From positions 42,153-106,152 of IMG/VR virus record IMGVR_UViG_3300043777_000086: a stretch of 64,000 bases of DNA, one strand, 5' to 3'. Origin of the DNA: a virus. Shown piece after piece: positions 1 to 64,000 of the stretch (position 1 is the stretch's first letter; the number at the start of each line of letters is the position of its first letter). The notes beneath the pieces are model-generated. The model was not told the DNA's origin. It did not search any database and saw only the letters and a list, made by a program, of their open reading frames with translations. The position numbers and the translations under genes were made by a program.

Positions 1-76
1 CAGGCGGGTTCCCAGCCTTTTTTTGCGACAGATAGCGATCAAACGCAGACCCGAAGTCACCCTGCTGGTCCGCCAC
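1..76 (-). CDS. N-terminus of a probable internal virion/ejection protein (truncated by window edge)
   Basis: GTG at 76-74 directly after the stop of the preceding gene; reads MADQQGDFGSAFDRYLSQKKAGNPP, open to the edge; position after other ejection-like genes. Confidence 0.55.
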   Translation of the reverse strand, partial: MADQQGDFGSAFDRYLSQKKAGNPP

Positions 77-77
77 T

Positions 78-1754
78 TCACGGCCTCTTCTTCAGCCACG
101 GTAGCGTTGAGTCGATCTCGTCTTCTGGAATAGGGGCGTCTGCGTGATCGGCATCGTCCTTAATTGAGTCAGACTCATCCTTATTCAGGAAGGCAAGCCC
201 AGCGGTACCGAACGCCGCCCCAATCGCATTGATCCTTCCCCTGGCATCCTGCTTAATGAGATTCGCGCGCTCCTCGATCTCGCGCTGGATCTGATTCTGC
301 CGGTTATTGAATTCTTCCGAGGTGAGTTGGCGCTTAACTGGGGGATTCTTCGTGGTGTCAAGGATCGTTGGATCTTTTCGCAGTGCATCGATTTTGGACT
401 CGCGCTCCTTGTATAGCGCTTCAAGCCGACGCGAGGTGTCCGCTTGCTCAGCTATCGCGGCCTTGCGTGCGTAGTTGAAGTTTGCCTGGAAAGTGTTGGT
501 CTGATCCTTCCACTGACGGAGTGGCTTGCCATTATCGTCTTTGGCTACCCGCCACTTACCCTCAGGACTTCGTTCCTCGATAACGTTCTTTCCGGGGCTA
601 TCCGGGTCCTGAACCACGCGCGTGGCATAGGGGGCCTTGTCTGGTTTGCGGTAAACCGAAGGCTGCTCGCTCGGCGGTAGGAACTGCCCGGTCTGCGCGT
701 CTACAAACCCCGCCGGGATCCCCGGTCCTCCCATTGAGTACTGAAGCTGCCTGGGCTTACCATCGACCATCATCTCCTTGGGCTCAGTGACTAAGTTATT
801 GGTGTTTAGCCAGTCGCGCTCCTCATCAGCCAGCCGCTGTGTACGGACCGCTGGCAGCGCAGGCTCCTTAGTCGGCGGCGGCGCCGCAGAGCCGGCCTCC
901 ACGGGAAGCGGAGGGGCGCCCTGCGCAGCCGTAGGGGCGGATTGATCTGAACGCACAGGAGGAGGAGCGCCTCCCGCAGTACGGTTATGAAATTCCGCAA
1001 GCCTCTTATCCGCGTCGATCTTCTTCTGCTCGGCCTCGGTTGGCTGCCGCGGCTTGGGCTTCGTGTCATACGGAGATAGGATCTGAGAGATCGATTCCTT
1101 ACCGCCGCCGAAGCGATCGAAGGCGGGGATGAACGGCTGCACCGCCTTGGCGGCATCCTCCTTTGTGAATGGCTGCCCAGCCTGCTTGGCTGCGTCCTCG
1201 GCATCCGCCACGGCCTTCTGGGCCTGTCCTACCAGTTGCGTGCGCTGACCTTGAATTGTATTCTGCGGAAGCGATAGCTTCGCACCCCAGTCCGCCATGA
1301 CTTTCTGCATTGCCCCGATGTCGGACTTGGATTTAGAGACCTCACCGCCAGCTAGGCCGCTGAATACCTTATTGAGCGTTCCGAGGATCGGATTCTGTTT
1401 GGCTCCGTCCTTAGTGGCGTCCTGAGCCTCAGAGATCATCGCTTTGGCGGCATCGCGCTCAAGCTGCGACTTGAGTTCCGGAGGCACCTCTGGGTTCGAC
1501 ATCTGCGCGTTCACCCAGTTAGAGAAACCCTGAGTGAATTGGTACTTCTGCATCTCAGTCGCCATGGCCTTTTGTGCGCGGCCCTTGCCGACGCCTTCTA
1601 GGAATTTAGATAGGATGCCGAGCGTTGCACCCCCCTTACCTTGATAGCCACTGAATGGTGTGGTGCTCTCATGGGGCGACTGAACGATTTGGGGTTGGAT
1701 CGCCTGAGCGAATGGTCCGGTAAATTGCTGAGGTCCGTAGGGATTATCAGGCAT
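78..1754 (-). CDS. putative internal virion / DNA ejection protein
   Basis: A/Q/P/K-rich helical protein; GGAGGT RBS before ATG 1754 (MPDNPYG); podovirus synteny downstream of nozzle and GNAT. Confidence 0.6.
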   Translation of the reverse strand: MPDNPYGPQQFTGPFAQAIQPQIVQSPHESTTPFSGYQGKGGATLGILSKFLEGVGKGRAQKAMATEMQKYQFTQGFSNWVNAQMSNPEVPPELKSQLERDAAKAMISEAQDATKDGAKQNPILGTLNKVFSGLAGGEVSKSKSDIGAMQKVMADWGAKLSLPQNTIQGQRTQLVGQAQKAVADAEDAAKQAGQPFTKEDAAKAVQPFIPAFDRFGGGKESISQILSPYDTKPKPRQPTEAEQKKIDADKRLAEFHNRTAGGAPPPVRSDQSAPTAAQGAPPLPVEAGSAAPPPTKEPALPAVRTQRLADEERDWLNTNNLVTEPKEMMVDGKPRQLQYSMGGPGIPAGFVDAQTGQFLPPSEQPSVYRKPDKAPYATRVVQDPDSPGKNVIEERSPEGKWRVAKDDNGKPLRQWKDQTNTFQANFNYARKAAIAEQADTSRRLEALYKERESKIDALRKDPTILDTTKNPPVKRQLTSEEFNNRQNQIQREIEERANLIKQDARGRINAIGAAFGTAGLAFLNKDESDSIKDDADHADAPIPEDEIDSTLPWLKKRP

Positions 1755-1848
1755 ACGCCACCTCCGCGGTGGTAATCTTAGTATCGAGCTGCCGTAGCGG
1801 GCTAACGCCACGGCAACTCTCACCAGAGCGATCTACAGGGAGACCGTC

Positions 1849-2436
1849 GTGGCTAAACGTAAGTTTATACCGATGCCGACCATAAGCCCCGAAGAGGAAA
1901 GACTCTTCTGGAGTTTGGTCAGGAAATACGAAGATCCAAGGAAGTGTTGGGAGTGGCTGGGGAACCTGCATAGCGACGACAGAGGCAGGATCTGCCTCAG
2001 GAGTCAACACTATATAGCTCCGCGCATGTCCTTCCACCTCACCTACGGAGGTGATCCGGAGTGGCTCTTTGTGTGTCATACATGCGACAACCCGATCTGC
2101 GTAAATCCCGATCACTTCTTCCTCGGTACGCACGGGGACAATAACAGAGACTCTATCGCCAAGGGTCGCAGGTGCGGCGTGTATGAAAAATGGAGGAATG
2201 ATAATCCACAGGCAGCGCACGCCGCCGCCCAGCGCGTAGTTCAATGGAGACAGCAGCACCCAGAAAGTAATCGCGGTGAAAACGCAAACGGAGTAAAGCT
2301 TACAACGGAGTATGTTCTCGCTATACGGGCGAGAGCAACTAAAGGAGAAACTCATACTTCTCTCGCTAGGGAATATGGAGTTGCACCGCAAACCGTGGAT
2401 GGCATAGTCAGCAGAAAACACTGGAAGCATATTTGA
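1849..2436 (+). CDS. HNH homing endonuclease with C-terminal HTH
   Basis: CWEW, VCHTCDNPICVNPDHFFLG..N motif, RGE...KLT...IR...LAREYGV...I...W tail. Confidence 0.9.
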   Translation: MAKRKFIPMPTISPEEERLFWSLVRKYEDPRKCWEWLGNLHSDDRGRICLRSQHYIAPRMSFHLTYGGDPEWLFVCHTCDNPICVNPDHFFLGTHGDNNRDSIAKGRRCGVYEKWRNDNPQAAHAAAQRVVQWRQQHPESNRGENANGVKLTTEYVLAIRARATKGETHTSLAREYGVAPQTVDGIVSRKHWKHI

Positions 2437-2440
2437 AATT

Positions 2441-3259
2441 TCAGCATTTTGCATGCAGCGCTGTGTTCTCCGTTACCTGAGTGGAAATCGCGGTTCGTAA
2501 GGCGAAATCAAACACTGGCCTAAGCGCCCAACGCATGACTACGCTGTGCTTTGCCTTAGCGGCAACCGACTTACCAACCCGGCAGTACAGCCACATAACT
2601 ATTCCACCAAACACCGTCCGCCTGAACGGGCCGTTAAGGAATTCGCGCACGATAAATGTACGCGGATCATGGGTTCCATAAATCACTTCCGCAATCCAAC
2701 ATCCGACACCCGGAGCAAATACGCTACCAAGAGCACCACCGGCGCTTCCTGCCAACTCTCCGAGGAAAGATAGAGTTGACGCCTTACCTTGACTCTGCGC
2801 CTGCATCGTAGCTGCATTGGAACTCGACGCCCCTCCGGCCGCTGAGATCGCAGCGCCCACGTCGCTTAGGCCGAAGGACTCAATACCCTGCCCCAGTTGC
2901 GCAAGCTGCGCCGGAGCGCCTTGAGTTAAAGCATTCCTAGTCTGCGCGATCTGCGTCTGCGTTCCGGTGTCCACGTTCGCCAGAGCCACCTGCTGTGCGG
3001 CCCCTGGTCCAATATCCTCCATAATCTGACCCTTAGCTTGCGAGGCCCCCTGCGTAATGTTTGTGAGGTACGGAGCGAGGGCTGTAGAGATCGCAGTGGG
3101 GTTATTTGAAGAGAGGGCCGTAAGTTGACTAATAAGCGGCTGCATCAACTGGGAACCCTGCGCCTGGTTGTCCTGAGCCAACTGATTTTGCTGGCTTTCA
3201 ATTGCCAACTGCTGGGCTGTGATTTGCTGCTGGGTTCCTGTGCTACTTGGTGACGACAC
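2441..3259 (-). CDS. putative DNA pilot/ejection protein with C-terminal CFI-box-like domain
   Basis: Q/A/G/S-rich body, Gly-rich linker, then GCWIAEVIYG...VREF...G.IVMWLY. Confidence 0.6.
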   Translation of the reverse strand: MSSPSSTGTQQQITAQQLAIESQQNQLAQDNQAQGSQLMQPLISQLTALSSNNPTAISTALAPYLTNITQGASQAKGQIMEDIGPGAAQQVALANVDTGTQTQIAQTRNALTQGAPAQLAQLGQGIESFGLSDVGAAISAAGGASSSNAATMQAQSQGKASTLSFLGELAGSAGGALGSVFAPGVGCWIAEVIYGTHDPRTFIVREFLNGPFRRTVFGGIVMWLYCRVGKSVAAKAKHSVVMRWALRPVFDFALRTAISTQVTENTALHAKC

Positions 3260-4175
3260 GTCGCATCACCTCCTCTGCTTTTGCCTGATCCTCTGGATGA
3301 TGCTCTAGCCAATGTCTTAGGCGGTGACAGACAACGCACAGCATGTCACATTTAACGACTTCTGCCTGGTAATCTTCACGTGTCAAACACTGAGATAAAC
3401 ACCTAACCTTGTCTTGCGGATCCCGATGGTCAAAGTCGAACACCGCCGGAATCGTTGAATGTAGGCCACAGGACTGGCAACGGTCATGCCTGGACTCCAT
3501 AGCCGCTCGCTTCCACTGCTCTCTTTGTATTTGATTGGCGGTCTTCTTGCGTGGGGCTATATTCCGTTTACGTTGCTCGCGTAACTCATTTCTAACCTGC
3601 TGTTTAGATCTGAGGCGACATTTCATACATACTGAATTGCAAGTCTTCACTCGATCACACCGAGAGCACAAATGACATTTACGCTGTCTCAGCTTGTCGA
3701 ATTCACCTCTACACGATTCGCATAAGCGAGCGCGGTATTCCTCAGGGGTGGTGTATACCACAACGCGGCAGAGTGAGCACAATGGCGGAAGTCTGTATTT
3801 AAATTTATGGAGATCAGCGAAGCAATCGGAGCAAAACCTTCTTCGGTACTGTACGCCCTTGAATGTAGCTACCGGAAATTGATCGATGGGTTTTACTGTA
3901 GCGCACTTTATGCATTGCCCTTCTGTAGCTCCGGTATCCCAGCGCCTTCGGCGTGGAGCGGCAGGTTTTTCTCCTACGCTAATTCTGTACCTCTCATGCT
4001 TATATTTACTTTCGCAGGAGCGACACATTCTTCTACGATTGCCAGATCTACTGGCCAATGCAAAGTTTTCAATTGGTTGGCGTTGGCCGCATTTTAAGCA
4101 GGAAAACTCCAGCAATCCGGTATCCCAACGACTTCCACGGCGCTTAGAGTAATCGTGTTGGGCGGTAGCTTGCAT
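3243..4175 (-). CDS. multi-zinc-finger HNH-like endonuclease
   Basis: many CxxC pairs; C-terminal CQSCG...FDFDHRDP...KCDMLCVVCH motif. Confidence 0.8.
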   Translation of the reverse strand: MQATAQHDYSKRRGSRWDTGLLEFSCLKCGQRQPIENFALASRSGNRRRMCRSCESKYKHERYRISVGEKPAAPRRRRWDTGATEGQCIKCATVKPIDQFPVATFKGVQYRRRFCSDCFADLHKFKYRLPPLCSLCRVVVYTTPEEYRARLCESCRGEFDKLRQRKCHLCSRCDRVKTCNSVCMKCRLRSKQQVRNELREQRKRNIAPRKKTANQIQREQWKRAAMESRHDRCQSCGLHSTIPAVFDFDHRDPQDKVRCLSQCLTREDYQAEVVKCDMLCVVCHRLRHWLEHHPEDQAKAEEVMRRVVTK

Positions 4176-4886
4176 CTAAACCTCCACGAGATCCTCTGCG
4201 TGAATCATGTTCTTTGCGAGCCCCCACTGCTCCCTTGTCATCACGGCAGATTGGTAGTCGCAGGGCTCGATAGTGCCGTCCTCCTTCATCCAGGGTCCGT
4301 ACACCGGCAACACTCCGACCACCTGGAATCCCACGCGCTCCGCAAACCGGCAGGCCATTTTATTGGGCTTCGGTGTGGTGCCGTACAGGACTTGTAGGTT
4401 CAGGGTCCTGAATCCCCAGTCGATCATCATCTCGGCGAACTGGTACGGCAGCATCGTGCGATGAGCGAAAGGTAGGAACGCAAATCCAACTTCAGCTTTG
4501 AATCGCGGCTGCTCCTTGATGTTCCCGAGGAATGTGATCGTGGCGATCGTCCCGAACCCAGCGATATCCAACTTCTCTCCGTTCTGGATCAGGCACCCGA
4601 TTACCACATTCCTTGGGCTGCCGTCAGCGTTCGCATCCGTGGCCCAGTCAAGTAGCCAGCGCAACGTCGGGACGTGGCCGGGCCACACGATATGCAAGAG
4701 CTTGGCGGTGCTCAGGGCGATCCAGATCCGCGCCATCATGATCTCGGAAACGGCGCTCTTATCCATTCTCAGGATGTGCAGGATCGTCCCGTCTTCGAGC
4801 TTCTTAGAATCCGTCCAGTTCCAACCGTTTGCGTCAGCCATTGGCATTATGATACCCCTTGACGATGACGGTATACTCGTCCACAA
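4176..4886 (-). CDS. GNAT (RimJ/RimL-like) acetyltransferase, virion-assembly position
   Basis: EVGF...WGFRTLNLQVLYGTTPKPNKMACRFAERVGF; lies between tail and ejection genes; true start probably at MPMAD. Confidence 0.75.
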   Translation of the reverse strand: MWTSIPSSSRGIIMPMADANGWNWTDSKKLEDGTILHILRMDKSAVSEIMMARIWIALSTAKLLHIVWPGHVPTLRWLLDWATDANADGSPRNVVIGCLIQNGEKLDIAGFGTIATITFLGNIKEQPRFKAEVGFAFLPFAHRTMLPYQFAEMMIDWGFRTLNLQVLYGTTPKPNKMACRFAERVGFQVVGVLPVYGPWMKEDGTIEPCDYQSAVMTREQWGLAKNMIHAEDLVEV

Positions 4887-4887
4887 T
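4859..4887 (+). promoter_or_regulatory. candidate sigma70-type promoter
   Basis: TTGACG-17 nt-CACAAT, 8 nt before ATG 4896. Confidence 0.5.
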
Positions 4888-4895
4888 TATTAGAT

Positions 4896-5555
4896 ATGAC
4901 CCCCATCCGTCGCGCCCTCGCTGCTATCTCCCGCTTTGTCCGAGTTCGGATCTTTAGGCGTCCGGAACCTCCGATCGTAGAGCGGCCACCTGACGGCGCG
5001 ATCGTATTCCCAGAGCTTCCCTCAAGTAGAGCGCTTGAAGAGTATGGATCCGGAACTCAGGCGGTGGCTATCAGCACACTTCCTCGGCCGCCGATATCTG
5101 ACCTCATTCCGCTTAGGCCGGCGTCCTGTCTCTATGAGGTCACCTTCCAGCCACGGCCGTACTGGCTATTCGACTCGATCCACCTAACGGCTATCTGCGG
5201 GTCCGCGCTGCGGGTGATCGCGTTCCATGAGGACGTTTCGCACTGCATCTTCCAGGTGACCGTCACTCCGATCCCGATGCAGCTCGACCACGCGATGCTA
5301 TTGGGGTTGCATCGCGCGCGGGCAGAGGCGCCAGTCACGCTACGGATTGAGAGCCGGGTTACGTTTGAGGTCTACGAACTCCGCGCCACCTACCTGCGAC
5401 CGGACTTCCGGCGCGAGCAGGCTTCGGACGGGACGATGATGCTGGTGTTCAACGACCCGTTCTACAAACCGATAGCCGAATCCGAATTCGGATTACTTCC
5501 CTCAGCGCCGCACCACCGCAAGATCTACGGACCCGGCGCGGACGTGGGGTACTAG
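4896..5555 (+). CDS. hypothetical protein (opposite-strand insert)
   Basis: 219-aa ORF with own promoter candidate, convergent with late genes. Confidence 0.65.
   Translation: MTPIRRALAAISRFVRVRIFRRPEPPIVERPPDGAIVFPELPSSRALEEYGSGTQAVAISTLPRPPISDLIPLRPASCLYEVTFQPRPYWLFDSIHLTAICGSALRVIAFHEDVSHCIFQVTVTPIPMQLDHAMLLGLHRARAEAPVTLRIESRVTFEVYELRATYLRPDFRREQASDGTMMLVFNDPFYKPIAESEFGLLPSAPHHRKIYGPGADVGY
4938..4951. repeat. 14-bp dispersed palindrome copy GTCCGAGTTCGGAT
   Basis: exact match to RTCCGANNTCGGAY. Confidence 0.9.
5480..5493. repeat. 14-bp dispersed palindrome copy ATCCGAATTCGGAT
   Basis: exact match to RTCCGANNTCGGAY. Confidence 0.85.
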
Positions 5556-5869
5556 GGCTTAGTGACAGCCGGCGGGACTGTAGGGCAATTCCAGGTCTTG
5601 TCTTTGTTGACATGACATCCGGGACCGGCCCCATATTCCTTTATGAGCGTATTCTCGTAATCGACCCAGATCTTTTCTTCTTTTTGAGCCTCTTCGCGAG
5701 CCGCCACAAGGCGCAACTGGGCCTGCTGAAGCTCTAACTCCGCGCTCTGTACCGCCAGCATCTTCCTGGAGATTTCCTCATAGCGCTTCTCTGGGATAGG
5801 CGTAGGGGTGGTCGTAGGGGCAGCCTTATCATCCAGAAACATACAGATCGCCGCAACGAATAAAATCAC
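5552..5869 (-). CDS. small coiled-coil protein with hydrophobic N-terminus (possible fibre chaperone or spanin-like)
   Basis: hydrophobic N-terminus, heptad-rich middle, C-terminal Cys pair. Confidence 0.55.
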   Translation of the reverse strand: MILFVAAICMFLDDKAAPTTTPTPIPEKRYEEISRKMLAVQSAELELQQAQLRLVAAREEAQKEEKIWVDYENTLIKEYGAGPGCHVNKDKTWNCPTVPPAVTKP

Positions 5870-5879
5870 TAGGTCACCT

Positions 5880-7265
5880 CTAGCAATGCGTTATGATTCC
5901 GTCAGAGCTTGCGAACAAGGAGGTCGGGGTTCCTGTACAGGTAACTCCCGCTACTCCGCCGATTGTCATCCCCGTGGGCGTGAAGTTCCAGATTAGGGAC
6001 CCAAACCCAGAGGTGTAAACCTGTAAGGCAATTGTGGATTGCGTACCATTAGGCCCCATGTCCGCGATAGCAGCGCCGGAACCATTGAATATTTCCACCG
6101 CCCCTCCCGACCCTGAGAAACTTATCTCTACCTGGTTGGTGCCCGCATTCTGCATGAAAATTCCGGTGGAGTTCGCAACCACCATATTCTGACCGGATGA
6201 GTTATTCAGGATCAACTGTCCCGCGCCCGCTCCACTAGGGGTAATAGAAGCTAGTTCGATACTAAATCCTGAATTCCACAACTCTAGGTCGGTGCTGGAT
6301 TGAACTCCGGTAGAGGCACCCATAGATGACTTAGCCGCCCCAGTGTTGTCGAAAACTATTAATCGACCTCCCACGCCGGCTGTGAATGTGCCTTCGATCT
6401 GATTTACGCTGGTGTTTTGAACAAAGAATCCAGAGGAGTTAGCTATAAACGTATTACTTGCTACGTCTAAATCCACAGCTACATCGAGCTGATGAGCCGG
6501 GTTAGTGGTTCCAATTCCCACGAGACCTCCGGAGGTGATCCTCATCTTCTCGATGTTATTACCACCACTCAGGGCAGTAGCGAAGATAAGAGTTCCAGAA
6601 TAGTCTCCCGCTATAGAGTTCTCCTTATACCCCCAAATTTCGGCGGAATCCGCAAACGACCCGGTGCCTACGTAATCAAACCCGAGAGAGATATGCCCAC
6701 CAATTCCAGTCGCATGAGTTGAGGAACTATCCCGGATGACTGCCTGGCCGATGTTGGCAGAGCTTATACCCTGTACAGTTAGAACACCTATGGGGGCTAC
6801 TCCGATTCCCACCTTACCGCCGAAGAAGTCGAAATTAAAGGCATTGGTATTGAATGTCATATCGCCGGCGTTTGAATCATCTATAGACCACACAGTACCG
6901 CCAGTGGGATTCTCTAGGCGAATTCCATTCGACGCATTCAGAACATTATCCTGTAAGACCAACCCAGGTTCCGTGGGACCCGGAGAAAGAACAATGACCG
7001 AAGACAGGTGAGCGCCGCTTACATTTCCAGGACTCAGTACGATCGATCCATTACTGGACGAACGACCGGTGATTACTGAGGCGTTATTGCCGGATATCCC
7101 AAGGTCCATATAGGTTGCGCAGGAAGGGGTCTCATCACAGATCCGCAATTCTCCAGGGGCTGGCCCAGTCGGAACGGCTAGGATTTTTACCGGAGAGGAT
7201 AGGCTTATCTGTGCGTGAGCGCACGAAGCCAGCGCTAGAATGGAAAGAACTAATGCGTATATCAT
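5880..7265 (-). CDS. tail fibre-like protein with predicted signal peptide
   Basis: EKMRITSGGLVGIGTTNPAHQLDV and GKVGIGVAP fibre motifs; N-terminus MIYALVLSILALASCAHA-Q. Confidence 0.7.
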   Translation of the reverse strand: MIYALVLSILALASCAHAQISLSSPVKILAVPTGPAPGELRICDETPSCATYMDLGISGNNASVITGRSSSNGSIVLSPGNVSGAHLSSVIVLSPGPTEPGLVLQDNVLNASNGIRLENPTGGTVWSIDDSNAGDMTFNTNAFNFDFFGGKVGIGVAPIGVLTVQGISSANIGQAVIRDSSSTHATGIGGHISLGFDYVGTGSFADSAEIWGYKENSIAGDYSGTLIFATALSGGNNIEKMRITSGGLVGIGTTNPAHQLDVAVDLDVASNTFIANSSGFFVQNTSVNQIEGTFTAGVGGRLIVFDNTGAAKSSMGASTGVQSSTDLELWNSGFSIELASITPSGAGAGQLILNNSSGQNMVVANSTGIFMQNAGTNQVEISFSGSGGAVEIFNGSGAAIADMGPNGTQSTIALQVYTSGFGSLIWNFTPTGMTIGGVAGVTCTGTPTSLFASSDGIITHC

Positions 7266-7272
7266 AAAACCC

Positions 7273-7881
7273 CTACACTCCTAATTGAGTTGCAAACTTC
7301 CACCAGTTTCCATCTGACCGTCCGACGAACAAGTAAAAGTTCTTTTGGTTTGCGGCATTCCCTATGTCATTAACTGACGTGTTTTTTAGATGTGAATCCC
7401 AGGTAATCTGATCCCCGTCAGTTCCGTCACAGGTTAGCACAATGAGAAGTAGGGCGGCGACCGTTGGGGAGATAGACGCTACGATGTTCGTGGTCGAGCT
7501 ATGAGATAGTGCAATCTCCTGGAGGGTAAGACTGCCGCTACCGCCACCTCCTCCGCCGCCACTGCCGCCACTGGGAAAAGGCACTGGATTCTGGCTGAGC
7601 GCTGTATTTACCAACTGATTACTCGATCCGAACAGCTTCTGTGCGGCGATAAGCGTCAGTAGCGCAAGCGGGTTGGTCGGGACCGAATCGTCCTCGGAGA
7701 AGAAATCCGGAGCCGTCACGGTATTCCCAAGGGTGATCGGGCCTGTACCGCCCTGTACCGATGCGATCTGCTGCGCCAGGAAGTTCAGAACGTAGTTTAA
7801 CTGGAATAGTTCAGGATCTTGAAGGTCTTGCGGCGTGATCCGTATATTGACGCCCTGCTGCTCTACGGTGGGCATCTTCAA
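7273..7881 (-). CDS. putative tail protein
   Basis: two domains joined by poly-Gly linker; coupled to nozzle gene. Confidence 0.55.
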   Translation of the reverse strand: MKMPTVEQQGVNIRITPQDLQDPELFQLNYVLNFLAQQIASVQGGTGPITLGNTVTAPDFFSEDDSVPTNPLALLTLIAAQKLFGSSNQLVNTALSQNPVPFPSGGSGGGGGGGSGSLTLQEIALSHSSTTNIVASISPTVAALLLIVLTCDGTDGDQITWDSHLKNTSVNDIGNAANQKNFYLFVGRSDGNWWKFATQLGV

Positions 7882-10800
7882 TTCACCTGCGGCTGCGTCA
7901 ACTCAGACCACTTGAATTCCGCATACGATGCACGCTGCTGCCCTGAGAGCGGCAAGGACTCGACTCGGCTACTATCGGCGTAGATCTTAAACGGCGTGAC
8001 CCCGTCGATCGAGGTCACCACGATCCGGTATACCTTGCTCTTGTTGTACTGACCGTTCGCTTGATCCGGAAGGAAGAACCGTTCAATGTCCCGGTCGGCG
8101 TGCGCCGGTAGCTCCACCTGATAGAAAAGCGCATCGCCAGCCACGTACACAGAAACCACGATTGCCGCCGCGCATAGATACTCCACCCACATCTGCCGGA
8201 TCACCTTGAAGCCGACGTAGCCAAGGGTGTTCTCGTAAAGGTCTAGGATCGTGCGGTAGCACGGCTCATTCCAGACGTCGTAGGTGACCTTGAAGATCTG
8301 AGCTTTCCCTCCGGAGCCTGGAGTTGGTATCATCCGTGCGAGGCGCCCGATCAGGTTTGAGTTGCAGGTCAGAATCCTAACTCGATCCACGTCGGTGGTT
8401 GTGATTGTCCAGGTCTGGACAATTGACCCATCCAGTTCTAGTTGGAGCTGGCAGGCTACCCCGCCCGTATCGATATCCACTTCGATCCCGCGCCAAACCT
8501 TCTCGCACTTCCATCCATTATCGGACCACTCGGTTGCCGGTACGATGTCGGGCGGATAGTCGATCTTGGTAAAGGTGTACTTCCATACGCGCAGTGAAAC
8601 GGTGGTCGATTGCGGGTAGATCCGAACCATCTTTACGATCGTGTCGATTGTGATCGAGAACGACTGCTTGCAGCGCCCGGTTCCAGATAACACGAAGGAT
8701 TGTACGGCCGTATTCAATGTGCTGCCCTGCACTCCGGTGACGGTATCCATTAGCATAGTGGTCGTGGTGCCCCCGGTATCGTACTCAAACGAGACTGTTA
8801 TGAGGCGCTTGTCGAACGGACTCCCGAGATCGTCGTAATCAAACGAGTGGTCGACCGCGGCCTTATCGGCAGGCATCGTCACGAAACTCGCCCCCCACAA
8901 CTGGAACATGCCGTTCGTGGGGACCGTGCCCAGTAGAATCCGCGCCTTGCGCCCCATGATATCCGGATTGAGGGTGATCGTCACGTCGCGGGTATTTAGG
9001 GTTGCGGTGACGGTAACGGTTTGTACGATTGTGCCGTCGACCTCGATCTTGACGGGAATTGCGATGCCATTGGTATTCACATCCAAAACGAGCTGTTGGA
9101 AGTATTTCTCGAACGGAGATTTGCTATCGTCGTACTCCGTGAAGTTTACGATGTCCGGTGGGTAGTTCTCGGCCTTGATCTGATAACCGAAGATCTCGAA
9201 GTTTGTGGTGGTTGTCTGGGCGCGCAAGCGCAACTTCTTGGCGATGATCCCGTCTATGATCGCAAACTCTTGCTGTGACCGATCCGCGCCGGAGATCTGG
9301 AGCGTTTGGACTGCGAGTGTCTGTGTGTTCCCTCCAACGCCTCCGATTATGTCCAAGAACAAGTCGATCGCCTGCCCGTACGTATTGTAGTCTAGGGTGA
9401 TCGCGTAGATTCTCTTATCCCAAGGGTGTCCGTTGTCCTGCCAATCCGTGATCCGGCCTCGCTGAAGTTCAGCGAGGGGGATGTAGGTCATCTGAACAGA
9501 AAAGATCTGGACTATTCCGATTGAGCTGCCAGTGAACTGAATAGCAAAAACTCGGGCCTCTTTACCAAATACAGTTCCGCCCGACACGCCAAGCTGCAAC
9601 GGTACGAAGCGTCGGTTAGTAGTCGCAGTCAGGGTGAATTGATCTACCGGATCGAGAGTCCCGGAGTAATCGTAAAATAAGCCAACCGTGACCGTGTCAT
9701 GGGGGTTGCTTAATTCAACCAGCAGCTCCACGTATTGCTTATTGAGGGCTCGTCCCTCCGGGGCCATAATCCCAGTTGTGCCGCTCCATACGATCGGATT
9801 TCCGCTATTCGGGGCACCCGTGTAATGATCCGAGGTTCCCATCTCAAGCAGATGAAGCTCGGAGGTTCCGGGACCGTTTAGGAAGATTGCTCCAACGAGG
9901 CGCCCGGTGTCCTTCTCAACCATCATGGATGTTAACGCACCCTGCGCGGCCACGCTTGTGTAGACCACCGGCTCCCAGCGTTTGTAGATCAGGCTGTAGC
10001 GGAGTTGATTGATCAGATTCGACGTGTCCCGGTAGCTTAGGTACACGTAGTTATCGAATGATTGAATGAATATCTGATCCAGTTGAGTGAAGTCGATCGG
10101 ATTGAGCCCCTCCGCCCCTATGCCTACGAAAATAAGGTCAAGATCCTCAGTGACCTTAACGCACCCGCCGCCGGCCCAGGCGTAGATGCCGTCGTAGGAA
10201 ACGAACCAGATCTGATTGTTGACCTTGCACCACAGGTGCTTTCCGATCATCCCGCGGTCTGCTGGCGTCTCGGTGATGTTCAGGAACTGACCGAGCCAGA
10301 TCTGGAAGATGAAGATTGATTTCAGATTGAGCGAGACGTATCCGCCGCCGTAGTCCAACAGACCCATGATCGGGTTGTCGGGGCTACCGATGATCTGCTG
10401 GTGGGAATTCCCGGTCTCCAGATTTATGATCGGCCACTCTCCGGGATATCCGGCCTTGGACCGGTAGCAGATATGCGGGTTGTTGACGTCACCGGCGAGT
10501 AGTAGGCTGTTTCCTGCCTGGCACACAATATCGCAAGGCTGCCCGATTCTTACGCCGCAGGTGAGGGTCTCGCCCACGAAGTGTTGATTCTGGAGCCACA
10601 CCTGCACGAACCCAAGTCCGACCGAGAATACATTGGCGATCTCCTGATTGGATCCGGATCCGATCGTAAGCTGGGATCCGACCGTGAAATATAGGTGTGC
10701 GGATCCACCGATGTCTACCGAGTAAAGATTCGGATACGGATTGGATCCTCCGACAGGAGTCGGGGCTATCCCTAGCGTGGTGTTTAATGGCGTCGGCAGA

Positions 10801-12548
10801 GAACTCGCTACGGGTGGGTAATTGTCCACCTCAAGCTCGTCGTTACCGGCAATTAGCAGATCCGGGAAATTATCCACAAAGGTGGCGGTGAGCGGGAACC
10901 CATTGGAGTCCACACCCGGATTAGTGGAATACCCCAGGAACCTGAAGAGTCCGTCTGCGAACGTGCCTCCAGCGCGATACACAGCGATCGACCCGAATCC
11001 CGTTAGCGCAGGATTCCCGGTGGCACTATTATCGAAACCGTAGACTGTTACCTGTACAGCCCTGAGCTGCACGGTCACCATGTTCTGGGTGGCCATGTAT
11101 GGGCAGGGGTTACCCATCTCGCCGGTCACTGGATTGCGGAGGATGTACACGTATTGATACGGCAATGCCGCCGCATCGGTGACATTGTCAGGCCCCTGCG
11201 CGCCATGTGCGTAGATCGCTCCGACTTCTACTGAGAACGCCGGCGAACCCGTCACGGTCGCCGAGAGCGCCCACACCTGCACCCCGGTAACCTGCTTCCA
11301 GGAAAACGGACCATTCCCGGCGTTGCCCACCGGCAGGAAGTCGCTCTTGGCGATGTCGAACTCCATCCATACCGGGGCGGCCTGCGGGGCGATCTGGATA
11401 GGCTCCAACTGAGATCCGAACTCGGACGGGAAGATAACGTTTCCGATTGATCCGGCGGTGATCGCCGCCGCCACGGCCGCCTGGATCTGGGCTGCCAGGG
11501 TGGCGTTGTTGACGTAGGTCTGCACCGAGGAGGGCGCCACAGCCTTCAGGTAGTAGTCTGTATGCGAGCCGTTCACCAAAACCTGGATGTTGAGCTGCGT
11601 GATGTATGCCGGGTTTGAAACCCAAAGTCCGATATGCACCAGGTCGTCGCTCGAGTAACCGTCGTCGGGGCTCCCGGTAAACGACCAATCGACGCTGTTG
11701 TCCCACTCTCCGTAGTAGTTACTTCCGTTGGCGGTGAGCGTCGGAGCGGATCCGCCGGTCGAGGTCAGGTTTACAAGTTGGTAATACGAAACGATGGATC
11801 CGGTTGGAATGACTGTAGAGTACACATTAAAGGTGGTGGCGGTGATCGTGTCAACGAGCCCAAGCACCCCGTTCATGTACAGGTACATGCCGCTCAGGAT
11901 TCCGTTCATGGACGACGGCGTAACCTGAAAGTAGTCCTGGCTGATCTGTGTCGCGCTTGTGACGGTCGGAGATCCGCTGAGCCGGTTAGACCCTCCGATC
12001 TGCGTCGTGAGGATCACGTATCCGGGATTCCCTGGCAGGGCTGGGTTTGTTGGCGTAGCCGTCGCCGGGAATAGCGCGGCCGTGATTCCCCATGGATAGA
12101 GTTGGGTGAATGTTCCGTTATCCCACCGCATAGCAGTGGCCTGAGCAAAGAAGATGTACGGGGTGCCTGATGTCCCTGAGTTAAACGTAGCCGACTCCCA
12201 ACGCGAGGTCGGTAGTGATGAAGGAGCTAGGAAGGTGGTGGCGTATGTGTTCACGGTTGTGAACGTCGTGTACGGCCCCGTGCAGCGCCTCATCAAGGAG
12301 CCATCCCCGCAGTAGCGTGGATCAGTGGCGTCGTTGCCAAGGGAGAGCTTGGCAAGCGAGTGGATCACACCCAGAGGCGTATTGGCCGTGAACATCTGGG
12401 ATCCCCGGCGCGGCCCGATAGCCCCCTCTTGTAAGCTAGTCAGGTTTATGGTCGAGGAAAAAGCGCCCTCGGGCAGCAGGGCCGGCTCTTGCTTGAGGTT
12501 GACCCCTTTGAAGATTAAGGGGAAAGCCTTGTTTTTGGTCTCGGCCAT
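7878..12548 (-). CDS. tail nozzle / tubular protein B / stabilization-type protein with amplified C-terminal domains
   Basis: FKGVNL...NL...GAIGPRRG N-terminus, propeller-like RG.IG...IWFVSYDGIY, repeated D.G.P..K domains. Confidence 0.75.
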   Translation of the reverse strand: MAETKNKAFPLIFKGVNLKQEPALLPEGAFSSTINLTSLQEGAIGPRRGSQMFTANTPLGVIHSLAKLSLGNDATDPRYCGDGSLMRRCTGPYTTFTTVNTYATTFLAPSSLPTSRWESATFNSGTSGTPYIFFAQATAMRWDNGTFTQLYPWGITAALFPATATPTNPALPGNPGYVILTTQIGGSNRLSGSPTVTSATQISQDYFQVTPSSMNGILSGMYLYMNGVLGLVDTITATTFNVYSTVIPTGSIVSYYQLVNLTSTGGSAPTLTANGSNYYGEWDNSVDWSFTGSPDDGYSSDDLVHIGLWVSNPAYITQLNIQVLVNGSHTDYYLKAVAPSSVQTYVNNATLAAQIQAAVAAAITAGSIGNVIFPSEFGSQLEPIQIAPQAAPVWMEFDIAKSDFLPVGNAGNGPFSWKQVTGVQVWALSATVTGSPAFSVEVGAIYAHGAQGPDNVTDAAALPYQYVYILRNPVTGEMGNPCPYMATQNMVTVQLRAVQVTVYGFDNSATGNPALTGFGSIAVYRAGGTFADGLFRFLGYSTNPGVDSNGFPLTATFVDNFPDLLIAGNDELEVDNYPPVASSLPTPLNTTLGIAPTPVGGSNPYPNLYSVDIGGSAHLYFTVGSQLTIGSGSNQEIANVFSVGLGFVQVWLQNQHFVGETLTCGVRIGQPCDIVCQAGNSLLLAGDVNNPHICYRSKAGYPGEWPIINLETGNSHQQIIGSPDNPIMGLLDYGGGYVSLNLKSIFIFQIWLGQFLNITETPADRGMIGKHLWCKVNNQIWFVSYDGIYAWAGGGCVKVTEDLDLIFVGIGAEGLNPIDFTQLDQIFIQSFDNYVYLSYRDTSNLINQLRYSLIYKRWEPVVYTSVAAQGALTSMMVEKDTGRLVGAIFLNGPGTSELHLLEMGTSDHYTGAPNSGNPIVWSGTTGIMAPEGRALNKQYVELLVELSNPHDTVTVGLFYDYSGTLDPVDQFTLTATTNRRFVPLQLGVSGGTVFGKEARVFAIQFTGSSIGIVQIFSVQMTYIPLAELQRGRITDWQDNGHPWDKRIYAITLDYNTYGQAIDLFLDIIGGVGGNTQTLAVQTLQISGADRSQQEFAIIDGIIAKKLRLRAQTTTTNFEIFGYQIKAENYPPDIVNFTEYDDSKSPFEKYFQQLVLDVNTNGIAIPVKIEVDGTIVQTVTVTATLNTRDVTITLNPDIMGRKARILLGTVPTNGMFQLWGASFVTMPADKAAVDHSFDYDDLGSPFDKRLITVSFEYDTGGTTTTMLMDTVTGVQGSTLNTAVQSFVLSGTGRCKQSFSITIDTIVKMVRIYPQSTTVSLRVWKYTFTKIDYPPDIVPATEWSDNGWKCEKVWRGIEVDIDTGGVACQLQLELDGSIVQTWTITTTDVDRVRILTCNSNLIGRLARMIPTPGSGGKAQIFKVTYDVWNEPCYRTILDLYENTLGYVGFKVIRQMWVEYLCAAAIVVSVYVAGDALFYQVELPAHADRDIERFFLPDQANGQYNKSKVYRIVVTSIDGVTPFKIYADSSRVESLPLSGQQRASYAEFKWSELTQPQVN
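11414..11427. repeat. 14-bp dispersed palindrome copy ATCCGAACTCGGAC
   Basis: exact match, intragenic. Confidence 0.9.
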
Positions 12549-12589
12549 TCCTTATAGTGTACCCCTCGGAATAAGGGACAATAATCCTA

Positions 12590-13294
12590 ATGTTTCCAGC
12601 CGCGCTAGCCTTTCTTGACGTCCACCACCCTACCCCCATAAAATACACGTGGCTGGCGCTAATCGTAGCTGCGGCTGTATTGAAACTCCTGATTATAGGC
12701 ATGCTCACGCTTCGCTCCACGAGATTCCCTGCCTTCAGGATTTTTCTGCTCATATCAGCCTGGGGCGGGCTAATACAGACGAGCAGACTGTGGAATCTTG
12801 AATGGGAGATCGCCCTGGCTGGAGCACTAGGACTCTTCGTACTCGAGATTCTGTTCGTATCGGGATGGAGTGTGCGCGGACAATTCGTGCGCCGCTACGA
12901 CAGGAACGTGTCGGCGTTCGCCGGTCTGATCCTATTCGCCGTGATGCTCATCGCGGCGCCGGCTCCGTATCCGGGGTATCCCCCGCCTCTATATTACACG
13001 CGACTCTATACCGCGATCATTGCGGAGGGGATGGTGATTGCGGCGGCGATCTACTATTGGTTCGATCGGATCGGAAGGGAGGCGTGGGTCAAATGGCATA
13101 ATGCCTGCGCCATTTTCTACATCGCCATCCCGCTGGCGGCAGCCGGATACCGCGGGTCGCATCGCTGGGAGGCGCGAATTGTCATCACCTCCCTGAATCT
13201 CGCCTGCCTTTCGGTGTGGCTGTGGCTCAGTCTTGCCCGCGAAGATCGCGTATGTCCCGATGTAGGTCCTGTATGTTCTGCCTCCATTCAATAA
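12590..13294 (+). CDS. polytopic membrane protein
   Basis: about 7 hydrophobic segments; opposite strand to flanking genes. Confidence 0.75.
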   Translation: MFPAALAFLDVHHPTPIKYTWLALIVAAAVLKLLIIGMLTLRSTRFPAFRIFLLISAWGGLIQTSRLWNLEWEIALAGALGLFVLEILFVSGWSVRGQFVRRYDRNVSAFAGLILFAVMLIAAPAPYPGYPPPLYYTRLYTAIIAEGMVIAAAIYYWFDRIGREAWVKWHNACAIFYIAIPLAAAGYRGSHRWEARIVITSLNLACLSVWLWLSLAREDRVCPDVGPVCSASIQ

Positions 13295-13559
13295 CCAGGA
13301 GGGCATCCTTGGACTCTTTGTCGCGTCTCTCGCGATCCATATCATCCAGTCTTTGCAACACCGGCCTAAGTTCGCTGGCGATAGTCGCCCTGATCACAGC
13401 GTCCACTGTAACAGGCTTACCGTTACCGTTAGACTTGGCAAGTTTGGACTTCATGCGTGCCAATAAACCACCCAGCACGCTGATGACCAATAGCAATGCG
13501 CCGATGACCCGCTCAAGTAAATTATTGGTATCGGCGCTGTTCTGGTTGGAGTCAAGCAT
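13227..13559 (-). CDS. single-TM coiled-coil protein (holin/antiholin-like)
   Basis: one TM plus coiled coil, in membrane-gene cluster. Confidence 0.55.
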   Translation of the reverse strand: MLDSNQNSADTNNLLERVIGALLLVISVLGGLLARMKSKLAKSNGNGKPVTVDAVIRATIASELRPVLQRLDDMDRERRDKESKDALLVIEWRQNIQDLHRDIRDLRGQD

Positions 13560-13560
13560 C

Positions 13561-13824
13561 TCAAGGCCATGGGGGTCCGGGCGGGTCGTACAGCACGTGC
13601 GCGGTGGCGACCTCGTACACCCATTCTCCCACGAGCACGTCCCCTTCTATAACTTTTACTGCCTTGACGTTAAAAAATTTCCTGTCAGGGCTGTGCTCGA
13701 GCACGGCAATGATGATGGCCGTCCAAAGATTACCCTGATCGTCTTGATAGGGCGCGAACTGATCCGGTTTAGGCGGTTCGCCCGTAACAGCAAGAGGTGG
13801 ATTGGCAATGTAGTTTTGTGACAT
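13561..13824 (-). CDS. hypothetical protein
   Basis: tightly packed ORF in operon. Confidence 0.6.
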   Translation of the reverse strand: MSQNYIANPPLAVTGEPPKPDQFAPYQDDQGNLWTAIIIAVLEHSPDRKFFNVKAVKVIEGDVLVGEWVYEVATAHVLYDPPGPPWP

Positions 13825-13826
13825 TT

Positions 13827-14168
13827 CTATTGTCCCTTTCTCAAGAAATACAAAATTAACGCGCCTATCAGCATCTGAATAATAACCCCAGCCCCCAGTC
13901 CGATGTAGATGAACTTCCAGACGTTTTCCATTTGCTCGACAACGCGTTGATGTCGGCTATTGTATTCGTCCTTCGAGACCATTTCTTTCTGCATCTCGCG
14001 GTTCTCCGAACGCAGATTGTTCATGTCCCGAAGGCGTTCGTCCATGAGCTTTTGCAGCAGCGCCGTTTGTCCGTCGCGTAATTCAAAGACCTCCCTTAGG
14101 TGTTCAAAACGAAGCCTGATGATCTCGGTTAATTGCTCAACGTCATGACTCCTTGTTCCCGAAGGCAT
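13827..14168 (-). CDS. coiled coil plus C-terminal TM protein (XhlA/holin-like)
   Basis: coiled coil then IYIGLGAGVIIQMLIGALILYF. Confidence 0.6.
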   Translation of the reverse strand: MPSGTRSHDVEQLTEIIRLRFEHLREVFELRDGQTALLQKLMDERLRDMNNLRSENREMQKEMVSKDEYNSRHQRVVEQMENVWKFIYIGLGAGVIIQMLIGALILYFLRKGQ

Positions 14169-14174
14169 TGCTCT

Positions 14175-14618
14175 TCAGTGCTCAACGGAAACCACCAGAT
14201 GCTCATCGATCGGCTTGCCAGCGGCATCGTCCTTTTCGGCTGGCACGAGCGTTACTTCTTTCGGTTTCTTTACGACATTTTGAAACATCCACTCCTGGCC
14301 AGCCCGCTGCGCAGCGAAACGAATGAAGCCGTCGTAAAGCGCATGCAGGGATGGGGTCGATCCCGTGAAGTGCCATCCGGTTGACGCGTCTCCGCTGGTT
14401 ATGCTAATCGTGCCTTGTACGAACAGCGCCGTCCCGAGTGCGGCTCCGGTGGACACCCAACGCGTCACGCGATCGGAGTTCGCACTAAGCCACGGGAACC
14501 AGCGCGCACGCTTCAACCACTGAATCACGTAAACTGTGATCACTACCAAACCGGCTTGGTGCGCCATCGCGTCTAGCGCGCGCATCAGATCCGGGTTGGA
14601 GATATCTTCGGATTGCAT
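14175..14618 (-). CDS. putative holin
   Basis: VYVIQWLK..W.PW motif, 2-3 TM segments. Confidence 0.6.
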   Translation of the reverse strand: MQSEDISNPDLMRALDAMAHQAGLVVITVYVIQWLKRARWFPWLSANSDRVTRWVSTGAALGTALFVQGTISITSGDASTGWHFTGSTPSLHALYDGFIRFAAQRAGQEWMFQNVVKKPKEVTLVPAEKDDAAGKPIDEHLVVSVEH

Positions 14619-14899
14619 TACTTTACTGGCGGGATGGGGTCTACCTGTTCAACTTTTATGACCGGCTGCTGGGTGTTCGCTGCAATCACCTCCGGGCTCG
14701 ATGGTTGAGGGATCTTTCCGCCCGACACCTGCGAATCCTTGGCATTCACCCCGAAGCTCGCTAACCCACCCGCCATCGCGAACATAGCGATCGCCATAAT
14801 CCAATTCGGAAACGTGATGAAGTGGAGCTGCTGAGCGAATAGAACAAAAGACGCGGCAGCCGATATGGATGCCGCTACTGTGGTTCTCCAGCTCTTCAT
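14618..14899 (-). CDS. putative holin (2 TM)
   Basis: MKSWRTT...G..AKD pattern typical of small phage holin-like proteins; AAGGAGG RBS. Confidence 0.65.
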   Translation of the reverse strand: MKSWRTTVAASISAAASFVLFAQQLHFITFPNWIMAIAMFAMAGGLASFGVNAKDSQVSGGKIPQPSSPEVIAANTQQPVIKVEQVDPIPPVK

Positions 14900-15025
14900 A
14901 GAACCCTCCTTGATCCTTACCAGGATCTGCATTTGGCTAACGATAACATAGCCCTACCGGGCTCGAATTAATGTGGACAAAAATATCCGAGGCGTGATAT
15001 CCTAGCCCCCAGAAACCGCACAGAC

Positions 15026-16615
15026 ATGCCGATAAATCCCACCATAATCTTCTGCACAACCTGCAAGGGACGCACGCAGCATTTAGCGCAGACGCTCCCT
15101 ATGAATCTTCGCGACAACGCCAACTACCCGAACTGTAAATTCGTTGTGCTGGATTACGGAGACCCTGGTGAGTTGAAGGAATACCTGAGGGCGGTTCATC
15201 CTCCTGACATTGCCAGCGGCCGCCTTAGCGTTTATCGTTTTGAGACAGAGGAGCCCTTTCATGTCTCGCACGCCAAGAACATCGCGGCCCGTTGCGGTAT
15301 TTTAGAGGGCGCTGACATCCTCGTCACGCTCGATGCCGACAACTTCACCGGGCCAGGCTTCGCGCAATACATTGCGGATCACTTTCAAGTTTTAGACTAC
15401 GCACCACCGGGGCAGTTTTTGGTCCCCAACCACCTCTACATCCAGAGCCTTCCGCACGGCCCCGGACGACCCTGCCGGGGTTTCGCCGGCCGCTTGGCGA
15501 TCCGCGCACAGGACTTCATCAAGATGGGCGGGTACGACGAGACTTACAACACCTGGCGCGGAGAGGACATCGACCTGATGTTTCGAATGATGCGTTCCGG
15601 CTACGCACTGCGGCATATCGACAACCGATTTCTGAATACGATCCCGCACAACGCCGCGGTCCGATTCAAGGAGTACCCCGAGGCTCGGCAGTACGAGAAT
15701 CCGGATGAGGTCAAGGTGATCCGCGCCCGTACGGAAACCGTCGTCAACTATGGCAAGTTTGGTATGGGAACGGTTTACCGCAACTTCAGCTCCAGACCCA
15801 TTGAACTTACTGCCGTTCCCACTAGGATCTTCGGAATCGGAATGCATAAAACCGGTACCACTAGCCTGAACGCGGCGTTTCAGATCCTCGGTTTAGATAG
15901 CCTCCATTGGGGAGCCGGTGAAGCGCCTCGGATCTGGCAGGAGATGAACTCTGGAGAATTTTCTAAGACGCTCGAGCAATGGTACGCGCTTTCCGACCTT
16001 CCAATCCCTCTGCTTTACAAGAAGCTCGATCGCGCTTACCCTGGATCGAAGTTCATCCTCACGGTGCGCAACGAGGAGAAGTGGCTCCGGAGTGTCGAAC
16101 GGCTATGGAGCCCGAGGTTCAACCCGACCAGGCACCTCTGGAACATCTGGCCGTTTAGCAACACCATCCATCGCGTGCTGTACGGACAGGATACGTTCGA
16201 CGCAGATATATTTCTTGAAAGATACCGGCGGCACAATCGAGAGGTGATAGAGTATTTCCGCCAGCGCCCGCAGGATCTACTCGTGCTAGATATGGACGCC
16301 GAGGCGAAGTGGGCGCCTCTTTGCATGTTCCTCGGATTGCGCTATCCGGCAGTCGAATTCCCTACGCAAAATCAGACTCAGGCGTTTGAGTCGCTAAAGG
16401 TATACTCTGCCCCCGAACCGTGCGATGACGTCGACAGCGATGAAGAGCTTCTCGCAAGAAGCCTTCGTGAGTACTGGAGGACCGCACCCCCAAGTGGACA
16501 GCCGACACCAACTCAGCCGATGACCACGCATCATAAAAGAAGAATGCGCCGGATCCGGCGTAGGAGAGAGGTGGAGGCTAATACCCCGATCAAGGGACCG
16601 GAGGAAATAGCGTGA
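15026..16615 (+). CDS. GT2/GT7-like glycosyltransferase fused to sulfotransferase domain
   Basis: VVLDY, AKNIAAR, LDAD, GGYDE..W.GEDID; then GIGMHKTGTTSL PAPS loop, YPGSKFILTVR..W..S, W.PLC.FLG. Confidence 0.9.
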   Translation: MPINPTIIFCTTCKGRTQHLAQTLPMNLRDNANYPNCKFVVLDYGDPGELKEYLRAVHPPDIASGRLSVYRFETEEPFHVSHAKNIAARCGILEGADILVTLDADNFTGPGFAQYIADHFQVLDYAPPGQFLVPNHLYIQSLPHGPGRPCRGFAGRLAIRAQDFIKMGGYDETYNTWRGEDIDLMFRMMRSGYALRHIDNRFLNTIPHNAAVRFKEYPEARQYENPDEVKVIRARTETVVNYGKFGMGTVYRNFSSRPIELTAVPTRIFGIGMHKTGTTSLNAAFQILGLDSLHWGAGEAPRIWQEMNSGEFSKTLEQWYALSDLPIPLLYKKLDRAYPGSKFILTVRNEEKWLRSVERLWSPRFNPTRHLWNIWPFSNTIHRVLYGQDTFDADIFLERYRRHNREVIEYFRQRPQDLLVLDMDAEAKWAPLCMFLGLRYPAVEFPTQNQTQAFESLKVYSAPEPCDDVDSDEELLARSLREYWRTAPPSGQPTPTQPMTTHHKRRMRRIRRRREVEANTPIKGPEEIA

Positions 16616-17127
16616 CGGTTTTGATGACAGGTCTACCGTGCTCTGGAAAGACGACGCTCTCCTTAGCGCTCTGTAATCTTCTACGCAACTCCGGACGCCG
16701 CGCCGAGATCCTCGACGGTGACGTGGTGCGCTTCGAGCTATGGAAGGAGCTTGGGTTCAGCCAGTCTGATCGCGAGGAAAACGTTCGCCGCCTTGGTTAT
16801 CTTGCGCGTATGCTCTCCCGGAACGGCGCTATTGCCATCATAGCGGCGGTGTCCCCCTACCGCGCCTCCCGCGACCATATCCGCAAAATATCCGACAACG
16901 GATTTATGGAGGTATACGTTAAGGCGCCTCTTTCTGTTTGCGAGACCCGCGACGTAAAGGGAATGTATGCCCAGGCGCGCGCCGGTAAGCGACCACACTT
17001 CACCGGCATCGACGACCCCTATGAGGCGCCGGTCAATCCCGAGGTAGAATGCCTAACAGATGAAGAGAGCGTCGCGGAGATCGTCGCCAAGATCGTGATC
17101 GAGCTTAAAAAGCAAGGAGCCCTCTAA
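16612..17127 (+). CDS. cysC: adenylyl-sulfate (APS) kinase
   Basis: TGLPCSGKTT, LDGD.VR, LGFS..DR.EN.RR, SPY, RDVKG.Y, FTGIDDPYE.P. Confidence 0.97.
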   Translation: MTVLMTGLPCSGKTTLSLALCNLLRNSGRRAEILDGDVVRFELWKELGFSQSDREENVRRLGYLARMLSRNGAIAIIAAVSPYRASRDHIRKISDNGFMEVYVKAPLSVCETRDVKGMYAQARAGKRPHFTGIDDPYEAPVNPEVECLTDEESVAEIVAKIVIELKKQGAL

Positions 17128-17954
17128 TGAACTACCGCCTCGGAAAGCGCCCGCCGGTTGTCGACGCGCGCACACTTAAATTCAGGAAGTACACTACTAC
17201 TTTACCGCCAGTTCCGCTATTAGTTGATTTCATGTCCAAGGTCCCGAGTTTCCCGATGTATCTCAATGATGTTGAGGGCGACTGTGTATGCGCCGCCGCG
17301 GGCCACATGATTCAGAACTGGACGCAGTATTCCGGCAAGTACTTCCAGCCAACCGACGCTGACATTCAGACGTTCTACGAGTTCAGCGGATTCGATCCCG
17401 GCAATCCGTCGACCGATCAGGGATGGGAACTCCTGCCTGCATTGAAGGTGTGGCGCAACAAAGGCATCGGCGGTCATAAGATCGTCGCCTTTGCGCAACT
17501 CACCACCGGAGACTTCGGGGAACTCCTGGATGCGATCCGGATCTTTGGAAATGCCTACCTGGGGTTCAGCCTTCCGGATTACGTAGTGCCCAACTCCGGA
17601 CCGGACTGGACAACCATCCGGTGGCTGTACGAAGAAGGCAACCCTCCCGATCCAAATAACGGCCACTGTGTGCCGGCTATGAAATTTTCCCTTAAAACCG
17701 CATACGGTCATCGCGTGTGGTTCGTTTCCTGGGCGGCAAGGATGGTGATGAACCCCCCGTTCTACCAAGCCTATAGCGATGAAGCCTGGGTGGCGATCAC
17801 GCAGGACTGGATAGATGCGGATGCTAAGTCTCCGAGCGGGTTCAATATGGCAGCGCTTACCGCCGACCTGGCATTAATTACCGGGAAACCGCAGGCGGCG
17901 ACCGCGATCCAACCCAAGAGTGCTGATAGAAAGAAATGGTGGAGCCGGCTATGA
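17127..17954 (+). CDS. papain-like (C1-type) cysteine peptidase
   Basis: ND..GDCVCAA.GH, GHCV, SW motifs. Confidence 0.75.
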   Translation: MNYRLGKRPPVVDARTLKFRKYTTTLPPVPLLVDFMSKVPSFPMYLNDVEGDCVCAAAGHMIQNWTQYSGKYFQPTDADIQTFYEFSGFDPGNPSTDQGWELLPALKVWRNKGIGGHKIVAFAQLTTGDFGELLDAIRIFGNAYLGFSLPDYVVPNSGPDWTTIRWLYEEGNPPDPNNGHCVPAMKFSLKTAYGHRVWFVSWAARMVMNPPFYQAYSDEAWVAITQDWIDADAKSPSGFNMAALTADLALITGKPQAATAIQPKSADRKKWWSRL

Positions 17955-18319
17955 CACCCTCTCAATTCAGAACCGATCGCAACAATAACCCCACGGCCAT
18001 GATCGTGCAGTTGGCCCAGGAAGGCGGGCTCGTTGAAGGTACCGACTACACCCAGGGGGACGCTTTCGAATCCGGAGGTAGGACCTACTACACCGCCAAG
18101 CTCCTTGGGGATCCGGTAGCCCTCACAATCAAAGTGATCGACGAAGTGGGATTCTACTCTGAACCGCCGCATGCCCGCTGGAACTACATCGCTATACCGC
18201 ACGCCCTGTGGATGAGCCTGAATACAATCCAGAAGTCTTACGTGATCGGCTGGATGTATTCACAGGAGGGTGGAGTGGCGATGAGGAATCTATTTCCGGT
18301 TGCGCCTTATAGCGCGTAA
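17951..18319 (+). CDS. RNNNP-motif protein (lysozyme-like/virion hydrolase candidate)
   Basis: DRNNNPTAM start, ends in M.S.EG; ATGA overlap with upstream gene. Confidence 0.5.
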   Translation: MTPSQFRTDRNNNPTAMIVQLAQEGGLVEGTDYTQGDAFESGGRTYYTAKLLGDPVALTIKVIDEVGFYSEPPHARWNYIAIPHALWMSLNTIQKSYVIGWMYSQEGGVAMRNLFPVAPYSA

Positions 18320-18340
18320 CGCGGATACGGCGGATTTGGA

Positions 18341-19015
18341 TCACGGAGCCACCGCGTTAATCGCCTGAGCGTACAGCGCAGAAGAATGCCAGGCGATCGG
18401 GTCGATGTCCTTCAGGTCCAAGAATCCGTCCGGTGCCTTAGTCACGTGCGTGAGCGGGATGTTCTTGTACGCGAATGCAGGCGGCAAAGGTAGGGGCAGC
18501 ATAGGGACTGGGTCGCCATAGAAGCCTGCCGCGTTCCTGTAATTGCGCCATTCCACTTTGGACAGGAAGTCGAGGAATGCTTGGAATCCCGGAGCTGGGC
18601 CTGCCATTCCGATTATGCGAAGCATCGAAGGATCGGGTTGGTACTGATCTAGGAAGATCGCGCCGGCTTCCGCCGCGCGTTGGCTTCCTAGGCTGTGTCC
18701 CGTTAAGGTGGTCTTCAATCCCAAGTTCAAGAGGGGGACGATCCGCGCCATCGTCTCGGGCATCCCACAGAATGATCCAGAGTGGACAGGTCCGAATCTG
18801 GCGTGCTGGTAAGGCTGTGGGTAGGCCATAAGATCCTGCAACCAATTCTGAAGCTCAGAGGGAAGCGTGCCGCGAAATACTACTACGTTCTCATCTGGGG
18901 TCAACAATACCGCACAGCATATGGAGAAGCCCTCCTCTGGGTAGTATTTGGTGAACCCCGCCGCGCCAGAGTAGATTGCGTGGCTAAGTTGCGCGGCCTG
19001 TGCGTCTGATATCAT
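18341..19015 (-). CDS. class 3 lipase
   Basis: VVFRGT, VHSG, TGHSLG, DPVP, WH...Y. Confidence 0.9.
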   Translation of the reverse strand: MISDAQAAQLSHAIYSGAAGFTKYYPEEGFSICCAVLLTPDENVVVFRGTLPSELQNWLQDLMAYPQPYQHARFGPVHSGSFCGMPETMARIVPLLNLGLKTTLTGHSLGSQRAAEAGAIFLDQYQPDPSMLRIIGMAGPAPGFQAFLDFLSKVEWRNYRNAAGFYGDPVPMLPLPLPPAFAYKNIPLTHVTKAPDGFLDLKDIDPIAWHSSALYAQAINAVAP

Positions 19016-19136
19016 GATCGCCACTGAATCGCCAGCCAACCAGCCGCCCCAAGAAGTGCCAGCAATGCAAATACAATCCAGCATGCCAGCCAGAAGCGCT
19101 GTACGTCGTTAGGGGTGTGCGGGGATTGGTGGGTCA

Positions 19137-19541
19137 TTAGGCCACGCTTTCGTTCAATAGGTTATCGGACGCCCATTCACGCATCCGCAACCAACGGTGC
19201 TCTGGTGTCTCAGGGCCGCCCTCATCATTCTGATAAGCGATCTCCATCGCGAGCTGTCGCGCGATATCGAATACCGCAGCAACCTGCTCGGGTTCCTCTG
19301 GGTCGATCTCCTGCATTTTTATGCCACGCATCCGACCGACAGCACCGAGAGCGCAAACTTGACCGTCTGGGGTTTCCAATTCCGAAGATACGAGAGCCTT
19401 TTCGGGCATTAGATCGAGCGCAGCAACCATATCAGCGAGTAGTTTTTGGCCGCGCTTGCCACGAATAGCGCTCGCAACTTGGCCGCGCCATTTAATAAGA
19501 TCCCATTGGTCAAGATCTTCAGAATATCCCGATCTGCTCAT
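19137..19541 (-). CDS. phage hypothetical protein
   Basis: MSRSGY...WRG.V.SAIRGKRGQ...VCALG...NDE...RW. Confidence 0.75.
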   Translation of the reverse strand: MSRSGYSEDLDQWDLIKWRGQVASAIRGKRGQKLLADMVAALDLMPEKALVSSELETPDGQVCALGAVGRMRGIKMQEIDPEEPEQVAAVFDIARQLAMEIAYQNDEGGPETPEHRWLRMREWASDNLLNESVA

Positions 19542-19636
19542 GGACACACTCCTATTTCATAGCAGAACCATCTCACGGGCACGTCCCAGTCTTCTGCCAC
19601 GTCACGGTAAGTGCAGGCAGAGCAATCGTCATTGAA

Positions 19637-20374
19637 TCAGTCATTGCAGACCACCTGCTGATCGCACAGCAGAGCGCTAGTCGATTCTAATACAGATCGT
19701 ACGGCCTTCATGTCCAGCGCTCGGTCGTCTTCGGTACGCACCCGTCGCTCCATGTCGATCCAGTATGGTCGCGAGAACCCCTCCTCGAATAGCGCCTCAA
19801 TTTTCTGCACCTGATTTACTACATTCTGTGGACCTAACCCACCAGCATAGCCGCACCAGAAGGGCACGTTCCGTGAAGAAGGCCACTTATCAGGAAGAAT
19901 CCCCGCGCCTCCCGACGTGTCGAATAGTGCCGCCACATCAAGGCCGTGTGCGTGGACGCCGAGCGATAGGTGGTTGTTGACGCCGTCCCACTGAAAAATA
20001 AACTGCTTGCCTGAAAGCGAGCGCAGGCAATCGATCAATCCCATCGTCGAAACGTGCTCCTCGGCGTGCGTGTTGATTTGAATGCGTTGCGAAATATGCA
20101 CGCACTCGGGCAAATCCGGCCAGTTCAATTTCCCGACGAACATGTCCCGAACCCAACGCCCGCACACATGCGTCGAAACTTTGAGTTTTTTCGCAAACGC
20201 AACGGTAGAAAATCGATCGATCCAGTCACGGCCCGGAAAGCGCGGAGAACCCTCCAGTCGCTGCGACACCAGAATGCCCCACTCCACAAATGGAAACTGA
20301 TGAGCCAAATCAACCAGCTCGATTATGCTCGTGCTGTCATCGGCTCCAGTAATCGTAACCGCCTTCAGGTTCAT
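19637..20374 (-). CDS. TrpF/PRAI-like TIM-barrel protein
   Basis: TITGAD, EWGIL, LFDTSGGAG, GYAGGLGP.NV, WIDME..VR. Confidence 0.75.
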   Translation of the reverse strand: MNLKAVTITGADDSTSIIELVDLAHQFPFVEWGILVSQRLEGSPRFPGRDWIDRFSTVAFAKKLKVSTHVCGRWVRDMFVGKLNWPDLPECVHISQRIQINTHAEEHVSTMGLIDCLRSLSGKQFIFQWDGVNNHLSLGVHAHGLDVAALFDTSGGAGILPDKWPSSRNVPFWCGYAGGLGPQNVVNQVQKIEALFEEGFSRPYWIDMERRVRTEDDRALDMKAVRSVLESTSALLCDQQVVCND

Positions 20375-20392
20375 GTTATTCTACCTTTCTCG

Positions 20393-22543
20393 TTATGGGC
20401 ACTTCACCGCTTGCCACGATGGCGTGGTCACAATCGTAAGCACCAGTGGTTTCCCGTTCGGACCAGCAGGGAAGGTCTGCGTCGTAGTCACGGCCTTGCC
20501 GGGGCAGGTCTGGTAGGTGGTTGTTGCCGGCGTAAGCGTAACCGTCGCGCTCGCGGAGACACCCGACACCGTGGCCGTAATCAAGGCCGAAGATGCTGTC
20601 GGGATGCTCGCAGGGGCCGTGTACAGCCCCGAGCTTGAGATTGCGCCGATGTTGGCGCTCCACGTCGCGCCCGATGGCGTCGCCGTGAACTGCTGCGTTT
20701 GACTGGCGCTCAAGGTTGCCGTGGAGGGCGAGATCGTCACGGTAACGGGCGTAGGCGGCGTCAGGCTGATCGTGGCCGTCGCGCTCACACCAGACGCTAT
20801 CGCCGTGATCGTCGCGGTGCTGGCGCTGGTGATCGACGCGGGCGCGGTATACAGTCCGGTCGCGGAGATTGTCCCTGTAGACGCGCTCCAAGTCACGGCG
20901 GTGCCACTCGGCGTCACTGTGGCCGTGAACTGCTGAGTCCCACCCTGCCCAAGCGTGGCGCTCGTCGGCGAGATTGTAATGCTCACAGTCGGCGGCGGGG
21001 TTGCTCCTCCGAGGTTCGCGCCGATGCCCGCAAGCGCGGTATTGCCCACAGGAAATGTCGTCAGGTTGCCGAACGTCGGGTTCAGGTTTGTGCTGCCCGT
21101 CAGGTTCTTGACTGCGGTCGGAACTCCCGCGCCGAAGAAATTGTTCGCGGCCCCGCTTACTGTACTACTGGTGGTCGTGATATCCGAGCCCGATCCGCTG
21201 CTCAAGATCTGCATGTACGGCGTCGTGCCATCCAGAATGTTCGATCCGAAATTGACCGTCCCTACGCCGCTTTCCGGGTAGTAAAGGAACTCGGGCGCTC
21301 CCCCCAAGGCTCCGTTATTGTAGAGCGTGTTGTTTTTGAATGTCGCCGCCCCGTTGCCGGTCACGGACCACGTCTGCAAATACACGCCCGCGAATGCCCC
21401 GCCATCAGGAGGTTGAGGACCTTGGCCGGTGTTATAGACCACGTTATTGTATATCTGCACTCCGGTCCCCCTGGACGCGTCCATATTCACGTAGACAATG
21501 CCGTCGCAGGCCGTGTCGTGGATGATGTTGTTCGCGATGATGACCGAATACGAGGTATCCCCGCTTACCGATGAATTTTGCTGAAAACCTCGACATCCGT
21601 TAACGTACGCAATTGTGTTCCACTCGAAGTCAAACGAAAAACTTTCGTCACCCAGGTAAAAGCCTTGCTGAAGAGCCGTAACGCTGCCTGCCGCGAGGTT
21701 CGTGCTGACGTTGTGGAGATTATTGCCATACCAGGTCGTGTTTGTCGCATTGAAGTTGCTTGCTCCTCCCTGCTCTCCGTTGGCGTAGGTCGCGGAGATG
21801 TTATTGCCAATGATCCGAATCCGCTGCGCTCCGTTCGGCCCCCAGCCCTGAATCCCTATGGCTTCGCTGCCACCACCAAGTAGCGTCAGACCGCCAATGA
21901 CCCAGTCTGTAACCGGCGTCGAAGCGCTGCCGGAAATATTCATCAGGCTAAGCGCCCCATGCCCGCACGCTGGATTGGCAACGTCTGTTCCGATAGTCAC
22001 TGTCGCATTGGGATAAGCCAAGAGTGCTTTCGGCGCAGCCTGCGTGCCCGACAGGTTCTGATTTATCTGGACGCAGTTATCGTATCCTCCGATGGCGTTA
22101 GGGTCTGGCGTCGTCGCGGTGACGTTGTTCTCGGCATAGATAATGTCACCAGGCGAGATCGAGTTAGTGGCGTGAGGGATCGTCGCCCACGGCGCAGCTA
22201 GCGTCCCAGCATTTGCATCACTTCCGCTTGTCGCTACAAAACGAAGGTTCCCAGCGCGTACCGTGAATGGAATGACATTCTGCGTCCCGGCCTGAAGTCC
22301 AATCTGGATTGACGCTACGCCCATAGGTATACTCGCCGGAACCTGAAAGGTGACCTTCGTCGGCGTCCACGTCTGACTCGCGGCTGTGATGCCCGCGATG
22401 CTGACCGCGCCTGTCGTTGATCCGAATCCTGTTCCGTAGACGCTCACGTAGGCGAGCGCGGGTCCACTGGTTATGTCGGTAAATTGAATGGTTTGGGCGA
22501 GCGCGGCGGTCGCGAACAATCCGATAAGTAAAAACCGTCTCAT
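20393..22543 (-). CDS. exported protein: IPT/TIG, right-handed beta-helix and two Ig-like domains
   Basis: signal peptide ..AALA-Q; G.GFG, GSDANAGT...PW.TI, N-rich helix repeats, 2x TISP..ATL...TQQFTAT. Confidence 0.8.
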   Translation of the reverse strand: MRRFLLIGLFATAALAQTIQFTDITSGPALAYVSVYGTGFGSTTGAVSIAGITAASQTWTPTKVTFQVPASIPMGVASIQIGLQAGTQNVIPFTVRAGNLRFVATSGSDANAGTLAAPWATIPHATNSISPGDIIYAENNVTATTPDPNAIGGYDNCVQINQNLSGTQAAPKALLAYPNATVTIGTDVANPACGHGALSLMNISGSASTPVTDWVIGGLTLLGGGSEAIGIQGWGPNGAQRIRIIGNNISATYANGEQGGASNFNATNTTWYGNNLHNVSTNLAAGSVTALQQGFYLGDESFSFDFEWNTIAYVNGCRGFQQNSSVSGDTSYSVIIANNIIHDTACDGIVYVNMDASRGTGVQIYNNVVYNTGQGPQPPDGGAFAGVYLQTWSVTGNGAATFKNNTLYNNGALGGAPEFLYYPESGVGTVNFGSNILDGTTPYMQILSSGSGSDITTTSSTVSGAANNFFGAGVPTAVKNLTGSTNLNPTFGNLTTFPVGNTALAGIGANLGGATPPPTVSITISPTSATLGQGGTQQFTATVTPSGTAVTWSASTGTISATGLYTAPASITSASTATITAIASGVSATATISLTPPTPVTVTISPSTATLSASQTQQFTATPSGATWSANIGAISSSGLYTAPASIPTASSALITATVSGVSASATVTLTPATTTYQTCPGKAVTTTQTFPAGPNGKPLVLTIVTTPSWQAVKCP

Positions 22544-23103
22544 GCAAGCACCTCCAGGCGCAGTTTCCGCTTAATCTCCTGCTGAATTTCCCAGTCTCTC
22601 CGCAGGCAGCCGAATAGCAGTTCGTCTATTACTTCTCCGTCAATGACAAATCTAGACTTGAGCGTCCCCTCAAGGGTCATCTCGTCCTGCATATGGACTG
22701 ATGCCGGGTTACTCGACAGCGCCGATGATTCGACCCGTCTAGCATCAAGTTCCTCGAAGCATTTACGCGTGAGCATCCGCGCGGCTACGGAGCCTAATCT
22801 CTGCCCTCGATACAATTCCAGAAGGGCAAGCTCAATGAAGCATACGTTATTCGCTAGATCCTCTTCTATAACAGCCACGCCGATTGACGCCGTCTGACCT
22901 AGGCGTATCACGAATTTATGCAGTCGGAACCCTGGCTGGTGACATAGATGGTCTCCGAACATTCGGAATCTGGTAATAGAGGATTCGATGTTACCGAAGC
23001 GCTTCTCATATCCAGGTTCGGATGTGAGTACCTTCCAAATGTCATTGTACCGACGACGGTATTCAAGCGCTGGAGCGAGCGTGACTAATTGAGTCCCGAT
23101 CAT
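22540..23103 (-). CDS. GNAT RimJ/RimL-family acetyltransferase
   Basis: YRGQRLGS, CFEELDARRV, N.AS, EG.LK. Confidence 0.8.
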   Translation of the reverse strand: MIGTQLVTLAPALEYRRRYNDIWKVLTSEPGYEKRFGNIESSITRFRMFGDHLCHQPGFRLHKFVIRLGQTASIGVAVIEEDLANNVCFIELALLELYRGQRLGSVAARMLTRKCFEELDARRVESSALSSNPASVHMQDEMTLEGTLKSRFVIDGEVIDELLFGCLRRDWEIQQEIKRKLRLEVLA

Positions 23104-23230
23104 CGTGGTGATGGCGTGATGACAAATAAAATCACAGCTAGCGCGGCGATGATTAGTAAGACCGGGACCACTAGAAATGGCCACACGCTGCCATCTCCGC
23201 CCCCGCCACCTCCCCTATGTCGGTGAGCCA

Positions 23231-23656
23231 CTATTTGATCCTCACACACGCCCCCAACTGCCCCGCAAGAGCAGCCGGTGGTTTGAAACCTTTTTCGTGA
23301 TGCGCCAGCAAAGCCTTTGCGGACGCGGGAGTCAGATTAGGCGCTGACGTAAACTCCGCAACACATCCCGCGCCTTTGTAGCCTGTTTTGGGATCTGCTC
23401 CGTGAAGGACAAGCCAATACCACTTGCTCCCCGTGTAGGCGTAACCCTCGACGCGAGTAGGTGGGATGGAGATCTGAGTAGACAGCGTATTGATCTCCAC
23501 GGGATCGCGGCCCAACGTGAACAGCACGACATTGTAACCGACGTTCGGAACTGTCGTTGTGACTCGGAGTGTGAACCCAGCAGGATTCGCGTTTGAGATC
23601 GTCAGGCTCTGCGCCGAAGCGAGCGCCGCGAAAAGAATGAATGCAAGCGTTTTCAT
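23231..23656 (-). CDS. exported hypothetical protein
   Basis: signal peptide MKTLAFILFAALASA-Q; Cys pair. Confidence 0.7.
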   Translation of the reverse strand: MKTLAFILFAALASAQSLTISNANPAGFTLRVTTTVPNVGYNVVLFTLGRDPVEINTLSTQISIPPTRVEGYAYTGSKWYWLVLHGADPKTGYKGAGCVAEFTSAPNLTPASAKALLAHHEKGFKPPAALAGQLGACVRIK

Positions 23657-23946
23657 GCTGCCTCCCGATGCCTACGTAGTTTATTGTCGGTCAGTCTGCG
23701 CTGCAAGTCCGCGATTAGCACTCGCGCCGAATGTAGTTCGATATCGACCTCGCCGAGTACCCGCCTCAACATAGCCTGATTTGCCAACAGGTCGTTCACG
23801 CGCAGGGCGGTGGCATCCATTTGCCCCTGGAGCATCTCCCTTGTTCGTGCGTACGCCTCACGGACAGTAAGGCTCTCTTCAATTTTTTTTCGCTTGGTCG
23901 TCTTCATCGTCGTCCTCCCCAAATCCTCCGCGATCCCCAATACCAC
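23653..23946 (-). CDS. small coiled-coil hypothetical protein
   Basis: coupled ORF; likely start MKTTK. Confidence 0.55.
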   Translation of the reverse strand: MVLGIAEDLGRTTMKTTKRKKIEESLTVREAYARTREMLQGQMDATALRVNDLLANQAMLRRVLGEVDIELHSARVLIADLQRRLTDNKLRRHREAA

Positions 23947-24107
23947 TCAACGATGGGCGGATCAAACTCCACCCCATCTTCAGCACACAATTCGCTTCTG
24001 TGTGGAAGGTAGCGCTCCACGATGAGTAAGTGGAAGGTTTCGCGCCAGCCGAGTTGTTGAACTGCTATGAGAAAGGTTTTCATTTGAACATATCCTCTAT
24101 ATCCCAC
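23904..24107 (-). CDS. hypothetical protein
   Basis: coupled ORF; likely start MKTFL. Confidence 0.5.
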   Translation of the reverse strand: MGYRGYVQMKTFLIAVQQLGWRETFHLLIVERYLPHRSELCAEDGVEFDPPIVEWYWGSRRIWGGRR

Positions 24108-24433
24108 GCTGCCGCGACCGCTTCATCCTGCACTAGCGACAGACTATGCACGGCACCATTTCCATCCACCCGCTCAATCTTTGCGAACTGCCTACCATCA
24201 GGGCCGGAACCTTCTGGATAGGTGAACTGGCTGACATACACTCCCTCGGGGCGCGGGTCGGCTTTAGCAGGAGGTAGGTGCCGGAATTGATCCGCGACGA
24301 AGGCCACCTGCTCCGGGTCGAGCTTGATCTCTGCCGGCGCCGGTCCGTGCTTGATGACGAACACCATCGGCACGCCGTTTTCAACCTCGACGCCGACATC
24401 TATATCCGCGCCATTGATCTTTGCGTTAGGCAT
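24080..24433 (-). CDS. hypothetical protein
   Basis: coupled ORF. Confidence 0.6.
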   Translation of the reverse strand: MPNAKINGADIDVGVEVENGVPMVFVIKHGPAPAEIKLDPEQVAFVADQFRHLPPAKADPRPEGVYVSQFTYPEGSGPDGRQFAKIERVDGNGAVHSLSLVQDEAVAAAWDIEDMFK

Positions 24434-24698
24434 TGGCCCTCACCCACAATTCCACTTCCTGCTTAGCCTCTTCCTGCGTCTGATGCAGTCCAAGCGTGGA
24501 ATCCTCCCAGTCCTCAAGCATCCCATACGCCCACCAGCCGCGACCGAAGGAGTCCTGGGCCACACTGCCGACGATGGCCCCGTCAAGCACCAGTAGATCA
24601 TGTCGCCAGTGGAGTTTGAATTGTGCTTCAGCTTTCGGCATCCCCGCACTCCCTCCTTCGCCAGTCCCAGTACTGCTCTTCGGTAAGGTCTTCGTCAT
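24426..24698 (-). CDS. hypothetical protein
   Basis: coupled ORF. Confidence 0.6.
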   Translation of the reverse strand: MTKTLPKSSTGTGEGGSAGMPKAEAQFKLHWRHDLLVLDGAIVGSVAQDSFGRGWWAYGMLEDWEDSTLGLHQTQEEAKQEVELWVRANA

Positions 24699-24704
24699 CG
24701 GTGG

Positions 24705-25406
24705 TCATAGGCTGCATACTCGGCATATCTCCCCCTGTTTACCATCTCCGCGAATCGGCCTGCCGCGCTCAAACTCTGCCGCGAGTTCCGCAAGCGACGA
24801 CGGCCATGTATCGCGACCGGGCGAGCGAAAGGTATGCCCCATCCTAGCTTCTTGCGCCACTGCGTCGGCGTAAATTTCTGGATAATCGCGCCACAGATCA
24901 CGCCATTCGCTTAGGCGCTGGTGGTAGCAACGCGCACAGTCCGTCCGCTTCGGGATTGTAATGCCGCGCTCCGCAAGATAAGACCTAACTTCCGTGATGC
25001 CCCATCCCCATTCGCGGAACGGGAATCGCGACTGAACCAATTCTCCATAAATACCTTCGCGCTCCTCTTCATCCGCCCGTAATCCGACGTGGTTTATAAC
25101 CGGGGCATTGCGAACACACCACGCGATAGTAGGCTCGATTTTAAGTTGCCGCGTACACCACCGTTGCCTGAAGTTTGGTAGGGCGCTGTGAATCTGAATC
25201 AGACCATTGAGAGTTTGAGCCGATACGCGTATAAACGACTTCCCGAGCAAGCGCTCCAGATTGGACCAGTGCTCCAGCATCGGCGGCAATTCATCCCCAG
25301 TCGGCGTGATGAGATATTCCCAGTCAGTTTCCGGCTCAACCTCGCGAAGTCGCAGTGCGAGCGCCACAGAATCTTTCCCGCCGCTGACGCCGACGATATG
25401 TCTCAC
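24705..25406 (-). CDS. PAPS reductase-family (CysH/DndC-like PP-loop) protein
   Basis: SGGKDS, RWCT..LKI.P, GLRADE, FP..W, C..C; GTGA overlap at 25403-25406. Confidence 0.9.
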   Translation of the reverse strand: MRHIVGVSGGKDSVALALRLREVEPETDWEYLITPTGDELPPMLEHWSNLERLLGKSFIRVSAQTLNGLIQIHSALPNFRQRWCTRQLKIEPTIAWCVRNAPVINHVGLRADEEEREGIYGELVQSRFPFREWGWGITEVRSYLAERGITIPKRTDCARCYHQRLSEWRDLWRDYPEIYADAVAQEARMGHTFRSPGRDTWPSSLAELAAEFERGRPIRGDGKQGEICRVCSL

Positions 25407-26056
25407 GGCCTCACCTCCCACTGATTTGCCGGTGGAGTAATCCACGCTTCCCAGTCCTGCTTAGGCACAACAGGTAACGTTGCAGGCTGATTCACAAGCG
25501 GATCTATCCGTCGCATTGGAATTGACGCAGGCGCTTTCCCGAACGCCGCGAGTGCCGTGTAGTCCGCGCACTGTCCAGCCCCGAGAGCAATGATGGCCGG
25601 TGGGGGATTGTCGATCGCGTACTTGGGAATGTTTTTTGAGAACAGCGCTTGCGCGGCAGGGATCAGCAAGCCGCCTGCCGTGATGATCGGCCCCAGTTCG
25701 CTGGGGCTCTTGTGTAGCGTGTTTTCGATCGTCACACCTAGGCCGATCGCCGCGCCGCCGTATCCGAGTACCTGAGTCGCGCGATACGCAAAGGAATGAT
25801 CGACTCGCGCGTTTAAGATTGCCGTTGACTGCGAGAATGTGTAGAAATTCACCTCAGGAAAGTTCGATTCCACCAAGGCCCACGGGATCGGTATGGGAGT
25901 TGGGCCGATGGCGCAGACCCTCAGATTCCAAGCGTAGGCTGACAGGCCCTTGCCGAGCAGCGGAGCGGTACCCGCTGAACTCATGAGGTTCATGCTTACG
26001 GTGATCTGCGCCGTGAGCGGCAGGCAGAGGATTCCAAGATGGAGCGCTAGTTTCAT
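25403..26056 (-). CDS. exported/membrane hypothetical protein
   Basis: signal peptide ..LPLTA-Q; glycine-rich hydrophobic hairpin. Confidence 0.65.
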   Translation of the reverse strand: MKLALHLGILCLPLTAQITVSMNLMSSAGTAPLLGKGLSAYAWNLRVCAIGPTPIPIPWALVESNFPEVNFYTFSQSTAILNARVDHSFAYRATQVLGYGGAAIGLGVTIENTLHKSPSELGPIITAGGLLIPAAQALFSKNIPKYAIDNPPPAIIALGAGQCADYTALAAFGKAPASIPMRRIDPLVNQPATLPVVPKQDWEAWITPPANQWEVRP

Positions 26057-26568
26057 TTGGGCTTAGGCAGGCATCGCGCTAGTTCCAAGCGCCGCGCGTC
26101 CGCTTGTCTCCGTTCCTCTTCGCGGCGTGCCGCCTCCGTCTCCGCTTGATTGTGCCCCGCTGCTTTCTCTCTTGAGACCCGCTCTATGTCGTCGTACTCG
26201 CGGCGATACGTGTCCAGCCAGTGATTGTAAGCAGCCTGAACCTTGGCGTCCTTTATTGCTGCCGTGAAGTCCTCCATTTTATGCAGACGCTCACGGGCGT
26301 AACCGAGCTGCGCAGCATTTGGTGTGTAGCTCCCATCAAAGTAAGTCAGGTGAGGGAACAGCACGTCCAGCGCGGCGTTGCTGAGATCCTCATCCGAGAA
26401 CGGCTTATTGTCGCAGAGGATCGGCTCATCAGGCTTGGGTGTCATCGTCGCGACAACCTTGCTAGCAACCGAAGTCGTACCGCTAGACAAAGCGTGTGGG
26501 CCTTCCTGGTGCGTGGGCTTGCATCCGCAGAGCACCAGCGAGAGCGCGAGGATCAGAAGGCGGGTCAC
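26053..26568 (-). CDS. putative lipoprotein
   Basis: VTRLLILALSLVLCG-C lipobox-like. Confidence 0.6.
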   Translation of the reverse strand: MTRLLILALSLVLCGCKPTHQEGPHALSSGTTSVASKVVATMTPKPDEPILCDNKPFSDEDLSNAALDVLFPHLTYFDGSYTPNAAQLGYARERLHKMEDFTAAIKDAKVQAAYNHWLDTYRREYDDIERVSREKAAGHNQAETEAARREEERRQADARRLELARCLPKPK

Positions 26569-27272
26569 TTTCCCTCCGGTAGAGGTCCTAACCAAAAATA
26601 CGACGGCGCTCCGAACAGCCCGGTCCCGTAATCAAGGAACGTGTAGGCTGGATTTCCAGGGCACGGCGTTCCATTCGGCAGCACCACGCCCTTCTCTACC
26701 GCGTACACACCCTGCACAGGTCCAGCGATCCCCATCTCGGTGGTGGTCGCTTCAAAGGCCCCGATGAGCTGCGGGGTCACTGGGGTCGGGGGAGCAACGG
26801 GCGCGAATGGCTTATAGCTCGAGTCCGCTACGCTCGATATGAAGGCGCCTACCGGAGGGTTCAAGGGAGGATAGGTGAGCATCCCTGGAACCGCGTCGCC
26901 TGGGGGCGCGTACGGATTTGGAGTCCCCGCGGGGAGTGTCCATTCGTATCCGTCCTGAATGCGAAAGAATTCTACCGCGGTCGGCGTCTGATCTCCGATC
27001 CCCACAATTTGTAGATCAACCGAGAACCCTTTAGCGGCTAGCGAAAGGGCGGCCTCCTCGCGTAACGTACCGGCAGGCATATCGAAGACCGCCCGAACTT
27101 TTGGCGATAGCCACTCCCTGTATGCCTTGTCGATATTCTGAACCGGATACGAAACTCCGAGGTTGTTCCCGTTCGAGTCTCGGCCGGCCCATTGCCCTTG
27201 AGCGTTCCAGGGCGATATGACGACGTTCGGCAGCGTGAGGGTGCCGGTGGTGATGGTACCTGTGGGTGACAT
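26565..27272 (-). CDS. Pro-rich hypothetical protein
   Basis: AGGAG RBS before ATG 27272. Confidence 0.7.
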   Translation of the reverse strand: MSPTGTITTGTLTLPNVVISPWNAQGQWAGRDSNGNNLGVSYPVQNIDKAYREWLSPKVRAVFDMPAGTLREEAALSLAAKGFSVDLQIVGIGDQTPTAVEFFRIQDGYEWTLPAGTPNPYAPPGDAVPGMLTYPPLNPPVGAFISSVADSSYKPFAPVAPPTPVTPQLIGAFEATTTEMGIAGPVQGVYAVEKGVVLPNGTPCPGNPAYTFLDYGTGLFGAPSYFWLGPLPEGK

Positions 27273-27288
27273 TGGATCTCCTGGGTGC

Positions 27289-27317
27289 AGTATAGCCTTG
27301 TCCGAGTTCGGACGCAA
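27289..27317 (-). promoter_or_regulatory. sigma70-type promoter with the 14-bp palindrome (27300-27313) across its spacer
   Basis: TTGCGT-17 nt-TATACT containing GTCCGAACTCGGAC. Confidence 0.7.
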
Positions 27318-27373
27318 GATATTTTGTGCAGATAAATCTTGCGCGCTCGCGGAACCTGTGCGACTATTTCAAT

Positions 27374-27487
27374 GTGAAGACTAAACCACGCGGCAGGCCG
27401 GTACGCGTATCCTATTGTGTCCGCTGCGGAAAGAAGTGCCCGTCTGCTCGTGAAGCGCGGGAGCATTGCAGGAGAACACGGAAATGA
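27374..27487 (+). CDS. 37-aa AT-hook plus zinc-finger microprotein (not in ORF track)
   Basis: MKTKPRGRPVRVSYCVRCGKKCPSAREAREHCRRTRK; ATGA overlap with next gene. Confidence 0.65.
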   Translation: MKTKPRGRPVRVSYCVRCGKKCPSAREAREHCRRTRK

Positions 27488-27801
27488 TGCCCGCTCCCAA
27501 GCTGAGCCGCTCTCAGCGTGCTGCCGACGTGGTGACGGAGTTCTGTGGGTCGTGGACGTTCATCATTGCGTTCTCGCTAATCACTTTCGGATGGATGGCG
27601 CTCAACACCGTAGTGGTGCTATTCCGCATCTTTGATCCCTATCCGTTTCTGCTGATGAATCTGTTTCTTACCGTCATCAGCACATTCCAAAGCCCGCTCA
27701 TCATGATGAGTCAGAATAGGCAAATGGAGAGGGATCGGGACGCCGTGCAGGGACTACACGAAAAGCTGGATGAGTTGAAGAAACAATTGGAGCGCGGATG
27801 A
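27484..27801 (+). CDS. DUF1003-family membrane protein
   Basis: GSW.FI, FDPYPF.L.NL, Q.P.IMMSQNRQ..RD. Confidence 0.9.
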   Translation: MMPAPKLSRSQRAADVVTEFCGSWTFIIAFSLITFGWMALNTVVVLFRIFDPYPFLLMNLFLTVISTFQSPLIMMSQNRQMERDRDAVQGLHEKLDELKKQLERG

Positions 27802-27816
27802 TTCCAAGCCCTAGGC

Positions 27817-30800
27817 TTAGTAGATCGAGCGAATCGGCTGTGAGATTACGGTCGACCCGTTCTTCAAATCCTCGATGATCCACGCGATGAATCCGGGGAT
27901 CTTTGGCACGGAGATCGTACATCCGCTTGAGCACGTCACGTAGGATGTGGTGTTGTAAGTGGATTCCGTGGTCGGTCCGAACAAATACGGCGTCGCGCCC
28001 GTCCCGTCCGTAGCGCAGTTGTCCGTACGGTTCGTGCAGTAGAAATTAGATGGACTACTTCCGGTCCACGTTGTCCCGGCCGGCGCGAACTCAGAGTAGG
28101 CGAATCGGATCCTGCGCGTATCCCCCGATGCCCCGGCGCCGTACTTAATCTGGATCTGCTGGAAGTCCGGAGAGGTTGGGTAGTTCATTTGCGGAGTCGG
28201 TGGGAGCTTATAGGCCCAGATGTCGATCCGGCCGCCACCGCTGCACCAGTCGCACACGAACATCGCCCATTGTCCGGTTGGTTCGGGAATAAACGTCGAG
28301 AATGAATACTGACGCCCCGGCCCCATCAAACCCATGCCGATCGATCGAAGTGTCGAACCGGTATAGTCCGAAAAATCGATGCGCTGCTGGATCATCATGG
28401 CCCCAAATGGAACGAAGCTATATACGCACGGGTAGTTATCGTCGTACCAGTTGGAGACGCACGCAGTAGAGAGCCTAGCCGAAGGGACCGTCATATAGGA
28501 GTCGCCTGGGCTGGATCCGGCGACACACTCCCCAGAAAGGTAGGCTCGACAACCCTGCCAAGGGACGCTGCTGCTCAACACTGAAGATGGCCCGCTCACA
28601 TCCTTCAGTAAGTTCGGACCTGCCCAGAACACCGGAGGGCTCACTTTGTAATTCGCCGCGGTCGAAGACCCGCACGCGCTTCCGTTTGCGACCTTATAGA
28701 TTATTCCACTCACTAACGTCACTGTTATTGGGCACGTTCCGGTTGCTGTCTCGTTAGATAGCCCATCGGATGGATTCCAGTGATTGAAGTCAGTCATCCA
28801 GGTTCTGTCGTAAATCGGAGCCGTATACTGATGCACAGACGGATAACCCTGAAGAGACCCACCTATAGACACCCCAGAACCAACCCCATGAAACACTGGC
28901 TTGCCAATCGTCGTTGAGTACGGCTGACCAACCTGAGTTGTGAATGGAATATTATACCGCGCCTGTAGGCTTTGAACGTAATTCGTTGCTCCCGGCGTGG
29001 GTCCAGGGCTAAGATCGAAGTGCCCACTAAAGGCCATCGGATCGTTAAGAAATGTGAGTGTTGATTTTGTTACGTCAAACCAATTACCTACACCCGGAAG
29101 ACAGCACACAGCGCCGGGCGGAGTTGCATAACCCGTCCATCCGGTACTCGAATTCTTAGTCGAAGCATTGAATGAACCCCAGATCGGAAACTGCGCGCGC
29201 GCCCATGTCACCACGAGACACTGCACTCCGCAACCTACATCCGTTACCGGAGCTACCGTGAGTGCCTGTAGGGTCTCGTTAACAGCGTGCAGAGATAAGG
29301 CGTCACCAGGTGCCAAACCCTGAATCTGCGACCACGCTGAATTCTGCGGCGTCGGCCACTTCGCCAATTCCGCAGTGCTCGGACTATGGGACGCCACATC
29401 CGGCATGTGGACCGTCACACACAGATTCCCTGTAATGCCGAATGAATTAGTCGGGCACGTATCTAGTGGGGACGTCGTGGTCATCGACGTGTCCGTCGTG
29501 AACACACCGCCTTTGAGCATGCTGTAGGGCGTTGACTGCCACGGCCCGACACCGGTTACGCTTGGGGTCGCCACGAAGGAGTATGCTCCGCCGAGAAGAT
29601 TACAGATAACGGAATAATATCCCCCAGAGGCATCGGCGGAATGATTAGCGCACCAACGCTGCGGAAAATGAGAATAGATGTTATCCGTTGCTGTAATAAG
29701 GCCTGTGGAGACATTGAACACATTGATTAGCGTGATTGTCTCGCCACCGGTAGGCGGACCGTTGCTGACCACCGCGAAGCCATTCGTGAACCGGTCAACG
29801 ATAGCTGGGTGCGAGGACGTCCCCACATCTGCAAATACCGAGCTATCCCAGTATGGGTTGGTCGCGTGGATCTGGTTATTTATGTCCAATCCAGCGCTTG
29901 CCGGGGTCAGGTCGGTCCACGTGAGGTTTTGATCGGACCATTGTGGCCCCTGAAACCAATTCTGCGTTGTGTCCTGCCCAGGAGAACAGCCGCCACCACC
30001 CGTACAATTATCGGATGATGGGTAAAGGCTGTGGCCGTACGCTTTGAACTTACCGGCGGTGGGGTTGTACACAACCTTGAAAATAGAGGGCGTTAGAGCG
30101 CTCCCTGTCTTGGCCGGAAAATCGAATGTGTTCGGATCGAACTGATCCCATGAGTCGATGAGCGGGACGAACCCACTTACCTGATTTGCGGGCGGATCCG
30201 AGCCATTAAAGAAATATAGCGGTGTAAGGTGTCGGACCTCACCAGTGCCCGGAATGAACAGTGCTAGGTTTTGAGCCCCTCCGCCAGACCTATCAAAGGT
30301 ACATAGCTCGCCGGTTTGCGGTGGAACAAGCGACGTAGATCCGTCCGCCATCGTGGAAATTGTCTGAGAATTTACCGTGCAGTAGGCCGTATTTCCCTCG
30401 GCCGGCGCGATGAACACGTCGCTAAAGGCCCAATCGAAACTCACGCTGATGTTCGCGGTCCCGGCTGCGGATCCGCTCGCCACCCAGAGCAAAAGTCCGG
30501 GCATACTGGTACCCGTCGCACTCGAGACACCGGGCGTCTCTACGACGGTCATGCTTTGACTTGTTGCTGGCGCCGCAGCGAGAGTGCAGAGGTGGTTTGT
30601 GCAAGAGCTTGACGGAATCTGATACTTCATTCCCGCGGGCCACTGGACGTTGAAGTTTAACCCCGTGGTTGTAGAGCCATTCGTGACAGCGCTACCCGAA
30701 ATCGTTATGGTAGAAGCTGTGGGTGTTAGCTGCCACGCCGTTGGAAACGTCGTCAGGTTCCAATCGCAGAAATAACAGGCTTGGCCGATAACCGTTCCGG

Positions 30801-31686
30801 GCCAGTTCGCGTTCGAGGGGAAGCTACCTGCCGGATTTCCAAGGGTGGTCGGAAGCGTTACCAAAGCGCTTGCCGGGAAGGTGCAGCTTCCGATCGCCGG
30901 GACCTCCGTGAGGCATCCCTCGATCACCATGCCGGAAACCGAACCGTTGCCGAAGATATGGACGCGTATGTCGTCGAGCGTCGGACCCACCGCCCACCCG
31001 CCGATCTGACTTCCGGTGAAGCTGATGATCTGCGGAAAGGGGATGAAAATCGGCGCTCCGTTACCCGTGCCGCTGTAGGTGTAAGAAGCAAGGGTCGATG
31101 CCGATCCACTAATAACGTTTGCTGGGTTCGTCCAGGCACTCGCCACGTCGAGCCAGTTCGTAGCGAGTTTATTGTGCTGGCTTTGTCCCCACCAGCCGGG
31201 CTGGGTAATCGGTATCAACGGAGCGCCCGTCATCGGATCGGCAACCGGAACGCGCGCCGACGGATTGACGATCGGCCAGTCGTAGTTGAAGGTCTTAGCC
31301 GAATTAAACGGCGGACTCTGTGTGTAGGCGCTTGGCTCGAGCGTCTTTGTCGTGAACGTGATGCTTCCGGTGTCAGCGCCGCTATTACATGTGACCGTCG
31401 CCGTGGTGCGGGAGTTGTAGAACAGAGTCGCCTGGGAGGAACCGGTGCCGAAGATCGCGTGCGTTGTTCCGTCGCCGGGAAGGACGGTCGTCAAATTCGA
31501 CGCATCGATCGTAACTGGTCCATAGAAACTAGCACCGAACACATTTGCGCTTATAGAATATGTGCATGGTCCGACCGTGGGTGTATAAATGACTTCCGCC
31601 TGGCGCGCGGAAACGGAGCCCAACTTGAGTGGGATTGTGGCGGAAAATACCGGGAGCGCCAACAAAGGAATGAGAAGACACCGCAT
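27817..31686 (-). CDS. large exported Cys/Ser/Thr-rich beta protein (possible spike/receptor-binding protein)
   Basis: signal peptide, many spaced Cys pairs, at end of fibre operon. Confidence 0.7.
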   Translation of the reverse strand: MRCLLIPLLALPVFSATIPLKLGSVSARQAEVIYTPTVGPCTYSISANVFGASFYGPVTIDASNLTTVLPGDGTTHAIFGTGSSQATLFYNSRTTATVTCNSGADTGSITFTTKTLEPSAYTQSPPFNSAKTFNYDWPIVNPSARVPVADPMTGAPLIPITQPGWWGQSQHNKLATNWLDVASAWTNPANVISGSASTLASYTYSGTGNGAPIFIPFPQIISFTGSQIGGWAVGPTLDDIRVHIFGNGSVSGMVIEGCLTEVPAIGSCTFPASALVTLPTTLGNPAGSFPSNANWPGTVIGQACYFCDWNLTTFPTAWQLTPTASTITISGSAVTNGSTTTGLNFNVQWPAGMKYQIPSSSCTNHLCTLAAAPATSQSMTVVETPGVSSATGTSMPGLLLWVASGSAAGTANISVSFDWAFSDVFIAPAEGNTAYCTVNSQTISTMADGSTSLVPPQTGELCTFDRSGGGAQNLALFIPGTGEVRHLTPLYFFNGSDPPANQVSGFVPLIDSWDQFDPNTFDFPAKTGSALTPSIFKVVYNPTAGKFKAYGHSLYPSSDNCTGGGGCSPGQDTTQNWFQGPQWSDQNLTWTDLTPASAGLDINNQIHATNPYWDSSVFADVGTSSHPAIVDRFTNGFAVVSNGPPTGGETITLINVFNVSTGLITATDNIYSHFPQRWCANHSADASGGYYSVICNLLGGAYSFVATPSVTGVGPWQSTPYSMLKGGVFTTDTSMTTTSPLDTCPTNSFGITGNLCVTVHMPDVASHSPSTAELAKWPTPQNSAWSQIQGLAPGDALSLHAVNETLQALTVAPVTDVGCGVQCLVVTWARAQFPIWGSFNASTKNSSTGWTGYATPPGAVCCLPGVGNWFDVTKSTLTFLNDPMAFSGHFDLSPGPTPGATNYVQSLQARYNIPFTTQVGQPYSTTIGKPVFHGVGSGVSIGGSLQGYPSVHQYTAPIYDRTWMTDFNHWNPSDGLSNETATGTCPITVTLVSGIIYKVANGSACGSSTAANYKVSPPVFWAGPNLLKDVSGPSSVLSSSVPWQGCRAYLSGECVAGSSPGDSYMTVPSARLSTACVSNWYDDNYPCVYSFVPFGAMMIQQRIDFSDYTGSTLRSIGMGLMGPGRQYSFSTFIPEPTGQWAMFVCDWCSGGGRIDIWAYKLPPTPQMNYPTSPDFQQIQIKYGAGASGDTRRIRFAYSEFAPAGTTWTGSSPSNFYCTNRTDNCATDGTGATPYLFGPTTESTYNTTSYVTCSSGCTISVPKIPGFIAWIIEDLKNGSTVISQPIRSIY

Positions 31687-32559
31687 CTACTGGACCCCGG
31701 AAATTACCTGATAAAGCATCGTGACTACGATAGATGCTCCCGCTCCGCCGGTGCAGTTGGCGGTTGAACTGCCAATATACAATCCCTTATTGACGACCGT
31801 GGCTGTAGCGGCTGTGCCATTGGTAGCAAGAGGGAAGGCGCTCTGCGAGGCGGTAAATTCAATCACGGTATTCTCAGAATAAGAAGTTGCAAAGACCGGA
31901 GACATGTTATACGCACTATCAGCCATTGAGGAACTATAACCGAGTCCGAAATTATGCCCGCAAGTAAACAACGCTCCGGCGTACACGAAGTTAATAAATA
32001 TATCAACTGGCTCGATAACCGTACCGGTGCCTAACGCGGCGAGTATCGGCTGGGGGGTTGTGAAAAGATTGGTGACTTGGCTAGCGCTTAGAGTTATGGT
32101 CACCGACTGGACTGCCGAGGCCCCGGAGCTCGCTGCCACACCAAGGTTCAGCACCGTCCCTGTCGCGTTCGCTGCCGCTGTGGTCTGTGCTTGCCCGTAC
32201 CATCCGCTTGTCGGCAGAGTTGTTCCGACATCCGTACAGCGTCCTGTGGTCACTGTCAATTGAACATAGTGGCCCTTGGTATACCCTGTCGCATCAGCCT
32301 GACATGGGCCTTCACTTCCAGGTCCAGCCATAGCGACGCTACCCGAGGTTCCCGCGCCGCTGACTGGGAGATAAAGCTGCGCGGCTGTCGCGGCAGTTGT
32401 GGCCGTGATCGCATTCCCGGAGGAATTGATTAGCGCCAGATTCCCCGTCGCGGTTCCCGTTGAAGTATCGTTCGTGGCGGTGATCTGGCGCATCACCCCT
32501 GGGGTCTGGGCATGCACCAACGCCGCGATTAGACAGATGGGAATGATAAGCCTTTTCAT
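31687..32559 (-). CDS. exported fibre/decoration-like protein
   Basis: signal peptide ..ALVHA-Q; C-terminal domain resembles that of 40112-40726. Confidence 0.65.
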   Translation of the reverse strand: MKRLIIPICLIAALVHAQTPGVMRQITATNDTSTGTATGNLALINSSGNAITATTAATAAQLYLPVSGAGTSGSVAMAGPGSEGPCQADATGYTKGHYVQLTVTTGRCTDVGTTLPTSGWYGQAQTTAAANATGTVLNLGVAASSGASAVQSVTITLSASQVTNLFTTPQPILAALGTGTVIEPVDIFINFVYAGALFTCGHNFGLGYSSSMADSAYNMSPVFATSYSENTVIEFTASQSAFPLATNGTAATATVVNKGLYIGSSTANCTGGAGASIVVTMLYQVISGVQ

Positions 32560-32568
32560 GTTTTCCTT

Positions 32569-33321
32569 TTAGTTGACGATCGCACCATAGGTCAATGCAC
32601 TTATAGTTGCAGTCGCTCCGGTGTAATTGCACGCACTAACGGTCACTGTATTCGCGGCCGATACGAACATCGCTGGCACCCAACTGGCCGGGAAGGCCGA
32701 GGGTATTTCTGGGCTGATCGCATTTCCGGTCTGCGCGCCAGTTAAGGTGAATGTCCCCGTCCCGCATCCGCCGTCATTAATTGAAGTGAATGTAATTGAT
32801 CCACTACCCTGGAACGTCCCCACCTGGATCAGTGCTCCGTATGTAGCCACCGCCGGAGTAAGTGGACCGCCGGAAGAATTAAAGATTCGTACGTCTATAG
32901 TATTGGCCGCAGAAACGAATACCGTTGGCGTCAATCCGCTCGCTAGCACCGGAAGAATGGGGCTCACCGCCGAACCGGTCGCCGTTCCAGTCAGAGTGAA
33001 GGTCTGATCAGCGCTCGTCCCATCGGGTATCGACGGGAATGTAAGCGAGGCCGTCCCGATCAAGCCGCCACCTCCGCCACTAGCCTGCGCCGTCCACGTA
33101 TTCGTAGCTGTGCATTTATAGAGAATCTGGCTCGTTGAATTGTAGTACCAGTCGAGGTTCGCCGTACACGTGGCTGGTGCTGTCGCCTGAACGGTGAATG
33201 GGCGCGTAGTGCCAGCCGTCGACCAGTCCATCACTGCGGAGGGGGCCGCGGTTTGACTGCCAGTGGGGGTCTGCGCCACCAATGAGAACGCGAGCAATGA
33301 TAACGTAATAATAATTTTCAT
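32569..33321 (-). CDS. exported fibre-like protein with duplicated C-terminal domain
   Basis: signal peptide; two copies of TF.SI.DG....TFTLTG..TG.A.SP...FVSAANT. Confidence 0.7.
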   Translation of the reverse strand: MKIIITLSLLAFSLVAQTPTGSQTAAPSAVMDWSTAGTTRPFTVQATAPATCTANLDWYYNSTSQILYKCTATNTWTAQASGGGGGLIGTASLTFPSIPDGTSADQTFTLTGTATGSAVSPILPVLASGLTPTVFVSAANTIDVRIFNSSGGPLTPAVATYGALIQVGTFQGSGSITFTSINDGGCGTGTFTLTGAQTGNAISPEIPSAFPASWVPAMFVSAANTVTVSACNYTGATATISALTYGAIVN

Positions 33322-33322
33322 A

Positions 33323-35851
33323 TCAGTTCGTCACGTTATAGCTCAGGCAGGCGGGGTTCGATGAAGGCGAGCTTGCCACTGTGATAGTGAAGGATGTCCC
33401 CGGAGTCCTCGCTGAGATCCAAGAGTTGACGTAAGTTGTGTTGCACGTCACGCTGAGTTTAGTGCCTAGCGAAGAATCAAACGTTAGTTGGATCTGGCTA
33501 TTCGCGGTCACGGCGGTAGTTGCCACAACGACAGTGGTGGCTGATACCGCTACAGTAACCGACCCCGCCGCTGCCGAACCGCATGTCCCGCCAGCGCTAG
33601 AGCAATTCGTACTTGTCGATATTGTCGGGAAGATCCCAGTGCTTGAGATGGTGTTCACGCCCTTGGAATCTGGGGTTATGGAGATCCCCGCCCCTGGTAG
33701 TAGCGCGTCGGTAGAGAATGCCGCGAGATTATTATTTGTCGTGCTCCACTGACTCGCCGTGCCCCCGGCCGTGCCGCTCGCGAATGGCTTGTATCCTATC
33801 CCTGGCCATGCCGTGGCTGTGGTGGATCCGAGCGTGAGGTTTGTTAGAGTCAGACCCCCCGATACGATCACGTTTGAGACATCCAAACGGAAGCGCTGGT
33901 TCTCGAGATCGTAGGTAATCCACCAGTTTGCGGCGGATGGAACCCAGGAACCGGAACCAACAGCTTTGAGCGTCAGCGCTCCGAGATTAGACGGGATACC
34001 CCCCGTCTCGAAGTTGGTCCCACCGGACGGCGATGTACAGATGAGCGTGTCGTTCGTTGTCGAGGTCGTCGAGATCAAACAACTATAATCCGTCAACTGA
34101 TTTGCGGCCGCCGCTCCAGACCCACCTGCTCCGCAATTACCGTTTAGTAAAGGAGCGTTCGTCGTGGTGCTACATCCTGTGCCGGTCCAGAGGGCTGCGA
34201 TGTCGCTGAAGGTTGCTATCGTAAATGGTCCGGTGCCGTTGCCTTTGAGGGGTCCTGTGAGCGTCCCCGCTCCGGATCCTCCGCCAGGAACGGCCAGAAT
34301 CCCGGTGACTTGAAACTTTTCAATTTGCCCGCTCGAATTAGAGGGGACGACGGTCTGCCCGTTATTTGCCACGCCGGTCTCGAAGTTGATGCCGGTCTGG
34401 TCTGAATTGGAAACGCTATTGGTTTGTACGGCGGATACGATTCCAGGCGTTCCGGCAGTGCCAGGCGCACCGCCTCCAGCCGCGTAACATTTTCCCGTGA
34501 AGGCCGCATCGAACAGACATGTCGGGCTGGTCGTATTCTGCCCGGTGACGCGCTTAGGGTTTACGGAGTTGCCAGAGGAATCCTGAGCCGTGACAGCGGC
34601 TCCGATCACGGCGCCTGTTATCGTGCAGGACGTCGTCGCCACCAACGTACATGACGCTGGAGTTCCGGATCCTCCGCCTGTCCCGCTGCCACACTGGGTC
34701 TGCCAATTAGTTGCGTCCGAGGTAATATCACAGCCCTGTCCGGTCGTCAGCGTCAAAGATGAGGACCCACCGATCGTACCTGAGGCTGGAGTCAGTGTCG
34801 CCGTTCCCGCCCCGATATCCTTAGCTGAAAACTTGAATCCAGCCGGGAAGGATCCGCCGGCCGCCGGGACGGTTACCGCAACAGCCGAGGCGTTATTGAA
34901 CGTGACGAGCTTCTGGCAATCCGAAGCCAGGATCGTATAGGATGTACCGGTTTGCGGATTTACTAATTCCTGACCGGATATGGTCCCCGTTACAGTAATG
35001 GTTCCGCCGCTTAACCCGCAAGCAGCTACGATCGACGTGACTGTTCCTCCGGGAGCCCCATTCAGATTGGCGTACGGGTATCCGGTCGGGATATCCCCGA
35101 TCAAAAGCGGCCCTACCGTTGGTGCGGCGGCAGCGGATCCCGACCCCTGCTCGATTACAAATTCACGTGTGGCGGTAGTGTTCCCGGCCAAGCGAGTCGG
35201 CGTCCCGCTCGCTCCTCCGTAGAGGAGATCACCTAGCGTTGTTAGCGGATTATTTAGAATCGAGAACGTTCCCAGCCCAAGATTGGTCCTTGCTGTGGCG
35301 GTGCTAGTCAGATCGCTCAGGTTATTTGCCGTCTGAAGGAAAGATGCAGCGGGCTGCACCGCTGCGCTGCCGAGTCCAAGGTTGGTGCGCGCCGTCGCCG
35401 CGCTTGTAAGATCCGAAAGGTTATTAGCCCTTATGAGAAAGATTCCACCGCCGCCACCTCCACCCCCGCCGATCCATAGGTAGCGCGTGCCGGCGTAGGA
35501 AATAGAAACTGATCCTGTGATTGCGAAGCTTATAAAGTCGTGGTATCCGGTTCCGACGCCGGCGCACGATGCGGAGGTGTTGGTAACTAAAGATCCGGTA
35601 TCCGAAAATGACGTCCACGGGCCTGTATCCACACCGTCCTGGTATTGGATTTGGGCAGACCACGTACCGGTTCCTGTTGCACAGAATGTGTGGGTTGTTG
35701 AGGCGTAAAGCGCCTGCGATCTATTATCTATGATTGTGGCAGAGCTAGTGATTCCTGCGACCACATTCGATCGGATGACCTCCGGTGCCTGTTGAGCGGA
35801 AATCCGAACTCGGACAAATAGGAGCGCTAGGATCAATAGAATTTTTTTCAT
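33323..35851 (-). CDS. tail fibre protein with predicted signal peptide
   Basis: 2x ANNLSDLTS.ATARTNLGLG, TT.GDLLYG, QTGTSYT..ASD fibre motifs. Confidence 0.8.
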   Translation of the reverse strand: MKKILLILALLFVRVRISAQQAPEVIRSNVVAGITSSATIIDNRSQALYASTTHTFCATGTGTWSAQIQYQDGVDTGPWTSFSDTGSLVTNTSASCAGVGTGYHDFISFAITGSVSISYAGTRYLWIGGGGGGGGGIFLIRANNLSDLTSAATARTNLGLGSAAVQPAASFLQTANNLSDLTSTATARTNLGLGTFSILNNPLTTLGDLLYGGASGTPTRLAGNTTATREFVIEQGSGSAAAAPTVGPLLIGDIPTGYPYANLNGAPGGTVTSIVAACGLSGGTITVTGTISGQELVNPQTGTSYTILASDCQKLVTFNNASAVAVTVPAAGGSFPAGFKFSAKDIGAGTATLTPASGTIGGSSSLTLTTGQGCDITSDATNWQTQCGSGTGGGSGTPASCTLVATTSCTITGAVIGAAVTAQDSSGNSVNPKRVTGQNTTSPTCLFDAAFTGKCYAAGGGAPGTAGTPGIVSAVQTNSVSNSDQTGINFETGVANNGQTVVPSNSSGQIEKFQVTGILAVPGGGSGAGTLTGPLKGNGTGPFTIATFSDIAALWTGTGCSTTTNAPLLNGNCGAGGSGAAAANQLTDYSCLISTTSTTNDTLICTSPSGGTNFETGGIPSNLGALTLKAVGSGSWVPSAANWWITYDLENQRFRLDVSNVIVSGGLTLTNLTLGSTTATAWPGIGYKPFASGTAGGTASQWSTTNNNLAAFSTDALLPGAGISITPDSKGVNTISSTGIFPTISTSTNCSSAGGTCGSAAAGSVTVAVSATTVVVATTAVTANSQIQLTFDSSLGTKLSVTCNTTYVNSWISARTPGTSFTITVASSPSSNPACLSYNVTN
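35802..35815. repeat. 14-bp dispersed palindrome copy ATCCGAACTCGGAC
   Basis: exact match, inside signal-peptide coding region. Confidence 0.9.
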
Positions 35852-36654
35852 TCTTGGTCGATCTCCTCGCCCATGACGGCCGCCGCTAGCATTATGCCCT
35901 CTTCATACCGGGCGTGAGCGTAACGCGCTCGCTGCACGTCCTTGAGTTCGCTGTCGGAGAGCCAGATCTTCTCGAGTACTCCGTACTTCAAGAAGTACGT
36001 CCAGTCGTCTGTCAGGGCCTCGATCGGGGAGTTGAGTGAGATATTCTCGCTCAATAACCCCACTGGTCCGATGGCGCATACGTTTCCGCGGCTGAACTGA
36101 TTGATTGGGGTGCTCCCAAAGAACACCCCCGGAGAAGTAAACGCGGCCGTACCATTGGTCTGGATCATCGTGCCGATGAACGCCTGAATGGCGGTAAGGC
36201 TCTGCTCTGGAGCCCACGCGATTACCGCGCCATATTGACCCGGAGGGGGACTATTCGGAGATAGCGGGCTCACTACGGCTGGCGCTGGGAATAGGCTTAC
36301 CTGATTTGGATACTGCTTGTCCTGCCGCCATGATCTTGGGGGTCCGATCTTGCTCTGCCAGTTACGGTCGATCGAGGAGATGTCTCCCTCAAAATCCCTT
36401 CGTATGGCGACACCATCACTGAAAGCCGCGTCAGGTTGGCTGATCCAGTCGGGAAGCGTGACCTGAGGTTGCCCGTATTCCTGCGGCATCACGGCGATCG
36501 CCTTGACTAACCCCGTCCTGCCAAGGAAGTCGTCTAGTGTTCCCCGCAGATATTGTAGGAATTGGGGCTCCGTCAAGAGACCGAGCGACAAACCTGAGGG
36601 CTCGAGAAGGATATCGCAGACGTCGATATAAATATCATTCACGAGCGTACTCAT
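35848..36654 (-). CDS. head-tail adaptor / ring-like protein
   Basis: W....G.P..W, LFPAP, C-terminal helical L.YGVL...D.E..D..RA. Confidence 0.65.
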   Translation of the reverse strand: MSTLVNDIYIDVCDILLEPSGLSLGLLTEPQFLQYLRGTLDDFLGRTGLVKAIAVMPQEYGQPQVTLPDWISQPDAAFSDGVAIRRDFEGDISSIDRNWQSKIGPPRSWRQDKQYPNQVSLFPAPAVVSPLSPNSPPPGQYGAVIAWAPEQSLTAIQAFIGTMIQTNGTAAFTSPGVFFGSTPINQFSRGNVCAIGPVGLLSENISLNSPIEALTDDWTYFLKYGVLEKIWLSDSELKDVQRARYAHARYEEGIMLAAAVMGEEIDQE

Positions 36655-37301
36655 GCGGCAGGCACCTCGGTAGCGCTCTCGATCTCAACCATCCAGCTCG
36701 GATTGATTTTTTTCTCCCAACGCTGGAGAGCCCGCACACGCTTGAGCCAACCCTTGTAATTAGAGGAGGCATCGGCGAACGGCTTGCCACCTTCTTTGAG
36801 GACTAGATTGACGAAGGCATAATCCACGATAAGGTCGGCATACTCGTCGTCCAAATTTAAAGTGTCAGTTTCATTCACCAGTAGCGCCGGCGTCGTGACA
36901 CCCATCACACTCAGGGCCTTCCCCCCAGTCGGATCCACGTCCACAATCGCGAACATTGTAGTGCCCACCGGGATCCAGCTTCGGATCTGCTGGTTTGTGC
37001 TTCCTCTAAGCCAGCGTGGACTAACGTCGCTAGTGCTGGAAACCGAGGATTTATTGAGTTCCCGGTTTTCGCAATACACCTTCATAGGGAATACGATCGG
37101 AGCTGGCACGCGATACCACTGCCAGTTCGCGATTGTGAGGCCAGCTAAGACCGTAGCTTGAGAGAATCCGGTGAATAGATTCAGGCAGCGCGCACCTTCA
37201 TTAATCCGGCTATTGACGCTCGTCAGGGAATAGAGCTGCGTATTCCCGTCGAGGCGGGCGTAGACGCGGGCTTGTAGATCCTGCAACTCAACCTGCGGCA
37301 C
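36651..37301 (-). CDS. head-tail adaptor / ring-like protein
   Basis: L.DL...V..RLD...INEG, P..LVNETD, IVDYA...KEGG. Confidence 0.7.
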   Translation of the reverse strand: MPQVELQDLQARVYARLDGNTQLYSLTSVNSRINEGARCLNLFTGFSQATVLAGLTIANWQWYRVPAPIVFPMKVYCENRELNKSSVSSTSDVSPRWLRGSTNQQIRSWIPVGTTMFAIVDVDPTGGKALSVMGVTTPALLVNETDTLNLDDEYADLIVDYAFVNLVLKEGGKPFADASSNYKGWLKRVRALQRWEKKINPSWMVEIESATEVPAA

Positions 37302-37485
37302 CCTTGCTCCCTCCCGCCCTCATTGCGATCTCTAGCACCGGCATCCGTAGCAGATCCTTCACGGTCAGGCTCAGCGGAATCCGATCAATGTCGACCCCCG
37401 CCGCCTTGCACTCGTTAAGCTTGTCGAGGATCGCGCGCATGGACACCCTTCGTGGCTCGTGGATCTTGGACGCCCAGTGTCTCAT
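37288..37485 (-). CDS. small hypothetical protein
   Basis: coupled ORF. Confidence 0.5.
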   Translation of the reverse strand: MRHWASKIHEPRRVSMRAILDKLNECKAAGVDIDRIPLSLTVKDLLRMPVLEIAMRAGGSKGAAG

Positions 37486-37763
37486 TCTCGTCCGGGTTCG
37501 GATTTCCCCTTGCCGTGGCCGGCCGCGAAGACCGTTCCGCGCTCGTATGTCGACTTACCCTGGAGGGCGCCGTATTGCCGGTCGAACTCTTCGCGGTCGT
37601 GATAGTGCTGATACCAGTTCTCGTCGCCGATCATCGAGGGTACGTCACCACCTCCAATCCGATCGCCGCGGTGTTCGGCTTCGCATCGCTCCTGCTGCCG
37701 GAAGTGTTCGGTGACTCCGGCTGCGATCACTGTCTCGGGAACTTGCTCGGGTTTATTTGCCAT
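37482..37763 (-). CDS. small hypothetical protein
   Basis: AAGGAG RBS. Confidence 0.65.
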   Translation of the reverse strand: MANKPEQVPETVIAAGVTEHFRQQERCEAEHRGDRIGGGDVPSMIGDENWYQHYHDREEFDRQYGALQGKSTYERGTVFAAGHGKGKSEPGRE

Positions 37764-37773
37764 GGTATCTCCT

Positions 37774-37953
37774 TCAGTTAACGCTAGGCCTCTCGACTAG
37801 AATACTAGGGTAGTTCGGTAGAGCGACGAATACTTTACCGTTGACGACTTGAGCTGCCGGTAGCCCTTGGAACACCGGACAGAGGCTAAGGTGCGACGGC
37901 TCAGTTTCGGGCGTCAGGTCGTATTGCAAGTGGCACCAAGGACATTCTTTCAC
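37774..37953 (-). CDS. 59-aa zinc-finger microprotein (not in ORF track)
   Basis: GTGA overlap; MKECPWCHLQYDLTPETEPSHLSLCPVFQ... Confidence 0.55.
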   Translation of the reverse strand: MKECPWCHLQYDLTPETEPSHLSLCPVFQGLPAAQVVNGKVFVALPNYPSILVERPSVN

Positions 37954-38816
37954 TGGACCACCTCCGGCACTAGTGCCACCTTCGCCTTCGCCGCGGCCTT
38001 GGCCGCCTCAAGTGACATCGGCGGCGTGTTGACATCAGGAAAATTCAGCCGGTGCGCCGGGCAGCCGTGGAAGCGCATGACGGCGTCAAAGAAGATCGCG
38101 GCTTCGGTTTCGGTGTCGAAGCGACCAATGTATTGGGATTCCTGATTCAGGTAGGTCATGGCCATCCATTTGTCGCCGGAGGGGTAGACGCCCTTATACT
38201 TAGAAGCGCGCGTCGCTCTGCGGGTCATCCCGCTTTCGCGCTGGAGCTGTTCGGGGGATGCTGGTATGGAATGCAATTCTGGATGATTTAGCCGAGCCTC
38301 TGGGCCGACCAAGTAGAGCATGGCCCGATCATGGGCTATAGCTGCTTCTAGCTCTGTGTCATAACTACCCAGAAAGTACTGCTTGTAGTCTTTGTGGGCG
38401 ACTGCGCGATAACGCTCCATCTTGGGTTTCTTTACGACTCCCATGAGCGGATCTCTGCCTTGATAGTGGACCTCACCCACGGCAATTGAGGCGACCCTCG
38501 GGGGGTGAGACTTACGCATGTTCTGCATATTCTGTTGATGAGTGACGACGCGCAGATTAGCTCTGCGATTATCGAGGCCGCCCCCATTCCAGTGGTCGAC
38601 CTCTTTACCTGACGGCGGATTCATTATCAGTGTGTGCATAAACAGTAAGCTCGAGTGGCCCTTATTCCCTTCCCTTGCGGGGATGAACGTTACCGCATAC
38701 ACATTGTTGCGATTGCGCTTGGCGCTCCAGTGATAGCTGAGTATCAAGTCTCGATCCTGGTGATCGAACAACACGGCCTCTCCGGTCTTTAGGATAAGCA
38801 TTTCCGTTGGTTTCAT
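37950..38816 (-). CDS. HNH-AP2 homing endonuclease (two AP2 domains)
   Basis: VDH.NG.GLDNRR.NLR, LGSYDTELEAA.AHD, IGRFDTETEAA. Confidence 0.92.
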   Translation of the reverse strand: MKPTEMLILKTGEAVLFDHQDRDLILSYHWSAKRNRNNVYAVTFIPAREGNKGHSSLLFMHTLIMNPPSGKEVDHWNGGGLDNRRANLRVVTHQQNMQNMRKSHPPRVASIAVGEVHYQGRDPLMGVVKKPKMERYRAVAHKDYKQYFLGSYDTELEAAIAHDRAMLYLVGPEARLNHPELHSIPASPEQLQRESGMTRRATRASKYKGVYPSGDKWMAMTYLNQESQYIGRFDTETEAAIFFDAVMRFHGCPAHRLNFPDVNTPPMSLEAAKAAAKAKVALVPEVVQ

Positions 38817-38869
38817 GTGTTCGATAATACATCAACTTAATCCTTAATGCAATAACTAAGTTACTGAAA

Positions 38870-40045
38870 CTAAAAGCTCCAATCCAACTGCGACGGCTCG
38901 TGCCTCAGCCAGAAGGCGCTATTCTCTCCCGGCCCGCCGAGGAGCGACGCGTACTGATTCTTGTAATCCTGGATCGCCAGGGTCTCATCTGCGTTAATCG
39001 CCGCGATCAGATCCTCCTTAGCCCAGCGCTCATAATCCTTGGCTAGTCTCGGATCAAAGAACGGATCATCCTTAGAGGTCCTGGTGGACAGCGCCTTCGA
39101 TGCGGCCATATTCGTGAAGATCGTGGGCTCTAGGAACGGCGGCGGCAGGGAATCGTCGGTGATCATCTCAGGCCACTGTAATGAAGCCAGGAATGCGATC
39201 TGGCGCTGGCTGGTTGGGCCTGGGTAGATCTCCCACTGCATGAATCCAGCGGCACTGGGGCCGCGGGAGGCGAAGGCAATCGGATCTGAGTTGTCACTCC
39301 GCTGCGGATCCCGGATATCCAATTCCTCCTGGGTCATGTCGGTGTCGAGAGGGATCCCCTGTTGCTGATCTACGGCTGCGACGATCTTCCGGATGTTGGC
39401 ATTATTAGAGCTGGCTAGGATCGAATAATACATCCCCATGATGTAGTAGTTAACGCCTACCAGGGGGAGCCCTCCCCATGGGGAGTCGATCAGAAGCGTC
39501 GTCGGCGTGGGCACCGCCAGAATAGTGAACACAGGGTACTGGTAGCCGGTCCGGAGTTGCTGACCAACGAGTGAAGACTGAACGGCTGTCGCGCCAGCGT
39601 TGTGTGCGAATTGGAACAACCCAACAACCGAATTCCCTTTAATTAGGTTGATTGGGACTGCCTCGGCGCTTGGGGTGCCTCCGTCTATATACAGTACGCC
39701 GTCAGGCTGTAACCCCAGCACGCTCGTGAGTTGGACCTCAGAGAACCCTCCAGGCGCCGTGACCGGCTCAGCGAGTGTGGTATTCACGATGTCGTTAGTT
39801 GGCCACCCCGTGCCGACGCCGACCACCTGTTTTGACCCTGTGGCGATCGAGATCGTACCCGTGATGGTCTGGTTCGGTACCGATACAATCCCTGATTTCC
39901 TCAGGTCAACCCAATACGGCCGCTTATTGATCACCCAGCGAATCGCATCGTTGATGTACTGACGATAGCGCTCTCGTCCGAGGCTCGGCCTCACAGCCTG
40001 AACTCTTCCGATCATTGAGTAAAGATTTTCAGAAGTGAACGCCAT
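38870..40045 (-). CDS. head-tail adaptor / tubular protein A-like with inserted beta domains
   Basis: YINDAIR, WEIYP.P, DD..PP; follows decoration genes. Confidence 0.65.
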   Translation of the reverse strand: MAFTSENLYSMIGRVQAVRPSLGRERYRQYINDAIRWVINKRPYWVDLRKSGIVSVPNQTITGTISIATGSKQVVGVGTGWPTNDIVNTTLAEPVTAPGGFSEVQLTSVLGLQPDGVLYIDGGTPSAEAVPINLIKGNSVVGLFQFAHNAGATAVQSSLVGQQLRTGYQYPVFTILAVPTPTTLLIDSPWGGLPLVGVNYYIMGMYYSILASSNNANIRKIVAAVDQQQGIPLDTDMTQEELDIRDPQRSDNSDPIAFASRGPSAAGFMQWEIYPGPTSQRQIAFLASLQWPEMITDDSLPPPFLEPTIFTNMAASKALSTRTSKDDPFFDPRLAKDYERWAKEDLIAAINADETLAIQDYKNQYASLLGGPGENSAFWLRHEPSQLDWSF

Positions 40046-40050
40046 AAGTC

Positions 40051-40082
40051 AAAAACCCCGCCCCGGTCTCCCGAGGCGGGGC
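40051..40082 (-). terminator. rho-independent terminator after capsid/decoration genes
   Basis: CCCCGCCTCGG-GAGA-CCGGGGCGGGG stem followed by TTTTT on minus strand. Confidence 0.85.
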
Positions 40083-40111
40083 AGATCAATCGTAAGACGC
40101 GGACCTAACTT

Positions 40112-40726
40112 CTATGCTAACCCGGAATGCAGTCGATACTTCAACCGCACATTCAAGGTGCTTCCGGTGCCGGCCGTGAAGGGCGCCGTGGCGTTCGACA
40201 GGACCAGCGGTTCATTTTCCACGGTGGATGCAGCAGCCGAAGCCAGCGCATCCGTCATCAATGCCACCTGATTAACGGTTGGCGTTGTCAGGAATGTGGC
40301 AGCTACCGTTGTCGAAGCCAGAGGCCCTGTATTCGCGCTATAGTACAGTCCGATGGCCCCGCCTCCGGCAAATACCGCGCTCCCATAAACCAGCTCCAGC
40401 AAACAGGAGACCACCTCGATCACCGTACCGGCGCCTTGCGCTGGCACCAGGACAAGAGGTGTAACGCTCATCGCGTCTACCTGAACCGCCGTGAAGGTGA
40501 ACGCCACCCCCGCATTACCCTCGACCTCAATCCAGGTTCCCGGTGATCCAGCGGTTATACAGAACCACCCAAGTACACCACCCAATGAGGGATTGGTGTT
40601 CCAGATGAAATCCCCAACATTCAACTGAAGGCCGGCGGTATCGGAAGCCGAAGCAGGAGGCGCGGTGCCGTAAAACCTCCGATGGCCTTCACCGACCAGA
40701 TCGTACTGCGATTCCCATACGCTCAT
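40112..40726 (-). CDS. capsid decoration / head fibre-like protein
   Basis: GD.IWN.NP..GG..GW.C..AG.PGTW motif; position after MCP. Confidence 0.65.
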   Translation of the reverse strand: MSVWESQYDLVGEGHRRFYGTAPPASASDTAGLQLNVGDFIWNTNPSLGGVLGWFCITAGSPGTWIEVEGNAGVAFTFTAVQVDAMSVTPLVLVPAQGAGTVIEVVSCLLELVYGSAVFAGGGAIGLYYSANTGPLASTTVAATFLTTPTVNQVALMTDALASAAASTVENEPLVLSNATAPFTAGTGSTLNVRLKYRLHSGLA

Positions 40727-40735
40727 GCGATCTCC

Positions 40736-41251
40736 TTATCCCACCAGCGTTGGTGTCGAAACGTTTAGGTACGCGATCGTGATCGTCACCGACCCGGCTG
40801 TTGCTGTGCTCAGAGTGGAACTGCCGGGAGTGAAGGTCGCGAGCGGCGTGAACTGTGCCCGGCCGCCGGCCTTGAATAGCGCGGTCTCCTGGATGTTGGT
40901 GTCGCTCACTGTCTGCATGAGAGAAAACGCCGAAGTGAATAGCGTCAGGCTACCCAATCGACCGAGCGAAACGGTTAGCGAAGAGAACGTACCGGCGAAG
41001 GTGACCTGCTCCTTAACCTCGACGCCGATGATCTTCCCGCCCGCAGGGCTACTCACCACACTGGAAACTCCGGCCGCGCTCGGGATCATGAAGATCGTCG
41101 GTGCCCCGGCGCTACCGGTATTATCGGCATCGGTGAGGTTGATGCTCTGCGCCCCGGACCCCGAGATCGCCTGGAGATCCTTGTAGCTGATGATGAACTG
41201 GGTGTAGGAGAGCTTCCCGCCGGCCTGTAGAGCAATGTCTGATCGGTACAT
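40736..41251 (-). CDS. capsid cement/decoration protein
   Basis: small beta-rich protein immediately after MCP. Confidence 0.6.
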   Translation of the reverse strand: MYRSDIALQAGGKLSYTQFIISYKDLQAISGSGAQSINLTDADNTGSAGAPTIFMIPSAAGVSSVVSSPAGGKIIGVEVKEQVTFAGTFSSLTVSLGRLGSLTLFTSAFSLMQTVSDTNIQETALFKAGGRAQFTPLATFTPGSSTLSTATAGSVTITIAYLNVSTPTLVG

Positions 41252-41260
41252 AAATTCTCC

Positions 41261-42244
41261 TTAGAACAGGGTTCCCGCCGTGCAGGTGAGCTTTGCGCAA
41301 GAGCGCGGATTGGGAAGCAAGAACTGGGTACCGACCAGGTACTGGCCGGCATAGTCGATCGAGTTAGCAGCTTCCTTGAAGCCTGTGAATCCCCACTGGA
41401 ATAACGGCACCGTCGAGAAATACCACTCGACGTACTCGGTATTCAGAAGCCACATAGCGCCCGTCGTTCCGGTGGGCGCGTACCGGTCCATCACAACCTC
41501 AGCCGCGTTGAACCGGAATGCCTGGAAGCCCATCTTCCCGACGTCAGTGTTGGTCATGTCCGGATACCGCTGCAATGGTTGCAGTGAGTTCCAGAACAGG
41601 TTCCATCCGTTCGGGGTGGCAGTGATCAGATCCACGTGATCAGCACCCCAGGCGCTCTGCGTGTATCCATTCTGCACGGCCGCCAAATTGAAGCTGGTGA
41701 GATTCGCCACATACGAGTTGAGGCCGCCGACAGAGCCAACCGCCATCACATCCGAACGCGTGATCCCGCCGATGGTCGGGTACAGATTGCCGTCATCGAC
41801 CCAGGCGTTTAACCCTTCGAGGTTAAGGCTCCTGCCTGGATCCTGTGAGGAGAGAAATAGCGCCGTTCCCAGCAACTCAGCCATGCGCATTCCGGCGTTC
41901 TTGAACTTCAGCTCGATCTGGCTGAAGATTGCCGGGTCGCCGTTATTCAGCATGGCGTCGAAGCCGTAAAGGGTCATATTGACCGCGTAGAGCTTCATGT
42001 TGAGCTGGAGCGCAGTCTCGGTCACGACGTAGTCGATGTCGAAAGCCTGGCCGCGGCCGACCGCATCACCCCACAGCTTCCCAACGGTCAGGACGCGCTG
42101 GATCTGGTTGCCGCCCTCAAAACGCTCCATCCGGCGCGTGTGTAGGCGCGTGAAGGTGGGGCTGTTCTTGTAGACAACCTCGGTCGCCTTCGGCGCGATA
42201 TAGACCGTCGTGAAAGCGTTTACGTCGACGATTGGAAATGCCAT
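41261..42244 (-). CDS. major capsid protein
   Basis: 327 aa after scaffold; GGNQI, EGL...DDG..Y..IGGITRS, NPR motifs. Confidence 0.85.
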   Translation of the reverse strand: MAFPIVDVNAFTTVYIAPKATEVVYKNSPTFTRLHTRRMERFEGGNQIQRVLTVGKLWGDAVGRGQAFDIDYVVTETALQLNMKLYAVNMTLYGFDAMLNNGDPAIFSQIELKFKNAGMRMAELLGTALFLSSQDPGRSLNLEGLNAWVDDGNLYPTIGGITRSDVMAVGSVGGLNSYVANLTSFNLAAVQNGYTQSAWGADHVDLITATPNGWNLFWNSLQPLQRYPDMTNTDVGKMGFQAFRFNAAEVVMDRYAPTGTTGAMWLLNTEYVEWYFSTVPLFQWGFTGFKEAANSIDYAGQYLVGTQFLLPNPRSCAKLTCTAGTLF

Positions 42245-42258
42245 TTCTCAGATCTCCC

Positions 42259-43182
42259 TTAGTTGGCCTTGCCCGGAATTTTCAGCTCGCCGCGCCGATA
42301 CATCTCCATCATCCTGGCGCCTAGTACGCCGCTGCCTAGTGGCGCATCGCCGGCCAGATCCGGCGGCGCGTCTGTCGCGTCAAGGCCCTGGATTTTGCGC
42401 TGGAACGGAGGTACCGAAGCACCCCTGCCGTCATCGGTGGGGGACGCCGCGGAGGTCGTCTTCGCATTGACCGCCTCTTCGCGTGTCTTCAGCTCTGCTT
42501 CCTTGGCCGCCAATTCAGCAGCCTTTACCTCGGAACGCTTAGGGGCGACGAAGTCGTTATAAGCAGCAGTGAAATTTTTAACCGGAGTCTTGCCGGTCGG
42601 ATCGCTCGGATCAACCAAGTAGCGTACCCCGTTCGAGACAACGAACTTCATGAACCCATCCATGTCGAAGTCGTCCGATCCGAACTCCTTCATGTACTTG
42701 AGTGGGATCGACGCGGCGCGCGTGAAGAAGAATTCCTGATTGAGGCTCTGCTGATTCAACTTACCGTCGACCGTCGACACTACCTCATCCTTGGCGCTCT
42801 TGACCAGCCCGGTCACGTCGTCCTTTTTGAGGTAGCCCTTGGCGATCAGTTCTTTTTCAAGCTCTGCAAAATCCATAGGGTCTCCAGTTGGCACGTACGT
42901 GCCGGCTTCCATCGAAGCTACCTTACCACGCAGCGTGGCGACTTCCTGCTCCGCCTGCCACTGCTGCTTGGTCATGCCGTGCTCTTCGTCCCAGTCGCGC
43001 GTTCTGAAATCTTCCCACTTCTTAACGAAACTGTCGGCGTTTTCGAATGCCGCCTGCGCTCTGTCGAAGTCGGACTTGAGAGTGACCACATTCCCCAGTG
43101 GGTATTTGGCGGTCACAGCCAGGAACGTAGACCGGTCCTCTTCGGCCATGTTGAGTTGTTTTGCCAGAGCCTCAAAATCCAT
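42259..43182 (-). CDS. scaffolding protein
   Basis: charged helical protein directly upstream of MCP. Confidence 0.7.
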   Translation of the reverse strand: MDFEALAKQLNMAEEDRSTFLAVTAKYPLGNVVTLKSDFDRAQAAFENADSFVKKWEDFRTRDWDEEHGMTKQQWQAEQEVATLRGKVASMEAGTYVPTGDPMDFAELEKELIAKGYLKKDDVTGLVKSAKDEVVSTVDGKLNQQSLNQEFFFTRAASIPLKYMKEFGSDDFDMDGFMKFVVSNGVRYLVDPSDPTGKTPVKNFTAAYNDFVAPKRSEVKAAELAAKEAELKTREEAVNAKTTSAASPTDDGRGASVPPFQRKIQGLDATDAPPDLAGDAPLGSGVLGARMMEMYRRGELKIPGKAN

Positions 43183-43190
43183 GGTTCACC

Positions 43191-43553
43191 TCACGCCGCC
43201 GCCGGTGCTGGAGCATCAGTCGGCGAGGTTGCGGGCGGCTGCTCAGGGGCGGCCGACGAGCCTTGCTGCATCTGTTGCATCGACTGCATCACGGTTTGCT
43301 GCATCGACTTGCCGACCTCGATCATTTTCGCCACATCGCCCATCATTGATGGCAGGGTCTTGTCCGCCATCTGCGCTATTTTACTCGTTGACTCGGCGAT
43401 CTTTTTGACCTCGGCCATGATCTCCTGAGTGGCGCGAATGGTGGCGGATTGAGACTCGGTCTGCATTTGTCCGACTCTGGACATCAGCGACTGAGGCGGG
43501 GCGTCTGATTGTTGACTGCGTATTTCGGGGGGATTAGGGAGCGACGGGGTCAT
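43191..43553 (-). CDS. Q/M/P-rich head-module protein
   Basis: position between portal and scaffold. Confidence 0.65.
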   Translation of the reverse strand: MTPSLPNPPEIRSQQSDAPPQSLMSRVGQMQTESQSATIRATQEIMAEVKKIAESTSKIAQMADKTLPSMMGDVAKMIEVGKSMQQTVMQSMQQMQQGSSAAPEQPPATSPTDAPAPAAA

Positions 43554-43558
43554 TGCTA

Positions 43559-43846
43559 CTAGTCGGCTCCGCTTTTGCTGACTACGCCCTTAGCTTGGTT
43601 GGCGAACGGCCAGGTGGCTCCGCCGCGCCGTAGTTCGACTTCATCCGCGCCGCCCATTTGGACCGGTCCTTTGTTGCCGGGGTCCGAATACGGAGGCTTG
43701 ATTTCCGATTCGTTGGTGTCGATGTAATCGGCGCCAGCGTATTGGAGTGGGCCACCAGACCGCTTCTGTGAATCCTCCGGTCGCAGGGGGCTGCTACCCA
43801 GATCGATTTCATCACTCGAGCTTTGAATGGTGCCTTTGTATGCCAT
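43559..43846 (-). CDS. small disordered head-module protein
   Basis: likely start MAYKGT. Confidence 0.6.
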   Translation of the reverse strand: MAYKGTIQSSSDEIDLGSSPLRPEDSQKRSGGPLQYAGADYIDTNESEIKPPYSDPGNKGPVQMGGADEVELRRGGATWPFANQAKGVVSKSGAD

Positions 43847-43880
43847 GAGGGTTACAACCTGGAATGCGGCGGGGTTGGAT

Positions 43881-43919
43881 ACGCGCAGGGCTCGTCCGTC
43901 GCTGTCCGAGCCCTGGCGT
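43881..43919 (-). other. GC-rich stem-loop in capsid-operon leader
   Basis: CAGGGCTCG (43886-43894) ... CGAGCCCTG (43907-43915), extendable by ACGC/GCGT. Confidence 0.6.
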
Positions 43920-43942
43920 GGTTGCGGGATCACCGCATCAGA

Positions 43943-43993
43943 CTACTTGCGGTGCTTTTTGCGCCGGTTGGCGATGGGGCCGAAACTGTTCAT
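43943..43993 (-). CDS. 16-aa basic micropeptide MNSFGPIANRRKKHRK
   Basis: AAGGAAGGGTGA RBS; paralogue of 44064-44123. Confidence 0.65.
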   Translation of the reverse strand: MNSFGPIANRRKKHRK

Positions 43994-44063
43994 TGCGTAT
44001 CACCCTTCCTTTCTCGCGACCGACAACGCCAGGCCGCGTAATTTCAACAAGATCGATGTGGCG

Positions 44064-44123
44064 CTACCGCATCTTCTTTTCGCGCTTTTTGCGCCGGTCG
44101 GCCGTTGGTCCGAAGGAAAACAT
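44064..44123 (-). CDS. 19-aa basic micropeptide MFSFGPTADRRKKREKKMR (23 aa if start 44135)
   Basis: GGAAAGGATGG RBS; paralogue of 43943-43993. Confidence 0.65.
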   Translation of the reverse strand: MFSFGPTADRRKKREKKMR

Positions 44124-44176
44124 CTGCGTATCCATCCTTTCCTGGCCCGACTACGCCAGGGCCTTTATTTCACATA

Positions 44177-44206
44177 AGAGTAATACGGAATTTGACGTAG
44201 CGTCAA
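44177..44206 (-). promoter_or_regulatory. candidate capsid-operon promoter with palindromic -35 overlap
   Basis: TTGACG-18 nt-TACTCT; TTGACG-N3-CGTCAA palindrome at 44192-44206. Confidence 0.5.
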
Positions 44207-44242
44207 GAAAATAAAATACTTGTGGACGATTAATGAGGAGGA

Positions 44243-46108
44243 TCAGGCGATTTGAGCGTTGCGTTGACCGCGGCTCATGCGCGGAGTACGGCCGGATTGA
44301 CCGCCCCCGATGATACCCGCCTGGCGTTCTTTAGTGATGCGCTGGATCTCCGCAGCCACGTCTCCGATGTCACACTTTTTGAGCAGAGTCTCCAGGCTTA
44401 AAGCCCCGGATCTGAATAAGTTAATCGCCTTGATCTGCTCTCGGTCCTTGTTTGCTCCGTGTAGTGATCCAGGGGATATCGTTACCGTGAAATTCTTCCA
44501 GAAGCTATCGCGCGCCTGGTCGGCGGGAACCATGTTAGCGGGATCCCAAACGTAGTCGTCCCAGGTAACTCCGTCGTTGCCAAGGATATAGTAGCGCTGC
44601 TTGCGCGGAAAGTACTGAAGGATATGACTGACGGCAATCTCCCCGGCATTGCGAAGCGAGACTTCTATATACCTTCCCTCTAATCGGATCGGGCCGCCTT
44701 GAGCGTCCCGGATCTGCTCCATCGTATCCCCGCCGGGAACCTGCTTCTTTCTAGAAATCGCCTGGACATCCATCGAGCCCGCGTGGCGGTCGAAAATAGA
44801 GAGTAGGTATTTGGCGTACTCAAACACGTAAGCCGGGAGGTTCGGCGGGTCTAGCGGCTTGACGTCTCCGATTTGAGCCGTCGCGTTCATGAGGAGTTTC
44901 TGGCCGGGGATCTCCGGGAAGAAGCGGTTCCAGTCGGCTTCATTTACCGATCCGCGCTTAGCGAGATAAGCCTGATTGATCGCTTTCTTGATCGTGTCGA
45001 ACACACCGGCTGAGATCTCGTTCATGCCCTGATTGAGAGGCATCAGGGTGCGGTACTTTGAGAGCCCACCCGGACCCCATACGATCGGATCGAGTACGAA
45101 CTTTACGAATGGGTAGGCGGTCGACCAATACGGAGAGGTGGTGTCGTAGAGATCCTCTCGGCCACCGAATACCAATAGGCGTTTACGGGGATAGAGCCGC
45201 TCGCCTCGCTTGACGGTGTACCAGTAATTATGCTGGTTGACGTCGTATCTCGGATCCTTAACGAGGACATCGTGCAGGGATTCATTGGTCTGCCCGTCCT
45301 CGAACCAGATCTCCTCGAGTTCCGCTACCGGGAAGGTGTCGGTGTCCCGGCTCATCCCGTATTGTGGCGCCCGGTCTTTCATCATGTGGCGCATTGATGG
45401 AGAAAGGCGGGACCATGAGTACTCCGACATCATCATGTTCGGGTGGTAATTCGATTCGTTTGGCTTGTATTGCTCCGACCCGCTACGCATCACCTTTTCA
45501 GCGACTGCGCGCCCCCACTTCTCGATAAAGTACTGAATGGGCTTGAATACCGTATAGCGAATCGCGCTCGATTCCTGGAGGTCCGAGGCGCAGTTGATTG
45601 GCATCACCGCGTCCATCCCGAGTGCGATTGCATTGAGACGGCCCAGCGACGCGTTGATCTTCCAGTACCCTACCGAGAGCATCGCGTGGTCGAGCACTTC
45701 CGCCAGCCGTAGATCGAGATCCGACTTGATCCACTCGTGGATAATCATCTTCGAGAGGATCTCGGCTGTCGTCGGCCAGGGTTCGGCCTTAACGGAAACA
45801 CTCGGGCGAACGTCGGTGTACTGCGCTAAGGTCTCTCGCCGCGCGCGGTTAAGGTGGTTGTCTACGAACTTGGATCTAAACTGGGGTCGCTTCGCCGGCC
45901 ACATCTCCCCCATCAGGGCTCGAATGTATTCGTTTAATTTAGCCCACTCCTTGTTTTGCTTCAGCTCCCTCGTGGCCTGTTCTCTAGTCCCCTCCCGGAA
46001 GGAGCGGAGCTTCGCTGAGTAACGATCCGTGAAGTCGGGAGATCCGCTCTTAGGTCGGTAGATAGGTCCGCGCGGAGCGTTATCAATGAGGGTGGAGCTG
46101 GGGGTCAT
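44243..46108 (-). CDS. portal protein
   Basis: 621 aa downstream of terminase; YPFV......WG.G....L..L...N pattern of podoviral portals. Confidence 0.85.
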   Translation of the reverse strand: MTPSSTLIDNAPRGPIYRPKSGSPDFTDRYSAKLRSFREGTREQATRELKQNKEWAKLNEYIRALMGEMWPAKRPQFRSKFVDNHLNRARRETLAQYTDVRPSVSVKAEPWPTTAEILSKMIIHEWIKSDLDLRLAEVLDHAMLSVGYWKINASLGRLNAIALGMDAVMPINCASDLQESSAIRYTVFKPIQYFIEKWGRAVAEKVMRSGSEQYKPNESNYHPNMMMSEYSWSRLSPSMRHMMKDRAPQYGMSRDTDTFPVAELEEIWFEDGQTNESLHDVLVKDPRYDVNQHNYWYTVKRGERLYPRKRLLVFGGREDLYDTTSPYWSTAYPFVKFVLDPIVWGPGGLSKYRTLMPLNQGMNEISAGVFDTIKKAINQAYLAKRGSVNEADWNRFFPEIPGQKLLMNATAQIGDVKPLDPPNLPAYVFEYAKYLLSIFDRHAGSMDVQAISRKKQVPGGDTMEQIRDAQGGPIRLEGRYIEVSLRNAGEIAVSHILQYFPRKQRYYILGNDGVTWDDYVWDPANMVPADQARDSFWKNFTVTISPGSLHGANKDREQIKAINLFRSGALSLETLLKKCDIGDVAAEIQRITKERQAGIIGGGQSGRTPRMSRGQRNAQIA

Positions 46109-46566
46109 ACGCTCTCCGCCGCCACTTTTTGAGCCTCGTGATTGGAGTGCTGCACGAACTCCTTAGCCTCTGAGTGAGATCCTGGCTTGAAAGTTTTTCC
46201 GTCCGATGAGATGAATCCGGACGACGTGTCACTCGGGAGCGCTAGTCCCTCGTTGTGGCAATAATCCCGCTGGGCCTGCCAGGTGTCTATGTAAACTGGT
46301 TCTGGTTTCCCGCTCACGGTATTGTTCTTCTTCCAGGCCCAGTGACCGCCGTCCTTCGCGTGGCCGCCCTCGAGGTTTTTGTCGAGATATCGGGATGTAA
46401 TGGCACCCGAGAATGGCGTAGAGAACCGGCTTACTTGACGCTCAGTAGGGGATCCGCATTTCGGGCATGGGGGATCCGCGGACTTATATGTACTCGCGAG
46501 CCACTCGAATGTGCGCCCCCACCAAGGGCAATCCAACGAGAGGCACGTATTTTCAAAGATGGGCGT
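46105..46566 (-). CDS. FmdB-like zinc-ribbon protein, probable ACG start
   Basis: in-frame ACG-CCC-ATC-TTT-GAA (xPIFE..C...C) 7 nt after AGGAG; CPKCG....R..S. Confidence 0.7.
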   Translation of the reverse strand, partial: TPIFENTCLSLDCPWWGRTFEWLASTYKSADPPCPKCGSPTERQVSRFSTPFSGAITSRYLDKNLEGGHAKDGGHWAWKKNNTVSGKPEPVYIDTWQAQRDYCHNEGLALPSDTSSGFISSDGKTFKPGSHSEAKEFVQHSNHEAQKVAAESV

Positions 46567-46568
46567 AC

Positions 46569-47237
46569 TCAGTCTCCTATGAACGCGAGGTCGTCTTCCT
46601 CTTCGGTAGCCGAGGGATTATCCGAACTCGGATTTATCGTGATGACTTCCGAATCCTTCGGGAAGAATGAATCGGCCGTGATCGGATGGGGTTCCAGTGT
46701 ACTCATCACCGGACCAGGTACTTCTATCTTTGGTCCAAGCCACCGCATCAGAACATCCGTACTGAACGGCTCCCCAGCCACCTCTGATAGTTGCGCGTAC
46801 TGTTCGCGGTTCAGGAAGAAGGTACTACACCGGGACTCGAGATCCCAAAACCAACCGAGCGCCATCGCCTGGTCCATCATCTCCTGGATCATCTGGTCGA
46901 CGGTCATCCCCTGTACGTCCGCGCGCTGGCGCATTTCCTCGTGTAGTGATGGATCGATCTTCCACCGACCAACCATCGCGCCTTCGCTCACCCCAAGTCC
47001 ACGCTCGACCGCTTCGATCAAGGCATCACTATCGGCCATCCTCTCGTCTATGTCGCACAGCCGCTCAGCGGTCGCGGGAGACAATAGCATCGCGCCCCTA
47101 GAGATTCCATCAAAGACTTCGTTAGCGAACATTGAGATCTTCTGGGCGTCTTCGCCTTCACCCTCTACCTGTTCGAGGATCCTTTTGTAGGCCGCTTCGC
47201 TCAGTTCGATCGTGAGCGGGATCTTAACCTGATTCAT
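46569..47237 (-). CDS. hypothetical protein with RHH-like segments
   Basis: AAGGAGAGG RBS; KIDPSLHEEMRQRADVQGMTV. Confidence 0.7.
   Translation of the reverse strand: MNQVKIPLTIELSEAAYKRILEQVEGEGEDAQKISMFANEVFDGISRGAMLLSPATAERLCDIDERMADSDALIEAVERGLGVSEGAMVGRWKIDPSLHEEMRQRADVQGMTVDQMIQEMMDQAMALGWFWDLESRCSTFFLNREQYAQLSEVAGEPFSTDVLMRWLGPKIEVPGPVMSTLEPHPITADSFFPKDSEVITINPSSDNPSATEEEDDLAFIGD
46620..46633. repeat. 14-bp dispersed palindrome copy ATCCGAACTCGGAT
   Basis: exact match. Confidence 0.9.
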
Positions 47238-47253
47238 CGCCTCTCCTTATTTG

Positions 47254-49491
47254 CTACAGCATATCGTACTCTGGCGTCTGCGCGGAAACTTCACTCTTCT
47301 TTTCCAGTCCAGGCAGGTCCACTTTGGTAATGATCCCCTCCTTGACGCCGTTACGTTTAGCCTTTAGGAGGATTGAGCTGCACTGCTCGCACCGGATATT
47401 CGTCCCTCGCGGCAATTCATCATCGTCGAACTCGTAGCCGCAGCGAAGGCACGTGATATGGTATTCCTTCTGGGCGTCTTCGTTGGATGTACCGCGGATC
47501 TTGCTGTATCCTAGATTCTCGTCGTGGTCGGTTTCACGAGCGCAATAGAGAGCTATAAGCGTTGCAATCAGCTCATCGTCATGGCTGCCCTTAGCTGCCT
47601 CAGCCTTCTTGTCGCTTTCATCATCGTCCTTCTGGAAGCGCTTCATCTCCTCGACGAGGTTGTCGGATTTTGGAATAAATAGCCCGGCCCTTAGCCTTCG
47701 AACTCCATTGCCCCATAGTTTGGGCTTCGAGTTACCCTGGGTGATCCAGTGCCACTTAGAACTCATAATATTGCTAGAGTCGAGGTGCTTCCAGCGATGA
47801 AGACTGGGGTAGTTGTACCGAATACGAACTTCGTCTCCGCAGGTCTGATAGGTGTTGTACTCGATATTCGCCTGAGCTGTGTTGTACCAGTACCCCAAGT
47901 GGACGACCGGCAGCGCCAGGTCGTAGTGATTGATCGTATTCGATCTCCACGTTGCTACCTGAACATCGGAGTTTGCGCCCCTGCCGACGCGGATTACGAC
48001 GATCACGGAGTAGTCGTGCTTGCCCCCTAGGCCCTCGGCAACATCAACACCCAAGTGATACACGTGACCATCCTGAGGAAATTCCCATAGCCTCAATTGA
48101 TGATCGTCAAATCGATGATCGGCGTCACACCACTCCTGCCAGCATTGGGATTTATAAACCTGCCCACTTTCATTACGAACGAACTTTTTTACGCCGTGAA
48201 ATTTTCCGTTCTTATCGAGATGCCCAATGGCGATAGGATCTCTAACCTGCTTAACTGCGAAGTCTATAACATCCTCCGGGAAAACCGGATCTCCGGATAT
48301 CTGAAATGCCTCCAGATCCGTCATGCAGACTTCTTGGCGCAATTCCTTTACGGACTCAATCCCCTTGCGTTCTGCTGTCTCCCTGCGCCACTCCATAAAC
48401 CTTAACTGCTGGTCGTCAAGAACGTAAGGGCGTAGAGTTCCGGTCTTGCATTGCAGACATTTTTCATCTACAACCCGAACCCCTAGATGCACCGACTCGA
48501 ACCACCTCTGACAGTCTGGGTTTGAGCACCGAGTCCACTTGTCCTGTACTAACTCCCGTAGATTAGCCTCTGGCTTCTTTGGCTTCCATCCCAGAGATAC
48601 CGTCCTCCTTCGACCATGCTCCATGAATCCCGGAATGAAAATTGTCCGGTACTCGGCATCATCGCCGGCCTCCTTATTAGTGCGCCATAGGTCCTCGTAA
48701 TATGTACCCGCCCCCTTGGCGGTAGACTCGATAATCGCGAACGTCATCGGGGACTGGTCTGCTAGTGCGTTACCAAGATCTCCGTCGATCGCCTGACGCG
48801 CGGTCTTTTCCATAAAATCACTTAACTCAGATACGTGCGCACACGTGACACGGATACCCTGCCCGATACCGCTATACTGCTGCGCCATCTGAATTTCAAT
48901 TCGGGACTTAAGACCGGGATTGGTGCGGCGAAAATCCGGGTTAGGATTTTCAAAGAGCAGTCCGCCGTCGTACTTTCGATTGGCGCACATGGGCTTTAAC
49001 CACCACGGCATCTGGTCGTAGATGTGCAGCATGATCGAGAACAGGTATTCGGATCGATTTAGATCGGGACCAACCACGAGCGCGTTAACGTTCGGGAAGA
49101 ACATCGTACGCCAGGCCACAAGAGCCTCGCACAGCGTTGAGATTCCTTGCTGGCGAGCCTTCAATATCAGTAATTTCTGCGCCATGCCCTGATCCCTAAT
49201 CGACCACATGATTTCGAGGATCAACTCCTGCGATTCCCAGAGCGTGAAGAACTGGTCGCCGGTTTCCTTGTTGGTGATCTTGAAGTAATTCTTGCAGGCG
49301 TAAACGAAATCGTCCTGGCAGTGATCCAGCTCTTTATAGATCAGATCCCAGTCAGATCTTGATAGCGCGTCCGGATCTCCTTGCGGCCCACGGGGGGTGC
49401 TTATGACGAACTTAGGCTGGTCGAGGTACTCTACTAGTTCGTCTATTCCGACGTCGCGCTTCCAGCGGGAAGCTGTGGATTTGATGAGCAC
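47254..49491 (-). CDS. terL: terminase large subunit
   Basis: ILKARQQGIST Walker A, HVSE Walker B, ESTAKG, GVDVAEG..DYS, HDD. Confidence 0.95.
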   Translation of the reverse strand: MLIKSTASRWKRDVGIDELVEYLDQPKFVISTPRGPQGDPDALSRSDWDLIYKELDHCQDDFVYACKNYFKITNKETGDQFFTLWESQELILEIMWSIRDQGMAQKLLILKARQQGISTLCEALVAWRTMFFPNVNALVVGPDLNRSEYLFSIMLHIYDQMPWWLKPMCANRKYDGGLLFENPNPDFRRTNPGLKSRIEIQMAQQYSGIGQGIRVTCAHVSELSDFMEKTARQAIDGDLGNALADQSPMTFAIIESTAKGAGTYYEDLWRTNKEAGDDAEYRTIFIPGFMEHGRRRTVSLGWKPKKPEANLRELVQDKWTRCSNPDCQRWFESVHLGVRVVDEKCLQCKTGTLRPYVLDDQQLRFMEWRRETAERKGIESVKELRQEVCMTDLEAFQISGDPVFPEDVIDFAVKQVRDPIAIGHLDKNGKFHGVKKFVRNESGQVYKSQCWQEWCDADHRFDDHQLRLWEFPQDGHVYHLGVDVAEGLGGKHDYSVIVVIRVGRGANSDVQVATWRSNTINHYDLALPVVHLGYWYNTAQANIEYNTYQTCGDEVRIRYNYPSLHRWKHLDSSNIMSSKWHWITQGNSKPKLWGNGVRRLRAGLFIPKSDNLVEEMKRFQKDDDESDKKAEAAKGSHDDELIATLIALYCARETDHDENLGYSKIRGTSNEDAQKEYHITCLRCGYEFDDDELPRGTNIRCEQCSSILLKAKRNGVKEGIITKVDLPGLEKKSEVSAQTPEYDML

Positions 49492-49895
49492 TCTTCCGCC
49501 TCCTCTACGGCCGCCGCGATATCCACCACCATGCGCTTTTCGACCGCGCGGTCGCGGATATAGGCGTCGAAGGTCTTGTGGCCTCCCACGGCCTCAGCGG
49601 CCGCGGTATTCGAATTGTTCTGCGTAACGCTGATCCCGCTAACCGGCAGGATCTTGAAGCTCTTTAGTAGAATCTCGGCAGCCCTTGTATCTCCGATCGC
49701 TATGTTTTTCCGCAGAGAATCCAGGGTTTCCGGAAGCATGACCGGAGCGACGGCCGCAAGTAGCGATTCCACGTACTTCGGGAGTCGTTTGAATGTCACC
49801 CGCTTACGTGTGAGTGCTGGGTGTTCGATCGGTTCCAATTGCGGACGCGGCTTGGCTCTCTTCTTGAGGCGAGCCGGGTTACGAGCCGCGGCCAT
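49443..49895 (-). CDS. putative terminase small subunit
   Basis: directly upstream of terL; GD..AA..LL helical motif. Confidence 0.55.
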   Translation of the reverse strand: MAAARNPARLKKRAKPRPQLEPIEHPALTRKRVTFKRLPKYVESLLAAVAPVMLPETLDSLRKNIAIGDTRAAEILLKSFKILPVSGISVTQNNSNTAAAEAVGGHKTFDAYIRDRAVEKRMVVDIAAAVEEAEECSSNPQLPAGSATSE

Positions 49896-50749
49896 TATCC
49901 CGGCCTCGACAAACTCATGTCGTCGTCGTCAATGAAGGTTATTGATGCCCCGCCGCCCTTAGGTTTGTTCTGGGTGTTGCTTCGAATCAGACGGTGCTGG
50001 TCCATTAATCCCGGACCCGCCGGCGCGCGACCCTCGATATACTTCGGCCTCTGCCGGTAAAGCTCTACCGCTTGGGCCTTGATCCGGCCGAGTAGTTCGG
50101 GAACATCCGGGAATCCATCCTGGAAATCGGCCACTCTAATCGGCACTCCCGCCTCCAGATCCGACCCCACACTAGGGTGTTTATACACGACCTTGATCGT
50201 GGACTCCTTTTCGTAATTGCGCCCATCCCCGGTCATCGGGAAGATCTTCACCTGAAGCTCTAGTTCGATCTCGTGATCCACGTCACGCGGTACGATACGG
50301 ATCGTGCGTGGAAAGGAATGGTTGGCCCACTTCGCAAGATCCTCCATCCCGACGCGCAGCTTACCTCCTACGTAGAGGCTTTTCACTCGTAGGCCGTTAG
50401 GTTGTTTCTTGGGTGCGTTGATCTCCCTGACTAGCGCCGCTTCGTCGGCGATCACTACGGACTTGGGGTCTGGAGAAAGGTCCGGGTCCCTTGCTGGAGG
50501 AGACAAAGTCGGATCCATTTGCGTAGACAGGGTATCGAGCACAGCTCTTGGGTTGGGTGGAAGCACCACCTCCTCGGGCTCCATCTCTACGACTTGCGTG
50601 GATTTTCCATTTACCTGCGGGGTGAGTGACCGCTCCAGTTCCATGGCCATTTCGATCGCATCCGCGATGCACGGAGCTGGAGGAAGGCTTCTAGCCTGCG
50701 CCCTCTTCAGCCCCATCGTGATGGCGCTCTCAAGCGTTGTGCGGTTCAT
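49895..50749 (-). CDS. hypothetical protein
   Basis: coupled ORF. Confidence 0.7.
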   Translation of the reverse strand: MNRTTLESAITMGLKRAQARSLPPAPCIADAIEMAMELERSLTPQVNGKSTQVVEMEPEEVVLPPNPRAVLDTLSTQMDPTLSPPARDPDLSPDPKSVVIADEAALVREINAPKKQPNGLRVKSLYVGGKLRVGMEDLAKWANHSFPRTIRIVPRDVDHEIELELQVKIFPMTGDGRNYEKESTIKVVYKHPSVGSDLEAGVPIRVADFQDGFPDVPELLGRIKAQAVELYRQRPKYIEGRAPAGPGLMDQHRLIRSNTQNKPKGGGASITFIDDDDMSLSRPG

Positions 50750-51372
50750 TAGTTGGCCTCGATGTTGAACCCGTCGTAGTTGTCGTGTGCCTTATCGGCC
50801 CTGCTCATCCGAATCTGGATCTCGGCGTCGCGCCGCGAGGACCCCTCGGACATCAGATGCCTGATCTCGGTTTCCTCCTCGATCGTAAGGTCGGAACCCG
50901 GCGGTCGTCCGTTGGCTCCGAAGGCATTCTGCGTGTAGGACCGAACGGTAGTTTCGAGTTCGATCAACGCAGAAGTCTGGGCCTTAGCGGCCTTGATTAG
51001 CCCCGACCCCATTGCCTTTAGGAACTCCCCGTGGGCCGACAACGCCTCAATAGATTTACCCTGTGCCGCGTGGCGGGCGCCATCGGAATCGAACTGTGCG
51101 GATAGCGCCCTGGATTGAGAATCCAGGCTTTGTTTGAGTGTCTCGATATGCGAGGAGAGGACTTTCGTGCAGTCGGATATGCTATCCAGACATTTGATCT
51201 GTTCGGAGTTAGAAGTCCGAACTCGGACAAAATCGCGATGAAGTTTAGATAACTGCCCGTAGAGGAGCAATCCTATAACAAGGACCGCCGCGATGAGCAG
51301 AAACAGGAGGACGCCTATGATGGTTGCTTCGATCAACGATCTATTGTTGTTGACATTTAATCCCAAAGTCAA
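50749..51372 (-). CDS. N-terminal TM coiled-coil protein
   Basis: long TM then coiled coil; start uncertain. Confidence 0.7.
   Translation of the reverse strand: MTLGLNVNNNRSLIEATIIGVLLFLLIAAVLVIGLLLYGQLSKLHRDFVRVRTSNSEQIKCLDSISDCTKVLSSHIETLKQSLDSQSRALSAQFDSDGARHAAQGKSIEALSAHGEFLKAMGSGLIKAAKAQTSALIELETTVRSYTQNAFGANGRPPGSDLTIEEETEIRHLMSEGSSRRDAEIQIRMSRADKAHDNYDGFNIEAN
51215..51228. repeat. 14-bp dispersed palindrome copy GTCCGAACTCGGAC
   Basis: exact match. Confidence 0.9.
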
Positions 51373-51386
51373 GTAGCCTGAACGAC

Positions 51387-51602
51387 ATGGATCAGATAGT
51401 CTCCGTGCCTGAAGTGCGGAAGCGTGGCCAGCCGAGGATCCCTGAAGAGAAAAAGAGGGTCCCTCTTCATGTGCGGGTCATGCCCTCAACGCGTGAGTTC
51501 CTTAAACGCGCGGGGGCTAAGAACAACGGGCGGGCGGTTGATATGGTGGTGTCGGCTTACCGGAGACTAGCGGCTAAGATGAAGGCGCTGGAGAAGAACT
51601 GA
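51387..51602 (+). CDS. small RHH-like DNA-binding protein
   Basis: KRGQP...KRVPLHVRV...T.E.L......GRA.D; TTGACA-18-TAGCCT upstream (51350-51379). Confidence 0.65.
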   Translation: MDQIVSVPEVRKRGQPRIPEEKKRVPLHVRVMPSTREFLKRAGAKNNGRAVDMVVSAYRRLAAKMKALEKN

Positions 51603-51605
51603 ATA

Positions 51606-51707
51606 GTGCATACCCCAAGCGATGTACGGAAATTCAGAATCATAATATGGGTATTCCTCGGTGGAGTAGCTCTACTGCTGATATGGATATTCGGAAAGAC
51701 CTCCTAA
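51606..51707 (+). CDS. 33-aa single-TM peptide (not in ORF track)
   Basis: MHTPSDVRKFRIIIWVFLGGVALLLIWIFGKTS. Confidence 0.45.
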   Translation: MHTPSDVRKFRIIIWVFLGGVALLLIWIFGKTS

Positions 51708-51710
51708 TTT

Positions 51711-52283
51711 TCACACCTTACTTAGCTCCCCCTCCGCCCCAATCTCCGCTCTTAACTTCTGCTCCGCGATCTTCTGCCGGCCGCGTTCGGTGAGCACAAA
51801 CCGTCCGTACTCCGCGAGTGTCTTGAACCCCTTCGATAACCTGAAGAATATCGCCGCCCGGTCCAACTCCATCGCGGTCCCGAATTCCCCCTGCTGCAAG
51901 TCCGAGTTCAGAAACCTGTCAGCGAGCTTCAGGTTTGCCATCCTCTGGTTCTCTCTCCCGGCCGTCAACTTCACCATGTTAGTGGGTATACCTAGATAGC
52001 GGTAGAGTCTGGCATCGACCAGCAGCTTCATCACGGACGGAGTGAAACGCTTCTCGTTGATGAGGTCCGGTATCTTGTGGCGCTTAACCTCCGGGCTCAC
52101 GTTGACCTTGGCGGTCGGATCTAGGCTCCTTGCGCAGTGCGGGCACTTCTTGGAATTCTTGTGCTTGCGCCATTCGTGACCGCAGTGCGGGCATATCGAG
52201 GGCTTCTTCAGTTTGCTGGCTGGGTTGCGTGTCTGCTTCAGGCGTCCCAATACAACAACTCCGGTATTTTTATGTTTGGCCAA
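51711..52283 (-). CDS. zinc-ribbon protein with possible AP2-like segment
   Basis: CPHCGH.W...CPHC; F.TA...DRAA. Confidence 0.6.
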   Translation of the reverse strand: MAKHKNTGVVVLGRLKQTRNPASKLKKPSICPHCGHEWRKHKNSKKCPHCARSLDPTAKVNVSPEVKRHKIPDLINEKRFTPSVMKLLVDARLYRYLGIPTNMVKLTAGRENQRMANLKLADRFLNSDLQQGEFGTAMELDRAAIFFRLSKGFKTLAEYGRFVLTERGRQKIAEQKLRAEIGAEGELSKV

Positions 52284-52284
52284 G

Positions 52285-53055
52285 TTACTCCTCCTTGGCC
52301 TTGATCCGGATCTCTAGAATCCGTTCCTTGTCGGACTCGACCATATCGATCGAGATGTACTCGAAATCCTTGCCGACCTTCTTGCCGATCACGCGCACCT
52401 TGGCGTTCTTTCGCGGAAGCAGCATCGCCACATGCCTAGCGTTAGAGAATATCGCTGCGATCTCCGGCCAACTGATCTTCCCTGACTGAACCCATTCCTT
52501 GAGTGTGCGGACTCGCTCCCCGACCGGATCGCTATCCTCGACGACTTCCTCGTCCACTGACGGTGGGGACGGGGGTTTCCGTTTGTGCTTCTTGACCTCG
52601 ACATCTTTCTCCTCGCCCTTGCGGACCTCGGCCACAAGACCAGGGCTGACACCGCACAGCGTTGCCAGCGCGCGATCGCTGCGGCGCCGGAGGGTCTTGT
52701 CGGCTAGCGCTCTCTCTACTGCGTTGCGCTTATCGGCCGGGGTGAGCCTGAGTCCATGCTGGCAGTTTCGTTCTAGGCTCATCTCAAGAGCCTTCGTCAG
52801 GGCCTCTTCTGGCTCACACTCGTGGATCTCTCCCTCGATCGATTTAATGCTGCGCTGCTGCGCGGCGAGGAACCGGTGCGCCCCATCCGCCAAAATCAGC
52901 CGGTCGTCGCCATCACGGAAGAGGTCGATCGCAGAGAACTTGACGCCCTCCTTCATGGCCGCGGCGTATTCATCAATCACTTTCGATGAGATCTTCAGGC
53001 GAATCTGGATCTCCGGCAACATCACGATGTCTTTCAATGCGATCTGTTCGGGCAC
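52285..53055 (-). CDS. ParB/Srx-like (StrR-type) DNA-binding protein
   Basis: QIR, LADGAHR ParB box, N..HGL.L...DKR.AV, HTH SDRALATLCGVS..LV..VR. Confidence 0.85.
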   Translation of the reverse strand: MPEQIALKDIVMLPEIQIRLKISSKVIDEYAAAMKEGVKFSAIDLFRDGDDRLILADGAHRFLAAQQRSIKSIEGEIHECEPEEALTKALEMSLERNCQHGLRLTPADKRNAVERALADKTLRRRSDRALATLCGVSPGLVAEVRKGEEKDVEVKKHKRKPPSPPSVDEEVVEDSDPVGERVRTLKEWVQSGKISWPEIAAIFSNARHVAMLLPRKNAKVRVIGKKVGKDFEYISIDMVESDKERILEIRIKAKEE

Positions 53056-53065
53056 TTAGTCTCCT

Positions 53066-54832
53066 TTACTTTTTAAGGAACAACAGCGCGGAAGCTCTAG
53101 CGGTAGAGGTATCGGGGTACTCTACAAACCCAAGCGTACGCAGACGGCCTATAGCGTTCTTGAACCCCTTGCTGAGCACGTTAGAATATCCCGCGAGTTC
53201 ACCCAGGCGCACGCGGTTGATCGAGTGCGGGTAGGCTGAGATCAATTCCCTGATGATCTTCTCGTGCGCCCCTCCGAGCATGCTCATGATCCGTTCTTGG
53301 TGTTCTCGTTCGGATCCGGGAACATCGGGATAGTGAGCCGCGGAGCGTCCGGACTCGGTTAGTGTGACCGTGTCCGAGTCCGGATAATCAATCAAACCAG
53401 CCGAGCGAAGGGATCCAGACGCATTCTTAAATCCCTTACTTAGTAGGTTTGTGTACCCGGCTCTGAACCCCACCTGCACACGAGGAGCGCGATCCACTCC
53501 CAGTACTTCGAGTTCAGCGATAGCGTCTAGGATGGACTGCTCCGTGGAGGATATTTTTTCGTTTCCGTTCCCGCTCGACAATGGGGTGCTTATCTTTTGG
53601 AATCCCCCTCCTCTGGATTCATACACGCCCTCTCTGGCGATATGGATCGCAGCGGGAGCGGAAGAAACCTCACGGACAATCTTATCTAGGTCGGGTATCG
53701 TAGGTAGCTCTATCTCGCAAAGCTCACGATGAAGAGACCCGCTCTTGGAGGACATCTCCCCTACGGTGACAATCACACGCTCCAGGATCTTGCGATAATC
53801 CACATGGAGCTTACCAACACTCTTTGCGAGTTCTTTCCTGATAGCTATGGCGCCGGCTTCGCGCGCCTTTTCGATTGCGGCCGGATCGGATTGTGGCTGG
53901 GCTTTATGGGCCTGCCTCAATTCCTGCTCCAGTCGCTGCACTTCCTTTTTTAGATCGGCTTCGGTTTGCGCCTTCTGCTCTACTTCCTGTGGTAGATCGG
54001 CCAGCTTGGCTAATATCGCCTTGACCTTTTCACGGGGTGGTGTCGGCGGAGCGCTTCGCTCTCCGGACTTGGGATGAGTCGTCTGAACTTCACCGACTTT
54101 GATCTTGATAACCGCATCGGAAATCGCTGGACCAAACGCGAAGAACTGTCCGTCCTTTAGTGTGCGTAGCTCGAACTCCCGCTCACGCGACCTGAACCCC
54201 AGCTCCCGGCAGGCTCTAGCATTGTCGATATCGAGCGCCGTCCTGCCGATCAATTTGTTATTGCAGTCGCATGCGCTCTTGTGGAGATGTGAGATTCTCT
54301 GGGCGGCAAGGACTCCGCAGAATCCCCGCTTACGTCCGCGCGTCATAATGTCGACCACAGCCGAAAGGCTCTCGGCTTCTCCGTACCCCTTCTCGGGTGC
54401 GAACATAGCGGCCTCATCGATCACCACTAGTACGGGATGCCAAAGGGACCGCGGAGCCGACATCATAGATTCAAGGAATAGCTTCACGAATCTAATCCGG
54501 TCATGAGCTTTTAATTCGTAGATTCCCACGATCGCGGAAGTTCCAAGCTCTAGGATCCTGCGGGCGAGCAATTCAGAACTACGAACATCCGCCGGGCAGT
54601 CTCCGCCCTGGCGTCCGGCAAGTACATAATCAAATTTTTCACGAAGGGTATAGAATTCATCTTCAGGGTCGATCACGATCTGTTGGACGTGCCCGTAAGT
54701 CTGTTCGAGGATCCTGCGGAGTGTGTAGCTCTTTCCGGCCCCGGAGTTGGCTTGCACCAGCAGACGGGTGGTTACTAGACGCTTCACGTCCATATTCACG
54801 TCGCGACCATGCTCGTCTAATCCAAGAATCAT
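53066..54832 (-). CDS. HerA/FtsK-family (DUF87) ATPase with two C-terminal winged-helix-like repeats
   Basis: ANSGAGKS, IDPEDEF, IDEA, GRKRG, QR; 2x R......AGY.N.LSKGFKNA.G.LR..G...YPD. Confidence 0.88.
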   Translation of the reverse strand: MILGLDEHGRDVNMDVKRLVTTRLLVQANSGAGKSYTLRRILEQTYGHVQQIVIDPEDEFYTLREKFDYVLAGRQGGDCPADVRSSELLARRILELGTSAIVGIYELKAHDRIRFVKLFLESMMSAPRSLWHPVLVVIDEAAMFAPEKGYGEAESLSAVVDIMTRGRKRGFCGVLAAQRISHLHKSACDCNNKLIGRTALDIDNARACRELGFRSREREFELRTLKDGQFFAFGPAISDAVIKIKVGEVQTTHPKSGERSAPPTPPREKVKAILAKLADLPQEVEQKAQTEADLKKEVQRLEQELRQAHKAQPQSDPAAIEKAREAGAIAIRKELAKSVGKLHVDYRKILERVIVTVGEMSSKSGSLHRELCEIELPTIPDLDKIVREVSSAPAAIHIAREGVYESRGGGFQKISTPLSSGNGNEKISSTEQSILDAIAELEVLGVDRAPRVQVGFRAGYTNLLSKGFKNASGSLRSAGLIDYPDSDTVTLTESGRSAAHYPDVPGSEREHQERIMSMLGGAHEKIIRELISAYPHSINRVRLGELAGYSNVLSKGFKNAIGRLRTLGFVEYPDTSTARASALLFLKK

Positions 54833-55317
54833 TCCGCAATCGCCTTACGCACCAACGCATCCGAACCGGCAAGAGACCCGTGCGGTTTCGACAGGTAAAG
54901 CCTCAGGAGCTTCCCGCGCCGGTGCGATGTCCTCGGTCCGCACTTATCTTCGGTGGTGTGCTCCCACGGGAACTTGCCGCACGGGCACCGATTCGCTAGA
55001 GTTCCGTTTTCGAGCTTACGCCTGATCGAATCTAACTCCACTAAGATAGCCGCGTTCCTGTCTCCGACCCTGGCGGACGATCTAAGCGCCGCCTTGCGTG
55101 TCCGGTTGGCCTCTACAAACTGATCCCCGGTTTCGGGTTTTCCGAATACCAGCTTGACCTCCGCAACCGAATCCGGGTCGATCAGGGTCTTGTCGGCTTT
55201 GATGCAGACTAAGCAGGTAGCCTCCGACTCTACCTGCTCAGCCTCATCGCTGATCAGCCGTCCGCACGCGGTGATCAGTCCAGCTTCAATGTGGACCCTC
55301 GATCCAATCTTCAACAT
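54829..55317 (-). CDS. Cys-rich hypothetical protein
   Basis: H...ACG...TC..C; CPCGK...H...C. Confidence 0.65.
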   Translation of the reverse strand: MLKIGSRVHIEAGLITACGRLISDEAEQVESEATCLVCIKADKTLIDPDSVAEVKLVFGKPETGDQFVEANRTRKAALRSSARVGDRNAAILVELDSIRRKLENGTLANRCPCGKFPWEHTTEDKCGPRTSHRRGKLLRLYLSKPHGSLAGSDALVRKAIAE

Positions 55318-55331
55318 TTCTTGTCCACATC

Positions 55332-55360
55332 ATTATCGAGGGTGCGGGGAGGATTGTCAA
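55332..55360 (-). promoter_or_regulatory. sigma70-type promoter for HerA-ParB operon
   Basis: TTGACA-17 nt-GATAAT. Confidence 0.75.
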
Positions 55361-55366
55361 GTGATT

Positions 55367-57885
55367 TTAGAGGTACTCGAGCGCCTCTCTTCGCAGAGCC
55401 TCGATTCTCGGCTTCAGGAACTGCGCATCGGCCTTCGAGGTGATGTGCCCCCACTCCGGCCAATCGCACGCTTCACGAAAGAAGTGCTCAGCCACCGCCT
55501 GGGTTTGATTACTGAATAGAGCGAGCCCGGTGCGCTCGTGGCTTACCGTGAATTCTCCGGTTACCGGCCTGCCGTTCATGATCGCAGGATGCAGCATGAT
55601 CCCACCGTGGGCCTTTAGCGGTTCGATATGGACCCATTGGAATCCCTTGACGTGTACACGCGCCAAGCCTAGACCCTCGCCGGCAGGATGAACTCTTCGA
55701 GGACGACTGGCCCGATCTCCACGCGCTTAGTGTGCTGGGGGCACCCCTCGGTTCGGCACCAATATATCGGCCGGTAGACGGACTCCGCGGTGATCTTAGT
55801 GCGCAGTTTTTGGTTACCGTCCGTGTCTTCTCCCAAGACGTGTCCGCAGCACCCGCATCGGGGTGTGTTTGCCAGGTGAATCAGGAACTTAGGGGTGGTT
55901 TCGATCATCTTTTGTTTGTTCATTGCTTATCCTTATTAATACGATCCGGATCCGGAAGGGTATTGAATGTCCGGACCGCGGCGTGCCATCGCGCCCAGGC
56001 GGACTTGCGGATCATTCTTGCAGAGAACGAATCCGCCCCGCGGATCCTAGCTACGCTATCGGTAGCCGTTATAGATTCCCGCGCGGATCTGACCGCTAGG
56101 AGCGCCTCCTCGCGCGTCATTGTACCCACCCTTTTTCTAGCGCCGGATTCACGGTCACCTGTAAGTACGCTGAATCGGGATCGATCTTTCGCAATGTGAG
56201 AGTCACCAGCGGCACCCCGGACGCATGACGGATCGCCACGCAGGGCTTATTCAGATTGAGCACATCCACCAGCTTTCTTCCTTGAAGTTCCATCTCAAAC
56301 CGGGCTCCCTTCTCGAGGATCTCAATGAGCGTCAGGCTCGCGATCTGATCCCAGACTACCCGGCGCTCGGAGACTTTGAATCCCCAGAAGGTCTTGGGGT
56401 TAGGCGGAGGAACGTGGGCGATATCGATCGAGTTCATCGCTTCACTGGGAGGTATCCCAACCTGGTCAGCATCACGATCTGGAGCGCTTTCGCAACCGCG
56501 TTGGCACCAGTCGCGTGAATCGGCTCGCGCGGATCTTCGAGCTTTGACTCGGCGAGCGCAGCCCACTCCCGGCTCATTTGCTCGCGGAGGCGCGACTCAA
56601 CACGTTCGATGGTCATCGGGGAATTCTCCCGTGGCTGGGAATTCTCCCGTGGCTCATCTCCCAGTATTTGATCGCGGCCGCTACCGTTGCTAGCCATCGG
56701 TCCTGATCTTGAGAACTAAGCTCGGACCATTTGCATGGAATTTGCACTCCGACCGAATCATGGTACGCCTTGTAGGCTTCCACGCAGGAGTCGTAGGGGA
56801 TCATTAGATTCGTGCGGGTGTCCTTCGGGAGGGAGGGGCTCGAGTGGTCGCAACTAAAGAACGATCGCGGCGCGGTCTTCCCTGTGTAATCTAATCCTGC
56901 GTGCATAGTGGTCGGTGTATAGATCGGAGCCCCGCAGGGACAGTAACCCACCACAGCCCAGCCTCCGATTTGGGTGTGTTTCACGCCGGCCTCCATGCGA
57001 TCGCAAGCAGAGCGAAGATAGCGGCGAGCCACAACACCCGATCGGCGCGTTCGGATGACACGCCGTCCTGGCTAGCCCAGAATGTGAGTACGATCGCCAA
57101 GGCTGAACACGCCACGCAGATCACAATCTTCGCGTCGTTCATCGGGACCTCCTCGCCATGCGGAGCATCAGGTGGGCGACCAGTAAGATCGCCAGGATTT
57201 TGGGGGTCATCTGGGTGCCTCGGTTTTAGACGCAAGCAACTCAAGGTTGTGTGCCTTGTGATTTCGCGCCCGCCGCGCGCATTCCCACTTCACTCGTATC
57301 CGATTATTTAAGATCGAGATTACCTCACCTACGCCCATATTTTCCCGGTAGCGCTTGTTGGCTTCGGATCCGATGTGCATAACGCGGTCACCGATTTTAA
57401 GTTGTGGGGTTAGTTGGTTGGGGGTCATAAGATTTCCCTCGTTGCGCGCTGCCTCAATTTCCGCCTGCACGTCGGGCACGTCACCTTTGTATTGATCAGG
57501 GTCATGGTCTTCGCTCGCGAATCGCACGCCGGCTTCAGCCCGCCATCAACCTCGGCCCGGCCTTGATCGTCAACCACCCGCCATACGGCAAAGTGAACCT
57601 TACGCCGCCTCCGCGGAAGAAGGCTACCGATTCTCCTCATCGTGACTCCTCCGTCACCAACTCAAAGTTCGTTCGGTGCGCCGAAGAAGCAGTCTTGTTT
57701 CCGTCCCACAGAACAAAGAGGCATGACCGCGCCCGGACACCCTCCACTGCATTACCACCCCAGCCGTAGCCGGTAACCGTGCCGCGCTTGGCGGCCGACT
57801 TCACGCTCGCCGGTTCCTTGATCTTGACGCGCGATCCTATAGGAAACTGCGCCTTGGTTTCGAGTTCTATTTCAACAGGGGTCAT
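55367..57885 (-). CDS. run of short coupled hypothetical genes (55367-55666, 55669-55923, 55920-56129, 56117-56437, 56434-56616, 56613-~56985, 56981-~57140, 57207-57428, 57425-57640, 57637-57885)
   Basis: overlapping start/stop codons; 57207 and 57637 look SH3/KOW-like (IGDRV / IGSRV...V.W). Confidence 0.55.
56619..56654. repeat. 18-bp tandem duplication GGGAATTCTCCCGTGGCT x2
   Basis: direct reading; encodes SHGRIP x2. Confidence 0.9.
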
Positions 57886-58397
57886 CTGGACTCCAGGGGT
57901 TTGTTCTCATCGAGCCAGCGGGCGCGCTTTTCAGTCGACCATAGAGCCCACCCTTTCGGCGGCTTGAATCCCCTACCGCCGATCAGATCATCAAACTCCT
58001 GCGCTGAACTTCCTGGGTCGACCTCGCCCATCCTACTCAGCCGCACCAACTCCGGTAGCCACGGCCGTGAGGACGTAGCCGGTATCGACAGATTCTCCAT
58101 TTTTGCTGGTTGCCCCGAGGCCGGGTGGCCACCAACCCCTGCCTGTAGGCCCGGTATTTTAGCCGCAAGTTCCGCCGCTCTACTGGTACGCTGCGCCAAC
58201 CCTTCCATTTCTCTCACTGTATGCGGCGCGTTCTCCATCCCGGTTCCGGGGTCGAGCTTTCTCCGCATTGCCTCCACGATCCAATCGTTCAGACTGAACT
58301 TTCGTTCCTCGCCCCGGCGCCGTTTCACATCCCTGTCTACCTTCCCGGCTAAAACTATCGGCACGCGTAGCGTGATTCTTTTTTCTTCCGTTTTCAT
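57882..58397 (-). CDS. Arc/Mnt-like RHH regulator with long C-terminal region
   Basis: KRITLRVP...SLNDWIVEAM. Confidence 0.75.
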   Translation of the reverse strand: MKTEEKRITLRVPIVLAGKVDRDVKRRRGEERKFSLNDWIVEAMRRKLDPGTGMENAPHTVREMEGLAQRTSRAAELAAKIPGLQAGVGGHPASGQPAKMENLSIPATSSRPWLPELVRLSRMGEVDPGSSAQEFDDLIGGRGFKPPKGWALWSTEKRARWLDENKPLESR

Positions 58398-58445
58398 GGT
58401 GTCTATCGCGACACCAGTGTGACACCATTGTGGTGGTGGTGTCAA
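58397..58445 (-). promoter_or_regulatory. promoter/operator of Arc-like gene
   Basis: TTGACA at 58445-58440; four GACACCA heptamers. Confidence 0.65.
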
Positions 58446-58786
58446 GACTTTTTTTGTTGTTTGTTTTCAGCGGGGCGGAGGGGCTCGTCACCCACCCGCA
58501 CCCCGCTCCGCGGACCCCCCCCACCCTTCGTGCCTCGCGCGCGCTCGCCTGGAGTCCCGCGGCCGGCGCGCGCGTCAAGCGTTCGCTCCTAACCCGTTGA
58601 TACACATGCGCTGCGCACGCGCACATAGCGCGCACGCGCGCGGTTGTTGCGCACAATCGGACGCAGCGGTGGAGCGCAACTAAATTCGGCCTGGAATCAA
58701 CGCGATAGGAAAAATCGCTTGACAGAATCGGGGAATCTGGCGCAAAATCGGAGTCGCCCGCAAACCGGGCCAAAGAAAGGGCAGCT

Positions 58787-59170
58787 ATGGTAATAAACAC
58801 TACAGTGGTAAACGCTACAGCGCGTAAGTTACAGAGGGGAATGGGGGCGAGTGCGGAGATGCACTCCCGTCTTTCCCGCTTCACGTCGAACCGGATAACC
58901 CTCCGTCAAGGCCTAGAGGAACGCTGGTACGCCGCAACATGGGCAGACGAATGCGGCTTAATGGCTGTAGGGTTCTACAGTTACGCGCAAGGGTTCGTGA
59001 CTGCGGATCTCGACGCGCTGCTCGCGGTCGTGTCGGATAAGGGCTATTGGCTTGAGACTATCGGTGCTCCTGATGGGGGTAAGACAAAGCCCCTTTCGGA
59101 ATCCGCTGGAATTTGCGACCACGCGACGCATGCGAACGGGCGCTGTTTGGAGTGCGATTCAGACTGCTGA
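58787..59170 (+). CDS. hypothetical early protein
   Basis: first ORF after TTGACA at 58719; C-terminal C.H...C..C. Confidence 0.5.
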   Translation: MVINTTVVNATARKLQRGMGASAEMHSRLSRFTSNRITLRQGLEERWYAATWADECGLMAVGFYSYAQGFVTADLDALLAVVSDKGYWLETIGAPDGGKTKPLSESAGICDHATHANGRCLECDSDC

Positions 59171-59199
59171 AAGTAAAGCCTTTCGGCGTCCGGTCGCGT

Positions 59200-59213
59200 A
59201 TCCGACATCGGAC
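59200..59213. repeat. 14-bp dispersed palindrome copy ATCCGACATCGGAC, intergenic
   Basis: exact match, followed by an extra half-site TCGGAC. Confidence 0.9.
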
Positions 59214-59274
59214 AAATCGGACGCCGTGGGGCTTAGACTCTAAGCCTACATTCAACACTCAGGAGACAAAGACA

Positions 59275-59823
59275 ATGGCAACACCTACGATGCGACTCAC
59301 GGAATCCGGCAGCGATCAAGCGAAAGCCGGAGTATCTATGGCGGATCAGCTTAAGGCTATGATGGCGGACATGTTAGCCGCGTCTATGGCCGAAATGAAA
59401 GCGAGTCTGATCCAGACTGGCACGGCCGCGATACCGGTATCCGCTCCGGCGGCCGTCCAAACGCGGGCAGCCAAGCTAACCAGCAAAGCCAAGAAACAGA
59501 ACGGAAAACACACCGCCGCGACCGCTCCGGAATCGACGGGAAAGTGGTACCTGGATGCGCTGAACCGGATCGACAAGAGCACCGGTAAGCCCTACTATTC
59601 CGTGGACTTCGAGTCCGTCATGGTCCACGGCGACATCGCCATCATGCGAAGCCACAAATGGGCGCCCGTGCTCATGCTCATCCGTGGACGCCGTAAACCC
59701 GTGTATCTGAAGGCGATCGCCCTCGGAGCGTTGCTCGAAGCCAACGGCACGCTGAACGCATTCGTCAAGACGAATAGCGAGTACCTCGCTGATTCGATTG
59801 GCGATGGATCGGAGGAGGAGTAA
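59275..59823 (+). CDS. hypothetical early protein
   Basis: AGGAG RBS, MATPT start. Confidence 0.75.
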   Translation: MATPTMRLTESGSDQAKAGVSMADQLKAMMADMLAASMAEMKASLIQTGTAAIPVSAPAAVQTRAAKLTSKAKKQNGKHTAATAPESTGKWYLDALNRIDKSTGKPYYSVDFESVMVHGDIAIMRSHKWAPVLMLIRGRRKPVYLKAIALGALLEANGTLNAFVKTNSEYLADSIGDGSEEE

Positions 59824-59824
59824 C

Positions 59825-59959
59825 ATGGAGCGTACCCTGCTAGTCGGCGCGATTCTAGCGCCCTGGATCCCGATGGTCATGCTGGCCATATGGCTCACGC
59901 GTAAGGCGCTAAAGGCGTTCCGCGCACGTCGCGCCATACGGAGAGTACTCGACGCGTAA
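59825..59959 (+). CDS. 44-aa membrane peptide (not in ORF track)
   Basis: GGAGGAG RBS; MERTLLVGAILAPWIPMVMLAIWLTRKALK... Confidence 0.6.
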   Translation: MERTLLVGAILAPWIPMVMLAIWLTRKALKAFRARRAIRRVLDA

Positions 59960-59985
59960 ACACTCCCAACATCCCGATCCGCCTG

Positions 59986-60020
59986 GAACCTCCGGAGTAA
60001 TCCGGAGGTTCTTTGCGTTT
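59986..60020 (+). terminator. rho-independent terminator
   Basis: GAACCTCCGGA-GTAA-TCCGGAGGTTC then TTTGCGTTT. Confidence 0.85.
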
Positions 60021-60556
60021 GGCCGTCCGAGTTTGGACAGACAGCCTAGGAAAGCTCGCGCCAGATCGGACCAGCTACCATGCGTCTACCCTGCCAAAAC
60101 ACCCTACGCAACGCGCATACGCTAGCGCGATACCGCCTACACTCCACGCACGCGCGTAACAATTCCCTGCCGTTGAACGTCAGCATAGCTGACGATACGA
60201 ATCCTCTGCCCTGCCGATCCTAAGACCTTCCTTCCAGCCGAATCCCCTACACCCGCACACCTAACGCGTACGCTACAGCCACGTGTACGCGCGTCTAAAT
60301 CCTATACCATCATAGCCATACGCGCATCGCGCGCAAGCGCTAAATGCCCGCGATTCCACGTGAATCCAAGGCTCCGTGTGCGCTTGCGAGTCCGCCACGT
60401 GGGCGCGAGCCGCGCGGGCCTTATGCGTTAGGCGCGCTTCCGCAAAATACACACTCGCATACACTTGAGCGCACAACGAACCATAAAAAACGCCGAACGT
60501 CGCGGCCAAACAAAGCCAAAATAACTCCAATCGGCACAGCGGTTTGAAGAAATAAC

Positions 60557-60585
60557 TTGACAGATCGGCAAGGCTGCCGTAAACT
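60557..60585 (+). promoter_or_regulatory. sigma70-type early promoter
   Basis: TTGACA-17 nt-TAAACT with A-rich upstream. Confidence 0.8.
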
Positions 60586-60631
60586 TCGAACCGCATCGAT
60601 CCGATGCTACTTTCACTCCAGGAGACTTCCC

Positions 60632-60799
60632 ATGCACCAGACACTCACTGCTTTCGGACTTGCGTTCGCACGCCTAGGAATCCGCGCGTCGCGTCCGCGG
60701 CCTAAGAGCTGGCCGCGCAACAAAGGCCCGGTCGGCACGCGTATTGACACTCGAACCGGCTTCGCCGTAGACTTCGTGCGGAGGCCCGACCATGCCTAA
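60632..60799 (+). CDS. small hypothetical protein
   Basis: AGGAG RBS. Confidence 0.55.
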   Translation: MHQTLTAFGLAFARLGIRASRPRPKSWPRNKGPVGTRIDTRTGFAVDFVRRPDHA

Positions 60800-61097
60800 T
60801 GCACCCACGCTTAAACGAGCCGCTCAGTTGGCCCTGGAATGCCAGGACGCCTGTAATCTCTCGGGCGTGCTCGCGACGTTCAAAGAGATCGTTCACGAAA
60901 CATTGTGGCCGGAAGCGCGGCGCCTGGGTAAGGGAACCGATTGGATCAATCAACACCCTATCTGCGCGTTGTTTCTCGACAAACTGACGGACCTAAATCG
61001 GCGGCAGGATTTCTCTACCGCCTACGATGCCGTCTCGGAGATCGCCGGCGCGCGTGAAGAAAATCCGACTTCGGATACGGAGGAATCACATGCCTAA
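60792..61097 (+). CDS. hypothetical phage protein
   Basis: QDACNLSGV...N.HPI..LF.DKL; GGAGG RBS. Confidence 0.7.
   Translation: MPNAPTLKRAAQLALECQDACNLSGVLATFKEIVHETLWPEARRLGKGTDWINQHPICALFLDKLTDLNRRQDFSTAYDAVSEIAGAREENPTSDTEESHA
61063..61076. repeat. 14-bp dispersed palindrome copy ATCCGACTTCGGAT
   Basis: exact match, just before RBS of next gene. Confidence 0.88.
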
Positions 61098-61425
61098 GCG
61101 CGATAAATTCACTGAGGCCGTGACTGCCGTGGAAGGCTATCTACTTCGCCACGCGCCGAAGGGGATGACGCCGAAAATATACACCTATCGCGAGCTTGAC
61201 GCACGCCAGCGACCATTCGCTGGTTGCATTGTGGCGGAAGTTGCTTTCGATAACGATCGCGGCGGGTGTTCGTTCATGCAGGTTGATGTTCCGTGGGGCA
61301 TCGCCGTTTGCGGTCAGACGGAGCGCTGTATACTCGCGTTTGTCGAGGATTGGCCGAAGGATGAACTCGACGAGGAGCTACAGCGCCTAAGTTATTGCTT
61401 CACGAGCGCGGAGGTAAAATCATGA
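61090..61425 (+). CDS. hypothetical protein
   Basis: GGAGG RBS. Confidence 0.65.
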   Translation: MPKRDKFTEAVTAVEGYLLRHAPKGMTPKIYTYRELDARQRPFAGCIVAEVAFDNDRGGCSFMQVDVPWGIAVCGQTERCILAFVEDWPKDELDEELQRLSYCFTSAEVKS

Positions 61426-62792
61426 ACCGCACCCAAGTCAGAATCAGGACGTACGATAAATGCGAGCTAGTGGACGCGATCGCGTCCTACCGTGTCGCCG
61501 GATTCACGTTCTTGATCCATCCGCAAGAAAACGGATTCACCGCCACTTACGCGCCGGTAGGGCAAGGTGTTGGAGTTTACGGTACTATCCAGGCGGTTTT
61601 TGCGAAGCTCAAACGCGAAGCGGGAGAGATGCGCAGGGTGATTCAGCACGCGCTCGACCGTATGGCTGAAGATCACATGCCGCTGCTATCGGGAGAGGAA
61701 GGCATTCAGACGTATGACTGGCAGTGGCGCGAAGAAACCAGGCTGAAAAGCGGGGAATACCGGGCCGTCCCGAACATCGCCGGTATCGAGTATCCGCGAG
61801 AGCACTGGGTTCACATGTCCACGGTAAAGACCGAAACCGATTGGGTCAGCTACACCCCTTCAGAGGCGTATGGACTCGCCGACCGGCAGGTCAGGATCAA
61901 GTACGGCAAGTACCTCCGGAAAACGTTCGAGAACATGACGGACGCCGAAGTTCAGGCGGCCGTAAGGAATTTTCGAGCGAAACTCGCGCTAGAGGATTCT
62001 CCCGCTACGCTGCTGTTCACCACGGACCGCGCAACGATCAACGACATTTTCGAGACGGCCATGTATCCGGCTGATTCCGACTCGACAAGCTGCATGCACG
62101 GTAAGTTCGACGGTGATGGAATTCGGCCGTATCACGTCTATGCGGACTCGCCTGACGTGGCGGTCGCCTACGTGATGGAGGCCGGGAAGATTATTTCCCG
62201 GTCGGTGGTCAGCACGAAAAACAAGCGCTGGGTCAGGTGCTATTCGATTGAGGCGAATGAATCAACGCAATGCGAGGTTCTTAAAGATCTCCTGCGTGCC
62301 GCCGGCTACACGTCGGGAGATTTGACCGGGAACCGGCTTACTAAACTCAGGACGCATCGCGTCATGCTCCCGTATATCGACCACGGCGGCATGGATGTCG
62401 ACGACGACGGCAACGGGTTCTGGCGCGTTGTCGATAGCGGGCAGTATACGGCGGACCAGACGGACGGCACGGCGACAGAAAACAGGCCGAAATGCAGCCG
62501 TTGCCATCACGACGAAGATGAGTGCGTGTGCGTGTATTGCGAGTGTTGCGAGGAATCTTTCTACGACGGTTGCGACAACTGTTCGATGTGCCCTGAGTGC
62601 GACAAGCGCCGGGAGCACCACGCCTGCGAATGCGACCGGCGCACTGATTGCGGCGAGCTGGTCGATCCATCCAGCCGGTATGTCACGCGCTGCGACTGCG
62701 ATCGCTGCGGGGAGTGCGGCAACCTGACCGATGATTGCTCGTGCGAGCCGGAAGAGACGGAAACGGAAGACACCACGGAGGTGACAGCTTGA
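61422..62792 (+). CDS. early protein with SCM / PY.D core and Cys-rich C-terminus
   Basis: K.GKYL, SCM, SR.VV, RCY, PYID; many CxxC/CxC. Confidence 0.75.
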   Translation: MNRTQVRIRTYDKCELVDAIASYRVAGFTFLIHPQENGFTATYAPVGQGVGVYGTIQAVFAKLKREAGEMRRVIQHALDRMAEDHMPLLSGEEGIQTYDWQWREETRLKSGEYRAVPNIAGIEYPREHWVHMSTVKTETDWVSYTPSEAYGLADRQVRIKYGKYLRKTFENMTDAEVQAAVRNFRAKLALEDSPATLLFTTDRATINDIFETAMYPADSDSTSCMHGKFDGDGIRPYHVYADSPDVAVAYVMEAGKIISRSVVSTKNKRWVRCYSIEANESTQCEVLKDLLRAAGYTSGDLTGNRLTKLRTHRVMLPYIDHGGMDVDDDGNGFWRVVDSGQYTADQTDGTATENRPKCSRCHHDEDECVCVYCECCEESFYDGCDNCSMCPECDKRREHHACECDRRTDCGELVDPSSRYVTRCDCDRCGECGNLTDDCSCEPEETETEDTTEVTA

Positions 62793-63610
62793 ATCAGGCG
62801 GATTTGTTGGCGATGTTGTCCTACCGGCGCCCGGCGTGGTCGAGGTCGGAAGAGGAGTTTATCCGGCGCTATATTGATCCATTGCCGGGGATCTATTCGG
62901 ATGAGTTCGGAAACCGGATCTTGCCTCGCGAAGGCGCGCGTGTGATGATTGCCTGCCACACCGACACGGTGCATAGAGTGGGCGGTAAGCAGCGCGTTAC
63001 GGTGCAGGGCGGAGTCGCGCAACTGGCGGCCTTGAGTACTTCAAATTGCCTAGGCGCGGATGACACCGCGGGGGTTTATGCGGCGCTTCGGATGATCGAA
63101 GCCGACGTCAAGGCAACGTTTGTTTTCCATCGCGCCGAAGAGATAGGCGGGCATGGAAGCGAATGGCTCGCGAGGTGGTATCCGCAATGGATCGAGAAAT
63201 TCGATATCTGCCTCTCGCTCGACAGACGCGGTACGGAGGATATCATCACAAGCCAATTCGGGGGATTCACGGCGTCTGATGAGTTCGCCTGGTCCCTCTC
63301 GGACGCGCTCGATATGGGGCATCGGCCTACTGCCGGTGTCTTCACGGATTCGGCGAGCTACGCGAATCTGATACCGGAGTGCTCGAATTTGAGCATCGGA
63401 TACGCGGGAGAGCACACGGCGAAGGAAGCGCTCGATCTCGGGTATCTGGAGCGGGTGATCGAGCGCCTGATAGAGGTCGATTGGGAAAGTCTGGAGGTGG
63501 CGCGCGATCCAGATGAAGACCAATACGGAGATCCGTTTGACTGGTTTACGAAATACGAGATGGAGTTGCTACAGCAGGCGCGTAACTCTCAGGGCCTAGA
63601 AACGCAGTGA
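62789..63610 (+). CDS. M28/M20-like metallopeptidase
   Basis: CHTDTVH, LGADD.AG, EEIG, DRRG, FTD, NLSIGY..EH. Confidence 0.88.
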   Translation: MNQADLLAMLSYRRPAWSRSEEEFIRRYIDPLPGIYSDEFGNRILPREGARVMIACHTDTVHRVGGKQRVTVQGGVAQLAALSTSNCLGADDTAGVYAALRMIEADVKATFVFHRAEEIGGHGSEWLARWYPQWIEKFDICLSLDRRGTEDIITSQFGGFTASDEFAWSLSDALDMGHRPTAGVFTDSASYANLIPECSNLSIGYAGEHTAKEALDLGYLERVIERLIEVDWESLEVARDPDEDQYGDPFDWFTKYEMELLQQARNSQGLETQ

Positions 63611-63689
63611 TGCGCTTCCATTCCCGCAAACAGGCGCAGCGGTACACGCTGCTGCGTCGCAACCGCTCGCGCCGGGCGCGCTCTATGGC

Positions 63690-63739
63690 TTGACCGATGG
63701 CCGCACTTAGTTTACAATTCAACCCGTCCGAAATCGGAC
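63690..63739 (+). promoter_or_regulatory. sigma70 promoter followed by 14-bp palindrome (63726-63739)
   Basis: TTGACC-17 nt-TACAAT then GTCCGAAATCGGAC at the expected transcription start. Confidence 0.8.
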
Positions 63740-63754
63740 AAACAAGGGAGATCG

Positions 63755-64000
63755 ATGAAGACTATCGTTGTGAAATCGCAAGCTGAATTCGACGCGCTAC
63801 CCGCGTCTTTTGATGAATACACAGTGATCGAGATTCGCTCGCCAGAATTTGACTGGATCACGGTGAGATCCATTCCATCATCTAGCAGCGTCGTGGCGCG
63901 GGAATCTAGCAGCGTCGTGGCGCGGGAATCTAGCAGCGTCGAGGCGCGGGAATCTAGCAGCGTCGTGGCGCGGGAATCTAGCCGCGTCGTGGCGCGGGAA
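63755..64000 (+). CDS. octapeptide-repeat (beta-solenoid-like) protein, truncated
   Basis: AGGGAG RBS; MKTIVVKSQAEFD... then SSSVVARE repeats. Confidence 0.75.
   Translation, partial: MKTIVVKSQAEFDALPASFDEYTVIEIRSPEFDWITVRSIPSSSSVVARESSSVVARESSSVEARESSSVVARESSRVVARE
63881..64000 (+). repeat. 24-bp tandem repeat, 5 copies up to window edge
   Basis: TCTAGCAGCGTCGTGGCGCGGGAA with single-base variants in copies 3 and 5. Confidence 0.95.

Follow-up and report, generated by a model that had tools for sequence, protein, structure and literature searches.

A tandem winged-helix HerA/FtsK-type ATPase gene inserted into a phage operon with a KorB-like ParB homologue

HerA acts with NurA in end resection, and HerA ATPases recur in the Sir2-HerA, DUF4297-HerA and MADS MAD7-MAD8 systems; they have a RecA-like core with Walker A, Walker B and QR(P)S motifs. 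FtsK/SpoIIIE and TraB of Streptomyces plasmids belong to the same motor superfamily and carry winged helices (wHTH) that read DNA: the gamma domain of FtsK/SpoIIIE reads KOPS, and the C-terminal wHTH of TraB reads clt repeats. The minimal FtsK-HerA packaging NTPases, such as STIV2 B204, the Haloarcula virus PH1 ATPase, the corticovirus NTPase and poxvirus A32-like proteins, are the sole motors of portal-less viruses. Among ParB-type proteins, KorB of plasmid RK2 and Noc bind dispersed palindromes and have no partition role, and canonical ParB CTPases carry the motifs GERRxRA (box II) and ENLQR (box III). ParB homologues of phages, among them DNases (PMC5512222) and activators of thymine dioxygenases (PMC13229309), also act without ParA and are accessory to other DNA enzymes.

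An operon encoding a HerA-like ATPase and a ParB-like protein was analysed in a window of 64,000 nucleotides (positions 42,153 to 106,152 of IMG/VR virus record IMGVR_UViG_3300043777_000086), which forms part of a complete phage genome of 106,152 bp. All of its elements lie on the minus strand. A sigma-70-like promoter, TTGACA-17-GATAAT (55332..55360 of the window), was read directly and recovered by a scan, in which it matched 11 of 12 consensus positions and was the top site between 49 and 58.5 kb. It is followed by genes for a Cys-rich protein of 162 aa (54829..55317), the ATPase of 588 aa (53066..54832), the ParB-like protein of 256 aa (52285..53055) and a Zn-ribbon protein of 190 aa (51711..52283). 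The successive gene junctions are a 4-nt ATGA overlap, a 10-nt gap and a 1-nt gap, and the unit ends at a terminator-like hairpin (51452..51468, by pattern scan) within the 338-bp gap ahead of the next minus-strand gene. The operon precedes a putative small terminase gene and the large terminase gene, and the ATPase gene lies four genes ahead of them. This four-gene phage operon is real, and the promoter and genes listed in the preliminary description were all recovered in place. The single promoter and the translational coupling suggest that this phage makes all four proteins at the same time and that they may cooperate, which counts against treating the operon as a composite of separate parts.

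The ATPase matched Pfam DUF87 (E 5e-10) and, by Foldseek, HerA 4d2i (E 1e-11); HerA was also matched by a PDB profile search, and the AF2 model has a pLDDT of 87.7. The ATPase domain (residues 1-260; 54053..54832, minus strand) was delimited from alignment A1, which holds 40 sequences, and from the HerA alignment. Walker A (S30-G31-x-G33-K34-S35) and Walker B (D139-E140) are invariant in A1 and agree with the GxxGxGK[ST] and hhhhDE patterns of the FtsK-HerA superfamily. R167-K168-R169 and Q178-R179, which follow Walker B, are likewise invariant. This region aligns with the HerA stretch from Walker B to QRPS and places Q178-R179 on the QRPS segment; the superfamily's RecA-like fold and Q-R segment after the sensor strand are both present. 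Unlike HerA, the phage protein has no N-terminal HAS barrel (in the AF2 model the P-loop starts at residue 29, preceded by two short strands), and its motor spans only about 260 residues.

The motor is followed by a long helical or coiled-coil region (residues 268-371; 53720..54031, minus strand), which was defined from AF2 secondary structure and is variable in A1. Next come a linker that is disordered by AF2 pLDDT (residues 372-424) and two winged helices (residues 426-505 and 508-586; 53318..53557 and 53075..53311, minus strand). A repeat HMM matched these two domains at E 8e-30 and E 1e-27, and BLASTP aligned the first with the second at E 9e-17 (61% identity over 38 aa). Profile searches identified both as winged helices (MarR, E 2.9e-6; Pfam Mrr_N, MarR_2 and HTH_45), so the original assignment of a HerA/FtsK-type ATPase ending in two related wHTH-like repeats stands. 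A Pfam match to phiKZ_IP over residues 236-357, in the linker and coiled-coil region, was treated as compositional. As in FtsK/SpoIIIE and TraB, C-terminal winged helices could direct the motor to DNA. In contrast to those proteins, the phage ATPase has no membrane anchor, and a long helical arm carries its two MarR-like wHTH in tandem; the Pfam matches listed for it do not include FtsK_gamma, and no strand-skewed or polar target motif was detected in the genome. It also differs from HerA in carrying the coiled coil and both winged helices and in having no detected nuclease partner. The conserved recognition-helix residues N470, N559, L564 and R565 could reflect a common non-DNA ligand, which counts against a DNA motor.

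A family search gave 2698 matches among 8000 candidates scored, and the wHTH module matched 10,460 cluster representatives, 3,774 of them at E<=1e-30. Exactly two winged helices are present in 135 of the 161 homologues examined. Atlas clusters of the family are 68-83% viral, and its members are scattered over unrelated phages and prophages, with hosts that include DPANN archaea as well as bacteria belonging to many phyla. Prophage copies occur in cultured Nitrobacter vulgaris DSM 10236, Nannocystis exedens DSM 71, Bradyrhizobium sp. C9 and Rhodanobacter sp. B04. No source names the family beyond hypothetical or DUF87, and literature searches on DUF87/HerA-like proteins in connection with winged helices, ParB or phages turned up no publication covering it. 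With thousands of 50%-identity clusters, it is among the larger phage protein families without an assigned function. From this layout, a minimal packaging-type motor with a long arm and two putative DNA-reading heads, these tailed phages are predicted to possess a targeted DNA translocase in addition to their terminase.

The ParB/StrR-like identity proposed for the third gene was borne out by phrog_1033 (E 4.7e-10) and by fold, while Pfam ParB_N gave no score. The AF2 model (pLDDT 68.8) resembles KorB and Noc in its ParB/Srx N-domain, adjoining HTH, acidic linker and beta-rich C-terminal domain. Foldseek matched Noc, ParB and KorB at E about 5e-7, in alignments of ~145 residues covering the N-domain and HTH, and VIA matched sulfiredoxin (Z 13.0), KorB (Z 11.4, 27% identity; KorB DBD, Z 4.4) and pNOB8 ParB (Z 10.7). 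G58-A-H-R61-F-L-A64, conserved in alignment A2, corresponds to the GxxRxxA loop of the ParB/Srx superfamily, and an HTH follows the N-domain as in canonical ParB clamps. However, box II reads G-A-H-R, of the sulfiredoxin/phage-nuclease type, rather than GERR (the Glu and first Arg of the canonical motif are replaced), and box III is retained only in part (E95-R-N97...H100). Unlike for KorB, no KorA-like partner was identified here. The lack of ParA is common to this protein and the phage ParB activators and DNases, but no dioxygenase or N6/N4-type methylase was matched in the present genome. Only five close homologues were found, and two metagenome scans returned nothing for the family; homologues of the 256-aa protein include P0122, P0123 (on a 100-kb contig), P0124 and P0126. 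In locus L165, a more distant ParB-like homologue is directly followed by another motor, an SF2 helicase.

The Cys-rich ORF has no Pfam, PHROG, NCBIfam or PADLOC match. The Zn-ribbon protein was named correctly, with CPHC...CPHC ahead of a helical C-terminal domain and weak zinc-ribbon Pfam matches, all under the cut-off. A candidate kinship between its C-terminus (LSKGFK...LTERGR) and the ATPase wHTH was rejected as not significant (HMM E 0.06; BLASTP E 0.2).

Comparison with the nearest related phage, L163, shows the ATPase gene as an insertion. Of 11 window proteins compared, 9 have counterparts in L163, in the same order; common to both are the Cys-rich ORF (49% identical), the ParB-like protein, the Zn-ribbon protein (53% identical and again after the ParB-like gene), p207, p284, p150, TerL and portal. 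The ATPase is missing from the syntenic site in L163, the record of which is 36% complete and could hold an ATPase gene elsewhere. There, the Cys-rich gene is stop/start-coupled straight to the ParB-like gene, and the junctions around the insertion are clean (ATGA coupling here, GTGA in L163). Additionally, GC3 is 0.60 in the ATPase gene versus 0.69-0.75 in its three operon partners. The closest ATPase homologues (L030, L041, L003 and L106) share 0 of 10 other window genes tested. Similarly, when ten neighbouring window proteins were compared with the ORFs of all 160 ATPase loci by BLASTP and phmmer, one weak ParB match was the sole result. The ATPase has no fixed partner gene, as BLAST clustering of the genes within six positions on either side found no neighbour in more than 20 of the 160 loci.

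On balance, the operon is somewhat better read as a composite of two separate things, an older ParB-like trio and an inserted, mobile stand-alone ATPase gene, than in any other way; a dedicated motor-plus-clamp machine built from the ATPase and the ParB-like protein is improbable. In this reading, a conserved trio (Cys-rich, ParB/Srx-HTH and Zn-ribbon) closely precedes the two terminase genes, small and large, in the phage lineage, and a self-contained accessory ATPase gene has entered between its first two members. Judging from its KorB layout, the ParB-like protein would most likely bind palindromic DNA as a dimer, and may be a regulator or DNA-marking factor that works without ParA. The ATPase is a compact FtsK/HerA fold with full catalytic motifs, to which a helical arm of ~100 residues and a flexible linker tether the two MarR-like winged helices. 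By analogy with HerA, FtsK and TraB, we infer that it forms a ring on double-stranded DNA, as would be expected in a superfamily of hexameric dsDNA translocases. With its winged helices it would take hold of DNA, or of a factor bound there, and the energy of ATP hydrolysis would power the translocation or remodelling of the phage genome. Because the phage has its own DnaB, encoded about 65 kb from the ATPase, the latter is not the replicative helicase.

An unlikely but not negligible alternative is that the ATPase is a phage-borne conflict gene, a mobile accessory gene for defence against competing phages or counter-defence against the host. Its cassette-like insertion and its patchy spread over unrelated phages and prophages of many phyla are consistent with this. 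The nearest large neighbours across the family are DNA methylases, DUF5131, ParB_N proteins, terminases, integrases, PolA, UDG and SNF2; among the frequent ones, DNA methylases, ParB-methylase-type proteins, DUF5131, SNF2 helicases and integrases are typical of anti-restriction or moron regions. HerA ATPases power several recently solved defence complexes, and in PADLOC the best match to span the entire ATPase domain is mad8, which supplies the ATPase in the ATPase-nuclease module MAD7-MAD8 of MADS (PMC13662399). However, this match is weak (E 2e-12) and reflects a generic ATPase domain, and no effector domain such as a nuclease or Sir2 is fused to the ATPase or consistently adjacent. No Sir2 or other nuclease partner was detected in the genome, and no nuclease neighbour recurs across the 160 ATPase loci. 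Here, moreover, the gene occupies the start of the late/packaging region and not an obvious moron island.

It is quite improbable that the ATPase is an initiator binding an origin or pac site, or a packaging helper, with winged helices that read repeats and a motor that aids replication initiation, concatemer processing or packaging. In plasmid Rep initiators, iterons are read by tandem winged helices, and a candidate target exists at the genome ends, where a 24-nt unit is repeated in an array of 25 or more copies. The compact folds nearest to the ATPase domain are those of viral packaging NTPases (TMt 0.71 for STIV2 B204 and 0.76 for the Haloarcula virus PH1 ATPase), and the minimal packaging NTPases are also closest in size. 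The ATPase matches phrog_2666, annotated as terminase large subunit (E 2e-10), its gene precedes the putative terminase genes here, and TerL is among its recurrent nearest large neighbours. In contrast to the portal-less viruses, however, the present phage has a normal TerL and a portal as well as its own DnaB and a DUF1376 protein, and its ATPase bears a putative DNA-binding tail. Furthermore, the relative packages its DNA without the ATPase, and placement by terminase or replication genes is not conserved across ATPase loci.

The preliminary description had joined the ATPase and the ParB-like protein in one module, a site-guided DNA translocase plus clamp, with the dispersed palindromes as its sites and segregation, compaction or counter-defence as its purpose. 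Such a module, in which the translocase would load, move or strip the ParB clamp at these sites, is very doubtful. The shared promoter, tight coupling and adjacency of the genes would fit such a module, as would the occurrence of a ParB without ParA and a HerA-like ATPase without NurA. The latter, first noted for the operon, was confirmed genome-wide: ParA (PF13614) and NurA (PF09376) gave no match in the complete genome, and the profiles detected ParA in 14 of 14 control genomes and NurA in 7 controls. The SF2 helicase in L165 would also be in keeping with a ParB-motor pairing. In independent lineages the ATPase again has ParB_N neighbours, some of them immediately adjacent (position -1 in L033, L095 and L106; -2 in L047 and L075), but they lie within about 8 kb of only 18 of the 160 loci and are absent from that range in the other 142. 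At positions +1 and -1 there is no excess (4 observed versus ~2 expected, an expectation drawn from the loci's own ParB density), and relative to phage-wide background there may be a modest true enrichment. The adjoining ParB_N proteins elsewhere do not carry the wHTH module. Lack of conserved linkage across phages had been named as a finding against the module, and the neighbourhood survey found no conserved linkage; L163 keeps the ParB trio without the ATPase. A predicted complex of the two proteins scored 0.00, which gives no verdict and weighs neither way on binding.

The dispersed palindromes on which this module was thought to act do exist. The 14-bp TCCGA-NN-TCGGA occurs in 21 copies versus 0.32 expected; these are candidate counterparts of the cognate sites of ParB, Noc and KorB (parS, NBS and OB), and some copies lie at gene starts. 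The proposed action of the ATPase on them was not upheld, as the operon and its promoter contain no copy, and ATPase-less relatives carrying the ParB homologue have palindrome families of their own. Because an ATPase-less relative has its own version, the palindromes are independent of the ATPase. Only 8 of 12 AC/GT-centred copies are co-oriented with transcription, and thus no KOPS-like polarity is seen. The KorB-like ParB protein is a likelier palindrome binder than the ATPase; other shared genes could be responsible. Separating the ATPase from the trio sharpens the question of whether a KorB-like phage ParB reads the 14-bp palindromes of this lineage. Least probable of all is that tandem-wHTH HerA-like ATPases are widespread undescribed phage DNA motors and that this one acts, together with a KorB-like, ParA-independent ParB, on the 14-bp palindromes, perhaps placing ParB on the DNA, shifting it or removing it ahead of packaging; if true, such a ParB-motor pairing would be new in kind.

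One further case of ParB next to this ATPase family is P0191, where a ParB gene lies directly upstream of a sister ATPase. Its reading as a ParB-ATPase-wHTH fusion of 782 aa was rejected on account of an R/G-rich junk stretch at residues 240-290, the lack of a Walker A segment in the protein, its origin in a single 4.1-kb contig, and the existence of relatives of ~600 aa without ParB. A frameshift probably joined two neighbouring genes to give P0191.

The source record is 106,152 bp long and rated complete by CheckV, and the window is its final 64 kb. The operon, encoded on the minus strand, immediately precedes packaging and morphogenesis genes whose order is p207, p284, p150 (probably the small terminase), TerL (49491..47254, minus strand; phrog_5989, E 2.6e-15) and the portal gene. 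The promoter TTGACA-17-GATAAT (55360..55332, minus strand) matches 11 of 12 positions and is the top sigma-70-like site within the 9.5 kb scanned. Its four genes encode, in order, a Cys-rich ORF, the HerA/FtsK-fold ATPase, the ParB-like protein and a Zn-ribbon protein; the first two overlap by 4 nt, and gaps of 10 nt and then 1 nt separate the others. A terminator-like hairpin (51468..51452, minus strand) lies inside the 338-bp gap ahead of the next gene. Judged from the sequence, the promoter, tight spacing and hairpin make a single transcription unit plausible. The promoter and four-gene operon of the preliminary description were thus confirmed as observations, and its domain calls for the encoded proteins were right. 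Between the hairpin and the next late gene, a 71-aa basic ORF without any family match is present on the opposite, plus strand (window 51387-51602).

The ATPase and the ParB-like protein had also been proposed to form one translocase and clamp module, and this pairing was not supported. The nearest related phage (L163) encodes homologues of nine of the eleven window proteins compared, in the same order, including the Cys-rich ORF (49% identity), the ParB-like protein (59%), the Zn-ribbon protein (53%), TerL (73%), the portal protein (76%), p207, p284 and p150. The ATPase is absent from the syntenic site and from the whole 35.5-kb L163 record, which is only 36% complete. At the L163 junction, the stop codon of the Cys-rich gene overlaps the start of the ParB-like gene (GTGA); here, it overlaps the ATPase start (ATGA), and the ParB-like gene's own Shine-Dalgarno sequence comes after the ATPase gene. 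Within the unit, GC3 is lowest in the ATPase gene (0.60 versus 0.69-0.75). Additionally, the phages carrying the closest ATPase homologues do not share any of the ten further window genes tested.

A similar picture was obtained when 160 ATPase loci were surveyed with an iterated ParB_N profile seeded with the ParB-like protein's own family. A ParB_N-like gene was found within about 8 kb of the ATPase in only 18 loci, and four were immediately adjacent (±1), against about two expected from the ParB density of these same loci rather than of random loci. No neighbour cluster recurred in more than 20 of the 160 loci; the nearest large neighbours were DNA methylases, DUF5131, ParB_N proteins, terminases, integrases, PolA, UDG and SNF2 helicases. 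The L163 synteny, the junctions, GC3, the homologue contexts and the survey lead to the conclusion that a mobile, self-contained accessory gene encodes the ATPase and that the ParB-like gene is part of a separate, older trio with the Cys-rich and Zn-ribbon genes. In several independent lineages (loci L033, L095 and L106, and P0191), the ATPase gene is directly preceded by a ParB_N gene, so the two may occasionally cooperate. P0191 itself (782 aa, from a 4.1 kb JGI contig) appears as a single ParB_N, HTH_ParB, ATPase and tandem-wHTH protein, and probably arose through a frameshift joining a canonical ParB gene to the ATPase gene of a sister family; members of that family are about 600 aa long, number in the hundreds and mostly have no Pfam match.

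The ATPase represents an uncharacterised variant of the FtsK-HerA superfamily with a new architecture. It matches Pfam DUF87 (E 5e-10), and a profile built from 40 homologues matches solved HerA proteins from Walker B to the QRPS segment. Its AlphaFold model is confident (pLDDT 87.7) and comprises a compact RecA-like domain (residues 1-250), a Pro-rich linker, two long helices (268-371), a disordered stretch (372-424) and two winged helices (about 429-500 and 508-585). The top Foldseek match is HerA (4d2i, E 1e-11), and the motor is nearest in size and fold to minimal viral packaging NTPases, such as STIV2 B204 (TMt 0.71) and the Haloarcula virus PH1 ATPase (TMt 0.76). No HAS barrel is present. 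In the alignment of 40 family members, Walker A, Walker B, R167-K168-R169 and Q178-R179 do not vary. The two related wHTH-like C-terminal repeats noticed earlier held up: they match each other (E 9e-17), a profile search shows them to be MarR-like (MarR E 2.9e-6), and their Pfam matches are Mrr_N, MarR_2 and HTH_45. A role as the replicative helicase was ruled out, since the phage's replication genes (DnaB, a DUF1376 protein and an SF2 helicase) are located about 65 kb from it, in the left arm.

The family is large and mostly viral. Among 8000 candidates scored, 2698 proteins pass E 1e-3, and the best 120 homologues are 44-66% identical and mostly full length; exactly two winged helices occur in 135 of 161 homologues. 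The wHTH module alone matched 10,460 cluster representatives (3,774 at E<=1e-30). Atlas clusters of the family are 68-83% viral and named only 'hypothetical' or 'DUF87', and a literature search found no paper on it. The loci are of phage and prophage origin, with hosts among the Proteobacteria, Acidobacteriota, Planctomycetota, Chloroflexota, Patescibacteria, Gemmatimonadota and DPANN archaea. A collection of 50,697 phage genomes yielded just three matching records, so the ATPase is rare in isolates.

The ParB-like protein has no score against Pfam ParB_N; it is matched by phrog_1033, and one homologue (62% identical) has a precomputed ParB_N match. The model, of moderate confidence (pLDDT 68.8), consists of a ParB/Srx domain (residues 1-100), a helical HTH region (106-146), a disordered acidic linker (151-198) and a five-stranded C-terminal domain, a layout resembling that of KorB. 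Fold matches include sulfiredoxin (Z 13.0), KorB (Z 11.4, 27% identity) and pNOB8 ParB (Z 10.7), with Foldseek values of about 5e-7 over roughly 145 residues to Noc/ParB/KorB. Box II reads G-A-H-R instead of GERR, so CTP-clamp behaviour is not to be assumed. In a record with a more distant homologue (34% identical; L165:9998-12195), the ParB-like gene overlaps the start of an SF2 helicase gene (ResIII/Helicase_C) and thus adjoins a different motor. Neither ParA nor NurA, both reported earlier as not in view, was found in the whole genome, nor was an N6/N4 methylase.

The module had been envisaged as acting on dispersed palindromes, and the palindromes themselves are real. The genome contains 21 copies of TCCGA-NN-TCGGA (0.32 expected, p about 7e-31), with ten in the window (0.04 expected) at 4939, 5481, 11415, 27301, 35803, 46621, 51216, 59201, 61064 and 63727, and 11 in the left arm. 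About eight copies are at gene 5' ends, some of them downstream of promoter-like (-10) elements and ahead of the Shine-Dalgarno sequence, and the remainder are within coding sequence; the operon and its promoter are free of copies, the nearest being at 51216. The motif could serve as a DNA operator or fold into a hairpin with a 5-bp stem. The ATPase-less relative (G001) has GTCCA-N4-TGGAC (8 copies, p about 3e-14), which keeps the 14-bp frame with one compensated base change, and the L165 record has GTCAA-N3-TTGAC (6 copies). Only 4 of 115 ATPase loci have any such palindrome at p<1e-8. The palindromes thus appear to track lineages with the ParB-like family, not the ATPase, which, with only three genomes and many genes in common, is a lead and not proof. 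The more promising lead is this link between ParB-like protein and palindrome.

Several other features were observed. Residues about 140-175 of the Zn-ribbon protein (window 51711-52283) contain a conserved FRL(S/A)KGFK..LAEYG.FVLT..GR..IAE stretch, whose resemblance to the ATPase winged-helix motif LSKGFKN..G.LR..G...LTESGR is not significant. TerL has 914 aa in L163 (12965-15709) versus 745 aa here (window 47254-49491); the roughly 170 extra residues, between parts aligning to residues 620 and 636, could represent an inserted intein or homing endonuclease. A 24-nt unit (ATCTAGCAGCGTCGTGGCGCGGGA) forms a tandem array of at least 25 copies, with nearly all differences among them confined to three positions; the array runs from window 63880-64000 into genome 1-490 (L166:1-490). 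The record's 57-bp 'direct terminal repeat' falls within it, which leaves both the real number of copies and the genome ends uncertain. Of the six frames, four are open throughout, and one ORF extends from the array to genome position 996. The array could encode protein or act as an iteron- or centromere-like site. The left arm also carries a TnpB/Cas12f-like gene (OrfB_IS605 and TNB domains; genome 20399-21571, L167:399-1571, minus strand) and a GIY-YIG/NUMOD3 homing-endonuclease-like gene (genome 5427-6260).
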